In this document: one piece after another, positions 1 to 57,352 of the stretch | Numbering within the stretch: position 1 is the stretch's first letter | How the letters are laid out: every line of letters starts with the position of its first letter | NCBI GenBank assembly: GCA_944358815.1 | Contig: CALVRX010000013.1 | Span: 1-57,352, forward strand | DNA: 57,352 bases | Direction: 5' to 3' | Source of the DNA: an uncultured Bacilli bacterium | GTDB lineage: Bacteria > Bacillota_I > Bacilli_A > RF39 > UBA660 | Translations under genes and position numbers: made by a program | The notes under the pieces: model-generated | Seen by the model: only the letters and a program-made list of their open reading frames with translations | The model's database searches: none | Told to the model about the DNA's origin: nothing

Positions 1-2
1 TA

Positions 3-113
3 TTTAATGTTGAAAACACAATATCATTATATGTAGCACCTATGTTTTTAACAATAGTACCATTAGTTTATGCAATTTATATAAATAAAAGCATAAAAAA
101 ACAAGACATATAA
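3..113 (+). CDS. 3' end of a membrane protein (partial, starts before window)
   Basis: Open frame FNVENTISLYVAPMFLTIVPLVYAIYINKSIKKQDI* ending TAA at 111-113; hydrophobic stretch followed by basic tail. Confidence 0.5.
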   Translation, partial: FNVENTISLYVAPMFLTIVPLVYAIYINKSIKKQDI

Positions 114-306
114 ATTACAATTTATCGATTAAATATCTATAAAAAATTTGTAGTTAAATTTTAGTTATTTTTTATAAAAAATAATTCAAATTTACTTATA
201 TTTAATCAAATTTATTCAAGCTCGCTCAAATTTTATAAATAATCAAAGTTCTTAAAAATAAAGGATTTTTTGATATTTTACACTATACTACTAATTAGAA
301 CTTTTT

Positions 307-350
307 TCATACCCGATAGGTTAAAGGTTCAAATTCCCCTCTCGATACCA
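307..350 (+). pseudogene. Degenerate 3' half of a tRNA (Met-like CAT anticodon region), possible att-site remnant
   Basis: TCATACCCGATAGGTTAAAGGTTCAAATTCCCCTCTCGATACCA has CAT, a GGTTCAAAT T-loop and an ACCA end at tRNA-like spacing, but the T-stem is mispaired and no 5' half is present upstream. Confidence 0.5.
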
Positions 351-412
351 ATATATAATTAACTAAATAGCAATATCTCATTTTTTACGCAAAAAGAAAA
401 AGGCTTAAAGCC

Positions 413-1252
413 TTATAGTTGTTTAAAGAATTGTTTTTTACAAACAACAAACATAACTGTTCCAGCTACGGCAACAACGCCAATTCCTAGAGCTACTGGC
501 ATACTAACACCAGTCTTTGGATTTTCAATATTTTCTTTTTTAGGAGTTTCAGTTGGAACTTGAACCGTTGGCTGAGTTGTAACTTCTGGCATCTCAGGAT
601 TAACAATTTGACCATTTCTTGAATCATATACTCCCGCTAACATTGTAAACTCTTGAGGAGTTCCAGTAGTCATATCAGTACCATTTAACCATAATACATA
701 TACATATCCATCTTCTAAAGTATTTTCATCAACACCAATCTCCCCAGTTTTCTCTGTATATGCTTCCCAATTTTCATCACTATAAGGAGCTACTTCAGCC
801 ACAATATTTGATAAATCTGTAAATACTTCAACAAAAAACTCATTAAGTATTTGGAATGTTTTTCCTATAATTCCATCATAAACTTTTTGAGCCATATCCA
901 AAGCAGCTTTATTTTCTGCTGTTGGATTTGCCTCATAAGCAGCTTCAGCAATATTTAAATTACTTTCAGCTTCTTCTGATTCTTTATTAAGATTTTCAAT
1001 CTTTTCTTTAAGCTCTGAGCTAATATAATCCACCGCATTATCTGAATAATCTTGTACCTTATTTTCAATAGCTTTATATTGTTCTTCAGTAATCTTTACT
1101 ATTTGATGTGATAATGACTCCCCATCTTCTAAAGTATAAGTAATTGAACTATCATTTAAATCAGTACTAAATTCAAATCCAATCGCGTTAACTTGAGTAA
1201 ATCCAATTAACATTGTCATCAATAAAAATCCAAATATTTTTAATTTTTTCAT
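413..1252 (-). CDS. Cell-wall-anchored protein with NPKTG sorting signal
   Basis: N-terminal signal peptide; Pro/Thr linker; ENPKTG, then hydrophobic helix and basic tail KKQFFKQL. Confidence 0.8.
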   Translation of the reverse strand: MKKLKIFGFLLMTMLIGFTQVNAIGFEFSTDLNDSSITYTLEDGESLSHQIVKITEEQYKAIENKVQDYSDNAVDYISSELKEKIENLNKESEEAESNLNIAEAAYEANPTAENKAALDMAQKVYDGIIGKTFQILNEFFVEVFTDLSNIVAEVAPYSDENWEAYTEKTGEIGVDENTLEDGYVYVLWLNGTDMTTGTPQEFTMLAGVYDSRNGQIVNPEMPEVTTQPTVQVPTETPKKENIENPKTGVSMPVALGIGVVAVAGTVMFVVCKKQFFKQL

Positions 1253-1379
1253 CCTCTCTCATCCTTTCCTATCATAAATATATCATATTCATTACACAAA
1301 TGCAACACGTTTTTATCACATTTACACGTTTACAATTAACTATAAAATATGATATTATTTATAATAAAGGGGACAAAAA

Positions 1380-2396
1380 ATGAAAAAAGAAAAAAAGAAT
1401 TATAACGTCAGTTATTATGATTATAATTTAGTTAAAGACAGCGCTAAAATGATTGATAAACACACCAATTATCAAAACAAAAATGTCATCATCAACATTC
1501 ATGATCATAACGGTGATGTCCTCCGAGACTTTAAAAGATTAAAAAAATTAACCAAACAATATAAAAATATTAAATTTAAAATCGTCTACTCTAAAGAATA
1601 TATAAAAAGAAATAGAAAAAAGCAAATTTTATTAAACTTAATCAAAATAATATTAATGTTAATCATAATAGCTACCATCGTATATTTTGCATTATTCTTC
1701 GTCGACCAAGATAAAGCTAAAGATCTATCAGACCACATAAAAAAATATAAACCAGAAATAACCACACCTGATAATAATCAACCTAATCAAACAGTCCCAG
1801 AAACACAAAATCAAGCCCCACAGATCCTAAACACATATAATAAAAACTACTCTAAAATGTTTTCTGAATTAAAAAAAATCAACACAGAAACCGTCGGCTG
1901 GCTTACTGTTAAAGATACCAACATCGACTACCCTGTTGTCAAACATTCCGATAACGATTACTATTTGCACAAAGATTTTGAAAATAATAATAACCGTTAT
2001 GGTTGGCTCTTTATGGATTATCGCAACACTGCCCCTACTTTAAGTCAAAACACTATAATATATGGTCATGATAGCGGTGGTGTCATGTTTGGAAATTTAT
2101 ATAAAGTTCTCTATAGAAAATGGTATACCAATAAAAATAATCAGAAAATAACTTTTAATACTGAAAATGAATCATCAACTTGGCAAATATTTTCAATATA
2201 TAAAATAGATACCACTACTGATTACTTAAAAACCACATTTACCGGTAATGAATTTAAAAACTTTGTACACATGATTACCCAAAGAAGTATCTATAACTTC
2301 AATGTTCCAGTATCAACTAACGATAAAATACTAACGTTATCAACCTGCCATGGAGATAAACAAAGATTAGTTGTCCACGCAAAAAAGCTCTCATGA
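1380..2396 (+). CDS. srtB: Class B sortase with N-terminal extension
   Basis: TM anchor; IDYPVV...DNDYYL, NTIIYGH, LTLSTC and RLVVHAK sortase B motifs. Confidence 0.9.
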   Translation: MKKEKKNYNVSYYDYNLVKDSAKMIDKHTNYQNKNVIINIHDHNGDVLRDFKRLKKLTKQYKNIKFKIVYSKEYIKRNRKKQILLNLIKIILMLIIIATIVYFALFFVDQDKAKDLSDHIKKYKPEITTPDNNQPNQTVPETQNQAPQILNTYNKNYSKMFSELKKINTETVGWLTVKDTNIDYPVVKHSDNDYYLHKDFENNNNRYGWLFMDYRNTAPTLSQNTIIYGHDSGGVMFGNLYKVLYRKWYTNKNNQKITFNTENESSTWQIFSIYKIDTTTDYLKTTFTGNEFKNFVHMITQRSIYNFNVPVSTNDKILTLSTCHGDKQRLVVHAKKLS

Positions 2397-2406
2397 GCTT
2401 TTTTTA
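2384..2406 (+). terminator. Intrinsic terminator overlapping the srtB stop codon
   Basis: AAAGCTC-TCAT-GAGCTTT hairpin followed by T-run. Confidence 0.7.
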
Positions 2407-2409
2407 TTT

Positions 2410-2730
2410 CTAATTGATAAGAATTTAACTGTCTTCCATCACATTCAAACTATAATATTCTCCATCAAACAGTTTAATTATTAACTGTCACATAATTATT
2501 TGGATTGACTCATTTATAAAAAAATTATCTTCATATTCATCTTTATAAAGTCCATATACACTGATCACTATATCTACATTATCTAATATCTATTCCTCAT
2601 CAGATGAACATAAACACATTATTCATAAAGATCAGCTATGACTTCTGGTACATCGGCACTTAAAAATCCACTCATTTTATTATCATAAGACACATCATTA
2701 AAAAAAGTAACTACCACATATAACTATGAT
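2410..2730 (-). pseudogene. Decayed paralog of the N-terminal/middle part of the 56530..57352 protein
   Basis: Minus-strand fragments NDVSYDNKMSGFLSADVPEVIADLYE*, ILDNVDIVISVYGLYKDEYED and NPNNYVTVNN align to SGMQASDVQGAIDELY, ILDNTDIVTSGDGLYKDEYED and NPNNYVTFND; interrupted by stops and frameshifts. Confidence 0.75.
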
Positions 2731-2951
2731 ACATTCAAATACAACAATTTTTAAAATAAAACTTATAAATGTTTTTTAGATATTTAACTTCACTTTAGTT
2801 ATTTATGATTATTAAATTATGTTTATTTTACTAGGCTTAAAGCCTAGTTTACCTAGTTTTTTTATTAGAAATATCTAATACTTTTTTATTTTAAAACCAA
2901 ATGGTATAATTATCTCAATCACAACCAGTAAATTATAAAGGAGACTATAAT

Positions 2952-3416
2952 ATGAATTTATATGACATTTTTATACAATTAAATATAAAATTTGAAGAAA
3001 TAAAACATGAACCAGTTTTTACCATCAAACAAGCACAAACAATAAAAAATAAAATAGATGGAACTGGATGCAAAAATTTATTCTTGACAGATAAAAAAGG
3101 TAAATATTTTTTAATAATATTACAAGAAAATAAAAAAGCTAATATTAAAGAAATAGCAAAAATAGTTAATACATCACATTTATCCTTTACAAAAATTTCA
3201 GAATTAAAAGATATTTTACATTTAGAAAAAGGTAGTGTTACACCATTTGGTATAATTAATGACATTACTAACAAAGTCTTATTAGTAATAGATAAAGATT
3301 TAAAGGGCAAAAAATTACTATTTCATCCAAATGTAAATAATAAAACAATTTCTATTACCTATGATGATTTAATAAAATTTATTCAATTTGAAAAGCACCA
3401 TTATATAAATATTTAA
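2952..3416 (+). CDS. YbaK/ProX-family prolyl-tRNA editing domain protein
   Basis: HEPVFT, GCKNLFLTD, GSVTPFG and FHPNVN motifs; GAGGAG RBS. Confidence 0.85.
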   Translation: MNLYDIFIQLNIKFEEIKHEPVFTIKQAQTIKNKIDGTGCKNLFLTDKKGKYFLIILQENKKANIKEIAKIVNTSHLSFTKISELKDILHLEKGSVTPFGIINDITNKVLLVIDKDLKGKKLLFHPNVNNKTISITYDDLIKFIQFEKHHYINI

Positions 3417-3544
3417 AAAATTACAATAAACAGGATAAAAATATCAAATTTATATTATAATTAATCTTATTGCTTTATATATTTTTATAATATAGTTTAT
3501 AAAAATATTTTTAATTTATATAGTAAATAACTATAAAATCAGCA

Positions 3545-3573
3545 AAAAACTAGATATTCAAAATCTAGTTTTT
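3545..3573. terminator. Bidirectional intrinsic terminator
   Basis: AAAAAACTAGAT-ATTCAAA-ATCTAGTTTTT inverted repeat between convergent genes. Confidence 0.7.
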
Positions 3574-3574
3574 C

Positions 3575-5232
3575 TTAAAATAAACCATAAATTGTTCCAT
3601 CATCATCAATTTTCATATTTTCATAAGCAGGTTGTTTAGATAAACCAGGCATCGTCATAATCTTACCCATATAAACGACAATAAACCCAGCTCCACTATT
3701 GACCTTCACATCACGGACTGTAATCTCATAGTCTTTTGGATAACCTAATTTCTTTGGATCATCACTGATTGAATACTGAGTTTTTGCCACACAAATTGGT
3801 AGTTTATCTAAGCCCAATTTCTCAATACTCTTAATACCCTCTTCCGCTAAAGACAAATATTGAACAATGCCCGCATGATAAATTTCTCTTGATACCTTTT
3901 CAATCTTTTCCTTAATAGATTCATTTTCATCATAAAGTAAATGAAACTCTTTTTCATTATCACACATTTTAACTATTTTTAAAGCCAAATCTAAAGCGCC
4001 TTCACCACCTTTAGCATAAGAATCAGAAATAGCAAACTCACATCCTAAATTTTCACAATATTGTTTAACAAATTCCATTTCTTCATCGTCATCGTAAATA
4101 AACTTATTCAAACAAACAATGACATTATCCAAATACTTCTTCATATTTTCTACATGAACCTTTAAATTACAAATACCCTTAGCTAAATATTTCATATTTT
4201 TAATATTAAGCTCATCTTTCATCATTCCGCCATTATATTTTAAACTACGTATTGTCGTATTAACTACTATTACACTTGGTTTTAAATGACCATATCGACA
4301 CTTAATATCCAAAAACTTTTCTGCCCCTAAATCTGCTCCAAAACCAGCTTCTGTGACAACATAATCAGCTAATTTCAGTCCCAGTTTAGTCGCAATTAAG
4401 CTATTACATCCGTGTGCAATATTCGCAAAAGGTCCACCATGAATAATCACTGGATTATTTTCCAAAGTCTGTACCAAATTAGGTTTTATCGCATCTTTAA
4501 GTAAAATTGTCATTGCCTCTTCTACTTTTAAATCTTTAACATATAAAGGATTACCATCCATATCATAAGCAAATAAAATATTACTAATTTTTTCTTTTAA
4601 ATCTTTTAAATCATGAGCTAAACACAAAATTGCCATAATTTCAGTCGCTACTGTAATACAAAAATGATTTTCATGAGACACATCCTTGCCTAAATCTAAT
4701 CCAACAGTCACTGTTCTAAGCGCTCTATCATTCATATCTACACAGCGATTAAATAAAATTCTATCCTTATCGATATTTAAACTATTACCTTGAAATAAAT
4801 GATTATCAATGGCTGCACAAAGTAAATTATTCGCAGCTCCAATAGCGTGCATATCTCCAGTAAAATGTAAATTTATATCTTCCATAGGAATAACCTGTGA
4901 ATATCCACCACCAGCCGCTCCTCCTTTAATTCCAAAACAGGTCCTAAAGAAGGTTCTCTAAGCACAGCAACACTGTTATATCCAGCCCTCCTCATTGCAT
5001 CGTGAATTCCAATACTCATAGTTGTCTTACCTTCCCCAAATGGTGTAGGATTAATAGACGTTACTAAAATCAATTTCCCATCATTTTTTTTCAAATCATT
5101 TAAAATACCTAAATCAATTTTAGCTTTATATTTTCCAAAACATTCTAAATACTTATCCCCAATATTTAATTTTTTAGCAACATCGCCAATCTTAAGCATC
5201 TTTGAACTTCTCGCAATTTCAATATCTGTCAT
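3575..5232 (-). pseudogene. fhs: Formate-tetrahydrofolate ligase split by a single-base frameshift (real lesion or sequencing error)
   Basis: ORFs 4873..5232 (MTDIEIA, PTPFGEGKTT, LREPSLGP) and 3575..4885 (DINLHFTGD, HGGPFANIAHG, TEAGFGADLG, MTMPGL). One T is missing in the run at 4934-4937; restoring it gives GPVFGIKGGAAGGGY. Confidence 0.9.
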
Positions 5233-5264
5233 CCAATCACCTCTTACAGATATTATATCAAAGA

Positions 5265-6038
5265 TTAATAAAATAAGTTAAACATTTTTGCAAATAAATT
5301 ATGTGAAAAAGGCGCCGAATAACGAAACTTAGGCTTTTCATCTCCAATTGCCTTAAAAATCTTATTTGCAATAGTATTCAAATTTCTCTTTTCAAATAAC
5401 CACAAATAAATATTCTCATATTTTCTAATTAATTCTATTTGTGAAGCAAAAAAAGAATCATTATCCATAAATTCATACTTCTTATCGAAAGCTAATTTAT
5501 TAAATCCTGTTCTATATAAACCAGGTTCTACTAAAACTATGTCTATATTAGACTTTAAAAGCATACTTTCATAATATAATACTCTTGCCATCACCGATAA
5601 AGCTGCCTTACTAGCGCAGTAACTTCCTAAAAAAGGCAGAGGCATCTTACTCGTTAAAGAAGATATAATAACAATTCTTCCTTCACCTTTATAAATCATA
5701 TTTTTAATAACCTTCTGTATAATATTCAAATTAGCAAAAACATTTACTTCAAAATTTTCCCGCACCTTATCTAATGGTATTTCCATAAGTGACCCACCTT
5801 CTGCAATTGCGCCATTTAACACTAAAACATCAATATCTAAACTATCTAATTTATCCGCATCCTTTACCATATCGAGCTTCAAACATTCAATATTATCACA
5901 ATTTTTATATAATTTTTTAACACTCTTAAGTTCACTTTCTGTATGCACTGTCACATAAACATAATAATCTTTAAGCCTTTGAATAACCGGATAAATCATC
6001 CCACTACGTGCTCCTGTAATTAAAATTTTTTTCATCAT
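5265..6038 (-). CDS. Short-chain dehydrogenase/reductase
   Basis: ILITGARSG, VLNGA, FEVNV and YCASK (YxxxK) motifs; start moved to ATG downstream of AAGGGTGA. Confidence 0.85.
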   Translation of the reverse strand: MMKKILITGARSGMIYPVIQRLKDYYVYVTVHTESELKSVKKLYKNCDNIECLKLDMVKDADKLDSLDIDVLVLNGAIAEGGSLMEIPLDKVRENFEVNVFANLNIIQKVIKNMIYKGEGRIVIISSLTSKMPLPFLGSYCASKAALSVMARVLYYESMLLKSNIDIVLVEPGLYRTGFNKLAFDKKYEFMDNDSFFASQIELIRKYENIYLWLFEKRNLNTIANKIFKAIGDEKPKFRYSAPFSHNLFAKMFNLFY

Positions 6039-6081
6039 ATCACCCTTATTAATTTCCCCCGAAAAAATCAAAATATACAAT

Positions 6082-6110
6082 TTGACAGTCAAATAAATAA
6101 CGTGTATAAT
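6082..6110 (+). promoter_or_regulatory. Consensus sigma-A promoter
   Basis: TTGACA-17 bp-TATAAT with a TG upstream of the -10, preceding GAGGAGG and ATG at 6141. Confidence 0.8.
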
Positions 6111-6140
6111 ACGTTTACTGAAATTTTGAGGAGGCTATTT

Positions 6141-6725
6141 ATGAATAATTCTGAATTTTATAACACTATATCTTTAATTCATGATCATCAAAATACTGTT
6201 GCACTAATCAATATTAAAGAATTTAAAAAACTAGAACGTATAAATGGTGAATATAAATGGACCCCTTTAAAAATAGGTAACATGCCAGCTATTCCCATAC
6301 TAACTAGTGATTTTAAAGAATGCTTTCGTTCGACAAAAGAACAAGTCAGCATCAGAATAACCCCAATATGGAAATATTTATCTAATGGGGAAAAAGTTAT
6401 TACTCCAAATATCGAAAAATTCGAATTAATTGAAAACAGTGGTGCACAAAATCGTTATTCTTTATCTAGAATAATTAATCCTAACCATCACTATTTATCT
6501 AACTCTACTTGGAAAACCCTTTTTGATCAAACATTTGCCACTAGACAAAATGCTATTGAATGGAACAAAAGTAATAGATCTACTTTACTATCACCTATAG
6601 ATAATACTATCTTAAATGCCTACTTAGAAACATACAAAAATGAATTAGCAGAATTTAACCAAATTTACGAACAAAGTGCTAAAGTAGCTCACGAATTAAG
6701 AAGCTATCAAAAGAAATTAAAATAA
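6141..6725 (+). CDS. Hypothetical protein (orphan, basic C-terminal tail QKKLK)
   Basis: Own promoter, strong RBS and terminator; no recognisable domain. Confidence 0.75.
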   Translation: MNNSEFYNTISLIHDHQNTVALINIKEFKKLERINGEYKWTPLKIGNMPAIPILTSDFKECFRSTKEQVSIRITPIWKYLSNGEKVITPNIEKFELIENSGAQNRYSLSRIINPNHHYLSNSTWKTLFDQTFATRQNAIEWNKSNRSTLLSPIDNTILNAYLETYKNELAEFNQIYEQSAKVAHELRSYQKKLK

Positions 6726-6751
6726 AGACTTGCCATTAAGGTAAGTCTTTA
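6723..6751. terminator. Bidirectional terminator
   Basis: TAAAGACTTGCC-ATTAA-GGTAAGTCTTTA inverted repeat between convergent genes. Confidence 0.75.
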
Positions 6752-6755
6752 TTCA

Positions 6756-6917
6756 TTACATCATATTATCTAACTTATTTGTTAAATTATTTGCACCATC
6801 AGCCACATCATCAAAAGCATTTTTCATAGCCTTCATCATCGGCTTATTATACTTTTGATAAACCAGTGTCAGTGCACTACCCATTGCCATTAACGCAACA
6901 CTTTTCATCATTTTCAT
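6756..6917 (-). CDS. Small YrzQ/DUF3918-like membrane protein (53 aa, not in ORF track)
   Basis: MKMMKSVALMAMGSALTLVYQKYNKPMMKAMKNAFDDVADGANNLTNKLDNMM*; AGGTGA RBS; downstream of recD2, as yrzQ is in B. subtilis. Confidence 0.6.
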   Translation of the reverse strand: MKMMKSVALMAMGSALTLVYQKYNKPMMKAMKNAFDDVADGANNLTNKLDNMM

Positions 6918-6956
6918 TATATCACCTACTTGTCAGAAACATGATGTGTATGTCTT

Positions 6957-9191
6957 TTAACATACATTTTTATTGTTTCCACTCATTTCAAATTTATACT
7001 TTATTTTTTCTAAAAGTTTTGAATTTCTGACATATTCATGATTATTTTGTACACTTAGTAAAAAAGCATCCGGTTCACCAATTATAATCAATTTCTTCTT
7101 AGCCCTAGTTACACCAGTATAAACTAACTTTTTATAAAGCATTCGTCTATATGAATGTGCCATCGGCATAATTACCATTTCAAATTCACTACCTTGACTC
7201 TTATGAATACTAATTATAAAACCATGTTTTATTTTATTAAAATCTTTAGGTGTATACTTTACTAAATTTCCTTCAAAATCTACATATATTTCATCTTTTT
7301 TACTCTTACTAGTATTACCATATTTAATATACTTAATAACTCCTATATCGCCATTAAATACATTCTCATCCGGCATATTCACTAACTGTAAAATTTTATC
7401 GTTCTCTCTAAAAATAACCTCACCTACTTTAACTTCTCTTTTCTCACTACTAGGTGGATTAAACACATTTTGTAACTCCTTATTTAAAGCATCAATACCA
7501 TTTTCTCCTTTATACATAGGCGCTAAAATCTGCAACCTTTTATAATCATATCCTTTTTCTATGACCTTCTCACAAAGCCTCATCAAATTACTTTTTATAT
7601 AATTTGCTGAACATTTTAAAAAAGTATAATCATTATATGTATTTAAATAATTTTCACTTAAATTTCCATCTTTTATTTCATAAGCTAGTGAAATAATATA
7701 AGAATCTTCATCTTGTCTATATAAATGATTTAAATGTACAACATCCAGTACATCACTACAAATTAAATCTTTAAGTAAATTACCTGGTCCCACACTAGGT
7801 AATTGGTCATAATCACCTACCAAAATCATTTTAACATTTCTTTTAAGTCCTTTAAGCAAACTATCAAACAAATTAATATCTATCATACTAACTTCATCGA
7901 TAATTACCAACTCTACATTTGACTTATTTTCCTCATTAACCATAAATTTTTCATCATCTTTATTCCATTTTAAAAATCTATGAATAGTCGATGCCGGTAA
8001 AAAAGTCGATTCACTCATTCTCTTACTTGCTCTACCAGTAGGCGCTAAAAGAGCTAATTTTTCAGTAAACTCATCGTAATCAAGTTTATTAACATGTTGA
8101 TATAATTCAGTAATTGCTTTTATAATGGTTGTTTTTCCAGTACCTGGTCCTCCAGTAATAATCAAAATATTATCTTCTAAAGCCTTAATAATCGCTTTTC
8201 TCTGTTCATCGTTATACTTAATACTATTAATTTTTTCAAGTTCACTAAGTAACTTATCTAAATTCTTATACTTTTTAGCTTCTCTCGATGACATATCATA
8301 TAACCTATCTACAATATTCGCCTCTGCCTGCCAAATCTCTTCTAAATAAAAATCTTCACCATCGATAACAATATACTCATTCTCTTCTAAATCCTTAAAT
8401 AATTCATCATAATTATCATAATCTACATTTAAAAATTTATTCACGTTGTAAATAATTACCTCTTTACTCAAAAAACTATCGCCATTTTGATATATCAATT
8501 TTTTCATTATATACAAAATTGCCGCTTTTAATCGCTTACTATCCATTTTATCTACATCTAAAAGCAAAGCCGCCTTATCCACTTTTAAAAAAGAAATCTC
8601 TGGTATATTATAAACTATTTGATAAATATTATTGTTTATAATCATATCTGTATTAGACTTATATTCGTTGTAAATACTAAGAGCATCTTTCATCGAAAAA
8701 CCAAGATCAATAAGTTGCGAAATTACTTTATGACTTTCTTCATATTTTCTCAAAGTATTTACTATTTTTTTAATCTTATTTTCCGAAAGTTTAGGCACTA
8801 AATAAAGAACACTCTCATCTTCTAAAATCCTATCTATAGCCTCATCACCTAAAACGTCAGCAATTTGTGTAGCTAATTTTTCACCAACACCCGGAAATAA
8901 ATCACTAGATAAAAAAGTAACTATTGCATCCTTACCAGTCGGTTTTAATCGTTCATACCTTTTAGCTTGAAATTGCAAACCATATCTTGGATGATTAACA
9001 GCTTCCCCATATAAAACATAAGTATCATCCTCATTTAATTCATGGAAATAACCAGTAAAAGTAATTGTATGATTGACATATTCTTCCATCATCTCATCAT
9101 TAGTCTCTCTTACTTTAAAAATACCAATCACATAACCTTTATCGGATTTAAAAATACTTCGTCTAAAATTTCCTTTGATGAAACTTTCCAT
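6957..9191 (-). CDS. recD2: ATP-dependent RecD2 helicase
   Basis: N-terminal HPRYGLQF and HhH (FPGVGEK); Walker A GGPGTGKT, DEVSM, GDYDQLPSVG, SIHKSQGSE, YTGVTRAK. Confidence 0.95.
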   Translation of the reverse strand: MESFIKGNFRRSIFKSDKGYVIGIFKVRETNDEMMEEYVNHTITFTGYFHELNEDDTYVLYGEAVNHPRYGLQFQAKRYERLKPTGKDAIVTFLSSDLFPGVGEKLATQIADVLGDEAIDRILEDESVLYLVPKLSENKIKKIVNTLRKYEESHKVISQLIDLGFSMKDALSIYNEYKSNTDMIINNNIYQIVYNIPEISFLKVDKAALLLDVDKMDSKRLKAAILYIMKKLIYQNGDSFLSKEVIIYNVNKFLNVDYDNYDELFKDLEENEYIVIDGEDFYLEEIWQAEANIVDRLYDMSSREAKKYKNLDKLLSELEKINSIKYNDEQRKAIIKALEDNILIITGGPGTGKTTIIKAITELYQHVNKLDYDEFTEKLALLAPTGRASKRMSESTFLPASTIHRFLKWNKDDEKFMVNEENKSNVELVIIDEVSMIDINLFDSLLKGLKRNVKMILVGDYDQLPSVGPGNLLKDLICSDVLDVVHLNHLYRQDEDSYIISLAYEIKDGNLSENYLNTYNDYTFLKCSANYIKSNLMRLCEKVIEKGYDYKRLQILAPMYKGENGIDALNKELQNVFNPPSSEKREVKVGEVIFRENDKILQLVNMPDENVFNGDIGVIKYIKYGNTSKSKKDEIYVDFEGNLVKYTPKDFNKIKHGFIISIHKSQGSEFEMVIMPMAHSYRRMLYKKLVYTGVTRAKKKLIIIGEPDAFLLSVQNNHEYVRNSKLLEKIKYKFEMSGNNKNVC

Positions 9192-9259
9192 AATAATCAT
9201 CCCTTCAGTTTTAATTTGCAAATTATAATAAATAACCTAAAAGAAAAAGGCTATAAAGC

Positions 9260-9682
9260 CTATTTAGTCTTACCTGGTAAATTAATATAACCACTGGCTA
9301 TATATTGATTAGCCCTTTGTTGTGCATCCGTTCTATCTATCTGTCCAAAACGATTACCTTGTTCATCGACAAAATAGCCAGTGCCATTACGCATAATTTC
9401 AAATTTAATACCAGGATATTGATGAAGATCTTCACTATAAACTACTTGATAAGCCGCCTCGGCATTTTGTTGTTGAATATGTGTTTGATAAGCTACTCCC
9501 CCTAAAGCAGCGGCTGCTATCGCTGCTGCTACCAATGCTGTCTTTATTTTCCCAGTCATATCTTTTCTATAATCATAAACCATTTTAGGTTGTGGTAAAG
9601 AAGATATTCTTATCTTATATTCATTATTAGCCATACTAGGATTCATATTATTTCTCACTAAATTATTAGAATATTCGTTCAT
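9260..9682 (-). CDS. Hypothetical single-pass membrane protein
   Basis: Ala-rich TM ALVAAAIAAAALGGVAY; GAGGTG RBS. Confidence 0.7.
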   Translation of the reverse strand: MNEYSNNLVRNNMNPSMANNEYKIRISSLPQPKMVYDYRKDMTGKIKTALVAAAIAAAALGGVAYQTHIQQQNAEAAYQVVYSEDLHQYPGIKFEIMRNGTGYFVDEQGNRFGQIDRTDAQQRANQYIASGYINLPGKTK

Positions 9683-9721
9683 GATAACACCTCTATAATT
9701 TATTATAACAAAAATATTAAT

Positions 9722-10981
9722 TTAATTCAAAACTTTTATATCACTTATTAAATATGGATATTCAACTTGACTAATTTTTACTAAAACCTCCTTGCCCAAA
9801 AGACTTCTATCTCCTTTTGCTTTAATAAGCAAAAAATTCCCAGTATGACCAATTAAATAACCATCATCATACACTTCTGGAATAAAGCCCTCTTCCATTC
9901 CTACATGTTTCTTCATATAATCTTCTTCAAACCGTCTAGAAAGATCAAGTAATCTTTTTACTCTATTTTTTTTAACATTACCAACCACTTTATTATCCAT
10001 TTTACTTGCCTTAGTTCCCTCCCTATCAGAATAAGGGAAAACATGTATTTTAGAAAAACCAATCTCTTTAATTGTCGAAATACTTTCTTCAAACTGTTCT
10101 TCACTCTCACCAGGAAAACCGACAATAACATCAGTAGTTATATTCATATCCGGTTTAATTTCTCTAAGTTTTTTTATTTTGTTTATAAAGTATTTCTTAT
10201 CATATTTTCTATTCATCTGTTTTAATATTTCATCACTTCCAGATTGAAGTGGTATGTGCATATGATTAACTAGTACTTTACTATTTTTAATTACATCCAT
10301 AACCTCATCATTAATCTCTGTAATTTCTATAGATGAAATTCTTAGTCTTTTTAAACCATCTAATTGCACTAAATCTTTAAGCAAATCTGCAAAACTATAA
10401 TTACCATCGTGATAATGACCTGTGTGAATACCCGTTAAAACAATTTCTTTATGCCCATTTTTTATTAATGACCTAGCTTCCTGTAGTACCTTTTCACGTG
10501 CCTTACTTCTAACATGTCCTCTTACATAAGGAATTATACAGTAAGAGCAATAATTATCACATCCATCTTCAATCTTAATATACGCTCTAGTTAAATCAAA
10601 ATTATTTAACATCATATCCTCAAAAGGAGCATCATCCATATCTTCGACCGCATATATTTTCTCCTTAAAATCATCTAAATAATTTACAATTTCACTTTTA
10701 TGTCTATTTCCAATAATAATATCCGCATCAATATTTTTATCTTTTTTATTTTGAATCATACATCCTGCTACAACCAAAATTGCCTTCGGATATTTTCTTC
10801 TCAAACTTCTAATAATTTTTCTTGACTTACTATCTGCTGTATTTGTAACTGTACAAGTATTTACCACCCAAACATCTGGATTATCTGTCCTAACATATCC
10901 ATGATTTTCCAGCAAATTAGCCATGACTTCGCTTTCATATTCATTAACCTTACAGCCTAAAGTATAAATATTATATGTCAT
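9722..10981 (-). CDS. mtaB: tRNA ms2t6A methylthiotransferase (radical SAM)
   Basis: TLGCKVN, NTCTVT, GCM, CDNYCSYC (CxxxCxxC), HVFPYSDREGT. Confidence 0.92.
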   Translation of the reverse strand: MTYNIYTLGCKVNEYESEVMANLLENHGYVRTDNPDVWVVNTCTVTNTADSKSRKIIRSLRRKYPKAILVVAGCMIQNKKDKNIDADIIIGNRHKSEIVNYLDDFKEKIYAVEDMDDAPFEDMMLNNFDLTRAYIKIEDGCDNYCSYCIIPYVRGHVRSKAREKVLQEARSLIKNGHKEIVLTGIHTGHYHDGNYSFADLLKDLVQLDGLKRLRISSIEITEINDEVMDVIKNSKVLVNHMHIPLQSGSDEILKQMNRKYDKKYFINKIKKLREIKPDMNITTDVIVGFPGESEEQFEESISTIKEIGFSKIHVFPYSDREGTKASKMDNKVVGNVKKNRVKRLLDLSRRFEEDYMKKHVGMEEGFIPEVYDDGYLIGHTGNFLLIKAKGDRSLLGKEVLVKISQVEYPYLISDIKVLN

Positions 10982-11012
10982 ATTAAACCTCCAAAAAAAT
11001 AAGCCTTAAGGC

Positions 11013-11711
11013 TTATAAATTTCTTCTAAACTCTTTAAGTGAATTTAAAAAATCCATATTTTTCTCACTTTCACTTTGTCTTTTTTCTTCATAAGCTCTA
11101 TTTATTATACCATCATTTTGACGTTTTAAAGAGCTTTTTTTACCTTCTTTTTGAATTCCAAAAATCGGTGAAATAATTTCAGAATTTTTAAATCCACGAT
11201 GTTCTTCTTTATTAGATTTCACACTCATTATCTTATCAGTATGTTCCTTATAAGTATTCATAGCATCATGTACTTTTGTATCCGCACTATCTTCTACTTT
11301 AGCTTCATATTTATCTGCTTGATGTTTTAATTTATCAGCAGCTGCCATCAATTCTTGATAACTAATAATTGCATTTTCTTCCTGTTCGCGCTCAAATTCA
11401 TCGATATTATCTTCATCTTCATTTGAATCTTCGGCAATCTCTTCTTGCTTTTCTAAATCCATACTCATTTGCGCATAAACCCGTTCTAGCTCTTCTTTAG
11501 CCTTCCTCTGTTCCTCGGTAAGTTCCTTTTTTTCCTCTACCTCATCATCTAAATCATCTTCATTATCAAATCTTTCATCTTCACTTATCGGTAAAACTCT
11601 ATTTTTATTAATAATTGCTCTAAAAATAAGTGCTACAACCACTAAAATAACTACCAAAATAGCACCAATAATCATCAAATCTCTATCCGCAATTTCAAAT
11701 AAAATATTCAT
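11013..11711 (-). CDS. Hypothetical membrane-anchored acidic coiled-coil protein
   Basis: N-terminal TM, Glu/Asp-rich body, FKNSEIISPIFG motif, FLNSLKEFR C-terminal helix. Confidence 0.75.
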   Translation of the reverse strand: MNILFEIADRDLMIIGAILVVILVVVALIFRAIINKNRVLPISEDERFDNEDDLDDEVEEKKELTEEQRKAKEELERVYAQMSMDLEKQEEIAEDSNEDEDNIDEFEREQEENAIISYQELMAAADKLKHQADKYEAKVEDSADTKVHDAMNTYKEHTDKIMSVKSNKEEHRGFKNSEIISPIFGIQKEGKKSSLKRQNDGIINRAYEEKRQSESEKNMDFLNSLKEFRRNL

Positions 11712-11899
11712 ACAATCCACTCCATTTTATACCATAAGCGAAATAAAAAACAAAATATTTTGTTTTTCTAACTTAGCTTACACACTATATACAGTTTACC
11801 ACAAACATTATCCTTTTTCAAACATTTTGTCATATATTTTTATTTTAACCCAAATAACTTTTTTATACCAAGTTCCACAAAAATAAAATTTTACTATCT

Positions 11900-12649
11900 T
11901 TAACGCCTATATCCATAATATGAATCAAAATCATCATAATCATGATAGCCATTGGCTGTATAATTATTACCATATCCATTATAATTATTACCACCCAAAT
12001 TTAAAATAAGTGAAACTATAAACACTAAAACTATACAAAATAACGCTGTAAGTAAATAAACATAACCATGCCTATTTTTATCTTTTACACCTAAATATTC
12101 CAATCCTCTATATATATAAAGCATATTTAAAACATAACCCAATACTAAAATACAAAGTCCAAACATAGGAATAATAAACATTAAAATAGCTGCAATAATT
12201 AAACTGACAATCGGAATAACCGCATTAATTCCATAGAAAACTACATACTTTTGAAAACTCTTATCACCTTTAAATATAATACCATTAACTATATACAAAA
12301 AACCTATATAAATAATCGAACCCAAAATACCTCCAGCTAAAGAAGCTAAAAATATTTGTAAAAATGGAACAGTAAATGAATAATGAACACCCACTACATT
12401 AATTGTCACATTACTTACTAATGATAAAACAAAAAATGCCACAGCTATACTTAAAATACCAATCAAAATTAAACCAATCTTAAAGTATTTATCCATAGTA
12501 TATTTTTTTATTGTATCAATTGGTTTAATAAACATCCCTTTGACAATATCTAAAAAATCATTTTTTCTTTCCTCTTGTTGTTTTATTTGGCAAGTGCAAA
12601 CTTCACCATCCTCTAATTTTCTACCACAATGAATACAATATTTTGCCAT
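11900..12649 (-). CDS. Zinc-ribbon/Yip1-like multi-pass membrane protein
   Basis: CIHCG...CTC N-terminus and about five TM helices. Confidence 0.7.
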   Translation of the reverse strand: MAKYCIHCGRKLEDGEVCTCQIKQQEERKNDFLDIVKGMFIKPIDTIKKYTMDKYFKIGLILIGILSIAVAFFVLSLVSNVTINVVGVHYSFTVPFLQIFLASLAGGILGSIIYIGFLYIVNGIIFKGDKSFQKYVVFYGINAVIPIVSLIIAAILMFIIPMFGLCILVLGYVLNMLYIYRGLEYLGVKDKNRHGYVYLLTALFCIVLVFIVSLILNLGGNNYNGYGNNYTANGYHDYDDFDSYYGYRR

Positions 12650-12661
12650 ATTTAAACCTCC

Positions 12662-13828
12662 TTAAAATCTTGAAAATAAACTAACCAAACTAGAAAAATC
12701 TTTTAATTTAAAACCATCTTTATAATCATAAGTTAAATACATTATATCATCACCAGAACCATCTATATCATCGTCAGATAAATAACCATCAGCTGTATAT
12801 TGATAATCTGCATCTACAGTCACTTTTAAATAACCATTTTCCAAAACTTCTATCTCTTCAATATTTATATCCTTAAAATCAATTTTTTGTAAATGACTAT
12901 CGCTAATAGTTTCCCTAAACTTGTCATAAGATTGTTTTAAATCACCATCTTCAAAATTCATATCATCAAAAGATTTATCCCCGATAGCTGATTCATATAA
13001 TGTTTTAATATCATCTGATAGTGTCTTTAAAAGTTCCTTTTCATCCTTATCTTTTAATTCAATATCATTCATAAGCGATTTAGTACTACTAACATCTAAC
13101 TTACCATCTAAAATAAGCCCATTTTTTAAAGTCATTTCGACATCGTATATTCCTTTGAATAAAGACGGAATTTCATAAACATCATACTGCTTATTTTTAC
13201 TATTTTTCAAATACTTTTTTCCCACTTCAATGCCATCTAATTTTAAACCTACTCCCTTTAAAACTTCTATTTCATAATTTTCTTCTACTAAAGAACTACC
13301 TTCACTAATTTTCCAATTAGGAAAAATCAAAAATTTATTTTTTTTATTTTTTACCAAATAAATTGTCTGTGTTAAAGGAGTTTGTCTTCCTTCTAAAATA
13401 TAACTAATTTCCACTTGTGCAGATAAACCATCACTTGAAATATCCTGACTTATTACTTGATAATTCATCAGATCCAACCCCGACTCTTCATCGTGAATCA
13501 TCTTTTCAAAAATATCTTTAGTAGTAAATTCACTCTTCGGAAAACTGATATAATCATATATCTTATCGCTATCCGCATCCATAACCGCCTTAAAATAATT
13601 TACAGCTACATTTGCCGGTTTAAACTGATTACTCAAAATTAAACCACCACCAATTAAAATAATAGCTATAATACTAATTACAATAATGATTATTAAATTT
13701 TTTTTATTTAACTTCTTTCTAGGAGCCTTTGGTAAAATAATTTTTTCTTCTTCCTTAATTTCCGTACCACAAAATTCACAAAATTTCGCACTATCTTTAT
13801 TTTTTTTACCACATTTTGGACAAAACAT
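12662..13828 (-). CDS. Zinc-ribbon membrane protein (TcaA-like architecture)
   Basis: MFCPKCG...FCEFCG, single TM, extracellular domain with KFLIFPNWKI. Confidence 0.7.
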   Translation of the reverse strand: MFCPKCGKKNKDSAKFCEFCGTEIKEEEKIILPKAPRKKLNKKNLIIIIVISIIAIILIGGGLILSNQFKPANVAVNYFKAVMDADSDKIYDYISFPKSEFTTKDIFEKMIHDEESGLDLMNYQVISQDISSDGLSAQVEISYILEGRQTPLTQTIYLVKNKKNKFLIFPNWKISEGSSLVEENYEIEVLKGVGLKLDGIEVGKKYLKNSKNKQYDVYEIPSLFKGIYDVEMTLKNGLILDGKLDVSSTKSLMNDIELKDKDEKELLKTLSDDIKTLYESAIGDKSFDDMNFEDGDLKQSYDKFRETISDSHLQKIDFKDINIEEIEVLENGYLKVTVDADYQYTADGYLSDDDIDGSGDDIMYLTYDYKDGFKLKDFSSLVSLFSRF

Positions 13829-13876
13829 AAATCTTACTCCTTTCTACAAACATTATAGACTATCTAAAATTTTTTA

Positions 13877-14764
13877 TCAATTATTTTTTAAATACTTATC
13901 AAATCCATCTGTTTTTACTATCTCATTACCATCTATCCACATTGCTTCACTACTATAATCCAAAGCCATCTTTTTTCCTTCATCAATATCCATTAAAAAT
14001 AAACTATTAACAAGCATATTTGCCGTTAAATTATCACTAGAAATGACTATAACACCATCATATTTACTTTCCTTTTTAGAAGTTTTTGGATTAACCATAT
14101 ATGCTTCAAATTTATTAGTATTATATCTGCTCGCCATACTTTTATTTTCCAAATAAACCACTTCTAATATCCCATTACTATTTGGTTTATTAATGCTAAC
14201 CTTAAAATTACCACTATCATAATACTCACCAGCCGATATATCACCATTTTCAGACACAATATATTTTTTTATATCGTTTTGTTTAAAATAATTTAAAACC
14301 TCATTAGTCGCATAACTGCCAATCACATTGTCAAAATTAAAATTAAATTTTTCTTTTAATACACCATCTTCGGTATCTAATTTTTCAATCATACTTTTAA
14401 ACTGAAAATCTTCACCATTTTTTAATTTTCTTAAAAGTTCCCCACTCGTTATATCTACATAACCATTTGTTTTATAATAAAGAATTTTTCCATATTCTAA
14501 TAAAGTCTTCTCACTTTCATTAATCTTGCCAAATAAATTATTAACACCTTCATATTTTTGAAATATATTATTAATCTCCCTTGTTAACTTATTATGATTA
14601 ACAGTGTCATACACTTTAAAAGTAATTTTTTCACCATAATAATTAAAAGTTTCTATGTATGGACTTTTTTTATAAAAAAATAAGCTCCATACTACCCAAA
14701 TTACTAAAATAATTATAATCAATAAAATAATATAATTTCTCTTATCCACTATTTTTTGAAACAT
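13877..14764 (-). CDS. apbE: FAD:protein FMN transferase (ApbE family, divergent)
   Basis: TNGYVDITSG, ENGDI, MVNPKT and TANMLVNSLFLM resemble ApbE motifs; N-terminal TM. Confidence 0.7.
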   Translation of the reverse strand: MFQKIVDKRNYIILLIIIILVIWVVWSLFFYKKSPYIETFNYYGEKITFKVYDTVNHNKLTREINNIFQKYEGVNNLFGKINESEKTLLEYGKILYYKTNGYVDITSGELLRKLKNGEDFQFKSMIEKLDTEDGVLKEKFNFNFDNVIGSYATNEVLNYFKQNDIKKYIVSENGDISAGEYYDSGNFKVSINKPNSNGILEVVYLENKSMASRYNTNKFEAYMVNPKTSKKESKYDGVIVISSDNLTANMLVNSLFLMDIDEGKKMALDYSSEAMWIDGNEIVKTDGFDKYLKNN

Positions 14765-14815
14765 AAAATCACCACTTAAAGTATAACAAAAGACCCTACT
14801 TATACGCAAGGTCAA

Positions 14816-15829
14816 TTATTTTATTAAATCTTTTTCTAAAACATATTCATAAACTTTTTTAAGTTTATATCCAATTTTTTTAATATCTCTAGCTTTAGCT
14901 ACTTTATAACCTTCTTCAGTTAAATCTGGTAATTTATCCTTTAAAATAAGTTTTATTTTATATTCAAAATCATCGACATTTTTAGCCTTATAAACATTAA
15001 CCCCATCTTTAAGCCAATCGTCATATATAGGAATATCACTAATTAAAGTCTTTGCCTTCATAGCTAAAGCCTCTAATAACACTATACCTTCTGTCTCTTC
15101 CTTAGTTGGAAAAATATATAAATCACATCCTTGATAAGCATCTTTTAACTCGATACTCGGAATATATCCTGGAAAATAAACATTATCTGTTTTATTTTTA
15201 ATTGCATCACTAATTTTAAGTGGAATAAGTGCTGGTTTCGTATAACCAAACCAAATAAACTTATACTCAGGCATCCTTCTAGCTAACTCCAAAAATTCTA
15301 AAATTCCTTTTCTTTCAATATAAAGTCCTACTGCCATAATGACCTTATCATCATCACTAAAACCATATTTTTTTCTAAACCTTTCTCTACCACCTTTGGA
15401 TGGTTTAAAAAATTCTAAATCAATTCCATTAGAAATTGGAATAATCTCTTTTCCTAAATCATATTTTTCTAAAACTCTTTTAGAATATTCTGTCGGCGTA
15501 ATAAGTAAATCAGCCGAACCATAACATAGCTTTAACCATTGACGAAATATCGGTGATACATTATTAGAAAGTTTAAAAGAATTACGAAAATCTTCTTCCG
15601 TCGAATGCGCATGAAAAATAACTTTTTTTCCCATCTGTTTACATTTCTTAGCTAACCTTAACGACTCTGGAAAAATCGTATTAATATGTGCAATATCAAA
15701 ATCATCGTTAGGATCAGTAGTATAAGGCACATGTACTAAATCTAAAGCCTTCTTTTGATGAACAATTGCTTGACCAACACCACTTTTTTCAACATCTTTA
15801 TACTTACCAGTATGCAGTAATATTTTCAT
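14816..15829 (-). CDS. Glycosyltransferase family 4 (diacylglycerol glucosyltransferase-like)
   Basis: KSGVGQA, HAHSTEEDFRNSF, EETEGIVLLEALA. Confidence 0.85.
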   Translation of the reverse strand: MKILLHTGKYKDVEKSGVGQAIVHQKKALDLVHVPYTTDPNDDFDIAHINTIFPESLRLAKKCKQMGKKVIFHAHSTEEDFRNSFKLSNNVSPIFRQWLKLCYGSADLLITPTEYSKRVLEKYDLGKEIIPISNGIDLEFFKPSKGGRERFRKKYGFSDDDKVIMAVGLYIERKGILEFLELARRMPEYKFIWFGYTKPALIPLKISDAIKNKTDNVYFPGYIPSIELKDAYQGCDLYIFPTKEETEGIVLLEALAMKAKTLISDIPIYDDWLKDGVNVYKAKNVDDFEYKIKLILKDKLPDLTEEGYKVAKARDIKKIGYKLKKVYEYVLEKDLIK

Positions 15830-15839
15830 AAATCTCCTC

Positions 15840-16061
15840 CTAGACATTCACATTTACTAGTATAACATCTTTACCAATCTTGTCAATCTGCGACCATTTT
15901 ATCTTCGAAACACCACCACTAAAAAATATAAATTTTCTCTTTTGAACACTCATCTCTATTACTCTACCTTCTTTATCTAAACTCACATCAATAATCGAGC
16001 CAATCTTTTTTCCATCAAAAACATTAATAATATCTTTCGTTTGTAAATCAGACAGCATCAT
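15840..16061 (-). CDS. ylmC: YlmC/YmxH PRC-barrel sporulation protein
   Basis: LSDLQTKDIINVFDGKKIG...IKWSQIDKIGKDVILV. Confidence 0.9.
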   Translation of the reverse strand: MMLSDLQTKDIINVFDGKKIGSIIDVSLDKEGRVIEMSVQKRKFIFFSGGVSKIKWSQIDKIGKDVILVNVNV

Positions 16062-16112
16062 AAAAACCCACCCCTATAATTTTATTAAACATAAAAAAAG
16101 AAAATGACAAAA

Positions 16113-16862
16113 TCACTTTCTTAATTTCTTAATTTTAGCTTCTTTAACTAACTCTTCAAATAATGGTAAATTTTTATCTTCTAACTCTGGATGAAATTGT
16201 ACCCCAATTGCAAACCAATCAGGATTGCTACTTTCTATTGCCTCAATATTTCCATCACAGCTTCTGCCAACTACCTTAAAAAAATGCTCTTTATTTGTCT
16301 CTAATACTCTATCCTTCGCACACCATCCATGAACTGACGGCATATCTAAATATGTCTCATTAAAAATACGCGCTAACCTTGAATCATTTGCCAACAACAC
16401 TTCATGTTTAGACTTATCTATCTGCTTTAAACTAAATGGATTAAGCTCATCGTGACCAGATTTTTTATAAATAAAATTAACTTCATCTTCCGGCTTAAAA
16501 AAATGACTAATCTCCTTATATGTTGGTTCACTTTCTCCAAACTCTTCTCTTACCCATTCATATCCAACCATAGTTTGCAGTCCCATACATATTCCAAGCA
16601 TCGGTTTTTCCTTTTGCAAAGCATAATGTACCGCATTAATATTAGATGAATAAATAAAAGATCCACCTTGAAATATAAAACCATCACACAAATCTAAAAT
16701 ATCTGTATTAAACTCATTATTTGGAAAAATAACACCTAAAGGAATGCCACCAGCTTCAACTATCCTTTTAGGATAAGACTCATTAAAAGATGTCTTTGTT
16801 GCAAAAGGATTATTTTCATCATTAACCCTATTTGAAATAATTCCAATTATTGGCTTTTCCAT
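16113..16862 (-). CDS. Peptidase C26 / gamma-glutamyl hydrolase (class I glutamine amidotransferase fold)
   Basis: KPIIGI, AGGIP, LGICMGLQ (catalytic Cys), GVQFHPE. Confidence 0.85.
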   Translation of the reverse strand: MEKPIIGIISNRVNDENNPFATKTSFNESYPKRIVEAGGIPLGVIFPNNEFNTDILDLCDGFIFQGGSFIYSSNINAVHYALQKEKPMLGICMGLQTMVGYEWVREEFGESEPTYKEISHFFKPEDEVNFIYKKSGHDELNPFSLKQIDKSKHEVLLANDSRLARIFNETYLDMPSVHGWCAKDRVLETNKEHFFKVVGRSCDGNIEAIESSNPDWFAIGVQFHPELEDKNLPLFEELVKEAKIKKLRK

Positions 16863-16864
16863 AA

Positions 16865-18346
16865 TTATCTTCCTCCAACTACTTTTGATTTTTCAAAATT
16901 ATTTCTAACATCATCAGCTAATGCAACGTTCATCTCAAGCTGAGCTTTACGCATCAAAACATTTTTAGCTAATCTAAGTTTTAATAAAGTATAAATTTGT
17001 GATTCCTTTAAAGTATTTGTAATTCTAGTAAAAGGTGCACTATTAACAACATTACCATCTTTATCAAGTACTTTAGAAATCTTACCAGCTACCTTCAATT
17101 TAGTACCATCTGCAAAATAATTACCACAATCTACAATCTTAAATTTTGTATTATCGATAACAACTTCTCTTTCAGTTTCATCAGAAAATGGATTACCTAA
17201 AATATTAGCTGTTATTCCATTTTGTAAATCAAACGTCGCCCAAGTCCCAGTAAAACCGGCAATTGAAAATGACTCATTTCCCATCGCGTCAACCATTTCA
17301 TTACATCTAATACCTTCAGGATGTTTATAATAAACTCCCATACCTCTATTGACATTTTGAATACCCGTTACTATACCATCTTTATTTTTCTTAAAATAAA
17401 TAGTTCCATCTGAATTAAACAAAATAGGTGTATCTAAAGCTGGTGTTACCATATTAATAATTGATTTATGTGATAAAAAACCATTATTTAATTTTTCAAA
17501 TAATTTCACTAAATCTTTAGATGTACTAAAAATACCCGCATGACCTGGATATAGTCCATATCTTTCCATTACTCTAGCTTTTGGATCATTTATATCCTCA
17601 CCCACTCTCATTCCAGTCAAAACACCAAAACTTCTATCATAACTAGTTTGTAAAAGTCCCATTTCATCATTAAAATATTTTTTAAAATACTCGTCAGATT
17701 CCGGTAATAAATCCTTTAAAATAATAAACGGTATATCACTATAAATAAACGTTTTATCCTTAATTAATTTAGTACTTGATAACCTTCTTTGAAGCTCCTC
17801 TAAAGAAAGTTTTCCATCTTTTTCATCAAGCCTACCATCAGTTCTAAGCTCATAATAAAACTTAGCCATTTGCTCTACTGGAATTCTAAGTTCACTGTAC
17901 TTACCATTTTTATAATCAGAAACATTCTTTTCTAAAGAAAATTTACCTTCTTCGGCTAATTTTAAAGCCTCAATAGTTGTAAATAATTTAGTACAGCTAG
18001 CCAAATCAAAACGAGTTTCTTCGTCAATATTTTGCCCATTCTTTTTAGTCTTACCATCATAAGTATAAATAGAAACACCACTTTTAACATCCTTCATACC
18101 TGTACTAAGACCTGGCACCAACATACTAATACCTTTAACATTTTTTAAATAATCAGCAATAATATAATCATATATTTCATTTGAACCTCTATTCATCATA
18201 GATAGCAAATCACTTTTTTCTTCATCAAACATATCAACTAAATAACGATATTCCTTTAACTTACCATTTTTAATAAGTTCCGCAATTAGCTTATATTCCT
18301 CTTCTGTAATTATTCCCAAATATTCTTGCTCCGTCATTTTATTCAC
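16865..18346 (-). CDS. Beta-lactamase-related serine hydrolase
   Basis: FDLASCTK (SxxK), FIYSD, PGHAGIFST, AGFTGT; no signal peptide. Confidence 0.8.
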   Translation of the reverse strand: MNKMTEQEYLGIITEEEYKLIAELIKNGKLKEYRYLVDMFDEEKSDLLSMMNRGSNEIYDYIIADYLKNVKGISMLVPGLSTGMKDVKSGVSIYTYDGKTKKNGQNIDEETRFDLASCTKLFTTIEALKLAEEGKFSLEKNVSDYKNGKYSELRIPVEQMAKFYYELRTDGRLDEKDGKLSLEELQRRLSSTKLIKDKTFIYSDIPFIILKDLLPESDEYFKKYFNDEMGLLQTSYDRSFGVLTGMRVGEDINDPKARVMERYGLYPGHAGIFSTSKDLVKLFEKLNNGFLSHKSIINMVTPALDTPILFNSDGTIYFKKNKDGIVTGIQNVNRGMGVYYKHPEGIRCNEMVDAMGNESFSIAGFTGTWATFDLQNGITANILGNPFSDETEREVVIDNTKFKIVDCGNYFADGTKLKVAGKISKVLDKDGNVVNSAPFTRITNTLKESQIYTLLKLRLAKNVLMRKAQLEMNVALADDVRNNFEKSKVVGGR

Positions 18347-18377
18347 CTTTTTCTTTAAAACAAATTTTCAAAAAGAT

Positions 18378-18405
18378 ATTATAACATCAATTTTAAATAT
18401 GTCAA
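18378..18405 (-). promoter_or_regulatory. Sigma-A promoter for the serine hydrolase-peptidase C26 pair
   Basis: Minus strand TTGACA-16 bp-TATAAT with extended TG. Confidence 0.65.
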
Positions 18406-18421
18406 ATTGACACTATTTGGT

Positions 18422-18964
18422 TTAACTATACAATAAAAATAAATAAATACCATAAATCAAAATATATATTAATATATTCATTAACACCAAAAACATTCCA
18501 TGAACTTCATGTGAAGCTAAAACATCCCTATAATTTTTATATTTTTTCTTTATCTTTTCTATATCTTTTTTATCTAAAAACAAAACAAATGAATTTAAAA
18601 CACCAGCCATTATAAATCGCACAAAAATCCATAATATAATGCTCAAAGTTAAAGCAAAAAGTAACTGAAAATCCGCTGCAAACATCTCAAAAAAATTAAA
18701 TACTAAAACAAAAAGACCAAATTCTAAAAAAGATAATAAAAAACCAATTATAAAATGTCCTTTATATGTCACATAAAGACTTCCTAATAAAAAGGGAATC
18801 ATTAAATTTTTATTTTGTAAAGCTCCATTATAATTTTTTTCATAAAGCTCTAAATCCGATTTCTGATTATCATAATCATATTTAACATAATTACCATTTT
18901 CCATATAACCACACTTTATACATACCTTACCTTGTAATACACTACCGCATTTTGGACACCGCAT
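18422..18964 (-). CDS. Zinc-ribbon membrane protein
   Basis: MRCPKCG...CIKCG plus 3-4 TM helices; AGGTGA RBS. Confidence 0.7.
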   Translation of the reverse strand: MRCPKCGSVLQGKVCIKCGYMENGNYVKYDYDNQKSDLELYEKNYNGALQNKNLMIPFLLGSLYVTYKGHFIIGFLLSFLEFGLFVLVFNFFEMFAADFQLLFALTLSIILWIFVRFIMAGVLNSFVLFLDKKDIEKIKKKYKNYRDVLASHEVHGMFLVLMNILIYILIYGIYLFLLYS

Positions 18965-19021
18965 AATATCACCTATCTTTATTTTAACAAAGAAAAAGGA
19001 AAAAGCATACTCCAAGTATAC

Positions 19022-19795
19022 CTATTTAATCATTTTTTTAATCTTTGAAAGACCATTTTTTTCTAAACGCGAAATTTGTGCCTGACTAATACCAATCTCT
19101 TCAGCCAGTTCCGTCTGCGTTCTGCCCATCATATATCTTTGAATAATGATATACTTTTCCTTATCTTTAATTTTCCTCAAGGCATTTCTAAGCGCAATCT
19201 TCGTTTCTAAATCATACATGCCATCCTCACTAGATAATTGATCAGCCAAATAAATCACATCACCTCCATCACTATAAATAGGTTCAAACATACTAACCGT
19301 ATCTTTAAGTGAATTAAGTGCCTGCACTACCTCCCATTCAGCCACATTAAGTTCTTTAGCTATTTGTGCCGTTGAAGGTTCTTGATTATTAGTAAATGTC
19401 AATTCATCTTTTACTTTTAAAGCTCTATAAGCCAAATCTTTAATACTCCTAGAAACTCTTAAACTGCTATTATCTCTCAAATACCTTTTAATTTCTCCAA
19501 GTATCATTGGTACAGCATACGTACTAAATCGTACTTCGTGACTCAAATCGAAATTATCTATTGCCTTAATAAGTCCAATAACCCCAACTTGAAATAGATC
19601 ATCTAAATTATCTACTCTAAATGTAAAATTTTTAAGTACTGATAATACTAATTTTAAATTACCATTAATCAGCTCCTCTTTGACTTTTAAATCACCACTT
19701 TGATATTTCTTAAATAATTCTATTTGCTGTTCTAAACTCAAAACTTTAATATTCGCAGTATTCACGTTCGCAATTTCTACTTTGCCCCGTGCCAT
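19022..19795 (-). CDS. sigG: Forespore sigma factor G
   Basis: KVEIANVNT, GNLKLVLSV, DDLFQVGVIGL, RYLRDNSSLRVSRSIKD, GISQAQISRLEK. Confidence 0.95.
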   Translation of the reverse strand: MARGKVEIANVNTANIKVLSLEQQIELFKKYQSGDLKVKEELINGNLKLVLSVLKNFTFRVDNLDDLFQVGVIGLIKAIDNFDLSHEVRFSTYAVPMILGEIKRYLRDNSSLRVSRSIKDLAYRALKVKDELTFTNNQEPSTAQIAKELNVAEWEVVQALNSLKDTVSMFEPIYSDGGDVIYLADQLSSEDGMYDLETKIALRNALRKIKDKEKYIIIQRYMMGRTQTELAEEIGISQAQISRLEKNGLSKIKKMIK

Positions 19796-19838
19796 AAATT
19801 TCTCCTTTCACCCATATCATGGGAAAAAAGAAAATTTT

Positions 19839-20381
19839 TTAAACAAATAATTTTAAAATTATCAAAATTAAAATGAGTGGTATTATAAAAATTAATAAAG
19901 ATAAAATTCTTTTTTTATTTTCTAATTTAAATATATATAAACATTTATATAAAACAAATAAATATAAAATACTAATCAAAATCAATAAAATGTAAGCTAT
20001 CAAAAAAGATATATTTAAAAAAACAATACCACCTAAAAATCCTAATATCAAAATAATATTTAATATACTAAATAAATTAAAAACATCTATATACCTCTTT
20101 TTTAAATAAATACTTAAAATTAATGAAACTATCAAAATAAAACCTAAAGCTATCAAAAAAATAATTATAAAATATTTAACTGTATCTGGTTTTTCTGCCG
20201 ATAAAGTAATATATGGTCCTAAAACAGAAGTATTTTCTAAAAACTTTTCCTCTGCCATCATAAATATTTTACTTTTTAATAAAGCATAAAAAATTCCCAT
20301 CACTAATGCCATAACACCAGTTATCATAACAGAAATTAAAAACCAATTTTTCTGCATATACTTTTTTACAATATTAATCAT
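19839..20381 (-). CDS. Hypothetical integral membrane protein
   Basis: About five TM segments; overlaps the PAP2 stop codon. Confidence 0.65.
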   Translation of the reverse strand: MINIVKKYMQKNWFLISVMITGVMALVMGIFYALLKSKIFMMAEEKFLENTSVLGPYITLSAEKPDTVKYFIIIFLIALGFILIVSLILSIYLKKRYIDVFNLFSILNIILILGFLGGIVFLNISFLIAYILLILISILYLFVLYKCLYIFKLENKKRILSLLIFIIPLILILIILKLFV

Positions 20382-20988
20382 TTGTAGCCCCTTTTCTCAA
20401 AAATCTTTTAGCCCACTGAACATACACAATCAAATAAGCAACCGATACTAAATATCCCGCAAGCACATCACTAGCATAATGTACTCCTAAATATATTCTA
20501 CTAATACCAATTAAAATTATCAAAAAACTAAGTAATACTGTAGTCAAAACTTTAAACTTTTTTTTACATTTCATATTCCAAATTAAATAAATAATAAAAC
20601 CATAAAATCCTAAAGAAGCCATCGCGTGTCCAGATGGAAAACTATAACCATCCTCTGTAATAATCATCAATTCAAATGGTCTTTCACGCATAAAAATTAA
20701 TTTTAAACCAACATTCAAAATGAAAATCAAAATAGCATTCGCAGAAACTAACATCCCAAATTTTTTGTTTTTAAAAAGTAGAAAAAACATTAAACAAACT
20801 AAAATAATCATCACTTCACTTGCAAAAAAAGTAATAAATTTATAAAAGAATGTTAACACATCATTTTTACTGATTGTAACAACATTATAAATAAATCTGT
20901 CAAAAAAAGTAGTTTTATCCATCATAACTAAATAAGCAATTATACCAAAACCTAATAAAGCAATTATAAAACAAATCCATTTACGCAT
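20374..20988 (-). CDS. PAP2-family phosphatase (undecaprenyl-PP phosphatase-like)
   Basis: KxxxxRERP, SFPSGHA, SRIYLGVHYASDV. Confidence 0.9.
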   Translation of the reverse strand: MRKWICFIIALLGFGIIAYLVMMDKTTFFDRFIYNVVTISKNDVLTFFYKFITFFASEVMIILVCLMFFLLFKNKKFGMLVSANAILIFILNVGLKLIFMRERPFELMIITEDGYSFPSGHAMASLGFYGFIIYLIWNMKCKKKFKVLTTVLLSFLIILIGISRIYLGVHYASDVLAGYLVSVAYLIVYVQWAKRFLRKGATND

Positions 20989-21031
20989 ATTAACACCCTC
21001 TAACTTTATTTTCAACATATAAAAATCGTCA

Positions 21032-21928
21032 TCAGACCTGACGATTTTCAATTTTTTCATTAACAGAACTTGGCGTTTTTTTAATATGATTACCAATTAT
21101 TTCAGAAACATCAAAAATAGTTACAAATGATGAATCATCCACTTCGTTTAAAATATCTTTTAAAATCGACACCTCAAATCTCGTAATAACTGTATATAAT
21201 ACCCTCTTATCACCATGTGAAATTATTCCTTCACCAGAAAGCACTGTAACCGTTCTACCTAATCTTTTTAAAATTTCCTTGGCAATTTCTCTGCCATCAT
21301 CAGTAATAATAAATGCTGCTTTCGCACTATTTAATCCATCAGAAACCATATCGATAACCTTATAAGATACAAAATATGTAAGCAATGAATAAAGAGCTCT
21401 CTCCGCACCAAAAACAAATATTGCTGCTCCATAAATAATTATATTAAAACCTAATACCACTTGCCCCACTGACACACTTCTTTTACGGTTAATCAAAATA
21501 GCAATTATTTCTGTACCATCTAAACAGCCACCTTCTTTAATAATAAGTCCGCATCCAATACCAAGTAAAATTCCTCCATAAACTGTGGCCAATAAAGTAT
21601 CTTCGATTAAAGGTGTATAATTTCCAAATACTTCAAGTAATATACTAAACAAAGCCATTCCATAACCAGCTTTTAACACAAATTTTTTACCTAATTGCTT
21701 ATATCCTAAAATTAAAAATGGTAAATTCAAAACAAAAATTATTAAACCAAGTGAACCACCAAATAAAGTATTCAAAATAATTGAAATACCATTAATACCA
21801 CCATCTATCATCAAATTAGGTATCAAAATAAGTTCTAAAGCACCGGCTGCCATAACAGCCCCTAAAGTAATCAAAATCATAGCTACCCAAAATTCTAAAT
21901 TCCATATTGTTTCACTTTTCTTAGCCAT
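21032..21928 (-). CDS. YitT family membrane protein
   Basis: IDGGINGISI, NLPFLILG, GGCLDGTEI, C-terminal DUF2179-like domain. Confidence 0.88.
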   Translation of the reverse strand: MAKKSETIWNLEFWVAMILITLGAVMAAGALELILIPNLMIDGGINGISIILNTLFGGSLGLIIFVLNLPFLILGYKQLGKKFVLKAGYGMALFSILLEVFGNYTPLIEDTLLATVYGGILLGIGCGLIIKEGGCLDGTEIIAILINRKRSVSVGQVVLGFNIIIYGAAIFVFGAERALYSLLTYFVSYKVIDMVSDGLNSAKAAFIITDDGREIAKEILKRLGRTVTVLSGEGIISHGDKRVLYTVITRFEVSILKDILNEVDDSSFVTIFDVSEIIGNHIKKTPSSVNEKIENRQV

Positions 21929-22013
21929 AAACGCCTCCCTACTATCCATTATATAAAAAACATCAATATATTTAAAGTAATTTCTCCAAAATATTAAATA
22001 CTTTACTATAATT

Positions 22014-23430
22014 TTATTTGACTAATTTTTTTACCTTTAAACTTTCACAATCATCTTTACTCAAATCATCCATATAAATATCATCATTAATTGCCAATAT
22101 TGCCTGTTTTAATCTTTTGACATTAGCTCCATTTATATTATCTGCAAATTTATAAATGTAATAAGCATTACCACTTGCTATAATTCCATCCTCTAACATT
22201 TTAATATCGACCATACATTGTTTAAAGTATCCTCTTTTATAAGCAAAATAAAAAGCTAAAGCATACATATATTTTGGATCACCACTCTCGGCAATTACCC
22301 TTTCTAAACGCTTAATATCCGCACCATTAACAAAACAAGCAAAATAATAAATATATTTTAAATCACCAGTCATAATAATAGCATCTTCTAATTTTAAAAT
22401 ATCACATTTATCTACATCACAAGTAAACTGATAAATATATTCTGCATTTTTGCTTGCAATAATAACATCTTCCAATTTTAAAATATCCGCACCCTTTATA
22501 TCTCTAGCAAACAAATAAATATACTCCAAATTATTAATAGCAATTATTGCCTCTTCTAACCTCTGAATATTTTCCCCATACACATATACTCTTTTGGCAA
22601 ACTGATAAATATATTCGCATCACCATTCGTAATAATCACTTTTTCTAATTTATTTAAAATTAAAGGACTACGAAAATCCTCCATCAAAACCAAAACATCA
22701 TTTGCCTTTAAATATGGCAGCATTTTATCTATCATTTTTTCATTATTCACTTTGCCGAATAACACACTTTTCCAAAATTAAAAAACCTATAATTAGGAAA
22801 ATTCTTCTTCAAAAACATGTCCGCCATAGTCTTTTCTTTATCAATCCCATTTATTGATAATAAATAATATAACTCACAATCACTTTTAACTATTCTACTA
22901 ATATTATCCTTTAATTTATCTATATTAACGCCTTTTATTTTAGAAAAAAAATTATAAAGTAATAACCCGTCAAACTCAGAATACTCATCTATACAACAAT
23001 GAATAAGACCATCTTCTAATTTGGAAACATTTGCCCCTGTTACATCATAAGCAAAATCATAAATAGCATCCTTGTCTTTATTTGCAATAATCGCATCCTC
23101 AAGTAAACTAAGATTTACGCCATGAACATTTTTAGCAAATGCCCTAATATATTTACTACTCTTAGTTGTTACAAGCAAATTTTCTAAATAATGAATATTA
23201 GCTCCTTTCACATTTTTAGCAAACCAATAAATATATTTAGCATTTAATCTTTTTTCAAAAATCTTCTCCAGTTTAGCTATATTAGCGCCCTTCACATCCT
23301 TCGCAAAAAGATAAATATACTTTAAATCATTTGCTTCGATAATCTCATCAGTTAATTTATCTATATCTAATTTATAGTTTTTTAAAGCTAGTTCATATAT
23401 ATCTTTTGCTACTCTTCCATATTTCTTCAT
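22014..23430 (-). pseudogene. Tandem helical-repeat protein split into three ORFs by frameshifts
   Basis: About 26-aa repeats YIYxFAxxVxGA(N/D)IxxLExxII occur in 22747..23430 and 22014..22583. At about 22617 a frame switch joins ...NGDA to EYIYQFAKRVYVYGENIQRLEE; a second probable switch lies at about 22765. Confidence 0.65.
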
Positions 23431-23523
23431 AAACTCACCTTAACATTCCAATTTATTATTATAATATATTTACTTATAAATATCAAAATATATCCAAAAA
23501 AATCTTTCTAAAAAATAGAAAGA

Positions 23524-24591
23524 TTATAACTTCTCTAAAATCAATTTTTGATTATTTAAAACCCGGGTATCTTGATTTATTGAAAGTGCCTTATTTACAA
23601 ACTCTAAAGCCTTTTCATATTCTCCTAAATAATAATAACAAATAGACAAAAAATCATAAATACTAAAATCTGTACTAAACCATTCAGTAATATAACTCTT
23701 GTATCCCTTCTTTATACCTAAAGCCTTTAAAAAAAGTGGTATAGCCTGCGAATATTCCCCATTGTCATAATAAAATAAAGCCAGCTCTGTATAAGGTTCT
23801 CTTAAATGCGGTGCTTCATCAATCGCTTTTTTATACCACATTTCCGCCTCTAACGGTCTATTCAAATTCTTATAACACCGTCCAATAAATCTCATAGAAG
23901 CACATCTTTCATCCTTCCACACAGCCTTCTTTAAATTCAAATGTCTAATTAAAGTATCAATAGCCTCATTCCATTTCCCATAATACATGTACTCTCTGCC
24001 CAAATAATGAGTATTTCGATCATCAAGAGGATCCTCTTTCACTGAAAGTTCTAAAAGTGGTAAATAACTACTCCTCGATTTTTCCCTATCTGGATAATGA
24101 TTAAGTACAATCGACTCATCTAAAACTCTCTTTTCAGCACCATCATAACTCAAAACCTCATGTACTGGATGTGTCCATTTATAACCATTTCTCGCATGAA
24201 TCTTATCACTATCAAAACTAACTAAAGGATTACCCTTTTCATCCAAACTCCAATTATAACTATAACTAACCCTCGTAACACCATCTTTCCAATCATTTTC
24301 TAACTTACTTCTCCATCCTTTTTCAAATACCTCATCTAAATCAGTACACACACATATATCTGCATCTAAATCAACCATCGCCAAAGACTTATTTCTTGCC
24401 TCATCAAATCTCCATGGTTTAATAATTTCTTTTTTAACTATAACTCCTAATTTTTTTAATGCTTCAAAACTACCATCTTGAGATCCAGTATCTAATACAA
24501 ATATTTTATCTGCTTCTTTCATTGAATCATACCACCTTTGAACAAATTTTTCTTCATTCTTACATATCGCATACACACATATTTTCATCAT
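23524..24591 (-). CDS. GT2 glycosyltransferase with TPR repeats
   Basis: VYAICKNE, DTGSQD, WRFDEARN, TDLDE, HPVHE; C-terminal TPRs. Confidence 0.85.
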   Translation of the reverse strand: MMKICVYAICKNEEKFVQRWYDSMKEADKIFVLDTGSQDGSFEALKKLGVIVKKEIIKPWRFDEARNKSLAMVDLDADICVCTDLDEVFEKGWRSKLENDWKDGVTRVSYSYNWSLDEKGNPLVSFDSDKIHARNGYKWTHPVHEVLSYDGAEKRVLDESIVLNHYPDREKSRSSYLPLLELSVKEDPLDDRNTHYLGREYMYYGKWNEAIDTLIRHLNLKKAVWKDERCASMRFIGRCYKNLNRPLEAEMWYKKAIDEAPHLREPYTELALFYYDNGEYSQAIPLFLKALGIKKGYKSYITEWFSTDFSIYDFLSICYYYLGEYEKALEFVNKALSINQDTRVLNNQKLILEKL

Positions 24592-24644
24592 ATCCCTCCA
24601 TAATAAGATATGATATTATTTAAAATATAATTATTAATAACACC

Positions 24645-25334
24645 TTATTTTTTATCTAATAATTTTAATTTACGAATTACCTTTTTTTCTATTCTTGAAA
24701 TATACGACTGACTTATTCCAAGTAACCCCGCTACATCTTTTTGTGTCATCTCCTCACCATTATAAAGTCCATATCTCAAAACCATAATTTTTTTATCTCT
24801 TTCATTTAACTTTTCTATTTCCTCATAAAGCATCTTGCGGTTAGTCTCTTCCTCTAATCCCCTAGTTACAATATCACTATCCGTACCAAGTACATCTTCT
24901 AAATGTAATTCATTTCCTTCCGAATCAAAACTTAAATTATCCTCAAAACTAATCTCCCCTCGTCTTCTTTTATTTTTTCGTAAAAACATAAGTATTTCAT
25001 TATCAATACATCTAGAAGCATAAGTAGCTAGTTTTATATTTTTATCAAGTTTATAAGTATTAACCCCCTTAATTAAACCCACACTCCCAATACTAACCAA
25101 ATCTTCTAAATCAACTCCTGTATTCTCATATTTTTTTGCTAAAAAAACTACTAAACGTAAATTGTGTTCAATCAGTTTACTCCTTGCTTTTTTATCGCCA
25201 TTCATCGAAAGTGTCACATATTTAACTTCATCTTCTTTACTAAGTGGTGCTGGAAGTTTATCCGCACTACCAATAAAAAATATCCCATCCTTCTCAAAAA
25301 ATCTTTTAATTAAATAAATAATTTTTCTTATCAT
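24645..25334 (-). CDS. sigE: Mother-cell pro-sigma E
   Basis: Pro-sequence followed by FFIGSADKLPAPL; LIEHNLRLVV, KLATYASRCIDNEILM, GISQSYISRIEK; coupled to spoIIGA. Confidence 0.95.
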   Translation of the reverse strand: MIRKIIYLIKRFFEKDGIFFIGSADKLPAPLSKEDEVKYVTLSMNGDKKARSKLIEHNLRLVVFLAKKYENTGVDLEDLVSIGSVGLIKGVNTYKLDKNIKLATYASRCIDNEILMFLRKNKRRRGEISFEDNLSFDSEGNELHLEDVLGTDSDIVTRGLEEETNRKMLYEEIEKLNERDKKIMVLRYGLYNGEEMTQKDVAGLLGISQSYISRIEKKVIRKLKLLDKK

Positions 25335-26104
25335 TGTTTTTCTCCTCTCATCAGTCCATTTAATAATACATCTGCTCCAGCTAAATTAAAATCCTTGCTA
25401 AAACCTAAATAAACATTTTCAAATACCCCAAGTCCAATCACCTCCACTTTTTTCACCTTTATACACTCTAAAAGTCCACTACCTCCTATAACAATATATG
25501 GAATGTATATTTTTTTATTTCTAAAACTATTATCAATATTTGTTAAAATAACCAATCTATTTTTATAGCTTAAAGTATTGCCTGTATCTAAATAACCATT
25601 TAAATTTAAAACTTTATGCCCTATATAAATATTCGTTTTAAAAAAACAAGCTACCTTCTTTTTAAACATCTTTACCTGTTTAATATAAAAATATAAAATA
25701 ACTGGTGAAATAATTACTAAAAATAAAGCATTCACACTAATACCATTATTAAAAAAAACTAACCCCTCATTTTTATAAGAAAAAGTAATATTTAAAAAAT
25801 ATAAAAAACCACCTAGTAAAATACTTACCACATAAAAAAAACCAATATTCGTCAAAAACATCTTCAAATTATGATACCCAAAACAAATAATGCACATCAA
25901 AAAGCTCAAATATATTTTAATAAAAAATAAATCTAATGACGATAGCTTAAAAAATAAAATTAAAATAGTCAAACTACCAACGAAAGCCCCCAAAATAATC
26001 CTAAATAACTTCACATTTCTTCTTAAAACCACCACTACAGTTAATAAAAGCAAAAAATCTAAATAAAAATTTAAAAATAAAAGTCCATCGATATATACTG
26101 TCAT
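25331..26104 (-). CDS. spoIIGA: Pro-sigma E processing aspartic protease
   Basis: MTVYIDGLLFLNF start, five TMs, YLDTGN catalytic motif, directly upstream of sigE. Confidence 0.92.
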   Translation of the reverse strand: MTVYIDGLLFLNFYLDFLLLLTVVVVLRRNVKLFRIILGAFVGSLTILILFFKLSSLDLFFIKIYLSFLMCIICFGYHNLKMFLTNIGFFYVVSILLGGFLYFLNITFSYKNEGLVFFNNGISVNALFLVIISPVILYFYIKQVKMFKKKVACFFKTNIYIGHKVLNLNGYLDTGNTLSYKNRLVILTNIDNSFRNKKIYIPYIVIGGSGLLECIKVKKVEVIGLGVFENVYLGFSKDFNLAGADVLLNGLMRGEKQ

Positions 26105-26119
26105 ATCACCACCAAAAAC

Positions 26120-26152
26120 AGTATAAAAAAAATAACTTAAATATAATGTCAT
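26120..26152 (-). promoter_or_regulatory. spoIIG-type promoter with over-long spacer (Spo0A-dependent sigma-A type)
   Basis: ATGACA-21 bp-TATACT on the minus strand; B. subtilis spoIIG and spoIIE promoters have similarly long spacers. Confidence 0.45.
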
Positions 26153-26155
26153 TTT

Positions 26156-26299
26156 TTATTTTAAATCTTTTATTTCTTCTATAGTCAATCCAGTTACTTT
26201 TGAAATATCTGCAAAAAACATTTCCATATTAAGTAAATTTCTTGCAATCTGAATCATTGTCGTCTGAACCACTATTAACATGCGTTTTTTTACTTTCAT
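26156..26299 (-). CDS. Stand-alone Rpn/YhgA-like C-terminal peptide (47 aa, not in ORF track)
   Basis: MKVKKRMLIVVQTTMIQIARNLLNMEMFFADISKVTGLTIEEIKDLK* matches the IAxNLLxxxxxxxxIxxxTGLxxEEI tail of Rpn-family nucleases; AAGGA RBS. Confidence 0.6.
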   Translation of the reverse strand: MKVKKRMLIVVQTTMIQIARNLLNMEMFFADISKVTGLTIEEIKDLK

Positions 26300-26334
26300 T
26301 TTCCTTTTGAAAAAAAGTCCAAAAATTTGAACTT

Positions 26335-28020
26335 TTATATATACTTTTTAATTTCGTCTATTATTTTATCACTAGATACTTCAGTATCAATTTTACCATC
26401 ACGAGACTTAAATTCTAATATACCATCAGAAGATTTCTTACCAACTGTAATTCTATAAGGAATACCAATTAAATCCATATCCTTAAACTTAACACCAGCT
26501 CTCTCATCACGGTCATCAAGCAAAACATCAATACCTTCTTTATTTAAATTTTCATATAACTTTAAAGCCACACTACTTTGTTTTTCATCATTCATATTAA
26601 TTACAGTAATACCTACACTAAATGGTGCAATTTCCTTAGACCAAACTAAGCCATGTTCATCAGCTTTTTGTTCAGCAATAGCCGCCATACATCTAGCTAC
26701 TCCAATACCATAACATCCCATATACACTGGCTTTAAATTATTCTCTTCATCTAAATAATTTAAATCTAAAGCCTCAGAATATTTTGTTCCAAGTTTAAAT
26801 GTGTTTCCAATTTCAATACCCTTTTTAAAATATATCCTACCACCGCAATGAGGGCAAGTATCTCCTTCACGAACATTAACAATATCACCTTGTCTATAAA
26901 CTTGAAAATCGCTTAAATTAACATTTATATAATGATAACCTGTTTTATTAGCTCCGCATACAAAATTACTCATATTAGCTACTTCATTATCAATTACAAT
27001 TTTCACATCAACACCTACTGGACCTAATGATCCAAATGAAGCATCAGTAACTTTCTTTAAATCTTCTTCAGTAGCAAGCACTACATCATTACCTTTAAGT
27101 AACTTACGTAACTTAGTTTCATTTAACTCTCTATCACCTTTTACTAAAGCAAATATAATCTCCCCATCAACACTATAAACTAAAGTTTTTACTGTCTTAC
27201 TAATATCCGCTTTTAATAAGCCAACTATATCTTCAATAGTTTTAGCACCAGGTGTTTCTACAAGCTCCATTTCTTTTTTATCTTCTTTTTCAAATTCTTC
27301 TGCCTGAACAGGTGCTACTTCAATATTAGAACCAAATGAACAACTATCACACATTACTAAAATATCTTCGCCAATATCTGTAACCGCTTGAAACTCTTCG
27401 GATAAATCTCCTCCCATAACACCAGTATCAGCTTTCACAATCCTATAATCAATTTCCATTCTGTAAAAAGCATTCTTATAAGCTGTTACCATCTTCTGAT
27501 ATGAAACCTCACCAGTATTACTATCAGTATCAAAACTATAAGCATCCTTCATTGTAAACTCTCTAGTCCTAATTAAACCAAATCGTGGTCTTGCTTCATC
27601 TCTAAATTTATCTTGAATCTGATAAATATTAAAAGGCATATCTCTATAAGATTTTATCTTTTCCTTAGCTGCCATAACGAATAATTCCTCATGTGTTGGT
27701 CCTAAACAAAACTCCCTATCATTTCTATCTTTTAACTTAAACATATCAGGTCCAAAAGAATCATATCGATGTGACTTATGAAAAATATCGCTTGGTATTA
27801 ATGCCGGCATCAAAACCTCATTAGCTCCTGCCTTATCCATTTCATCCCTAATAATATTTTCAATTTTTCGTTTCACTCTAAGACCCATTGGCATAAACAT
27901 ATATACTCCACTAGCCTCTTTCTTTACCATACCACTTCTCACAAGTAAATTACCACTTTTACTGTCTTCATCTTTAATATCATCTCTAATTGTGTAAAAA
28001 AAACTGTTACTTAATTTCAT
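26335..28020 (-). CDS. proS: Proline-tRNA ligase
   Basis: LGPTHEE, FRDEARPRFGL, editing INS domain, GCYGIG, anticodon-binding domain; GGAGG RBS before ATG at 28020. Confidence 0.97.
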   Translation of the reverse strand: MKLSNSFFYTIRDDIKDEDSKSGNLLVRSGMVKKEASGVYMFMPMGLRVKRKIENIIRDEMDKAGANEVLMPALIPSDIFHKSHRYDSFGPDMFKLKDRNDREFCLGPTHEELFVMAAKEKIKSYRDMPFNIYQIQDKFRDEARPRFGLIRTREFTMKDAYSFDTDSNTGEVSYQKMVTAYKNAFYRMEIDYRIVKADTGVMGGDLSEEFQAVTDIGEDILVMCDSCSFGSNIEVAPVQAEEFEKEDKKEMELVETPGAKTIEDIVGLLKADISKTVKTLVYSVDGEIIFALVKGDRELNETKLRKLLKGNDVVLATEEDLKKVTDASFGSLGPVGVDVKIVIDNEVANMSNFVCGANKTGYHYINVNLSDFQVYRQGDIVNVREGDTCPHCGGRIYFKKGIEIGNTFKLGTKYSEALDLNYLDEENNLKPVYMGCYGIGVARCMAAIAEQKADEHGLVWSKEIAPFSVGITVINMNDEKQSSVALKLYENLNKEGIDVLLDDRDERAGVKFKDMDLIGIPYRITVGKKSSDGILEFKSRDGKIDTEVSSDKIIDEIKKYI

Positions 28021-28037
28021 TAAAATCCCTCCTAAAT

Positions 28038-28230
28038 ATAAAAAAAGGATATACCATAGGAGTGCTAAAAGCACGGTACCATCCTTTTATTAACTTAATT
28101 AATATAACGGTCTTACCCGGAAATGTTTGCATTTCACTTAGAAAGTAGGAATTAAATACTATCATAACTTGCTCTCACCAACCAAGCTCGCTTTATATGA
28201 GGAAATATTTAATATTCTTTCTTCAACGAT
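28038..28230 (-). promoter_or_regulatory. T-box riboswitch with Pro specifier
   Basis: Minus strand: GGTTGGTGAGAG stem-I loop, CCT specifier at 28147-28149, T-box AAGGATGGTACCGTG at about 28072-28086, then hairpin and T-run. Confidence 0.85.
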
Positions 28231-28276
28231 TTATAAATAAATATTACCATATTACTAAACAATTGTCAAAAATAAA

Positions 28277-28501
28277 TTAAATTTTTGTATTCATCATCTG
28301 CATATAAATCTCCTTTAACCTCTCTTTTTTTAAATGATTCATTTCGATAAAATTTATATGCAATTGGTATCCACTGTCAAAACTAAACAATAGCTCTACT
28401 TTACCATGTTTAAAATTAATTGCGCTGCTAGAAATAGAGTGGTAAGGAAAAATATGTATTTTTTTATAAGTAAATCTTAAAGCATCACGATCAAAAATGT
28501 C
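28277..28501 (-). pseudogene. Truncated remnant resembling a bacterial PH-domain protein
   Basis: Start-less open frame FDRDALRFTYKKIHIFPYHSISSSAINF...ELLFSFDSGYQLHINF...TKI*, preceded by an in-frame stop. Confidence 0.4.
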
Positions 28502-28592
28502 TTATCCTTCTTCCTATTAGCTAGCATAACAGTTAAAATATAACATAATTCAAAAACAAAAGCAATACTTAAATATATGGAAAAAAATGGCT

Positions 28593-29669
28593 TTAAAAGC
28601 CACTTTTTCTTTGTAATTTATACCTTCTTTTTTTATTCATTTTCATAATATCTTTTTTAAAATATTTAAATGTCGCAATAATTATAATAGCTGCCGGCAA
28701 AGCAATCACAATACCTAAAACCCCGAATAACGCTCCTCCTGCAAATACTGAAACAATTACCACTAAAGGATGTACTTGATTACTATTACCATATACGAAT
28801 GGATTAATAACATAACCATCTACCGCTGAAAATACCAAAAAGACAATACAAGTCTTAATAAATAAAGCTGGACTAATCACAAACGCTGTAATTGCAGCCA
28901 CAATATTGGTAAAAATACCACCAAAATAAGGAATTAAATTACCAAGAGCCGCTAAAGTTCCAAGCATTAGTGCATTAGGATGACCTATTAACGTATAAAT
29001 TATCGTATACTCAAAAAACGAAATAATAACAATCTTCATAAATCCTACAATATACTTTCGCATCTCATCATCTATAACAGCCACATAATTATAAATTTTC
29101 ATTGACTTCTCACGCAAATACTCTTTGATAAACTTTCTAATCTTATCCATATCTGCTAAAAAATAAATAAATGATGCTAATATAATAAATATCTTTGAAA
29201 TATAATCAATCGAAACTCCAATAAAACTCAAAGCTCCATTTGAAATATAAGTTCCAACTTTTTCCAGCATATCATTAAAACTCATAGATAACGTATTTTG
29301 TACATCCTTAAAATCAATATTATAATCCGATGACAATTCTTTCAAAAACGAAATAATTCCGTTAAACAAACTAGTCAGTTGTCCCATAATAGTTGGTGTA
29401 ACCAAAGCAATAACTATTGCAAATATACCTAAAATTCCGCCTACAACTAATAACATTGCTAATCCCTTAGGAAGTCCCTTATCAGTCAATTTTTTAACCA
29501 CTGGATAAAAAGCATAAGCAATAACAAAAGCAATCAAAAATGGTAATAAAATACCAAACACCAGTTTAAATGCTCCTATCCAAAAATCACTAGTTTGATA
29601 AATCAAATAAACTGCCAGTACTATTAACACAAAATTAATCAATTTAAAATCTATCCTATTTTTTATCAC
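28593..29669 (-). CDS. AI-2E family transporter
   Basis: PFLIAFVIAY, NLIPYFG, VHPLVVIVSVFAGG. Confidence 0.9.
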   Translation of the reverse strand: MIKNRIDFKLINFVLIVLAVYLIYQTSDFWIGAFKLVFGILLPFLIAFVIAYAFYPVVKKLTDKGLPKGLAMLLVVGGILGIFAIVIALVTPTIMGQLTSLFNGIISFLKELSSDYNIDFKDVQNTLSMSFNDMLEKVGTYISNGALSFIGVSIDYISKIFIILASFIYFLADMDKIRKFIKEYLREKSMKIYNYVAVIDDEMRKYIVGFMKIVIISFFEYTIIYTLIGHPNALMLGTLAALGNLIPYFGGIFTNIVAAITAFVISPALFIKTCIVFLVFSAVDGYVINPFVYGNSNQVHPLVVIVSVFAGGALFGVLGIVIALPAAIIIIATFKYFKKDIMKMNKKRRYKLQRKSGF

Positions 29670-30111
29670 TTATGCCACCCTTTTCTAACAAAATAGTAAT
29701 TGGTCCATCATTTTGAATATTCACCATCATTTCGGCACCGAATATTCCCTCTTCTACTTTTATAAACTTCTTAAGTTTCTCATTAAATATTTTATATAAA
29801 TCCGCCGCTTTTATACTATCTAGTGCCTTCACATAACTAGGACGATTACCCTTCTTACTATCTGCATACAGTGTAAATTGTGAAACACTAAGTATCGCTC
29901 CGCCAGCTTCTAAAATAGATTTATTCATAACTCCATTTTCATCATCAAAAATTCTCAAATGTAAAACCTTATTGATTAAATAACCTATCTCTTTTTCCGT
30001 ATCTCCATAAGTAAAACCTACCAATAATACCATTCCCTTATCAATCTGACCAACCACTTTACCATCCACTGAAACACTAGATTTTAAACTTCTTTGTACT
30101 AAAATTCTCAT
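29656..30111 (-). CDS. dtd: D-aminoacyl-tRNA deacylase
   Basis: LRIF, SQFTL, GNRPS, FGAEM, NDGPIT. Confidence 0.95.
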   Translation of the reverse strand: MRILVQRSLKSSVSVDGKVVGQIDKGMVLLVGFTYGDTEKEIGYLINKVLHLRIFDDENGVMNKSILEAGGAILSVSQFTLYADSKKGNRPSYVKALDSIKAADLYKIFNEKLKKFIKVEEGIFGAEMMVNIQNDGPITILLEKGGISDKK

Positions 30112-32273
30112 TTAATTAACCTTTCTGCCTCAGTCACTTCTGGAATCATTTTAATATCATTAATTAACTTCATTAACTGTTCCTTATTATTAACAAGCAC
30201 TGTCATTTCAATAGCCTCATCCTCTTTAGAACGATGACTACTAAATTGTCTTACTGGAATATCATTATTAGCTGCCTTAGAAATAATATCGATTAAAGCG
30301 TTATTAAGACCATTTGTTCTAACTAATATATTAGTAGGTAATTTACTACTTTCAGTATTCCACTTAACCTCAATTAAACGTTCGTCAAGTGAAGCTACAT
30401 TAGGGCAAACCATCCTATGGACAGTAATACCATAACCTTTTGTAATATATCCAACAATTCGGTCACCAGGTACCGGATTACAGCAAGAAGCCAAATTAAC
30501 TTTTATATCTGGAATACCCGCAATTGACACTAGACTATTACTCATATTCTGTTTTTGACTACCCTTAGACGCTTTTTCAATAATTTTTTCTTCTTTATTA
30601 ACTTCTTTCTTCAAATAATTATTCATTACAGTATCAATTGATAATTTACCGCTTCCTAAATTACCATAAAGTTCATTTAACGAATTACATTTTAAATCAC
30701 TAAGTAACTTTTTAAATTTTTCATCATCAAAAAACTCATCATTACTTATTTTCTGCCTTCGAAGTTCCTTCGTTAATATTTCTTCTCCCTTTTTATGATT
30801 TTCCTCTTTATTAGCTTTGTTAAAGAAATTCTTGATTTTATTTTTAGCATGTGTTGTCTGTACAAAATTAAGCCACTCTCTACTAGGACCTGCCGAATTA
30901 TTATTAGTAATAATTTTTACAATATCATCACTTTTCAGCTTATAATCAAGCGGTACCATATGTGAATTAACTATTGCCCCAGTAGCTTTATCGCCAACAT
31001 TAGTATGTACCTTATATGCAAAATCGATTGGCGTTGAACCATTAGGTAACTCTATAACATCGCCAAGTGGAGTAAAAACATAAATTGTATTTTGAAACAC
31101 CTCTTTTTTAACAGTATTGACAAACTCTTCAGGATTTTCTTGTTCCCTTTTTAAATCCATTATTGCTCTAAAAAACTGTAACTTTTGTTCCATTTCATTT
31201 TGCATCACAGCCTTAACAGAACCCTTCTCCTTATAAGACCAATGTGAAGCGATACCATACTCTGCCACCTTATCCATCTCATAAGTTCTAATTTGAATTT
31301 CATAAAGCTGTCCATCAACACCAAATACTGTTGTATGTAATGATTGATACATATTAGTCTTAGGCATAGCAATATAATCTTTAAACCTCTTTGGTTTTGG
31401 TCTAAATTTAGAATGAATAATACCTAAAGCCTGATAACAATCTTGCTCAGTATCCACTAAAATACGTAAAGCTAATAAATCGTATATATCACTAAAACGT
31501 TTACCCTTTTCCAACTTTTTATATATACTATAAATACTCTTTGAACGTCCAAAAATTTCATGTTTAATATCATGCTTATTCAAAAGTTCTGAAACACTTT
31601 CAATCATTTTTGCTACACTATTATCTCTCTCAGCCTTCGTCGCATTCAGTTTTTCGACAATATCGTAATATTCATCAGGTTTTAAATAACGTAAACAAAG
31701 CTCTTCCAAATCCTGTTTAATACTACCAATACCAAGCCTATCCGCAATTGGCGTTAAAATATCCAAAGTCTCTCTAGCCGTTGACTTTTGCTTCTTCTCA
31801 CTATGCACAAAAAGCGTCTGCATATTATTAAGCCTATCGGCAAGTTTAATAATAATAACCCTTACATCTTCTGATAAACCAACCAATATCTTCCTTTGAT
31901 TATTAATAAGTGCTTCCGTTGTACCAGACAAATTCAGTTTATTAATCTTTGTCACTCCATCAACTAAAATAGCTATATTATGACCAAACTTCTCTTCTAT
32001 CTCTTGAATTGATACATTACAGTCCTCAACTACATCATGTAAAAGTGCTGCTGATAAAGTCTCATAATCCGCATTTGTCCTTGTTAAAATATATGCTACA
32101 TTTAAAGGATGTATAATATAAGGTTCACCAGTCAATCTCTTTTGATCAAAATGTTTTTCGTAAGCAAACTTATAAGCCTCTTCAATAATAGATAGTTCTT
32201 TTTCATCTGTTATATAAGTTTTAATCTTATCCATTAATTTTTCGATAGTTAAATCCTTTATATGTTTACTCAT
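30108..32273 (-). CDS. rel: Bifunctional (p)ppGpp synthetase/hydrolase
   Basis: HD hydrolase (LHDVVED), RFKDYI, YQSLHT, TGS, CC zinc finger and ACT domains. Confidence 0.97.
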   Translation of the reverse strand: MSKHIKDLTIEKLMDKIKTYITDEKELSIIEEAYKFAYEKHFDQKRLTGEPYIIHPLNVAYILTRTNADYETLSAALLHDVVEDCNVSIQEIEEKFGHNIAILVDGVTKINKLNLSGTTEALINNQRKILVGLSEDVRVIIIKLADRLNNMQTLFVHSEKKQKSTARETLDILTPIADRLGIGSIKQDLEELCLRYLKPDEYYDIVEKLNATKAERDNSVAKMIESVSELLNKHDIKHEIFGRSKSIYSIYKKLEKGKRFSDIYDLLALRILVDTEQDCYQALGIIHSKFRPKPKRFKDYIAMPKTNMYQSLHTTVFGVDGQLYEIQIRTYEMDKVAEYGIASHWSYKEKGSVKAVMQNEMEQKLQFFRAIMDLKREQENPEEFVNTVKKEVFQNTIYVFTPLGDVIELPNGSTPIDFAYKVHTNVGDKATGAIVNSHMVPLDYKLKSDDIVKIITNNNSAGPSREWLNFVQTTHAKNKIKNFFNKANKEENHKKGEEILTKELRRQKISNDEFFDDEKFKKLLSDLKCNSLNELYGNLGSGKLSIDTVMNNYLKKEVNKEEKIIEKASKGSQKQNMSNSLVSIAGIPDIKVNLASCCNPVPGDRIVGYITKGYGITVHRMVCPNVASLDERLIEVKWNTESSKLPTNILVRTNGLNNALIDIISKAANNDIPVRQFSSHRSKEDEAIEMTVLVNNKEQLMKLINDIKMIPEVTEAERLIK

Positions 32274-32285
32274 ATAATCACCTTC

Positions 32286-32558
32286 TTAAAAATCTAAATA
32301 AACTTTTCGGTTTTTTTCATTTATTTTATCTTTAAAATAAGCATCAACTAATACATTATCAGCATTTAAAATATCACTTACCATATCACTAAGCATTAAA
32401 TCATGGCTTTTTCGCCATTTATTTTCTCTTAAATAATTCCAAATATCTTCTGGCTTTAAATACCCATATCCATTAGCTCTTAAATCCGACATCTTCGTAT
32501 TAAGTGCCGGTTTAAGTCTATTATAAAGTTCCTCCAAAGAATTAAAATTCATATCCAT
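32286..32558 (-). CDS. comN: ComN-like post-transcriptional regulator
   Basis: LKPALNTK...GY...DIWNYL...KW...MVSDIL; near spoVB as in Bacillus. Confidence 0.75.
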   Translation of the reverse strand: MDMNFNSLEELYNRLKPALNTKMSDLRANGYGYLKPEDIWNYLRENKWRKSHDLMLSDMVSDILNADNVLVDAYFKDKINEKNRKVYLDF

Positions 32559-32692
32559 AATCTCATCCCCTTATATATAAACATTATATATTAATTTTTT
32601 ATGATTTTAAAGCCTAATCTTTCAAAAGGCAAATATCACTTGCACTATTTTTTAAAAAATGATATTATAAAACTCCAAAAGGAGATGATTTT

Positions 32693-33079
32693 ATGTTTAA
32701 AATAAAAATTAAAAACAATGAAAAGGAAACAAACTACATCGTATATGGCGAACAAGAATTAGCATTAATTGGTAATGTAACTTCTTCAATTGTATCATGC
32801 CCTAACTATTTTGATTTAAAATTAATTCCAACTTCAAAAGAACCAATCATGATAATGACTAATAACGTTCCAATTATTGTTGATGCAGATAACATATTAA
32901 ATACAAACTATTTTACTACCAATATTAATTTTGATCAAACATATCCTCTAGATATAACAGAATATAAAAATCTTCATGATCTATATCTAGAGCAAATGGC
33001 TACTAATCCGACCGAAGAATTTTTAAATCAACAAAACATTAAAGATAATGTTAATTCAGTCTTAGTCAAAAAACATTAA
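32693..33079 (+). CDS. Hypothetical protein (orphan, tail VLVKKH)
   Basis: TTGCAC-17-TATTAT promoter at 32640-32668, AAGGAG RBS, hairpin at 33078-33102. Confidence 0.7.
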   Translation: MFKIKIKNNEKETNYIVYGEQELALIGNVTSSIVSCPNYFDLKLIPTSKEPIMIMTNNVPIIVDADNILNTNYFTTNINFDQTYPLDITEYKNLHDLYLEQMATNPTEEFLNQQNIKDNVNSVLVKKH

Positions 33080-33113
33080 AACTTACCGCACAGTAAGTTT
33101 TTTTCTTTTTTTA

Positions 33114-33142
33114 ATATTTTTTAACTAATCAAAACATATATT
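33114..33142 (+). promoter_or_regulatory. Putative sigma-E promoter directly before the spoVB ATG
   Basis: ATA-18 bp-CATATATT with ATG 5 nt downstream; no Shine-Dalgarno. Confidence 0.45.
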
Positions 33143-33147
33143 CTAAT

Positions 33148-34443
33148 ATGAAAAAAAACATCTTCTTAAAATCAGTAATTTTACTTTTAATCGGCGGCTT
33201 TATCACTAAAATTATTAGTATGTTTATAAAAATAGTTTTAGCTAGATTAATTGGCACCGAAGGCATGGGAATATATATGTTAATATCCCCTACCTTTGTT
33301 ATGCTCATGGCTCTAGCCCAGTTAGGCTTTCCTGTTGCTATAAGTAAATTAGTAGCCGAAGACACCAAAAACAACAAAAATTTAGTTTTTTCCGTCATCC
33401 CTATATCCTTAACCTTAAACATAATAATCATCGGTTTACTTTTCTTAACCGCTGGATATATATCGCATAACCTTTTAAACGAAGACCGCTGTTATTGGGC
33501 AATCATCTGTATCGGTTTTGTTTTACCTTTCATCAGTATTTCCAGTATTTTAAGAGGCTATTTCTTTGGTAAACAAAAAATGCTCCCACATGTCTTATCC
33601 AATGTCACCGAAGACTTAGTAAGATTAATTGCCTTAATTATTGGTATACCCATTTTCCTCAAACTTGGAATCGAATATGCAGTCGCTTTTATCGTTTTAA
33701 CCAACGTCATCAGTGAACTTACTTCTATCTTTGTCCTTTTCTTCTTTATACCTAAAAATTTTAAAATCACTAAAAAAGATTTAAAACCTAATAAAGGTAA
33801 CATTAAAGAAGTTTTCTCCATTGGTATACCTACAACTATGAGCCGAATTATTGGTTCCATCGGCGCCTTTTTTGAACCCATTATTTTAACTTATGGACTC
33901 ATCAAAAGCGGTTATTCAAATAATTTTATCGTCAATGAATATGGTATTTTAAACGGTTATGTCATGCCCCTAATATTACTTCCATCATTCTTTACTGGCG
34001 CCATATCTCAAGCTCTCATTCCAAACATTTCAAAAGCTCATAGCAAAAAACATTTCAAATATGTCTGGACTAAAATCAAACAAGCCATCTTTATATCTTT
34101 ATTAATCGGCATACCAGCTACCCTTATCTTTGAATTAATTCCTACTATTCCCATGAAACTAATCTATAATACTACTGTTGGCATCGATTATATTAAAATA
34201 CTAGCCCCCATTGCTCTTATGCACTATATTCAGTCACCTTTAACTGCCTCACTTCAAGCTATGGGTAAAGCCAAAGAAGCTATGCATGGAACCCTAATTG
34301 GTACTATCATCAGAACCATTACCTTATTTATTCTCTGCTTTACCCACATTGGACTATGGGCTCTTATATGGGCAACTGGCATCAATATCGTCATCGTCAC
34401 CGTCCATCAATATATTCATGTCAAAAAAGCCTTAAAAGTGTAA
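33148..34443 (+). CDS. spoVB: Stage V sporulation protein B-like MOP flippase
   Basis: ARLIGTEGMGIY, LGFPVAISKLVAE, LRGYFFG, LQAMGKA. Confidence 0.85.
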   Translation: MKKNIFLKSVILLLIGGFITKIISMFIKIVLARLIGTEGMGIYMLISPTFVMLMALAQLGFPVAISKLVAEDTKNNKNLVFSVIPISLTLNIIIIGLLFLTAGYISHNLLNEDRCYWAIICIGFVLPFISISSILRGYFFGKQKMLPHVLSNVTEDLVRLIALIIGIPIFLKLGIEYAVAFIVLTNVISELTSIFVLFFFIPKNFKITKKDLKPNKGNIKEVFSIGIPTTMSRIIGSIGAFFEPIILTYGLIKSGYSNNFIVNEYGILNGYVMPLILLPSFFTGAISQALIPNISKAHSKKHFKYVWTKIKQAIFISLLIGIPATLIFELIPTIPMKLIYNTTVGIDYIKILAPIALMHYIQSPLTASLQAMGKAKEAMHGTLIGTIIRTITLFILCFTHIGLWALIWATGINIVIVTVHQYIHVKKALKV

Positions 34444-34459
34444 AAAAGACAATATTCAA

Positions 34460-37400
34460 TTATTGTCTTTTATCTAAACTTTTATAAAACTCAAACCTTT
34501 TAATAGCCGCGTCCTTATTTGCCTTAAGCATTTCTTCTGCATGCTCTGGATTAACCGTTTTAAGCATACTATAACGTGTTTGATTATTTAAAAATTCCTC
34601 ATATAAATCAAAATTAGGATTTGGACTATCTAAAATAAATTCCTCTTTACGTCCATCATACCTAAATATTGGAAAATATCCACATTTAGTAGCTAAAGAC
34701 TCTTCTTCCACTGAACAGCCCATGCCAGCTTTAATACCATGAGATATACAAGGACAGTACGCAATAATAATAGACGGACCATCATGCTTTATCGCTTCAT
34801 CAAACGCCTTAATCGTCTGCATCATATTTGCTCCAAGTGACACTTGTGCCACATAAACATTTGGATAAGCCATCGCAATTCTTGCTAAATCTTTTTTATA
34901 ATTTTTCTTACCATGCGCCGCAAACTGTGCAACCATACCTTCTGGTGTTGCCTTAGACGTCTGACCTCCAGTATTAGAATAAACTTGTGTATCTAAAACT
35001 AAAACATTAATATTATCGCCACTAGAAAGTACATGATCGATACCACCAAAACCTATATCATAAGCCCAGCCATCACCACCGATAGCCCAAACATTCTTAG
35101 CTACAATATAATTTTTAAGTTCCTTTAATCTTGGATACTTTTTATAATCAATCTTTAAAGCAACTTCTTTAGTAATATCATAATCGTTAGAATTCTCTAA
35201 CCATTTTTCAAAAAGATCATTTTTATTTTCTAACATATACTCTCTAACTAAGTTTTTACCATATTCAAAACCATTTAAAATACCATAACCAAACTCAGCA
35301 TTATCCTCAAATAAACTATTTGCCCAAGGAACACTATATGGCGCATTTGGAAGCTCTCCACCATAAATAGATGAACATCCTGTCGCATTAGCAATAACAA
35401 GATTATCACCTGAAAGTTGTGTAAGTAATTTAATATAAGCTGTCTCCCCACAACCAGCGCACGCTCCATGAAAAGCAAACTTTGGTCTTTGCAGTTGACT
35501 CCCCTTAATTGTTTCCTTTTTAAAATTATCTTTAACACTTACATTATCTACTAAATAATCAAATATTTTATCATTTTGACTATCCGTCAATTTCTCAAAT
35601 GCTAAAGCCTTATTTCCTCTTAAACCAGGACAAGTATTTATACAAACACCACATCCCGTACAATTTTTAGCCGATACTCCTATTATGTAATAATAACCAT
35701 TAGCTCCTGTAGCCGGCTTACATCTTTCTTTAACATAATCCGGTGCCTGCTCATACTCATCAGCATTAAGTAAAAATGGACGAATTACACCATGAGGACA
35801 TACTAATGAACACATACTACATTGAATACAATTTTCCTTTATATATTCAGGTACATATTCAGCAATATTCTGCATCTCTGGTTCCATATGGACAAAACTT
35901 CCATCCTCATAACCTTTAAAATCTGAAACTTTTAACTCATTACCTTTTCTATGACTCAAAGCATCATATATATTATTCACTTTAAAATCAAGCATTTCTG
36001 CTTCCGTATCTAAATGAACTCTTCTTAAACTTACATCTCTTAAAGCCTGAATATTATTCAAAGCCACCTCTTTGCTTTTTACCCCAAACTTTTTCATTAC
36101 ATAATCTTCTAATTGTTTACTAGCCACATCTTCTGAAATAAAATCAATCAATTTAAATATTGCCCTCTCCATAATCATACTAATTTTTCTGCCTAAATTA
36201 TGCTTTCTGGCAATTTCATCCGCATCAATTGCATAAACAGTAATATTTTTATCAATTAAAAACTTTTTATATGGTTTTAACACTTTTAATAAACGAATAT
36301 CATCCATAGACGTATTAATCAATAATACACCATTTTCTAATAAATTAGTCACAGCATCAAAAACTGATAAATAAGTATCTTTAGAAATAACCGTTAATTT
36401 TGGATGATGCACAAAATAAGTTGATCTAATTGGTTTATCAGAAAAACGTAAATGACTACATGTTACTCCGCCAGACTTTTTAGAATCATATTCAAAATAA
36501 CCTTGAACATATCTATCTTGACCAGCAATACTAAGTAATGACTTACTACAGCTAACCATACCATCACTACCATAACCATAAATCAAAACTTCTGTAGTAT
36601 TATTTACGGAAATTTCACTATAATCTAAACTTAAATTAGTCACATCATCATCAATACCAATTGTAAACTCATCTTTTGGAGCATCCAACATGTCATAAAC
36701 CGCTTTAATCATGCCCGGTGTCACATCTTTACTAGAAAGACCATAACGTCCATGACAGATAGTTACATTCTTATTTTTTAAACTACTAACTACATCTAAA
36801 TATAAAGGTTCACCCTCACTTCCCGCTTCTTTAGTGCGATCAAGAACTGCAATTTTACATACACTATCAGGTAAAACATCTAATAAAAATTTATCACTAA
36901 AAGGACGATATAAATGAACTTCTACTAAACCAATCTTTTCATCAGTATAATCTATATATTCCTTAATAGTCTCACAAACAGATCCCATAGCTATAATAAC
37001 CTTTTTAGCATCTGCATCACCATAATAATTAAATGGCTTATAACTAGTTCCTGTAAGTGTATTTATCTTATCCATATATTTCTTAACTATATCCGCCGCT
37101 TGATCATAAAACTTATTTCTAGACTCCATCTCTTGAAAATAAATATCGCCATTTTGATTAGTTCCTCTAGTTACCGGAAATTCATTATTTAAAGCCCTTT
37201 TTCTAAACTTTTCTAACTGTTTAAAAGAAATAAGTTTTTTAATATCCTCATCTTCTAATAAATTAATCTTATTAAGTTCATGGCTAGTTCTAAAACCATC
37301 GAAAAAATGTAAAAATGGAAGCATTGCCTCAATACTCGCCAAATGACTGACCAAAGCCAAATCATAGGCCTCCTGCACCGAAGAAGAAGCTAAAATACAA

Positions 37401-37807
37401 AATCCAGTTCCTCTAACAGCATATATATCTTGATGATCACCAAAAATACTAAGTGCATGCGTAGCCAAAGAACGAGCCGCCACATGTATAACCCCAGGTA
37501 ACATCTCACCAGCTATTTTATACATATTAGGAATCATTAAAAGTAATCCCTGACTTGCCGTATAAGTTGAAGCTAAAATTCCAGATTGTAAAACACCATG
37601 TACCATTCCTATAGCCCCAGCTTCACTTTGCATCTCAATAACCTTTGGTACTGCCCCAAATATATTTTTCCTTCCTTCTGCTGCCCACTTATCAATTAAC
37701 TCTGGCATTGGACTAGAAGGTGTAATCGGATAAATTCCAAGCACTTCACTAAATAAATAGGAAGCATGTACACATGCTTCATTACCATCACAAATTATCT
37801 GTCGCAT
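34460..37807 (-). CDS. nifJ: Pyruvate:ferredoxin (flavodoxin) oxidoreductase
   Basis: YPITPS, MQSEAGA, two CxxCxxCxxxCP motifs, GACAGCGE, GGDGWAYDIG, YSNTGGQ. Confidence 0.96.
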   Translation of the reverse strand: MRQIICDGNEACVHASYLFSEVLGIYPITPSSPMPELIDKWAAEGRKNIFGAVPKVIEMQSEAGAIGMVHGVLQSGILASTYTASQGLLLMIPNMYKIAGEMLPGVIHVAARSLATHALSIFGDHQDIYAVRGTGFCILASSSVQEAYDLALVSHLASIEAMLPFLHFFDGFRTSHELNKINLLEDEDIKKLISFKQLEKFRKRALNNEFPVTRGTNQNGDIYFQEMESRNKFYDQAADIVKKYMDKINTLTGTSYKPFNYYGDADAKKVIIAMGSVCETIKEYIDYTDEKIGLVEVHLYRPFSDKFLLDVLPDSVCKIAVLDRTKEAGSEGEPLYLDVVSSLKNKNVTICHGRYGLSSKDVTPGMIKAVYDMLDAPKDEFTIGIDDDVTNLSLDYSEISVNNTTEVLIYGYGSDGMVSCSKSLLSIAGQDRYVQGYFEYDSKKSGGVTCSHLRFSDKPIRSTYFVHHPKLTVISKDTYLSVFDAVTNLLENGVLLINTSMDDIRLLKVLKPYKKFLIDKNITVYAIDADEIARKHNLGRKISMIMERAIFKLIDFISEDVASKQLEDYVMKKFGVKSKEVALNNIQALRDVSLRRVHLDTEAEMLDFKVNNIYDALSHRKGNELKVSDFKGYEDGSFVHMEPEMQNIAEYVPEYIKENCIQCSMCSLVCPHGVIRPFLLNADEYEQAPDYVKERCKPATGANGYYYIIGVSAKNCTGCGVCINTCPGLRGNKALAFEKLTDSQNDKIFDYLVDNVSVKDNFKKETIKGSQLQRPKFAFHGACAGCGETAYIKLLTQLSGDNLVIANATGCSSIYGGELPNAPYSVPWANSLFEDNAEFGYGILNGFEYGKNLVREYMLENKNDLFEKWLENSNDYDITKEVALKIDYKKYPRLKELKNYIVAKNVWAIGGDGWAYDIGFGGIDHVLSSGDNINVLVLDTQVYSNTGGQTSKATPEGMVAQFAAHGKKNYKKDLARIAMAYPNVYVAQVSLGANMMQTIKAFDEAIKHDGPSIIIAYCPCISHGIKAGMGCSVEEESLATKCGYFPIFRYDGRKEEFILDSPNPNFDLYEEFLNNQTRYSMLKTVNPEHAEEMLKANKDAAIKRFEFYKSLDKRQ

Positions 37808-37819
37808 CTACTTTCCCCC

Positions 37820-38866
37820 TTATTTATGACAATCCTCATCAGCATTTCCAAACTCTAAATCATAGTCAAAACTATTACCATTTTGTGTAGTAATAACGAC
37901 ATTAACTCCACCAGTTGATTCAGAATATGGTTTATCAGTCATCGGATTCTCTAAATTTTTATCGATATAACCACCATTAAAAGTTAAACCATTAACTGTA
38001 CCGCCATTTTGTAAAACCGTCAAATTTATTCTTGTTGTCCCACCAGCTGAAGGCAATAAACTTGGATAATCAGTAGTCAGCATCTTAGCACCTTCAATTA
38101 TATTTTTCTTTTGAACTAAACAGCTATCATATCTGCTTTCTTTTAAATTACTATCCACTGCTGTTACTGCCACTAAACCTAAAATACTCAAAATTACAAT
38201 AACTCCAAGTAACTCGGCTAAAGTAAAACCATTACGTAATGCCTTTTTTAATTTATAAACTTGACTTTGATAATTATCGCTTCCTGTAATAAAAGAACCA
38301 ACTACCGCAATATCCGCATCTCTCACTAATCTTATTGTATTATCATTAATACCACCATCTACTTCTATTAAATAAGCACTATTATTTTCCTTACGATAAC
38401 TTACTAAACTACCAATCTTATCAGCTACATCGATAAAACTCTGTCCACCAGCACCAGGTGTCACACTCATAACTAAAACTAAATCAACATCAGATAAATA
38501 AGGATATAATTTTTCTAAAGTCGTTTCTGGATTAATTGCCACTCCAGCCTTAATTCCCTTGTCATGAATATAATTTATTACCTTTAATATATCATCACAA
38601 GCCTCTAAATGAAACGTAATATAGTTAGGATTTAAAGCTGCCACTTCATCTATATATTCTTTTAAATCATTAACCATTAAATGCACATCAAAAGGTTTTT
38701 TCAAAGATAAAATACTATCCTTCATTTTTTCTAAAGGCAAAGTTGCCTTTTCCGTAAATTTACCATCCATTACATCAACGTGAATTACATCACAAACTTT
38801 ATCTAACTCTCTAATCTTCTCTCCATCGTTTTGAATTTTTAAAAAAGAACCAGCAATCTTAACCAT
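37820..38866 (-). CDS. rpe: Ribulose-phosphate 3-epimerase fused in frame to a type IV pilin
   Basis: aa 1-213 Rpe (HVDVMDG, DVHLMV, MSVTPGAGGQ, EVDGGI, VGS); aa 214-348 start FTLAELLGVIVILSILGLVAV after KKALRNG. Confidence 0.9.
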   Translation of the reverse strand: MVKIAGSFLKIQNDGEKIRELDKVCDVIHVDVMDGKFTEKATLPLEKMKDSILSLKKPFDVHLMVNDLKEYIDEVAALNPNYITFHLEACDDILKVINYIHDKGIKAGVAINPETTLEKLYPYLSDVDLVLVMSVTPGAGGQSFIDVADKIGSLVSYRKENNSAYLIEVDGGINDNTIRLVRDADIAVVGSFITGSDNYQSQVYKLKKALRNGFTLAELLGVIVILSILGLVAVTAVDSNLKESRYDSCLVQKKNIIEGAKMLTTDYPSLLPSAGGTTRINLTVLQNGGTVNGLTFNGGYIDKNLENPMTDKPYSESTGGVNVVITTQNGNSFDYDLEFGNADEDCHK

Positions 38867-38877
38867 CCATAATCACC

Positions 38878-39705
38878 TCATTTTAAGAAATTTATATAAT
38901 TATCATATCTACTTTTTAAAATAGTCCCATCCATCACTTTTTCTTTAACCTTACAATCCTTCTCATGGATGTGAAAACAATCTCTAAACTTACATCCATC
39001 TCTATATAAATTAAACTCCACAAAATTATCTCTTATATCTTCTCGGCTCATACCATTAAACTCTAAAGCCGAAAATCCCGGAGTATCAGCGACTAGACCA
39101 CCACACATTTCTATTAGTTCTGTATGTCTAGTAGTATGTTTTCCTCTATTTAAAGCTAATGAAATTTCTCCAGTTTTTAAATGTAAATCCGGTTTTATCT
39201 TGTTAAGTAGTGTTGACTTACCAGCTCCGCTTTGACCTGTAAAAACGCATACTTTACAAGGAAAAATCTTCTTTATTGCCAAAATATCATCGTTCATATA
39301 AACAACATAACCAATTTTTTTATAATATTCTATTATTGGTTTTATATTGTTTAACTCTTCTACACTTAGTAAATCAGCTTTAGTAAACACAATTACCGGT
39401 TTAACCTTATTATACTCACAAATAACTAAAAATTTATCTAAAAGATTAGCCGAAAAATCAGGCCTTTTTAAACTAGTAATAATTACTGCAATATCGACAT
39501 TAGCAATTACCGGTCTACGAAGTTCATTCCTCCTAGGTAAAATCTCTAAAATATATTTATCTTTTTCATCAAAAATCACTTCATCACCAACAATTGGTGA
39601 AAGGCCTAATTTTCTAAACTTTCCTCTAGCCTTACAGATAAACATTCCATCACTGCATTTTACTGTATAATCATTGCTTATTTGTTTAACAATCTTTCCC
39701 TGCAT
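38878..39705 (-). CDS. rsgA: Ribosome small-subunit-dependent GTPase A
   Basis: TKAD, GQSGAGKS, GKHTT, DTPGF, CxFxDCxHxxExxC. Confidence 0.95.
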   Translation of the reverse strand: MQGKIVKQISNDYTVKCSDGMFICKARGKFRKLGLSPIVGDEVIFDEKDKYILEILPRRNELRRPVIANVDIAVIITSLKRPDFSANLLDKFLVICEYNKVKPVIVFTKADLLSVEELNNIKPIIEYYKKIGYVVYMNDDILAIKKIFPCKVCVFTGQSGAGKSTLLNKIKPDLHLKTGEISLALNRGKHTTRHTELIEMCGGLVADTPGFSALEFNGMSREDIRDNFVEFNLYRDGCKFRDCFHIHEKDCKVKEKVMDGTILKSRYDNYINFLK

Positions 39706-41436
39706 TTACTGTATATCTCCAGTATCAGTTGTTTCTGTATCTGTGTCAACTTGTGGCGTAGCAGGTGTTTCCGGATTTTTCACAACCTTTATTCTTAAAT
39801 TAGCTCCTTTACTAACTTTACTACCAGCCTGCATATTTTGATATGTTACCGCACCATTAGACTTACTACTATCTTCGACATAAGTCACATTTAAAGTAAG
39901 ACCATTATCATCACAAAACTTTTTAACATCCGCCTCAGTATAAGTTCCATCAGTAAAATTAGGATAACTAACATAAATACTTGGTACTGTTAAAATAATC
40001 GTATCATCCTTACCTAATTTTGTTCCAGCTTCAACATTTTGTCCTACAATAACACCTTCTTCATAATTTTCTGTATTAGCTACTGATTTATAATCACGCT
40101 CGACATTTATACCAGCTTTTTCTAGTTCTTCCTTAACATCATCATATTTTTCACCAGTATAATCTTCAATTGTTATCTTATCAGAACCTGTTGAAATAAC
40201 CAATGAAACCTCAGACCCTTCTTTTATACTCTCGCCAATTTCTGGATCAGTTCCAATAACTTTTCCTTTTTCAACATCATCGCTAGCTTCCTTTTTCCTC
40301 TTGCCAGCCACTTCTAATCCCTTATCTTCCAACGTACTCTCAGCTTGTTTCACAGTCATTCCTTTAACATCTGGAATATCAATATATGGTTTTTCGGAAA
40401 TCTTAGGCCATAATATAAAGACAAAAATCAAAGCTGCAATTAAAACTCCAACAATAGATGCTACAATAATTAATGCCTTATTCATTCGCTTATCGCTTTT
40501 ATTTTCTTCTTTAGTCGCACTTCTTGACACTCTACCTTGTTTATTACCCTTGCTATCGTCGTCAAAACCTTTTTCCGGATATTTATATACTACCTTTGGT
40601 TCATTAAAACGCTCCTTATCCAAAGCCGTTTTTAAATCATCATGCATTTCCCAAGCTGAATCATAACGATTTTTAGGATTTTTAGCAGCAGCTCTTAAAA
40701 TAATATTTTCTATAGACTGTGGCATTTCTGGATCATACTCACAAATACTTGGAATTGGCTCATTCATGTGTTTAATTGCCACTTCTACAGGATTATCCCC
40801 TCTAAAAGGCACATGACCGGTAACTAATTCATACATCAAAATGCCTAATGAATATATATCACTTTTAACCGTTGCTGCTCCTCCATTAGCTTGCTCAGGT
40901 GGTATATAATAAACTGTTCCCATCACACTATTAGTTTGTGTAAATTCTCCGGCATTTAAAGCTACCGCAATACCAAAATCCATTATCTTAACTCTACCAT
41001 CTTCTAAAATAATAACATTTTGTGGTTTAATATCGCGGTGAATAATATAACTTTCATGGGCATGTGCTACTGCGCTTGTAAGCTGAAGCATAATATCTAC
41101 CACTTCTGGTAAAGTAAGACTTCCCCTTTTTTTAATTAACTGTTTCAAAGTAAGACCTTGAACATATTCCATTACTATAAAATATTTACCGTTATCTTCT
41201 CCAACATCGTAAACTTCAACAATATTAGGATCATTTAAAGAACTAGCTGAAATAGCCTCTCTTTGGAAACGTCTAACAAACTTTTCATCTTCAGCTAAAT
41301 CACCTCTTAAAATCTTTACGGCTACTTTTCTATCTAAAATAGTATCTTGTGCTAAATAAACATTAGCCATTCCACCTTCGCCAATTGATCTAATAATTTC
41401 ATAACGGTCGTTAATTAATTGTCCCCTAGTTATCAT
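39706..41436 (-). CDS. prkC: PASTA-domain Ser/Thr kinase
   Basis: GEGGMANV, HRDIKPQN, DFGIA, TM, three PASTA repeats. Confidence 0.95.
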   Translation of the reverse strand: MITRGQLINDRYEIIRSIGEGGMANVYLAQDTILDRKVAVKILRGDLAEDEKFVRRFQREAISASSLNDPNIVEVYDVGEDNGKYFIVMEYVQGLTLKQLIKKRGSLTLPEVVDIMLQLTSAVAHAHESYIIHRDIKPQNVIILEDGRVKIMDFGIAVALNAGEFTQTNSVMGTVYYIPPEQANGGAATVKSDIYSLGILMYELVTGHVPFRGDNPVEVAIKHMNEPIPSICEYDPEMPQSIENIILRAAAKNPKNRYDSAWEMHDDLKTALDKERFNEPKVVYKYPEKGFDDDSKGNKQGRVSRSATKEENKSDKRMNKALIIVASIVGVLIAALIFVFILWPKISEKPYIDIPDVKGMTVKQAESTLEDKGLEVAGKRKKEASDDVEKGKVIGTDPEIGESIKEGSEVSLVISTGSDKITIEDYTGEKYDDVKEELEKAGINVERDYKSVANTENYEEGVIVGQNVEAGTKLGKDDTIILTVPSIYVSYPNFTDGTYTEADVKKFCDDNGLTLNVTYVEDSSKSNGAVTYQNMQAGSKVSKGANLRIKVVKNPETPATPQVDTDTETTDTGDIQ

Positions 41437-42170
41437 CTATTTTCCTCCTTTTGCAAATATGCAACTGATATATTATCTGTTCCACCTCGATTATTAGCTT
41501 TATTAATTAACTTTTGTACTTTAGCATCAATATCTAAATCACTATCTAAAACCGCTTCAATCTGTCTTTCATCAAGCATATTAGTAAGTCCATCACTACA
41601 AAGCAAAATGCCACTTACATCCCTTTCTACATCAAAAACATCCATCTCCACAGATATATTCGCACCAAGTGCTCGCATAAGCACATTTTTCCTTGGATGA
41701 TCTTTTGCCTCTTCTTCAGTAATTTCGCCAGATTTCACTAATAAATTCACTAAAGTATGATCGTTTGTGATCTTATATATTTTTTTATCCTTAATAACAA
41801 AACCAGAAGAATCACCAATATTACCAAACAATAAAAAATCATCAGTTAAAAGTGCCATAACAATCGTCGTACCCATACCAACACTTTCCGGATTATCCTC
41901 CGTATATTTATATAAAAGCATATTCGCTTCACTAACAATTTCCTTTAAAAAATCAATTGCCTCATCCTTATTTCCAACACTAGATGAATCGACAAATCTT
42001 TTACCTATATGTGTAATAGCAATTGATGAAGCAATCTCTCCACCTTTATGACCACCCATACCGTCAGCCACTGCCATTAAAATTTCTCCAGCCTCATTTT
42101 TTACAATTGTTACACTGTCTTCATTATGATCTCGGACTTGTCCAGGATCGGTTAAATATGAAAATTCCAT
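41433..42170 (-). CDS. prpC: PP2C Ser/Thr phosphatase
   Basis: RDHNED, VADGMGGH, MGTT, CSDGL, GGTDNI. Confidence 0.95.
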   Translation of the reverse strand: MEFSYLTDPGQVRDHNEDSVTIVKNEAGEILMAVADGMGGHKGGEIASSIAITHIGKRFVDSSSVGNKDEAIDFLKEIVSEANMLLYKYTEDNPESVGMGTTIVMALLTDDFLLFGNIGDSSGFVIKDKKIYKITNDHTLVNLLVKSGEITEEEAKDHPRKNVLMRALGANISVEMDVFDVERDVSGILLCSDGLTNMLDERQIEAVLDSDLDIDAKVQKLINKANNRGGTDNISVAYLQKEENR

Positions 42171-43192
42171 TATTCTCCCTCCTCAAAGTTACTACGTAAT
42201 TGCCCGCAAGCCGCACTTACTTCACTACCGAATTCCTTGCGTACCGTCACATTAATTTTATTTTTCTTTAAAATATCATAAAAATGAATTATTTTATCTC
42301 TATCTGTTTTTTTAAACTCTATATGACTAGTTTCATTATAAGGAATTAAATTCACATAAGCAACCATTCCTTTAAGTAAATGAGCTAGTTCCAACGCACA
42401 CTCATCACTATCATTAACATCTTTTAGCATAATATATTCAAAAGTAACTTTTCTATTATTTACCTTCAAATAATCTTTCACAGCTCTAATGACTTCTTTA
42501 AGCGGATATACTTTATTAATTTTCATAAGTTTACTACGCAGCTCATCATTAGGAGCATGCAAACTTATAGCTAAGTTCACTTGCCGTTTTTCTTTAGTAA
42601 ACTTCCTAATCTTTGGCACAATCCCACATGTTGACACTGTAATATGCCTAGCTCCAATAGCTATACCATAATCACTATTAATAATATCAATAAACTTCAT
42701 AACATTATCATAATTATCAAATGGTTCTCCAATTCCCATTAAAACCACATGTGAGATTCTAATATCTAAATTATCTTCTACCATTAAAATCTGCAGTACC
42801 ATCTCATAAGTCTCTAAATTACGAACTTTTTTTAAACGTCCACTTTCGCAAAAAGCACATCCCATATTGCATCCAACTTGCGTTGATACACATAAACTGT
42901 TGCCATAATCGTGATTCATTAAAACCGCTTCAACCTTTTGACCATCGGCAAGTTCAAATAAATATTTATGAACATCTTTACCATTTTGAACTCTTAAAAT
43001 AGAAAGCCTTTCCATATTGAAATCTTCTTTTAATTTCTCTATAACACACTTTTTAATATTACTCATATTATCAAAAGAATTAACTCTTTTCTTATAAAGC
43101 CAATCATATACCTGTCTAGCTTTAAATTTCTTTTCGCCAATATCTTCAAAATATAATTCCAATTCTTTAAGAGTCTTGCCATATATGTTCAT
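42170..43192 (-). CDS. rlmN: 23S rRNA/tRNA m2A methyltransferase
   Basis: CVSTQVGCNMGCAFC, MGIGEP, SLHA, AACGQL. Confidence 0.95.
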   Translation of the reverse strand: MNIYGKTLKELELYFEDIGEKKFKARQVYDWLYKKRVNSFDNMSNIKKCVIEKLKEDFNMERLSILRVQNGKDVHKYLFELADGQKVEAVLMNHDYGNSLCVSTQVGCNMGCAFCESGRLKKVRNLETYEMVLQILMVEDNLDIRISHVVLMGIGEPFDNYDNVMKFIDIINSDYGIAIGARHITVSTCGIVPKIRKFTKEKRQVNLAISLHAPNDELRSKLMKINKVYPLKEVIRAVKDYLKVNNRKVTFEYIMLKDVNDSDECALELAHLLKGMVAYVNLIPYNETSHIEFKKTDRDKIIHFYDILKKNKINVTVRKEFGSEVSAACGQLRSNFEEGE

Positions 43193-43314
43193 AAATTCTC
43201 ACCTTATATTTAATTATAGCAAAATTCAAAAAAAAATAATAGAATTTCCTTATATATTTGTTATAAGTTCTATTATTTTTTCACACAAAACATTTTATTT
43301 GACAATATATTTAC

Positions 43315-43533
43315 CTATTTTACAAAATTCATTACAATACAAATTACAAAGAAAGCTACGCCAAGTAATGCCGTTAATCTTGTTATAAAAAGCTCTCCGC
43401 CTCTTTCTTTACGATTGGCAAATAACTCATCATTTCCACCTAAAATATTACTAGATGGACTTACAGCTTTACCACTTTGTAAAAGTACAATCGCAATTAA
43501 TAAAATTGATACAATAATTAAAAGTATTTTCAT
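43315..43533 (-). CDS. secG: Preprotein translocase subunit SecG
   Basis: Two TMs, VLLQSGK, ELFANRKERG. Confidence 0.9.
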   Translation of the reverse strand: MKILLIIVSILLIAIVLLQSGKAVSPSSNILGGNDELFANRKERGGELFITRLTALLGVAFFVICIVMNFVK

Positions 43534-43612
43534 AGTATCCCTCCGACTTCTAATAATTTACCATAAAATAAAAGAAAAATCAACCATAATCAATGATATA
43601 GCTGACTTTATA

Positions 43613-43813
43613 CTAATTTTGTTTCACTTTAATTAAACCCTTGTTAATTTCCTCTAAAGCTCTGCCAATATTCTTAGTAGATTTATATTCACTTTCTTTC
43701 ATCTGAAAATACCCCGTCTCATCCATTTCCTTAGCACGCTTAGCAGCAATATTAACAAGTAAATATTTTGAATCTATTTTTTGAAGCAATACATCAATTG
43801 ATGGATATATCAT
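43613..43813 (-). CDS. rpoZ: RNA polymerase omega subunit
   Basis: MIYPSIDVLL...SKYLLVNIAAKRA...ALEEI; GGAGG RBS. Confidence 0.92.
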   Translation of the reverse strand: MIYPSIDVLLQKIDSKYLLVNIAAKRAKEMDETGYFQMKESEYKSTKNIGRALEEINKGLIKVKQN

Positions 43814-43882
43814 AAGCATACCTCCTACAACCAATATATACCTTTTTTTTATAAAAAACAAGGAAAAGCCCAAAACTTGACA

Positions 43883-45709
43883 TTATTTAACACATTCTCT
43901 AAGCCCATCCAACACAGCAAACATTGCATAAGTATCTTGCTGACAGTACTCAACCAACTTTTGATATTTATGCTTATAATCAAGTGGTAATAATTTAGGA
44001 AAAGAAGCATAAGCCACCATTGCTTCAACACCATTACCCACTTCCATTCCCTTATAACTCAAATTAGAAAATAAAGGTAAAACCTTTTTTATTGAAAATG
44101 ATCCATCCATATCTGGATGATAATAATTAAACATCTTCGCCTCTTCTTTATCATATCCCATCTCTTCATATAAAGAAGATTTTGTCTTTACAATATTCAT
44201 TAAATCAAAAACATTATCCCTAATTTTCAGTAATTTTTCTTTATATTCTGGGAAAATATAAGCCAATTCCTTTAATCTAGATTTTTCAAATGAATCATTA
44301 TACACTAGTACCATTTTATCATCAGGAATTAATTCACACATCGATTTAATCAAATCAATTCTATGGTCTAAATGATCAGGCGCTAAATAACCATAATGAT
44401 CCTTCTCTTTATCACACACCCCAGGAGCTTTTTCAATATGTAAAGAAAATTGAAATACCGATTGACTATAAGGTCGCTCACCTCTATACCTAGGAAGTGG
44501 ACATGGAAATGTTTCAAAATCCAAATGATATAACGGATAACTAATTTGTTTTATTCCATCTTTTATTTTAGATTTATTAATATAAGGTTTACCACTAACC
44601 ACACACTCTTTTTGAATCTTATTTTTCTTTCTATTTAGCATCTCACCTGGAATATCCAGCATACTCACCTTACCATCATTAATTAAATCAAACGTATCAT
44701 ATTTAATCTTGCCTTTCTTAAACCCAAAATTATTATTTATATAACTCAAAATAGAATGTTTTTCTGGCAAAATATCAAAACATAACTTACACCACTTGCA
44801 CTTAACTGTTTTTTTATACTCACAGTACTTTCCAAGTGCTACTCTATCTCCACATAAATTATCGATATAATCTTTTACTCTCTTACTATCTAAATAAATT
44901 TGATCCATTAAATCATTAGTAATACTAGTCACATCTATATAAGCAATAACATCTTCACCATTAACCGTATCATAAACTGGCTCACCATTTTCATACTTGC
45001 CATCAAATACATAATTACTATTCAAAACAGCTAAATAATATCCAACCTTCTTATCTATACCATGACTTTTTAAATCATTTTCTATAATAAACCTTTGAAC
45101 AGCAATATCATAAATATAATGACCAGGTCCACTAAATCTATCAAATAATTTAGCCTTACTTCTTTCATAAACATTAAGTGGCATATAATCTTCTATATTA
45201 ACACCCAAATCTTCCAGTAAATGATATATACCCTTTTCATCTTTCATAAAAATAGAATTTTTCTTATCACCTAAATCTAAATATTTCTTAGTCGTCGTTG
45301 CCTTAACCTCAATAATATTAATATTATTCTTATATTCATTATAAATATCCACATAACATAAATAACGAATATTATCAATCACCGCATCAAAGCTCTCTTG
45401 ATTATAAGTACTCTTAGAAAATTTAAAACTGCCATCAAAATATTTTGTAGCTTGTTCACCAGCTAAAATTTCTACTTTATTATAATAAGGCATCATTGTT
45501 TTCAAATGTTCACTTTTTTCATCAATTAAATCATTACCTTCGTCATCAAACATATTTCCCATCAATTCTGCCATCTGTTCTAATTCTTCTTCTTTCTTAT
45601 ATTCTTCAAACGAAATCATGCTATCTAATTTTTCTTTTTTAAGATCATCCAAAGCTACATACCTAGGACACCTCGTATAATTTATAAATTTAGTCTTAGT
45701 TATTGCCAT
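43883..45709 (-). CDS. DUF2779-domain protein (PD-(D/E)xK/Cas4-like N-terminus plus RNase H-like C-terminus)
   Basis: CPRY, VDI...IEVKATT, CEY...CKWC, HLDFET, VFQFSLH, YNDSFEK, GSFSIKKVLP, YCQQDT. Confidence 0.75.
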   Translation of the reverse strand: MAITKTKFINYTRCPRYVALDDLKKEKLDSMISFEEYKKEEELEQMAELMGNMFDDEGNDLIDEKSEHLKTMMPYYNKVEILAGEQATKYFDGSFKFSKSTYNQESFDAVIDNIRYLCYVDIYNEYKNNINIIEVKATTTKKYLDLGDKKNSIFMKDEKGIYHLLEDLGVNIEDYMPLNVYERSKAKLFDRFSGPGHYIYDIAVQRFIIENDLKSHGIDKKVGYYLAVLNSNYVFDGKYENGEPVYDTVNGEDVIAYIDVTSITNDLMDQIYLDSKRVKDYIDNLCGDRVALGKYCEYKKTVKCKWCKLCFDILPEKHSILSYINNNFGFKKGKIKYDTFDLINDGKVSMLDIPGEMLNRKKNKIQKECVVSGKPYINKSKIKDGIKQISYPLYHLDFETFPCPLPRYRGERPYSQSVFQFSLHIEKAPGVCDKEKDHYGYLAPDHLDHRIDLIKSMCELIPDDKMVLVYNDSFEKSRLKELAYIFPEYKEKLLKIRDNVFDLMNIVKTKSSLYEEMGYDKEEAKMFNYYHPDMDGSFSIKKVLPLFSNLSYKGMEVGNGVEAMVAYASFPKLLPLDYKHKYQKLVEYCQQDTYAMFAVLDGLRECVK

Positions 45710-45914
45710 AATATCACCACTATCATTATACACTAAAAAAGACCTTAAACACACTTAATAACTTATACTATTGCATCAAAAAACAAACATATTTGTCAGT
45801 AATACCTTGTTTTAGACATATAAAAACATATATCAAAATCATAACATTTAACCAACTAAAATTTCATTTTAAAAAAAATATGTTATAATTATATAAGCTA
45901 GGTGGTGATAAAAT

Positions 45915-46763
45915 ATGCACAAAAACGGTCGTCTTTCTAGATATGAATATCAAAAAAGAAAACGAACAAAAAAACATATCTGGACTGTCATTTTAATTAT
46001 CAGCATCTTAACCGTCATATTATGCCTTATAAAAATATTTTTTTGGAATAAAGATAACTCTCAAATAGACAAAATTAATAAAGACATAAACGCTGACAAA
46101 ATTGTCAAAGAAGAAAAAAGCGAAAATGCCCAAAACATTAACCCCCCAGCCAATAAACAAGATGATTATTGGTATTATATCAACATGGATATGATGAGTG
46201 TAGACTTTAATGAACTTAAGAAAAAAAATAGCGACACTGTCGGATTCATCAAAGTAAATGGCACTAATGTCAACTATCCTATTGTTCAAACAACTGATAA
46301 CTCCTATTACCTAAAACATGCCTTTGATAAATCTAAAAACTCTGCTGGTTGGGTTTTTGCCGACTATCGAAATAACATGATAAACTTTGATAAAAACACC
46401 GTTATCTATGGACATAGTCGTTCTAATCAAACCGTCTTTGGTAGCCTAAAAAAAGTACTAAATAAATCATGGTATAGTAATAAAGATAACCATATAATTA
46501 AACTATCAACCCCAACTGAAAACACCTTATGGCAAATAGTCAGTATTTATACCATTAAACCTGAGAGCTATTATATCACTACTAAATTTTCTGATAGTCA
46601 ATTTAAAACCTTTATTAAAACAATTAAAGACCGTAGTCAAATTAACTTTAGTGGAACCTTAAACGAAAATGATAAAATATTAACTTTATCTACCTGTGAA
46701 GACGTCGCTGGAACTACCAGATTAGTTATCCATGCTAAACTAATTAAATTGGAAACAAGATAA
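45915..46763 (+). CDS. srtB: Class B sortase (second copy)
   Basis: VNYPIVQ, DNSYYL, NTVIYGH, LTLSTC, RLVIHAK. Confidence 0.9.
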   Translation: MHKNGRLSRYEYQKRKRTKKHIWTVILIISILTVILCLIKIFFWNKDNSQIDKINKDINADKIVKEEKSENAQNINPPANKQDDYWYYINMDMMSVDFNELKKKNSDTVGFIKVNGTNVNYPIVQTTDNSYYLKHAFDKSKNSAGWVFADYRNNMINFDKNTVIYGHSRSNQTVFGSLKKVLNKSWYSNKDNHIIKLSTPTENTLWQIVSIYTIKPESYYITTKFSDSQFKTFIKTIKDRSQINFSGTLNENDKILTLSTCEDVAGTTRLVIHAKLIKLETR

Positions 46764-46797
46764 AAACTGTAACAAAATAAGTAATGTTACAGTTTTT
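46763..46797. terminator. Bidirectional terminator
   Basis: AAAAACTGTAACA...TGTTACAGTTTTT. Confidence 0.75.
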
Positions 46798-46832
46798 CAT
46801 TTCATCAAATAATCTTAAAAATGCCAATCTCA

Positions 46833-47483
46833 TTATGCTTGAACATAATCTATATTTACTGTTAAATCCTTTCGAACTACACCAGCAACTTGTACTGCAT
46901 TTTGATAAGTAACCGTCAATTGTACATGTACAATAGAACCTTTAGGTAACACATCGCCTTCTTTAATACCCGAAAGATAATACAATATTGCATCGCCATC
47001 TTTATTTTCAGGTTCCATTCTAATATCATCGACTTTAGCATCCATATTTCCTCTATTTTCAATTGTCAAATCATAAACAATTTTATCACCAATATTAGAC
47101 AAAGAAACATAAAAATTCGCCTCATCTCTAGCAGAAATATCCGGTTTATTAACCTCTTTAGCGCTACCAACTATACTTAAAATTTCTGTATTAGTAAAAC
47201 CAATATAAATATGTTCATCTTTATACTGTTGATTATTAGAAGCAAGTGGTTGTGCAAAAGTTGAATACCACATAAGTAAAAGTGCTCCAAGTGCTACTAA
47301 AACAATCACAATACGATTTGTCGTCTTCTTAGAAAACTTAATATGACGATCCTTCGCATCAGTAATTTCATCCGCATGCGGTTCCCATATATCTAAAACT
47401 TCTATTTCATCATCTTTTTTTTCTTGCTTATCATCGACTTTAAACTTATCATCCATGTTATATTTATTATTCATAAATACCAT
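46833..47483 (-). CDS. Membrane-anchored protein with C-terminal Ig/camelysin-like beta-sandwich
   Basis: Single TM, then GDKIVYDLTIENRGNMDAKV...LTVNIDYVQ. Confidence 0.6.
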   Translation of the reverse strand: MVFMNNKYNMDDKFKVDDKQEKKDDEIEVLDIWEPHADEITDAKDRHIKFSKKTTNRIVIVLVALGALLLMWYSTFAQPLASNNQQYKDEHIYIGFTNTEILSIVGSAKEVNKPDISARDEANFYVSLSNIGDKIVYDLTIENRGNMDAKVDDIRMEPENKDGDAILYYLSGIKEGDVLPKGSIVHVQLTVTYQNAVQVAGVVRKDLTVNIDYVQA

Positions 47484-47539
47484 CCCCTACACTAAATTTA
47501 GTATATCATAAACCTTATATTTAAGCAACAATATACATT

Positions 47540-47567
47540 TCATATTTAACAATTTAAAACATAAAAT
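47540..47567 (+). promoter_or_regulatory. Putative sigma-E promoter
   Basis: TCATATT...CATAAAAT upstream of AAGGAGG and the YrzE-like gene. Confidence 0.5.
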
Positions 47568-47584
47568 TTACTAAAGGAGGAACT

Positions 47585-47941
47585 ATGAAATATTTAAAAA
47601 AACTATCTTTAAACCTTTTATATACCGTTATATTTTTTATACTTTTATCTTTAATTTTAACTACTTTTCACTATTTTAATATTATAAATTATCAAACTAT
47701 TGCCATCTTCAAAATAATTATTCCAATTCTAACTTTATTTTTTGGAGGCTTACTAATGGGAAAAAAAGCTACAAAAAACGGTTGGCTTGAAGGTTTAAAA
47801 ATAAGTCTTATCATAATTAGCATATTAACCATTATAACCATACTTATTAATGAATTCACTCCCAAAATACTAACCTTTTTCCTCATTTTAATCCTTTCAA
47901 GCATCTTTGGTAGTATTATTGGCATTAATAAAAATACTTAA
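47585..47941 (+). CDS. TIGR04086/YrzE-like membrane protein
   Basis: Four TMs, GKKATKNGWLEG, GSIIGIN; next to tgt as yrzE is in B. subtilis. Confidence 0.75.
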   Translation: MKYLKKLSLNLLYTVIFFILLSLILTTFHYFNIINYQTIAIFKIIIPILTLFFGGLLMGKKATKNGWLEGLKISLIIISILTIITILINEFTPKILTFFLILILSSIFGSIIGINKNT

Positions 47942-47947
47942 AGTTTT

Positions 47948-49467
<1,520 letters not shown>

Positions 49468-49505
49468 ATATATATCATACTTAAAAAATAAAATAAAATC
49501 AATGC

Positions 49506-49724
49506 TTACATATATTTTTGCATTGATTTCATCATTTGATTCACTTGTTTTTGACTAGGAGTTCTTCCCATCCCAGACATCATAGCTTTTATCATTTTTT
49601 CATTAATTGGTGGATGTTCCTTAAGTTGTTTCTTCATAACTTTTTTGGCTATCAAAAACCCTATAATAATTCCAACAATAAGTCCACCTATAACTTTTAA
49701 TAAATCTAATAAAAATGCTCCCAT
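49506..49724 (-). CDS. yneF: UPF0154/YneF family protein
   Basis: GFLIAKK...[13 protein letters not shown]...[13 protein letters not shown]. Confidence 0.92.
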
Positions 49725-49792
49725 TTTATCTGCCTCCTATAAAATATATTTTACTAAAAAATACCTTTAATAGCAAGCAAATCTTTTAATAT

Positions 49793-49930
49793 TTAAGAAT
49801 TTAAAGTAATATCTACTCCATCATCTTGGGTATGACTTTGAATAGCTACATTTTCCGATGCACCTATATAGCTTACTCCTAAAACCATTGCAACTAAAGC
49901 AATAATTGCCTTACATTTTAAAAATTCCAT
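49793..49930 (-). CDS. Small LexA-regulated membrane protein (45 aa, not in ORF track); SosA/YneA positional analogue
   Basis: MEFLKCKAIIALVAMVLGVSYIGASENVAIQSHTQDDGVDITLNS*; GGGAGG RBS; TTGACA-17-TATGAT promoter containing an SOS box. Confidence 0.7.
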   Translation of the reverse strand: MEFLKCKAIIALVAMVLGVSYIGASENVAIQSHTQDDGVDITLNS

Positions 49931-49957
49931 ATTTCATACCTCCCTTTTGACATATTA

Positions 49958-50035
49958 ATCATATCACGAACAAATATTCGTGTCAATACATTTTTCAAAC
50001 AAATGTTTGACTAAAATATTATAATATGTTAAAAT
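49958..50035. promoter_or_regulatory. Divergent promoters with two LexA (Cheo) boxes
   Basis: CGAACAAATATTCG at 49967-49980 lies in the spacer of the minus promoter; CAAACAAATGTTTG at 49996-50009 overlaps the lexA -35 (TTGACT-17-TAAAAT). Confidence 0.8.
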
Positions 50036-50062
50036 GTGTATAGAATAAATTAGGAGGAAAAA

Positions 50063-50680
50063 ATGGAAAAATTAACTCGTAGACAAACTGATGTTTTAAA
50101 CTATATAAAAAGTTATATTGTATCACATGGCTACCCACCAACAGTCAGAGAAATTGGTAAAGCCTTAAATATCTCATCACCAGCCACTATTCATGCCCAC
50201 TTAAACAATCTTGAAAAAAAAGGAATCATCAAAAAAGAAAGCTCTAAAAATAGAGCTATTGAACTACTAGTAAAAAATGAATTTGAACCCGAAAATGAAT
50301 TAGTCGCTGAAGTACCACTATTAGGTAAAATTACTGCCGGATCACCTATCGAAGCTATCGAAATGCCTGATGAATATTTTGCTATTCCTTCATATCTACT
50401 CCCAAAAGGAAAAGAAGTATTTACCCTAAAAGTTAGTGGCACTAGTATGATAAATGCTGGAATTTTAGATGGTGATATAGTCATTGTTGAAAGAAGAAAC
50501 AGCGCTAGAAATGGAGAAATAGTTGTCGCTATGAATGATGAAAATGAAGTAACTTTAAAAACCTTTTATAAAGAAAATGGACATTTTCGGCTTCAACCAG
50601 AAAATGACACTATGGATCCAATTATTTTAGATAACGTCACTATATTAGGCAAAGCTATTGGCTTATATAGAAAAATATAA
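50063..50680 (+). CDS. lexA: SOS repressor LexA
   Basis: GYPPTVREI HTH, ITAG cleavage site, SM catalytic Ser, VTLK catalytic Lys. Confidence 0.97.
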   Translation: MEKLTRRQTDVLNYIKSYIVSHGYPPTVREIGKALNISSPATIHAHLNNLEKKGIIKKESSKNRAIELLVKNEFEPENELVAEVPLLGKITAGSPIEAIEMPDEYFAIPSYLLPKGKEVFTLKVSGTSMINAGILDGDIVIVERRNSARNGEIVVAMNDENEVTLKTFYKENGHFRLQPENDTMDPIILDNVTILGKAIGLYRKI

Positions 50681-50695
50681 CATACAAATCGTATG

Positions 50696-51523
50696 TTATT
50701 TTTTATAAAAAGTACTAGACATCTTATACTTGCCATCTTCTAACACCAAAGCAATTATATTACCCTTAGCATTTATTTTTTCTTCTAAAGAAGCATCTTT
50801 CCAAGTAATCCCACCATCTAAACTATACTTGTAAGTATAATTATCTCCAGTAGGATACTCAATTACTAAATCATTACCATCTTTAAATTCAATACCACCA
50901 GTAACTTTAATTAATCTATTTCTTGAAATAGTATTACCTCGAGCATCTTGAGCCTTACATTCAATCACATAATTTCCAACCTTCGAAGTAAGCGTATTAT
51001 CACAAGAAAAACTTACCTCACCAGAATTATCAGTCGCCACTACCCCATCTTCTACATTATAACTTAACGCCTCATCACTAGTAATAGTTACTGTATCCGG
51101 AACTACTAAATGTGGTTTTTTATTATCTGTAACTATCACTACCCTAGTACCTTCTTTTAATTTTTTACCATCACTCACTTCATACTTAACAACATAATTA
51201 CCAACTTGATCAGTATTAATTGAACTAATTTGATTACCATCTTTATAATAAGATATAACTATTTTTTTTGAAATATTTTCACCATCAGCTATCGCTTTAG
51301 CGCCTTCTTCTTTATACTTTTCATTAACTCCAACATAAGATACAAAATTACCATTAAGAGCTAAAGTAAACCCATCTGATTTTACATTTGTATTTTGCAA
51401 AACCTCTTTAGCTTCTGGTCTATTCATATAATTAACAATTTTAGAACCAATCAATAAAATGACAAGCCCAATAACAATTAAAGTAATCAAACCAACTAAC
51501 TGAGCTCTAGTATAACCATTCAT
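50696..51523 (-). CDS. Membrane-anchored Ig-like (DUF5011/HYR-type) protein
   Basis: TM; YKEEGAKAID, GNYVVKYEVSD, VATDNSG repeats; follows two pilin genes. Confidence 0.7.
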   Translation of the reverse strand: MNGYTRAQLVGLITLIVIGLVILLIGSKIVNYMNRPEAKEVLQNTNVKSDGFTLALNGNFVSYVGVNEKYKEEGAKAIADGENISKKIVISYYKDGNQISSINTDQVGNYVVKYEVSDGKKLKEGTRVVIVTDNKKPHLVVPDTVTITSDEALSYNVEDGVVATDNSGEVSFSCDNTLTSKVGNYVIECKAQDARGNTISRNRLIKVTGGIEFKDGNDLVIEYPTGDNYTYKYSLDGGITWKDASLEEKINAKGNIIALVLEDGKYKMSSTFYKK

Positions 51524-51527
51524 AAAA

Positions 51528-51962
51528 TCATTCCTTATTTATATTCGCAATTGTGCAACTATCTGCATCAGTAATATTTTTATTTATCCTAATATCTTTT
51601 TCTGACGCATCTTTAACCGCACAAATATGAGCATCATTACTCCAAAGTGCTAAAGAAACTTTACCATTTTCATCAACACTAAACTCTCCAGCATCTGGTA
51701 AATCACCATCAGTTTTCAAAACATTTTTTTCTGTTTCTGTACTCGTCTTATAATTAATAAAAAGTGTTGTATTTTCATTTGCCGCTTGTTTTTCTGCTTG
51801 ATAAGTGCCAGCTGCCACCACTAAACCATGTGCACTATCCACAAAGGCTTTTTCTCTAGAAGATTGAATTATATTTAAAACAATAGGAGTTGTTATCAAA
51901 GCAATAATCGCAATAATTGCAATAACTGCTAAAAGTTCAACTAACGTAAAACCCTTTTTCAT
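51528..51962 (-). CDS. Type IV pilin
   Basis: MKKG|FTLVELLAVIAIIAIIALITTP class III signal peptide; C-terminal Cys pair; GAGGAGG RBS. Confidence 0.9.
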   Translation of the reverse strand: MKKGFTLVELLAVIAIIAIIALITTPIVLNIIQSSREKAFVDSAHGLVVAAGTYQAEKQAANENTTLFINYKTSTETEKNVLKTDGDLPDAGEFSVDENGKVSLALWSNDAHICAVKDASEKDIRINKNITDADSCTIANINKE

Positions 51963-51963
51963 A

Positions 51964-52329
51964 TTATTCAACCTCCTCGACATCATAAGCATATTCTGTA
52001 GCTCCCACTTTTTCAATACAAACCTTAGTTAATTGTGAAAAATTATCATTAGTCTTCGGATTTTTTATATCGACCGGTAAATAACCATTTTTTTGTAAAT
52101 ATTCGATTGTCTGACAAGCCTTATCTCCTACACTTACCGGCATCTCATCCAAATGTTCCGTATAATAATCCTCTCCACCTTTTTTTAACTGTTCAATTTG
52201 TGTTTCATATAAATCTTCTCTGCCACTATCTAACGATCTATTAATAGCTGGCACCGTAATCAATGCAATAACTCCAAGTATTGCGATAACTCCAAGTAAC
52301 TCTGCTAACGTGAAACCTTTATTATTCAT
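51964..52329 (-). CDS. Type IV pilin (ComGC-like)
   Basis: MNNKG|FTLAELLGVIAILGVIALITVP; LQKNGYL...KNPKT; Cys pair. Confidence 0.9.
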   Translation of the reverse strand: MNNKGFTLAELLGVIAILGVIALITVPAINRSLDSGREDLYETQIEQLKKGGEDYYTEHLDEMPVSVGDKACQTIEYLQKNGYLPVDIKNPKTNDNFSQLTKVCIEKVGATEYAYDVEEVE

Positions 52330-52403
52330 ATCATCACCTATATTAATTATACAACATTTTCTTTTATAAATAAAATAAAAAGTAACTATTTTTCATAATT
52401 ACT

Positions 52404-52625
52404 TTACTCATTTACTTCAAAATTTTCCAATTCTCCATTTTCTGTTACTATTTTATTCACTTTTTCTTCGATATTTTTTAACTCCGCATCACACTCTTTA
52501 ACTAATTTCATCGCTTCTGTATATTTTTTTATCGATTCATCTAAAGACACTTCACCATTTTCTAAAACAGCGATTGTCTCTTCTAACTCTTTAATCTTAT
52601 CTTCAAATTTTTTCTCTTTTGCCAT
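52404..52625 (-). CDS. xseB: Exodeoxyribonuclease VII small subunit
   Basis: FEDKIKELE...LENGEVSLDESIKKY. Confidence 0.93.
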   Translation of the reverse strand: MAKEKKFEDKIKELEETIAVLENGEVSLDESIKKYTEAMKLVKECDAELKNIEEKVNKIVTENGELENFEVNE

Positions 52626-53897
52626 TTATTTGTCCTCCTTCACTTTTAAAACTTGTGTTTCTATTAAACCATCAGTTAATTTTATCTGTAACAAATCATT
52701 TTCTTTAACGCTCTTTATACTCTTCAAAGCCTTATCATTTAAATAAGTAATACTATAACCTCTGCTTAATATATTTAATGGATTAAGCAAATTAAGTTTA
52801 TCAATTATATTTTTAAGCTCCAATACCTTATCTTTGTAAATCAACTGTGGATTAGCTAAAACATAACTCTTTTTAATTTTCTCAAGTTCATTTTTATTCC
52901 TATCTACTTTTCCCAAAATAAGATCATTTAATTTATCATTTATCAAAGCTAAATTCTGCTTTTTGCTGTCAAACATAATCATTGGATTCTTAATTACAAA
53001 TGAATTTTTTACTGATTCCAAATACAATTTTAAATAATTAACTTTTTTATAAATAGCTTCATTAAGTCTAATAGACAACTGATCGATATGTTTCTTTAAA
53101 TCACTCATATTAGGCACTGCTAGTTCTGCTGCAGCTGTCGGCGTTGGAGCTCTCAAATCAGCCACAAAATCAGCAATTGTAAAATCAACTTCATGACCTA
53201 CTGCACTAATAATAGGCACTTTACTATTATAAATAGCCCTAGCAACCACTTCTTCATTAAAAGGCCATAAATCTTCAATAGAACCACCACCACGACCAAC
53301 AATAAGTACATCTAAATCATATCTCTGTGCTCTTTCAATATTACGAACAATATCATCTTTAGCATTCTCACCTTGAACTAAAGTTGGAAACAAAATAGTC
53401 TCACATATTGGAAACCTTCTCTTAATAGTAGTTATAATATCACGAATAGCTGCTCCTGTACTAGCCGTTACAATACCTATTCTTCGTGGAATCTTTGGAA
53501 TTGATCTCTTATGTGAAGCATCAAATAAACCCTCAGCTTGTAATTTTTTCTTAAGTTGTTCAAAAGCAATATATAAATTACCTACTCCATCTTCAAGCAT
53601 TTCATCGACATATATTTGATAACTTCCCATTGCCTCATAAATACTAATTCTTCCTCTAACTAAAACCTTCATCCCATCTGCCGGCTTAAAAAGAACCTTA
53701 TTTGCATTACTTCTAAACATCACCGCATTAATTTTACTACCTTCATCTTTTAAAGAAAAATAAAAATGACCAGTAGTATGTGCTTTAAAATTAGAAATTT
53801 CCCCTTTTAAAAAAACCGTTTGCAAATTTTCATCGACATCAAATTTTGCCTTTAAATAACGAGTAATGGCACTAACTGAAAGATATTTATCACTCAC
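52626..53897 (-). CDS. xseA: Exodeoxyribonuclease VII large subunit
   Basis: GEISNF, GHFYFSLKD, GRGGGSIEDL, VGHEVD, APTPTAAAE. Confidence 0.96.
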   Translation of the reverse strand: MSDKYLSVSAITRYLKAKFDVDENLQTVFLKGEISNFKAHTTGHFYFSLKDEGSKINAVMFRSNANKVLFKPADGMKVLVRGRISIYEAMGSYQIYVDEMLEDGVGNLYIAFEQLKKKLQAEGLFDASHKRSIPKIPRRIGIVTASTGAAIRDIITTIKRRFPICETILFPTLVQGENAKDDIVRNIERAQRYDLDVLIVGRGGGSIEDLWPFNEEVVARAIYNSKVPIISAVGHEVDFTIADFVADLRAPTPTAAAELAVPNMSDLKKHIDQLSIRLNEAIYKKVNYLKLYLESVKNSFVIKNPMIMFDSKKQNLALINDKLNDLILGKVDRNKNELEKIKKSYVLANPQLIYKDKVLELKNIIDKLNLLNPLNILSRGYSITYLNDKALKSIKSVKENDLLQIKLTDGLIETQVLKVKEDK

Positions 53898-54301
53898 TAT
53901 TGCACCTTTTCATGATAAATTTTATCTAAAACTCCATTTATCATCTTTCTAACACTATCATCGCTATATTTTTTAGCAAGTTCAACTGCCTCATTAATAG
54001 CCACAACATCAGGCGTATCAGTATACAAAAGTTCAAATATTCCCATTCTAAGTATTGCCATATCCGTATTACCTAATCTATCAATAGTCCAGCCATCTAA
54101 ATATTTATTTGCCAGCTTATCTATATCATTTTTATAAGTCAAAACCCCATACACTATTTCTTTAACATATTCATTGTCAATTGGTGACACCTCAGAAATC
54201 ACATCGTCGACATTATACTGCATATGTGCCTTATCATAAACTGTCATCTGATATAAAATAGTCATACATTTTCTTCTAAGTTCGCTTCTATTTTCCGTCA
54301 T
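53897..54301 (-). CDS. nusB: Transcription antitermination factor NusB
   Basis: RSELR...[29 protein letters not shown]. Confidence 0.93.
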
Positions 54302-54412
54302 ATCATAAACAAGCAGGTTAAATATTAACCCACCATACTCCTTTCCACAAAATCTATATTCAATTATATCACACGCCCAAATAAATTCAAAGACTTAAAT
54401 TATTCAAAAACT

Positions 54413-55486
54413 TTAGTGTAAATGTTTTGCCTTTAACTCTTCATTACTCACGCCAAATCGTTTTATAAAATCTTTATTAGACATCACCAAATAATTAAAT
54501 GCCTTATGATCTAAAACAATATTATTAAAAATTAAATAATCCATACGTGCCAAAGTAAGATTTTCACTTTGTATTAAATAAGTTGGTCTTCTTACTACCT
54601 CAGACTCTAATGACGCGTTTTTTAAAATATCCAGTTTCTTATTTACACCTGCCACTGAATAACTAAAAATCATAGGTACCTTCGTTGTTATTCTAATAAC
54701 ATCATTATTAGAATAACCTCGATTCAAAAAATTTTGAAAAGTATTCGCAATATTTTCTTCACTCAACACATATATTATCGGATTTACTCCCGTAATATGA
54801 TTAATCTCGTCTTCACTATAACCCAGTTTAACCAAACACTTTCGTTTATTTTCAAGCGTATCCACACTTACAACCATAATATTAGAATTTCTATAAATCA
54901 TCTTCTTGATACGTTCACTATCATAACCTTTAGAAAGTAAATAATCATAATTCTTCTGTAAAAGTTCTAAACTATAAGTATAAATCATAGGCGAATCCTT
55001 AGTAATTTTATTAATCTCCTTATCATCAAACCCAATTTTTTTTAAAAAATCACGTTTACTATTTAATTTCTTAGAAGAAATACTAAATAAACTAGGAAGT
55101 ATTACCGTAAGTTCATGCACTGTAGTTTTAAAATAACCATAATCCTTTAAAAGATTTAACTTTGTTAAAATAAGATTTTCACTAATTGTTAATAATTGTG
55201 GAAGTTTTTTAGTCATTTTTTTTATCTCATCATCTTTGTAACCTAGTTCATGCAAAAAAGCAAAACGCCTATTTAACGTTTTGATCGGATAATTCAATAA
55301 AGCTGGATTACAAGTCGTCATATAAATAATATCTTCATCTAAAAAACCCAACCCTTTTAAATAATTAAACATAACTTTTACCTTAGACTCCAAAGTAGGT
55401 AAACTAAGCCTACTTCCAACATAACTATTCATAATCTTAATTTGTGACTTCTCATCATAACCTAATTTACTCAATAATTCAGACAT
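54413..55486 (-). CDS. mTERF-like tandem repeat protein
   Basis: About eight repeats of about 35 aa, pattern (L)GY/FxxxEIxxMxxxxPxLLxxSxxxLxxKxxxL, ending VVRRPTYL. Confidence 0.7.
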   Translation of the reverse strand: MSELLSKLGYDEKSQIKIMNSYVGSRLSLPTLESKVKVMFNYLKGLGFLDEDIIYMTTCNPALLNYPIKTLNRRFAFLHELGYKDDEIKKMTKKLPQLLTISENLILTKLNLLKDYGYFKTTVHELTVILPSLFSISSKKLNSKRDFLKKIGFDDKEINKITKDSPMIYTYSLELLQKNYDYLLSKGYDSERIKKMIYRNSNIMVVSVDTLENKRKCLVKLGYSEDEINHITGVNPIIYVLSEENIANTFQNFLNRGYSNNDVIRITTKVPMIFSYSVAGVNKKLDILKNASLESEVVRRPTYLIQSENLTLARMDYLIFNNIVLDHKAFNYLVMSNKDFIKRFGVSNEELKAKHLH

Positions 55487-55495
55487 ATCAATCAC

Positions 55496-55864
55496 CTACA
55501 TTTTTCTTAATGAAAATAAATACCAAAAATGTACATAAAAATATAAAATTATAAATATCGTCCATCCTAAAATGGGTACTACTAAACTAACAATCCACGG
55601 ATAAGGTAATAAATAAACCTCTTCCCCCGGGACCTTAAATTTTAAACTTACCAAACAGCCAATCTTAATCGAAAAAACTAATAACATAATAAGTCCTGGA
55701 AAAATGCCCATCATAAATCCCAAAACCCAATAGTACCAACGATGATACCAAGCATCTTTATCATATAAATCTAACTTATATGCGATATAAAATGTGAAAA
55801 GTCCTAAAGTTATAACATTTAAAATTAAATAAATCCAAAATTTTTTCCGCATCTTCTCCATCAT
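55496..55864 (-). CDS. Hypothetical membrane protein
   Basis: Three to four TMs, LNVITLGLF motif; AAGGAG RBS. Confidence 0.65.
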   Translation of the reverse strand: MMEKMRKKFWIYLILNVITLGLFTFYIAYKLDLYDKDAWYHRWYYWVLGFMMGIFPGLIMLLVFSIKIGCLVSLKFKVPGEEVYLLPYPWIVSLVVPILGWTIFIILYFYVHFWYLFSLRKM

Positions 55865-55907
55865 AACGTTCTCCTTTGAAGGGTCAAAAAAAAGATAAAT
55901 AATTATC

Positions 55908-56099
55908 TTATTGGCAAGTTCCCTCACCTGGTTTAGACCCTTCGACATACTCTTTATCTATAAGTTTACAAGATGTTTTTGTCATTGAGTCTTGAAGATA
56001 GCCCCCCAATAGCTTAACTAAACTAACGACTACTACACTAATAATCGCTATAATTAGTAAATATTCTACTAGGGCTTGACCTTTATTATTTAATTTCAT
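55908..56099 (-). CDS. Flp/Tad-type (type IVb/c) pilin
   Basis: MKLNNKG|QALVEYLLIIAIISVVVV (G|QxxxEY motif); GGAGGG RBS. Confidence 0.85.
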   Translation of the reverse strand: MKLNNKGQALVEYLLIIAIISVVVVSLVKLLGGYLQDSMTKTSCKLIDKEYVEGSKPGEGTCQ

Positions 56100-56235
56100 A
56101 AAACCCTCCACAAAAATATCATAACTTATTTCAATTATAATTTTTTTTTTAATAAAAATCAACCCCATTAGCAAAAAACAAACAAATTTAAAGACAAAAA
56201 GTATAAAATGTGTTAAGATAAAAATGGTGAGAAAG

Positions 56236-56520
56236 ATGAAAATAATTGAAGCCAAAACTTTCTATCAAAAACTAAAAGGCCTTATGTTTCAAAAAGAATT
56301 TGATTACATTCTCAAATTTAAAACAAATGGCATCCATACTTTTTTTATGAAAACAAACATTGACGTTATTTTAACGGATAAAAATAATAAAATCTTACAC
56401 ATCTATAAAAACCTAAAACCAAATAAAATAATATTACCCAAAAAAGGTGTAAAATACATCTATGAAATACCTGTAAACTATATAAACAAAACAAAAATCG
56501 GAGATTATTTTAATCCCTGA
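56236..56520 (+). CDS. DUF192 family protein
   Basis: AKTFYQKLKGLM, IHTFFMK, IDVI, YE; this family is often found near Tad/Flp loci. Confidence 0.8.
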   Translation: MKIIEAKTFYQKLKGLMFQKEFDYILKFKTNGIHTFFMKTNIDVILTDKNNKILHIYKNLKPNKIILPKKGVKYIYEIPVNYINKTKIGDYFNP

Positions 56521-56529
56521 TTTTTTTAT

Positions 56530-57352
56530 TTACCCTAAAATATATGGATCTGACGCTGTTCCTGTACCTCTCGTGATTTGGACTTCAGAAGAAAGAGTTA
56601 TAGCGGGCCTGACTCCATGGTATGTAGTGCTCACATAGTCGCTGTTGACGCCGCCACTGCTGTGCACGGTGAACACGTAGCTAGAGGAGTCAGAATTAGG
56701 CGACAAGGTCCACCAATAATTAATACTTGAATCAAACATCCAATCGCTATTCTTACATGTCCTATAATTATTTTTATTTAAACTAAATGTTCCACACTGT
56801 TTTTTATTTGAATTTGCTCTTATATATTCACTTAACGTTGGTAAGGCTACTTTTACTTTTGATGTTGTTCCTTTTTCATCACTAATTTGGTCTTGTATAT
56901 AATTATTACCCAATGTTACTGCACCCGCATAATACGTTGCTTCTACTATTTGACTTTGAGCTGTGCTTGTTAAACTATTATAATAATCCCCATTCAAATA
57001 AGTATTTAAAGTTGCAGGAAAATTCCAATTATTTGAACTGAAACTATCCCATGCTAAATTATCAGAAGTATTTATATCTGCATCCCTCATTATCTTTATC
57101 GTTCCATCTGAATTTATGGATATGATTCTCCAACCTGCTATTTCATCATTAAATGTTACATAATTATTGGGATTGGCTCCTTTATATGTATATTTTCCGT
57201 CTTCATATTCATCTTTGTATAACCCATCTCCTGAGGTTACTATATCAGTATTATCTAATATTGAATCACCAGTAGTAGGTTCTTTTGTACATTCTGCATA
57301 AAGCTCATCTATTGCTCCTTGAACATCACTCGCCTGCATTCCACTCGCCGTA
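56530..57352 (-). CDS. C-type-lectin-fold/DUF6273-like surface protein, probable DGR target (partial, starts beyond window)
   Basis: Frame open to the window edge; KGANPNNYV, WRII, VALPTLSEY, WWTLSP...GVRPAITL, GTGTASDPY. Confidence 0.8.
   Translation of the reverse strand, partial: TASGMQASDVQGAIDELYAECTKEPTTGDSILDNTDIVTSGDGLYKDEYEDGKYTYKGANPNNYVTFNDEIAGWRIISINSDGTIKIMRDADINTSDNLAWDSFSSNNWNFPATLNTYLNGDYYNSLTSTAQSQIVEATYYAGAVTLGNNYIQDQISDEKGTTSKVKVALPTLSEYIRANSNKKQCGTFSLNKNNYRTCKNSDWMFDSSINYWWTLSPNSDSSSYVFTVHSSGGVNSDYVSTTYHGVRPAITLSSEVQITRGTGTASDPYILG
56601..56716 (-). repeat. Putative DGR variable region (VR)
   Basis: About 55% GC (61/110 by hand count over 56601-56710); 19 of 35 codons between WW and GVRP end in C; pattern fits A-to-N mutagenesis of AAC/AAT codons. 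Confidence 0.7.

Follow-up and report, generated by a model that had tools for sequence, protein, structure and literature searches.

Class III prepilin leaders are described as short (6-26 aa), hydrophilic, unstructured and placed at the N-terminus (PMC4471445), and prepilin leaders are said to end in Gly or Ala (PMC10191384). In the account of these two sources, the prepilin peptidase requires that last Gly or Ala, Glu5 of the mature pilin is dispensable for cleavage and needed for assembly, and the alpha1N segment packs inside the core of the filament, where there would be no space for an uncut domain of 213 aa (PMC4471445, PMC10191384). The active site of the PilD-type peptidase is placed very close to the membrane, beside the enzyme's own cytoplasmic methylase domain (PMC10191384). 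Modular type IV pilins, such as PilB and PilC of Streptococcus sanguinis, join a pilin module through a short linker to an unrelated domain, an arrangement attributed to evolutionary tinkering (PMC8179133). As defined by Raynaud et al. 2021, a modular pilin has its pilin motif at the N-terminus and its extra module C-terminal to it, and the architecture survey of that paper is limited to N-terminal motifs (PMC8179133).

The locus described here shares features with both systems. As in class III prepilins, there is a Gly/Phe-Thr-Leu-Ala-Glu site (the slash marks the candidate scissile bond throughout) with basic residues ahead of it, about 24 hydrophobic residues that include Glu5, a predicted long alpha1 helix and beta-sheet head, and the pilin is orthologous to normal short-leader pilins of sister species. 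In place of a short N-terminal leader, however, 213 residues that make up a complete, folded housekeeping enzyme, ribulose-phosphate 3-epimerase (Rpe), precede the site, and the motif is internal. As in modular pilins, a pilin is fused to a domain unrelated to pilus biology, but the extra module of modular pilins, within the definition of that paper, is C-terminal and displayed on the filament, whereas Rpe is N-terminal to the motif, predicted to be cytoplasmic and on the side of the site that would leave, which places the fusion outside that definition. A search of the non-subscription literature returned no paper joining Rpe with prepilin terms, no pilin polyprotein and no enzyme grafted onto the N-terminal side of a pilin.

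One open reading frame for Rpe and a type IV pilin

The window, meaning the whole stretch of 57,352 nucleotides that was analysed, belongs to a metagenome bin (G000; 63% complete, 29% GC) whose host is described as a small gut bacterium. On the minus strand, which carries all of the features below unless a contig is named, a single open reading frame at 37820..38866 runs from an ATG to a TAA and encodes 348 aa, a precursor of 38.0 kDa. No stop follows the Rpe part, which passes through ...KLKKALRNG/FTLAE into a complete type IV pilin. The Rpe module (residues 1-210, 38237..38866) is a TIM barrel that ends in helix 199-210, and the leader-like basic tail KLKKALRNG (residues 205-213, 38228..38254) has Gly213 (38228-38230) as its last residue. 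Counted from Phe214 (codon 38225-38227), the mature pilin module would comprise 135 aa and 14.4 kDa (residues 214-348, 37823..38227), modelled as a helix at 216-266 followed by a beta-sheet head. It opens with alpha1N, FTLAELLGVIVILSILGLVAVTAV (residues 214-237, 38156..38227), the sole hydrophobic segment of the protein and the one that holds Phe+1 and Glu+5, and it contains an invariant Cys pair (Cys249, 38120-38122; Cys346, 37829-37831).

The gene order on this strand is rlmN, PP2C phosphatase, PrkC with PASTA domains, RsgA, the fusion and pyruvate:ferredoxin oxidoreductase (PFOR). In Bacillus, prpC-prkC-rsgA-rpe is the usual neighbourhood of rpe, and the sequence-only reading had placed the gene in such an operon, which agrees with what we find: a prpC-like PP2C phosphatase (41433..42170) and a prkC-type Ser/Thr kinase with three PASTA stretches (39706..41436) are operon members, and rsgA (38878..39705; PF03193, E 4e-53) adjoins the fusion upstream. 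PFOR (34460..37807) begins 12 nt past the fusion stop; other genera in this family have it directly after rpe, as seen at two loci. A scan for promoters and terminators returned 64 promoter-like sites against 68.8 expected and was uninformative. About 20 Rpe matches in other genera that extend beyond residue 220 across stop codons had suggested that rpe and a pilin adjoin throughout the family, a lead that was given up: six loci (L056-L061) lack a class III motif, and two of them have PFOR directly after rpe. The only such neighbour, a pilin some 130 nt downstream of rpe, is that of G030, a genome from another family.

The Rpe half matches PF00834 over residues 10-192 (E 1.7e-49) and aligns at 34% identity with residues 18-218 of the 220 residues of 2fli, the solved Rpe of S. 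pyogenes; query residue 210 pairs with 2fli residue 218, which leaves only 2 residues of that chain unmatched at its end. The AF2 model of the Rpe module has a pLDDT above 90 and superposes on 2fli with a Foldseek TM of 0.89-0.92 and an rmsd of 1.6-2.0. Residues H29, D31, H62 and D170, which we take to be metal or catalytic residues of Rpe, are invariant in 65 fused sequences and are identical at the aligned positions of 2fli and 3ovp, and the earlier statement that the metal-binding motifs are intact is borne out. Apart from the fused gene, PF00834 matches nothing in G000 or in any of the 5 fused genomes checked, and because this gene is the sole rpe copy and the Rpe half has a dN/dS of 0.26, this half probably keeps epimerase activity. 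Compared with stand-alone Rpe of S. pyogenes, then, the fold, the metal or catalytic positions, the operon neighbourhood and the alignment to the chain end are shared, and the difference is that stand-alone Rpe stops, whereas the fused Rpe has no stop codon and its chain continues into a predicted membrane segment and extracytoplasmic domain.

Repeated fusion and purifying selection within the genus

A fused frame in a 63%-complete metagenome bin might stem from a mistake in assembly or sequencing, or the pilin behind rpe might have died recently, and the ancestral overlap of the two genes would let a single-base error merge the frames; we put the chance of this close to nil. At the junction, two independently assembled contigs (X3 record 5, 37700-38790, and X5 record 21, 37729-38603) have 0 differences and 0 gaps, a check made on assembled contigs, with run X4 giving no junction coverage; the 24 runs listed include no RNA run with the locus. 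Among 65 genomes of the genus, 35 are fused, 27 are split, 2 are undeterminable and 1 is without a match, so that 35 of the 62 scorable species are fused, these species being kin and the fused and split counts therefore not independent. The sequence-only reading had looked to relatives for Rpe and N_methyl in one open reading frame, and to the junction in other data, and both bear it out. Three single-contig genomes are fused, as are all 68 protein clusters of at least 300 aa among the best 120 matches. The junctions, moreover, are in frame, vary by lineage (KALRNG, FMNKG, YMKG, KKHNA, KKALG) and are more than one base away from the split form. Artefact and decay are ruled out, to the extent that computation allows, by the agreeing assemblies, the 35 species and 68 clusters, and dN/dS values of 0.11-0.30, and the fusion is confirmed as real, neither an assembly error nor a one-off lesion.

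In the 27 split species the rpe and pilin genes overlap, with a Shine-Dalgarno (SD) sequence inside the 3' end of rpe and an ATG that gives MNKKG/FTLAE. These sister species share with the fused ones both genes in the same order and a pilin orthologue with identical invariant residues, and coupled expression at about 1:1 is expected; they differ in that the rpe stop is present and two polypeptides are made by translation. The split, overlapping arrangement is the ancestral state. A stop plus a separate MKKG-type start in relatives had been held out beforehand as a sign of a lesion. Such starts do exist, in 27 of the 62 species, but we read them as ancestral, and because 35 of the 62 are fused in several independent lineages, they are no proof of a lesion. 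The earlier idea that the fusion ties pilin supply to a core operon is not supported in that form: the tie does not follow from the fusion, since the pilin of the split relatives is already in the operon and translationally coupled to rpe.

A locus tree built from RsgA and Rpe residues 1-198 has 5 state changes, at least 4 of them forced by starred branches, and the AU test rejects a single fused clade (delta lnL 264, p 6.6e-42). On this tree, the fusion is shown to have arisen repeatedly, with at least four changes within one genus. Within a fused clade of 8 species (dS about 0.8-1.1), the Rpe half has a dN/dS of 0.26, alpha1N one of 0.11 and the pilin head one of 0.30, and as judged from these ratios both halves are shown to be under purifying selection. 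The divergence of the head relative to Rpe is 1.24-1.30 in fused pairs vs 1.51 in split pairs, and because this ratio is not higher in fused than in split pairs, there is no relaxation of the pilin head. The fusion may have arisen as follows: the ancestral rpe stop would have overlapped the pilin ATG, and small indels would have merged the frames several times in one genus, the merger being tolerated because a protease site separating the products pre-existed. Apparently, this pre-existing cleavage site makes merging harmless or useful. The genus therefore offers a natural experiment in evolution, in which overlapping genes fused at least four times.

Translation of the pilin half

The pilin half was said in the sequence-only reading to have no in-frame start near the junction, and this is what we observe. 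No in-frame ATG, GTG or TTG lies within 30 codons upstream of Gly213 in G000, nor in the fused species G022 and G012; in G000 the closest in-frame start-type codon, a GTG, lies 32 codons ahead of Gly213 and within the barrel. No Met occurs within 15 residues of the site in 51 of 67 fused clusters. In split species, on the other hand, the Gly or Ala at -1 is preceded at 2-6 codons by an ATG that has an SD, in 12/12, with a median of -7.3 kcal/mol, and the 15 other pilins of G000 have a median SD of -6.5 kcal/mol; in 13 fused species the candidate starts score -0.4 to -3.8 kcal/mol, two exceptions stand at -5.5 and +2.0, and the background is -2.4, all of these scores being based on a generic anti-SD motif. 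SD strength is at background in 12 of the 13 fused species. The fused pilin is shown to lack a start codon and an SD of its own.

It is still conceivable that translation of the pilin begins inside the frame, close to the junction and possibly at a non-canonical codon, and that the full-length fusion is minor or incidental, and to this we give little credence. There is an in-frame Met before the site in G001 (...NYMKG/F), in G007 (...LFMEKKDG/F) and in the FMNKG clusters, G007 has a weak SD-like site at -5.5 kcal/mol, and the Leu at -7 is encoded by TTG in four species. That Leu codon, however, is TTA, CTA or TTG, which keeps the Leu and shows no conservation of a start. The three genomes without any ATG, GTG or TTG within 30 codons count against such a start, G000 in addition has no ATT, ATA, ATC or CTG within 19 codons of the site, and the SD that is kept in all 12 split species is at background in all but one of the 13 fused ones. 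Even with an internal start, the full-length product would be made regardless and would need a fate.

A -1 ribosomal slip could instead end Rpe close to its natural terminus, with the fusion as the unshifted product. The heptamer A_AAA_AAG at about 38243-38249, which we presume to resemble the dnaX slippery site, is in the right frame and is followed by a -1 stop four codons on (...KKGIT, then the stop), and G003 also has a near stop. We consider this very improbable. The heptamer is missing in G023 (G_AAG_AAA) and G009 (G_AAA_AGA), the -1 frame is stop-free over the roughly 20 codons shown in G018 and G022, and Lys-rich leaders in a genome of 29% GC are expected to show such runs of A.

The cleavage-type site, the peptidase and the fate of the precursor

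The pilin half gives a PF07963 N_methyl match over residues 211-233 at 22.7 bits, above the gathering cut-off of 21.2. In an alignment made without reference to the motif, position -1 is Gly in 64 and Ala in 4 of the 68 fused clusters, and F+1, T+2, L+3 and E+5 are each present in 68/68. The codon for the Gly varies synonymously across 13 species (GGT, GGA, GGC, GGG), as does that for the Glu (GAG, GAA). Residues 199-213 contain 4 K/R and 0 D/E, the hydrophobic segment is flanked by a charge of +4 on its N-terminal side and of -1 on its C-terminal side, giving a positive-inside topology, and KD19 windows above 1.6 begin solely at residues 210-224. The AF2 model of the whole fusion has a pLDDT of 92.8, and the pilin part is modelled as helix 216-266 plus 4-6 strands (pLDDT 87.7-92.8). 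The site lies in coil 211-215, the only coil between barrel helix 199-210 and alpha1 (216-266) and the block of lowest confidence, and about 3 residues (R-N-G) separate the end of the folded Rpe helix from the scissile bond. Fold searches with the pilin head gave weak matches, with pilins or pseudopilins in the top Foldseek/VIA rows (E at least 0.25, Z 3.9-4.9).

A peptidase for such a site was to be expected from the earlier reading, and the genome has one. A PilD-type bifunctional prepilin peptidase is encoded on another contig of G000 (C26, 53673-54500; PF06750, E 1.7e-34, and PF01478, E 3.5e-12), with CxxC...CxxC, D117 and GGGD182 invariant in 5 sequences; by analogy, D117 and D182 would be the catalytic Asp pair. 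PilD is present as a single copy in 62 of the 65 genus genomes, all 35 fused ones included, and G000 also has PilC-type and PilB-type genes. A complex prediction for PilD with the whole fusion, on alignments of 5 and 65 rows respectively, scored 0.02 against a mark of 0.32 and weighs on neither side.

We lean, with modest confidence, towards a natural two-protein precursor that PilD cuts into a cytosolic Rpe of 23.6 kDa and a membrane pilin of 14.4 kDa. Rpe would be translated first and would fold in the cytoplasm, and alpha1N would then insert N-in/C-out in the manner of a signal-anchor, leaving the basic KLKKALRNG tail on the inner face of the membrane and the head on the outer side. The single PilD-type bifunctional peptidase of the genome would cut after Gly213, freeing soluble Rpe and leaving a mature pilin that is probably N-methylated and able to enter type IV filaments. 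As far as the polyprotein proposed in the sequence-only reading can be computed it stands, in the fusion itself, the loss of start and SD, the Gly or Ala at -1, F+1 and E+5, the positive-inside charge and the presence of PilD; we infer the cleavage itself, and membrane insertion, methylation and assembly likewise, from these features. The peptidase may, however, be sterically excluded by a scissile bond about 3 residues from a folded 23-kDa barrel, because the active site is near the membrane and the methylase domain and because known leaders are short and unstructured.

The same short spacing between the last Rpe helix and Gly213 would suit an Rpe that is permanently tethered to the membrane, uncut or rarely cut, with alpha1N as a signal-anchor, the head outside and unpolymerised, and the localisation tolerated or selected. 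We think this unlikely, though with a chance that deserves to be taken seriously. The fused gene is the sole rpe, so its activity must survive whatever the fate of the precursor, and non-pilin C-terminal membrane tails are found on Rpe in another lineage (P0172, P0139, P0157, P0173, P0182 and relatives, in many independent assemblies), so an anchored Rpe can evidently work; it is the existence of these tails that makes a tethered Rpe more plausible. In the surroundings of P0172, 74 of the 120 listed clusters have at least 25 aa beyond the natural end of Rpe, with 1-5 hydrophobic segments in 73 of the 74, a class III motif in none of them and a recurring YGxxAF. These tailed proteins share with the fusion a full Rpe, a short charged linker and then one or more hydrophobic segments, but they have no Gly/Phe...Glu5 site and no pilin head, many have YGxxAF, and they would presumably not be releasable by a prepilin peptidase. 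The analogy, moreover, comes from elsewhere: among 151 genomes sampled from the order, no Rpe with a P0172-type tail was found, and all 12 matches at E <= 1e-55 are Rpe only, of about 210 aa. A plain anchor also needs no Gly or Ala at -1, no Phe+1 and no Glu within the bilayer, yet each is there in 68/68, and these residues hold across independently fused lineages despite synonymous codon turnover. The purifying selection on the pilin head and its Cys pair, equal to or tighter than that in split species, likewise speaks against a mere tether.

Anchoring and cleavage might also be combined, with alpha1N co-opted as a cleavable anchor, PilD setting the release of Rpe, and both the fusions and the non-pilin tails reflecting selection for membrane-localised Rpe, which strikes us as distinctly doubtful. 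If it were so, a single protease would switch both pentose-phosphate capacity and pilin supply, the two being coupled stoichiometrically. If the two-protein precursor that we prefer is cut by PilD, the substrate range of this peptidase would widen from leaders of 6-26 residues to a folded 23-kDa enzyme, and the fusion would be one of the rare natural polyproteins of bacteria that a membrane protease separates; the tolerance of bulk on the cytoplasmic side could then be tested directly on a natural substrate. A membrane tether for cytosolic cargo that a peptidase can release may also be of use in engineering.

The internal position of the motif has a consequence for annotation, as pilin finders that inspect the N-terminus overlook the fused pilin and the annotation of fused species is without it; the fused clusters that have a source name (P0038, P0053) are labelled ribulose-phosphate 3-epimerase only. 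In the window, a paralogous pilin at 51964..52329 with the leader MNNKG/FTLAE (N_methyl, E 2.7e-6) is 34% identical to fusion residues 212-338 (E 2.6e-8), which upholds the paralogy noted earlier, and a second paralogous pilin with the leader ...MKKG/FTLVE lies at 51528..52016. A motif scan of the whole of G000 gave 18 matches, of which 16 are genuine pilin-like genes, and 15 of these have an ATG 3-6 codons upstream; leader lengths are 4-7 aa in the 15 pilins of G000 other than the fused one, and the scan contained no further N-terminal fusion to a pilin. At 11 loci of relatives where pilin matches fall in frames of about 345-740 aa, no N-terminal fusion was found: one (L055) has no motif match, and each of the other ten has a single pilin-like ORF, an ordinary short-leader pilin with a long C-terminal part. 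The same genus thus also has C-terminally extended pilins.

The fused reading frame and its reality

One open reading frame of 348 codons, opened by ATG and closed by TAA, occupies 37820-38866 (minus strand) and belongs to an operon read entirely on that strand (rlmN, a PP2C phosphatase, PrkC with PASTA repeats, RsgA, the fusion and pyruvate:ferredoxin oxidoreductase, PFOR). This bears out the sequence-only reading that rpe sits in a prpC-prkC-rsgA-rpe-type operon and runs without a stop into a complete pilin. Pfam places ribulose-phosphate 3-epimerase at residues 10-192 (E 1.7e-49) and the prokaryotic N-terminal methylation motif at residues 211-233 (22.7 bits vs a gathering score of 21.2). 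The Rpe part reaches the ends of solved Rpe chains, residues 11-210 matching 18-218 of the 220-residue chain of 2fli, after which the fusion reads ...YKLKKALRNG/FTLAELLGVIVILSILGLVAVTAV... (Gly at 38228-38230; the slash marks the predicted cleavage site), and the C-terminal 135 residues are a complete pilin. In an AlphaFold model built on an alignment of 65 fused homologues (mean pLDDT 92.8), the Rpe barrel, which superposes on 2fli with a TM score of 0.89-0.92, closes with helix 199-210 and is followed by a five-residue coil (211-215) that contains the Gly/Phe bond and is the lowest-confidence block (74), then by a 51-residue helix (216-266) and a beta-sheet head.

Because the genome of the window (G000) is a 63%-complete bin of 50 contigs (1.05 Mb, 29% GC), it mattered to check the fusion for error. 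Contigs from two sequencing runs of a different study (X3 record 5 and X5 record 21) span the junction with 0 differences and 0 gaps; run X1 was left out of this independent support since it may be the source of G000. Of the genus's 65 genomes at species level, 35 have an uninterrupted full-length match, three of these being single-contig assemblies. In 27, Rpe is separate and about 200-245 residues long, two more (G251, G262) have contig-end or truncated genes, and one (G277) gave no match. Among the best 120 matches in a 5.8-billion-protein collection, all 68 clusters of at least 300 residues are fused, at 48-100% identity to the query and from four sources; only P0038 and P0053 carry source names, both just "ribulose-phosphate 3-epimerase". 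The fusion is not an error. The sequence-only reading had allowed that relatives with a stop and a separate pilin start would mark it as one; such relatives do exist, as the 27 genomes with a separate Rpe indicate, but the notion of a one-off lesion falls with the 35 fused genomes.

Origin of the fusion and translation of the pilin

We compared the junctions of 25 species, 12 split (rpe and pilin as two genes) and 13 fused. The pilin gene lies directly behind rpe in all 12 split species, and in seven the two genes overlap in a common way: rpe ends ...N-E-stop, the pilin ATG is one base out of frame, the Shine-Dalgarno (SD) site sits within the end of rpe, and the leader is MNKKG/FTLAE or MNKKA/FTLAE (MNKG/FTLAE in G019). 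Three have an ATGA overlap, G013 overlaps in another frame with a longer leader (MGRNIKG), and G020 has a 100-nt spacer. The rpe stop is absent in 13 of 13 fused species, whose junctions vary by lineage: KLKKALRNG in the window's clade and ...LFMEKKDG, ...ALFQKG, ...NYMKG, ...LKKHNA and ...LKKALG elsewhere. A maximum-likelihood tree of RsgA and Rpe residues 1-198 (28 rows, 474 columns; junction and pilin excluded) places G000 within a fused clade of eight (support 100/100) and fused G001 as sister to split G015 (100/99), with split basal lineages. Five state changes are required, at least four of them forced by well-supported branches, and constraining all fused rows to one group costs 264 log-likelihood units (AU p 6.6e-42). 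Rpe stands alone in the outgroups. Behind rpe, other genera of the family have PFOR or other sequence without a pilin, and 0 of 137 other-genus genomes with an Rpe match had a stop-free match past residue 214. From the split basal lineages, the Rpe-only outgroups and the several state changes, we conclude on phylogenetic grounds that, at the base of the genus, a pilin gene was inserted between rpe and PFOR and later fused with rpe several times.

Two split species, G004 (locus L018) and G021 (L017), have C-terminally extended variants of the same rpe-linked pilin gene, with mature parts of at least 491 aa (the frame reaches the edge of the locus) and 190 aa. An unrelated small genome, G030 (L044; a different family within the class), has a pilin with a short leader (MSRG/FTLIE) ~130 nt downstream of rpe, a neighborhood possibly of independent origin.

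In split species the pilin ATG lies 2-6 codons ahead of the -1 residue (Gly or Ala) and the SD median is -7.3 kcal/mol; the median for 15 other pilins of G000 is -6.5 kcal/mol. In line with the sequence-only reading, which saw no in-frame start close to the junction, no in-frame ATG, GTG or TTG lies within 30 codons upstream of the site in G000, nor in fused species G022 and G012. Candidate starts in the remaining fused species score -0.4 to -3.8 kcal/mol, with single values of -5.5 (G007) and +2.0 (G001), and the background within rpe is -2.4 kcal/mol. Seven codons upstream, a TTG in four species is read as Leu because the codon is TTA or CTA in four more of the same clade, and Met is lacking from the 15 residues ahead of the site in 51 of 67 clusters. 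Since starts are absent or their SD sites weak in the fused species and Met is mostly absent, separate initiation is, by these sequence criteria, not the conserved way of making the rpe-linked pilin.

The zero frame at 38243-38249 (minus strand) contains the heptamer A_AAA_AAG, with a -1 frame stop four codons on that would give Rpe...KKGIT. A -1 slip there was rejected, this arrangement not being conserved in G023, G009, G018 and G022.

The putative cleavage site and the probable fate of the two halves

Selection acts on both halves. Among the eight fused species of the window's clade, Rpe has a dN/dS of 0.26, the opening 28 residues of the pilin 0.11 and its head 0.30 (dS about 0.8-1.1), and the head evolves no faster when fused, with head/Rpe divergence ratios of 1.24-1.30 in fused pairs vs 1.51 in split pairs (G004, with its 491-residue pilin, excluded). 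The Rpe His/Asp positions are invariant, in keeping with the intact metal-binding motifs first read, and so is the Cys pair of the pilin (Cys249/Cys346); the invariant residues are common to fused and split pilins. G000 and all five of the fused genomes searched have no PF00834 match other than the fused gene.

A motif-free alignment of the 68 clusters shows only Gly (64) or Ala (4) at position -1 and has Phe+1, Thr+2, Leu+3 and Glu+5 in 68 of 68 each, with synonymous variation in the Gly and Glu codons. According to excerpts of two reviews (PMC10191384; PMC4471445), the prepilin leader "invariably ends" in Gly or Ala, cleavage depends critically on this last residue and is carried out on the cytoplasmic side by an enzyme acting without a partner, Glu5 is required for pilin assembly and dispensable for cleavage, and alpha1N is buried in the filament core. 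As read from the alignment, the site is constrained like that of a pilin which undergoes cleavage and assembly, not like a simple anchor. The prepilin peptidase on which the polyprotein reading depended is present: G000 encodes a 253-residue enzyme with an A24 N-terminal domain (four Cys) and an A24 peptidase domain (D117, GGGD182), its gene adjoining a PilC-type gene on contig C26, and the enzyme is single-copy in 62 of 65 genus genomes, all 35 fused ones included. G000 also encodes PilB-type ATPases and a Tad-like cluster.

We hold with moderate confidence that the fusion is a two-protein precursor. Rpe would fold in the cytoplasm, alpha1N behind it would insert N-in/C-out, and PilD would cut after Gly213, so that Rpe is released and the pilin, once methylated, enters the membrane pool from which filaments are built. 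The sequence data establish the anatomy of the fusion, its conservation, the lost pilin start, selection on both parts and the machinery; the insertion, cleavage, methylation and assembly steps are inferred. The fusion has one hydrophobic segment, preceded by 15 residues with four Lys/Arg and zero acidic residues, and the predicted masses are 38.0 kDa for the precursor and 23.6 and 14.4 kDa for the products. Because the site separating both products pre-existed, the fusion may have been tolerated or favored. Counting against cleavage, the folded Rpe barrel stops only about three residues ahead of the Gly/Phe bond; published leaders are 6-26 residues long (PMC4471445, excerpt).

That membrane tethering of Rpe itself was tolerated or selected is rather unlikely, but it gains from the existence of membrane-anchored Rpe without a protease site. 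An exhaustive representative search found Rpe proteins with other C-terminal extensions; around cluster P0172, 74 of 120 clusters have tails of at least 25 residues, 73 of the 74 with one to five hydrophobic segments and 0 of 74 with a class III motif. A search of 151 sampled genomes of the order found no tailed Rpe of this type, making it an analogy and not a neighbor. Many Rpe proteins of this related lineage (P0172, P0139, P0146, P0157, P0165, P0173, P0182, P0233 and P0269-P0385, all outside the window) have such non-pilin membrane tails, in which a Cys loop recurs and many share a YGxxAF motif; they look like a cytosolic enzyme in a membrane-anchored form that is as yet undescribed.

A two-protein precursor would work like a type IV prepilin, and the fusion would match one on four features, but it lacks the defining one, an N-terminal motif that follows a short leader. 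Modular pilins, which were searched for as proteins with an N-terminal pilin motif and a C-terminal module (PMC8179133, excerpt), are its mirror image. Full-text searches of open-access main articles gave no description of an enzyme ahead of a class III site, or of a pilin polyprotein.

Other pilin and secretion genes

In the recovered 63% of its roughly 1-Mb genome, G000 has sixteen pilin-like genes, scattered over 10 contigs, an unusually large repertoire for its size; two within the window (51528-52016 and 51964-52329) are paralogous to the pilin of the fusion, and further pilins in relatives have mature parts measuring 313-729 aa. Immediately downstream of the paralog pair is a protein of 275 aa that carries bacterial surface Ig-like domains (50696-51523, minus strand), and a DUF6273 protein lies at the window end (56530-57339, minus strand); both are possible pilus-associated surface proteins. 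A small Flp/Fap-like protein at 55908-56255 (minus strand) is a weak match under the cut-off (PF04964, E 1.6e-4). At 33788-38612 of contig C27 lies an apparent Tad-like cluster, in which two small Flp-like ORFs precede ORFs of 246 aa (ParA-like by eye), 442 aa (PF00437), and 497 and 168 aa (both PF00482). With a single A24 peptidase found per genome, one enzyme may serve both pilin types. The PilC-type platform ORF on C26 (54445-56175, minus strand; 576 aa, two T2SSF repeats) carries a long extension at its N-terminus, and it overlaps the peptidase ORF in the latter's start region.

Follow-up and report, generated by a model that had tools for sequence, protein, structure and literature searches.

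How does a surface-protein gene in an AT-rich chromosome come to end in what looks like the variable region (VR) of a DGR, when the DNA around it holds neither of the partners that such a region needs? The gene lies at the very end of the window (the whole stretch of 57,352 bases analysed here, contig C13), which is part of a MAG of 1.05 Mb in 50 contigs, with 63% completeness and a GC content of approximately 29%. Neither an RT gene nor a template repeat (TR) was found in the 57,352-base window, as already stated in the first-pass annotation of this DNA. The locus raises the questions of what wrote the VR, from which template, and whether this copy is still being rewritten.

A GC-rich patch at the end of a DUF6273 gene

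The features of the window referred to in the following are:

~56530-57352, minus strand: target gene, 3' 822 bases, with the 5' end cut by the contig end; open reading frame of 273 residues
56605-56715, minus strand: variable region, codons WWTLSP...GVRP, i.e. residues 213-249 of the 273-residue open frame
56605-56707, minus strand: stretch of 103 nt homologous to template repeats of congeners, with mismatches to the TRs of genomes G009 and G003 biased towards A sites
56575-56604, minus strand: conserved IMH-like flank on the 3' side of the VR, at which VRs and TRs cease to match
56224-56520, plus strand: DUF192 gene, neighbour of the target (Pfam 40.7 bits, cut-off 27)
55908-56255, minus strand: Flp-like open reading frame, below the cut-off for Flp_Fap (21.8 against 32.2 bits)
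56100-57352: segment unusually similar to genomes G009 and G023 (95-98% identity)

The patch at 56601-56716 has a GC content of 0.552 (z 4.6, relative to a mean of 0.291 and an sd of 0.056 over the window), and is the single region of the window in which GC reaches 0.50 or more over 116 nt. Its position and composition are thus as first annotated. Nineteen of the 37 codons of the VR end in C, compared to 14 of 236 in the remaining gene (Fisher p 6e-11); the earlier figure of 19/35 was right in its count, while its denominator depends on where the region is cut (37 for WWTLSP...GVRP). The jump in GC is explained by the design of the TRs, which are built from codons that are either adenine-free scaffold (GTG, TTC, GGC, GTC, GCG, TCT) or adenine-containing, mostly AAY; A-to-N changes would raise the GC content of a VR further. 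The congeners are as AT-rich as the MAG, yet the GC-rich patch is common to all of them. In alignments, the 3' flank (56575-56604) is near-invariant across VRs of several species despite being coding, with 30/30 bases identical to G009 and 27/30 to G023. Copies of the TR beside RT genes diverge from the VRs directly after a GC-rich ...GTC(A/C)G(G/C)CC element, and such a parting would be as expected for an IMH-like site.

Full-length orthologues of the target have an open frame of 339 residues. The target protein matches Pfam family DUF6273 (E 1.4e-13, 51.5 bits against a cut-off of 23.5, residues 99-254), and a paralogue in G009 scores 49.2 bits with the same family; a search of 50,697 phage records with the target protein gave no match (E 1e-3). 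In full-length members of the family, a hydrophobic anchor forms the N-terminus, and a conserved motif that closes with ...VQGAIDELY comes next. In an AlphaFold2 model built from an alignment of 17 family members (mean pLDDT 89.8), VR residues 213-249 form the last beta-strands. The best structural match of the model is 9qa6 (Z 16.4, rmsd 2.9, 195 residues, 23% identity, model residues 28-273; Foldseek E 2.2e-7). Most of the 50 structural matches listed are C-type-lectin domains with Z 4.5-6.8, a modest range according to the tool's own note, and include the Treponema denticola variable protein 2y3c (TvpA; Z 5.9, rmsd 4.3, 135 residues); a formylglycine-enzyme-like protein is also among them. 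The lectin-fold matches of the model, modest in Z but consistent, agree with the models of phage DUF6273 proteins described in PMC10743442. The structure prediction therefore bears out the CLec fold that had been suggested for the target, with the VR in its C-terminal part, and the target is a predicted membrane-anchored surface protein of the DUF6273/C-type-lectin fold.

The gene belongs to a large family. By tblastn, 20 paralogous loci with a homologous C-terminal domain (the query included) are present in the 63%-complete MAG; some are interrupted by in-frame stops or truncated at the end of a contig, and further N-terminal fragments are also present. Only one of the 20 paralogues carries a fresh VR, the other 19 having a non-A identity of at most 0.73 to any of 22 TRs. 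Hypervariable loops occur in the family even where paralogues have no TR match.

Of the neighbours named at first, DUF192 is well supported by its score and is an ordinary neighbour of the target gene; the Flp pilin is a sub-cut-off match to Flp_Fap. The further suggestion that the protein is displayed via pili finds no support: the neighbour in question falls below the cut-off, the orthologues have an N-terminal membrane anchor of their own, and other paralogues that were examined have different neighbours. No pilin-like N-terminus was seen in the target protein either.

Templates and cassettes in related genomes

The VR DNA is matched in 11 of 65 genomes of the genus that were searched, G000 included. 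The cassette of one congener, G003, lies between tig and priA and consists of a TR, a MutS_I-like gene (PF01624, E 7e-8), bAvd (PF22296, E 1.3e-11) and an RT of 386 residues. No target adjoins this cassette within approximately 6 kb. G003 has four VRs, all of them on contigs other than the cassette's; compared to the G003 TR, each has 17-20 of the 36 A sites changed, and 1-2 of the 67 non-A sites. The G003 TR encodes LSPNSSNSNNVFNVNNNGNVNNNNANNTNNAVRP, and the TR peptide that had been deduced in the first-pass annotation by reverting variable positions to asparagine agrees with it at 31 of 34 residues.

Two other congeners have more VRs than G003. Genome G009, which is complete at 1.52 Mb, has nine such VRs, spread from 140 kb to 1434 kb. 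The TR of G009 is cut after approximately 60 nt and adjoins three recombinase genes and an IS, and no clade-A RT is found in this complete genome, nor in the G023 assembly. In genome G018, eight such VRs are present, and on a short contig its TR adjoins a clade-A RT. Eighteen more congeners have TR variants built to this design. Clade-A-type TRs are a common feature of the genus, with 22 TRs from 22 genomes; TRs with a TR-type 3' flank are found in several congeners, some of them beside clade-A RT genes. The TR type reads LSPNS(S/D)NSNN(V/L)FNVN(N/S)NGNVNNNNANNTNNAVRP. Near the 3' flank, VRs carry the non-A signature of their own genome, namely GTCCGCCCT in G003, GTCAGGCCTGCC in G018 and GTCAGGCCCGC in G009, G023 and G000.

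Two proposals made from the window alone find support in relatives. The DGR is chromosomal and multi-target, with a cassette between tig and priA in G003, nine VRs in G009 and eight in G018; and a remote target can be served in trans, TR and RT not being adjacent to it, as in G003 with its VRs only on other contigs. So far as the tests go, this is not a phage-borne system, judging from the tig-priA location, the lack of a match in the phage records and the clade-A RT, which is less than 36% identical to the phage RTs listed.

Mismatches between the VR studied here and the TRs of congeners concentrate on TR adenines, which supports its assignment as a DGR variable region. The best of the 22 TRs tried is that of G009 (non-A identity 41/42), which, being truncated, makes 60 of the approximately 103 VR positions comparable with a close TR; over these, 9 of 18 A sites and 1 of 42 non-A sites are changed (Fisher p 2.8e-5). 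Against the G003 TR, 18 of 36 A sites and 13 of 67 non-A sites are changed (p 0.0017), and 11-13 non-A sites differ between the VR and foreign TRs. The same bias is apparent across 27 VRs of 7 genomes, with a column entropy of 1.59 bits at TR-adenine columns (n=36) and of 0.42 elsewhere (n=67; Mann-Whitney p 4e-16).

From the relation of VRs to TRs, the cassettes of the relatives and the predicted fold, we infer a process of mutagenic retrohoming. The RT, together with bAvd and the MutS-like accessory protein, would copy TR RNA into cDNA and misincorporate opposite template adenines, and this cDNA would then replace any VR with a matching GC-rich 3' element. The TR-MSL-avd-RT cassette found at tig-priA in congeners would in this way serve several dispersed targets in trans, and the VR would form the ligand-facing C-terminal part of the C-type-lectin-like (DUF6273) domain.

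The missing cassette and the age of this copy

A comparable cassette was searched for in the MAG itself. The BLASTN check proposed at the outset, for a TR-like copy elsewhere in the genome, yielded none: in the 1.05-Mb, 63%-complete assembly, no TR for the VR was found by blastn of the VR or by A-tolerant ungapped scans, and the same kind of scan found none for any of the 20 VR-like regions of the MAG. Low-stringency blastn of the surroundings of the RT gene on contig C41 (see below) against the MAG, a scan of the assembly for AAC density, which picks up the TRs of relatives as positive controls, and a blastn search of the assembly with TRs of clades B and C were equally negative. A bAvd gene was not detected in the assembly (PF22296, PF05635 and tblastn), while Avd proteins of congeners do match PF22296 in a control; PF05635 was rejected as the family of these Avd proteins, the match of the congeners' proteins being to PF22296 instead. 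An MSL homologue (72% identity) is present on contig C39 beside a paralogue of the target, with neither avd nor RT there, and the search for a clade-A RT in the MAG assembly was negative. The tig gene is broken off at its residue 357 of 417 by the end of contig C12 (base 1), and p332/priA begin at base 3 of contig C45, so the tig-priA locus is an assembly gap in the MAG. Exact-pattern scans of JGI metagenome contigs for the missing tig-priA locus or for variants of the VR gave 0 matches.

A single RT gene remains:

C41:7501-8571: only RT gene in the assembly, DGR-like by its best PDB match and its IGNETSQ motif

The best PDB match of this enzyme is 8ub7 (E 1.4e-23), listed simply as 'Reverse transcriptase' and taken here to be the DGR RT of a Bordetella phage, compared to E 2.3e-11 for a group II intron RT, and its IGNETSQ motif aligns to IGSLTSQ of 8ub7. 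Of 24 other genomes sampled from the genus, 15 encode RTs related to the C41 enzyme. It belongs to clade B, being 79% identical to an RT of G009 whose TRs are unrelated to the VR studied here, and 49% identical to the clade-A RT. The gene adjoins fragments of the same protein family as the target. Homology to the RTs of relatives starts only at about codon 31, and the sequence just before it resembles the central part of a G009 target gene of 1011 residues; together, these observations imply a deletion of approximately 4.4 kb in which the VR, the TRs, avd and the N-terminus of the RT were lost. The C41 RT is thus an N-terminally truncated deletion remnant of another DGR clade.

The age of the present VR sequence can be judged from its orthologues in G023 and G009, which lie in the same gene order as here. 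The VR is identical to that of G023 at 107/111 positions (96.4%) and to that of G009 at 103/111 (92.8%), and the gene upstream of the VR at 606/637 (95.1%) and 599/637 (94.0%), respectively. Since the VRs are no more diverged than the remaining gene, no re-diversification appears to have taken place since the split from the G023 and G009 orthologues. This copy has probably not been re-diversified recently, and present-day hypermutation of the VR, as originally envisaged, finds no support in orthologous VRs as similar as the rest of the gene. Four of the seven substitution sites among the three VR copies fall on TR-A sites of the alignment; in G003, a single homing event changes about half of the 36 such sites of a VR. 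The genomes G023 and G009 are 99-100% identical to each other downstream of the gene, and their VRs differ by 3 substitutions and a one-codon indel. One non-A change is private to the VR of the MAG, which reads GGA in place of the GCA of the orthologues; all contigs of runs X2, X5 and X6 have the other letter at 56615.

The high similarity of 56100-57352 to G009 and G023 is confined to this part of the contig. Identity to the relatives is 74% in the downstream stretch 55081-55908, and 81.7% over 10 kb of synteny. This suggests that segment 56100-57352 was recently exchanged between species, and such a recent exchange would limit the time over which the VR has been static.

Logan contigs, rather than reads, of four sequencing runs were aligned to the stretch at 80% likeness, so that paralogues and congeners are mixed in these data. 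Contig depth is lowest over 56604-56687 in all four runs, in contigs that mix paralogues, congeners and variants of the locus. Some contigs match both sides of the VR yet skip 68-81 bases of its core, and in these a paralogue and a variant are indistinguishable. In a run from a different study, a contig of 151 nt spans 56635-56785 and shows 2 differences. Runs labelled chicken gut, bird, feces and metagenome contain near-identical pieces of the stretch.

Taken as a whole, we are confident that the VR is a genuine DGR variable region written by a remote TR and RT; since the split from its orthologues, this copy has probably not been rewritten. As to its present state, we lean somewhat towards a VR that is frozen or imported, with its cassette lost in this genome as in G009. 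Loss of the cassette is favoured by the lack of a clade-A RT in the genome with the nearest TR, G009, by the presence of a fresh VR in only one of 20 paralogues, and by the decay of the DGR on C41.

It may well be, instead, that the VR is a live target, still rewritten by an intact cassette within the unassembled tig-priA gap; identity to the orthologues would then stem solely from the segment having been exchanged very recently, or from one variant having been selected. The syntenic tig-priA locus is exactly a gap between contigs, and VR, 3' flank and reading frame are all intact. Cassettes are common in the genus, TRs with a TR-type 3' flank being found in several congeners and in some cases beside clade-A RTs, and the segment 56100-57352 does seem to have been exchanged recently. 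Moreover, diversifying VRs are prone to break assemblies, and several paralogues end at contig ends. Against continued rewriting stand the relatives that bear the orthologues, which have no clade-A RT (G009, complete and with a truncated TR, and the G023 assembly), the single fresh VR among 20 paralogues and the private non-A change (GGA instead of GCA), and we keep to a frozen or imported VR as the slightly more probable account.

That the C41 enzyme diversifies the VR in trans is very improbable. It is the sole RT in the assembly, of DGR type and located beside fragments of the target's family, but it belongs to clade B, has lost its N-terminus, and finds neither a TR nor an Avd in the assembly to work with; it was rejected as the enzyme of this VR both for its clade and as a deletion remnant. 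Hardly more credible is an origin outside any DGR, in which a fast-evolving lectin loop would have received its GC-rich patch by gene conversion or from a GC-richer donor: paralogues without a TR match also have hypervariable loops and the segment shows signs of exchange between species, but the variation over 27 copies falls on TR adenines, the scaffold positions match TRs within RT and Avd cassettes, and equally AT-rich congeners share the patch.

A broader scenario may be put forward tentatively. In this genus of uncultured gut Bacilli with reduced genomes, one tig-priA cassette would rewrite at least nine dispersed DUF6273 lectin genes in trans, genes with VRs would be swapped between species, and lineages would repeatedly lose the cassette and keep frozen repertoires. 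If this is true, the VR at the end of our window is one element, imported and frozen or still live, of a variable-lectin system common to the whole lineage, to which a considerable part of a genome of 1-1.5 Mb is devoted.

Comparison with known DGRs

A full-text literature search of non-subscription journals found no work on DGRs in this lineage, and supplementary tables of surveys may list such genomes. Large metagenome surveys state that DGRs with remote targets are invisible to them (PMC8144416), which implies that orphan VRs such as this one are under-counted. The VR described here was recognisable from composition alone and could be tied to a template via congeners.

A close parallel among cellular systems is the DGR of Treponema denticola with its TvpA protein, which is likewise chromosomal, has several remote targets, and places the VR at the C-terminus of a C-type-lectin-like fold. 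The Treponema cassette has an HRDC accessory gene (Architecture C, PMC5758913), in contrast to MSL and avd in the congeners studied here, and the proteins targeted here belong to DUF6273, carry a membrane anchor at the N-terminus and come from a gut lineage of Gram-positive type. In the available part of the 2018 survey, seven non-adjacent targets are the reported maximum (PMC5758913), compared to nine VRs of one TR type in G009; at least nine targets per cassette, if the scenario above is true, would exceed this number. DGRs of Architecture D, e.g. in Legionella, combine MSL and avd (Wu et al. 2018, PMC5758913) and thus have the same gene set as the cassette of the congeners. They differ in that the G003 cassette is without any adjacent target, and the MAG retains only the MSL homologue on C39.

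Incomplete loci, and remote VRs that match a TR elsewhere at all non-adenine sites, are described for Thiohalocapsa PB-PSB1 (PMC10907252). The target of DGR 1 in that organism matches its TR yet is invariable, the same state as that of the VR reported here (PMC10907252). The targets of Thiohalocapsa are NACHT/STAND-type sensors of a large multicellular proteobacterium, in which diversification was measured in the population (PMC10907252).

As to the domain, the 'tentaclins' and target2 of phages nd4 and nd12 are DUF6273 proteins, modelled as C-type-lectin-like and hypermutated by a DGR (PMC10743442), so DUF6273 is already known as a DGR target domain in phages from what that study reports. Those phage targets serve in receptor binding, and in target1 the VR lies close to the 5' end (PMC10743442), unlike in the target here. 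The structure closest to the model, 9qa6, is the N-terminal DUF6273 domain of an IgA peptidase of Thomasclavelia ramosa (PMC12402451). This domain is fused to an M64 peptidase and is not known to be diversified by a DGR. The available portion of its description assigns it no ligand (PMC12402451), so that the match gives no function for the target.

Remote and multiple targets, MSL as an accessory gene, action in trans and an invariable target matching a TR have thus all been described before, as far as the accessible parts of the two studies go (PMC5758913, PMC10907252). What is of interest here is the number of dispersed VRs per template (nine in G009), how large the family is for a small genome, and a series that runs from intact cassette to fossil among members of a single genus. 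In these gut Bacilli with small genomes, many lectin-like surface proteins share a single template. With an intact cassette in G003, a truncated TR without a clade-A RT in G009, and the remnant on C41, this series could serve for studies of how DGRs are gained, exchanged and frozen.

Possible exchange and conversion around the window gene

The synteny of about 10 kb shared by the window and its relatives is not uniform in divergence. The DUF6273 target gene and its neighbours stand out when compared with orthologous DNA in two congener genomes, G009 and G023.

Window 56100-57352, compared with 47416-56100: high-identity segment that spans the target gene and DUF192 and reaches into the start of the Flp-like ORF

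Because identity to G009 and G023 is 95-98% in this segment, against about 74-82% in the remainder of the synteny (window 47416-56100), the sequence comparison suggests that 56100-57352 was recently exchanged between species. A second pattern was noted between the two orthologues themselves (L025/L026). Identity between G023 and G009 stands at 99-100% downstream of the gene (306/306, 315/315 and 826/833), compared with only 94.7% in the part of the gene upstream of the variable region (VR). The differences there are clustered, and may represent gene conversion among paralogues.

ORFs with prepilin-like or Flp-like features, and GC-rich islands

Window 51528-52329 and 55908-56255: prepilin-like N-termini and a weak Flp_Fap match

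In two window ORFs the N-terminus is type IV prepilin-like (GFTL.ELL...); a short ORF has a G....EY motif and matches Flp_Fap only below threshold. Elsewhere in the AT-rich MAG containing the window (G000), the AAC-density scan also flagged islands of collagen-like and Pro/Thr repeats. One of the two GC-rich islands at C38:13416-13698 and C14:61-217 is a collagen-like Gly-X-Y repeat (GC 0.56-0.58), the other a Pro/Thr linker repeat (GC 0.52).

DGR loci and apparent remnants

G000 C41:7501-9250 (L008 1321-3067): DGR-type reverse transcriptase (RT) joined to a target gene's 5' portion
G000 C39:32683-34249: closest paralogue (55% identity) and MutS-like gene
L047 4378-8000 (G009:C1:140377-144000): cut copy of the template repeat (TR) at the tig locus, ending after about 60 nt
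L022 5288-6825 (G009:C1:197288-198825): clade-B DGR with a single VR, and with several TR-like copies in tandem

Similarity of the C41 RT to the RTs of relatives begins only at about codon 31, and the DNA upstream of it corresponds to the central part of G009's 1011-residue target. The avd gene, VR and TRs are gone at this locus, where a deletion of about 4.4 kb apparently fused the RT to the 5' part of the target gene. On C39, the next gene after the closest paralogue is homologous to the MutS-like DGR accessory gene (72% identical to its G003 counterpart), and a two-component system comes after that; neither RT nor avd is present. This locus looks like a second decayed cassette. In G009, a complete genome, the MutS-like gene, avd and RT are all missing between the cut TR and the gene preceding priA, and three tyrosine-recombinase-like ORFs and an IS3-like transposase lie 3' of the cut. 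The clade-B DGR of G009 carries its TR-like copies, in families of 113, 71, 167 and 73 nt, between the 1011-residue target and avd.

Dispersed modules and template-like copies

G000 C41:8750-9705 and many other contigs, with a fragment at window 2435-2589: N-terminal module of the family (anchor and ...VQGAIDELY motif)
L045 3700-3885 (G003:C4) and L060 379-510 (G003:C1): TR-like copies, each about 180 nt downstream of a target gene

The N-terminal module recurs in short ORFs arranged in tandem, upstream of the full genes, and is often accompanied by a gene in divergent orientation built of two XRE-type HTH repeats. In the congener G003, the two extra TR-like copies share 99% identity with the cassette TR, a match that takes in 26 nt of its 5' flank as well, and every adenine is unchanged in both. 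Yet both run on into a 3' flank of the VR type and a target-gene tail. They may have arisen by recombination between TR and VR, or may be second templates.
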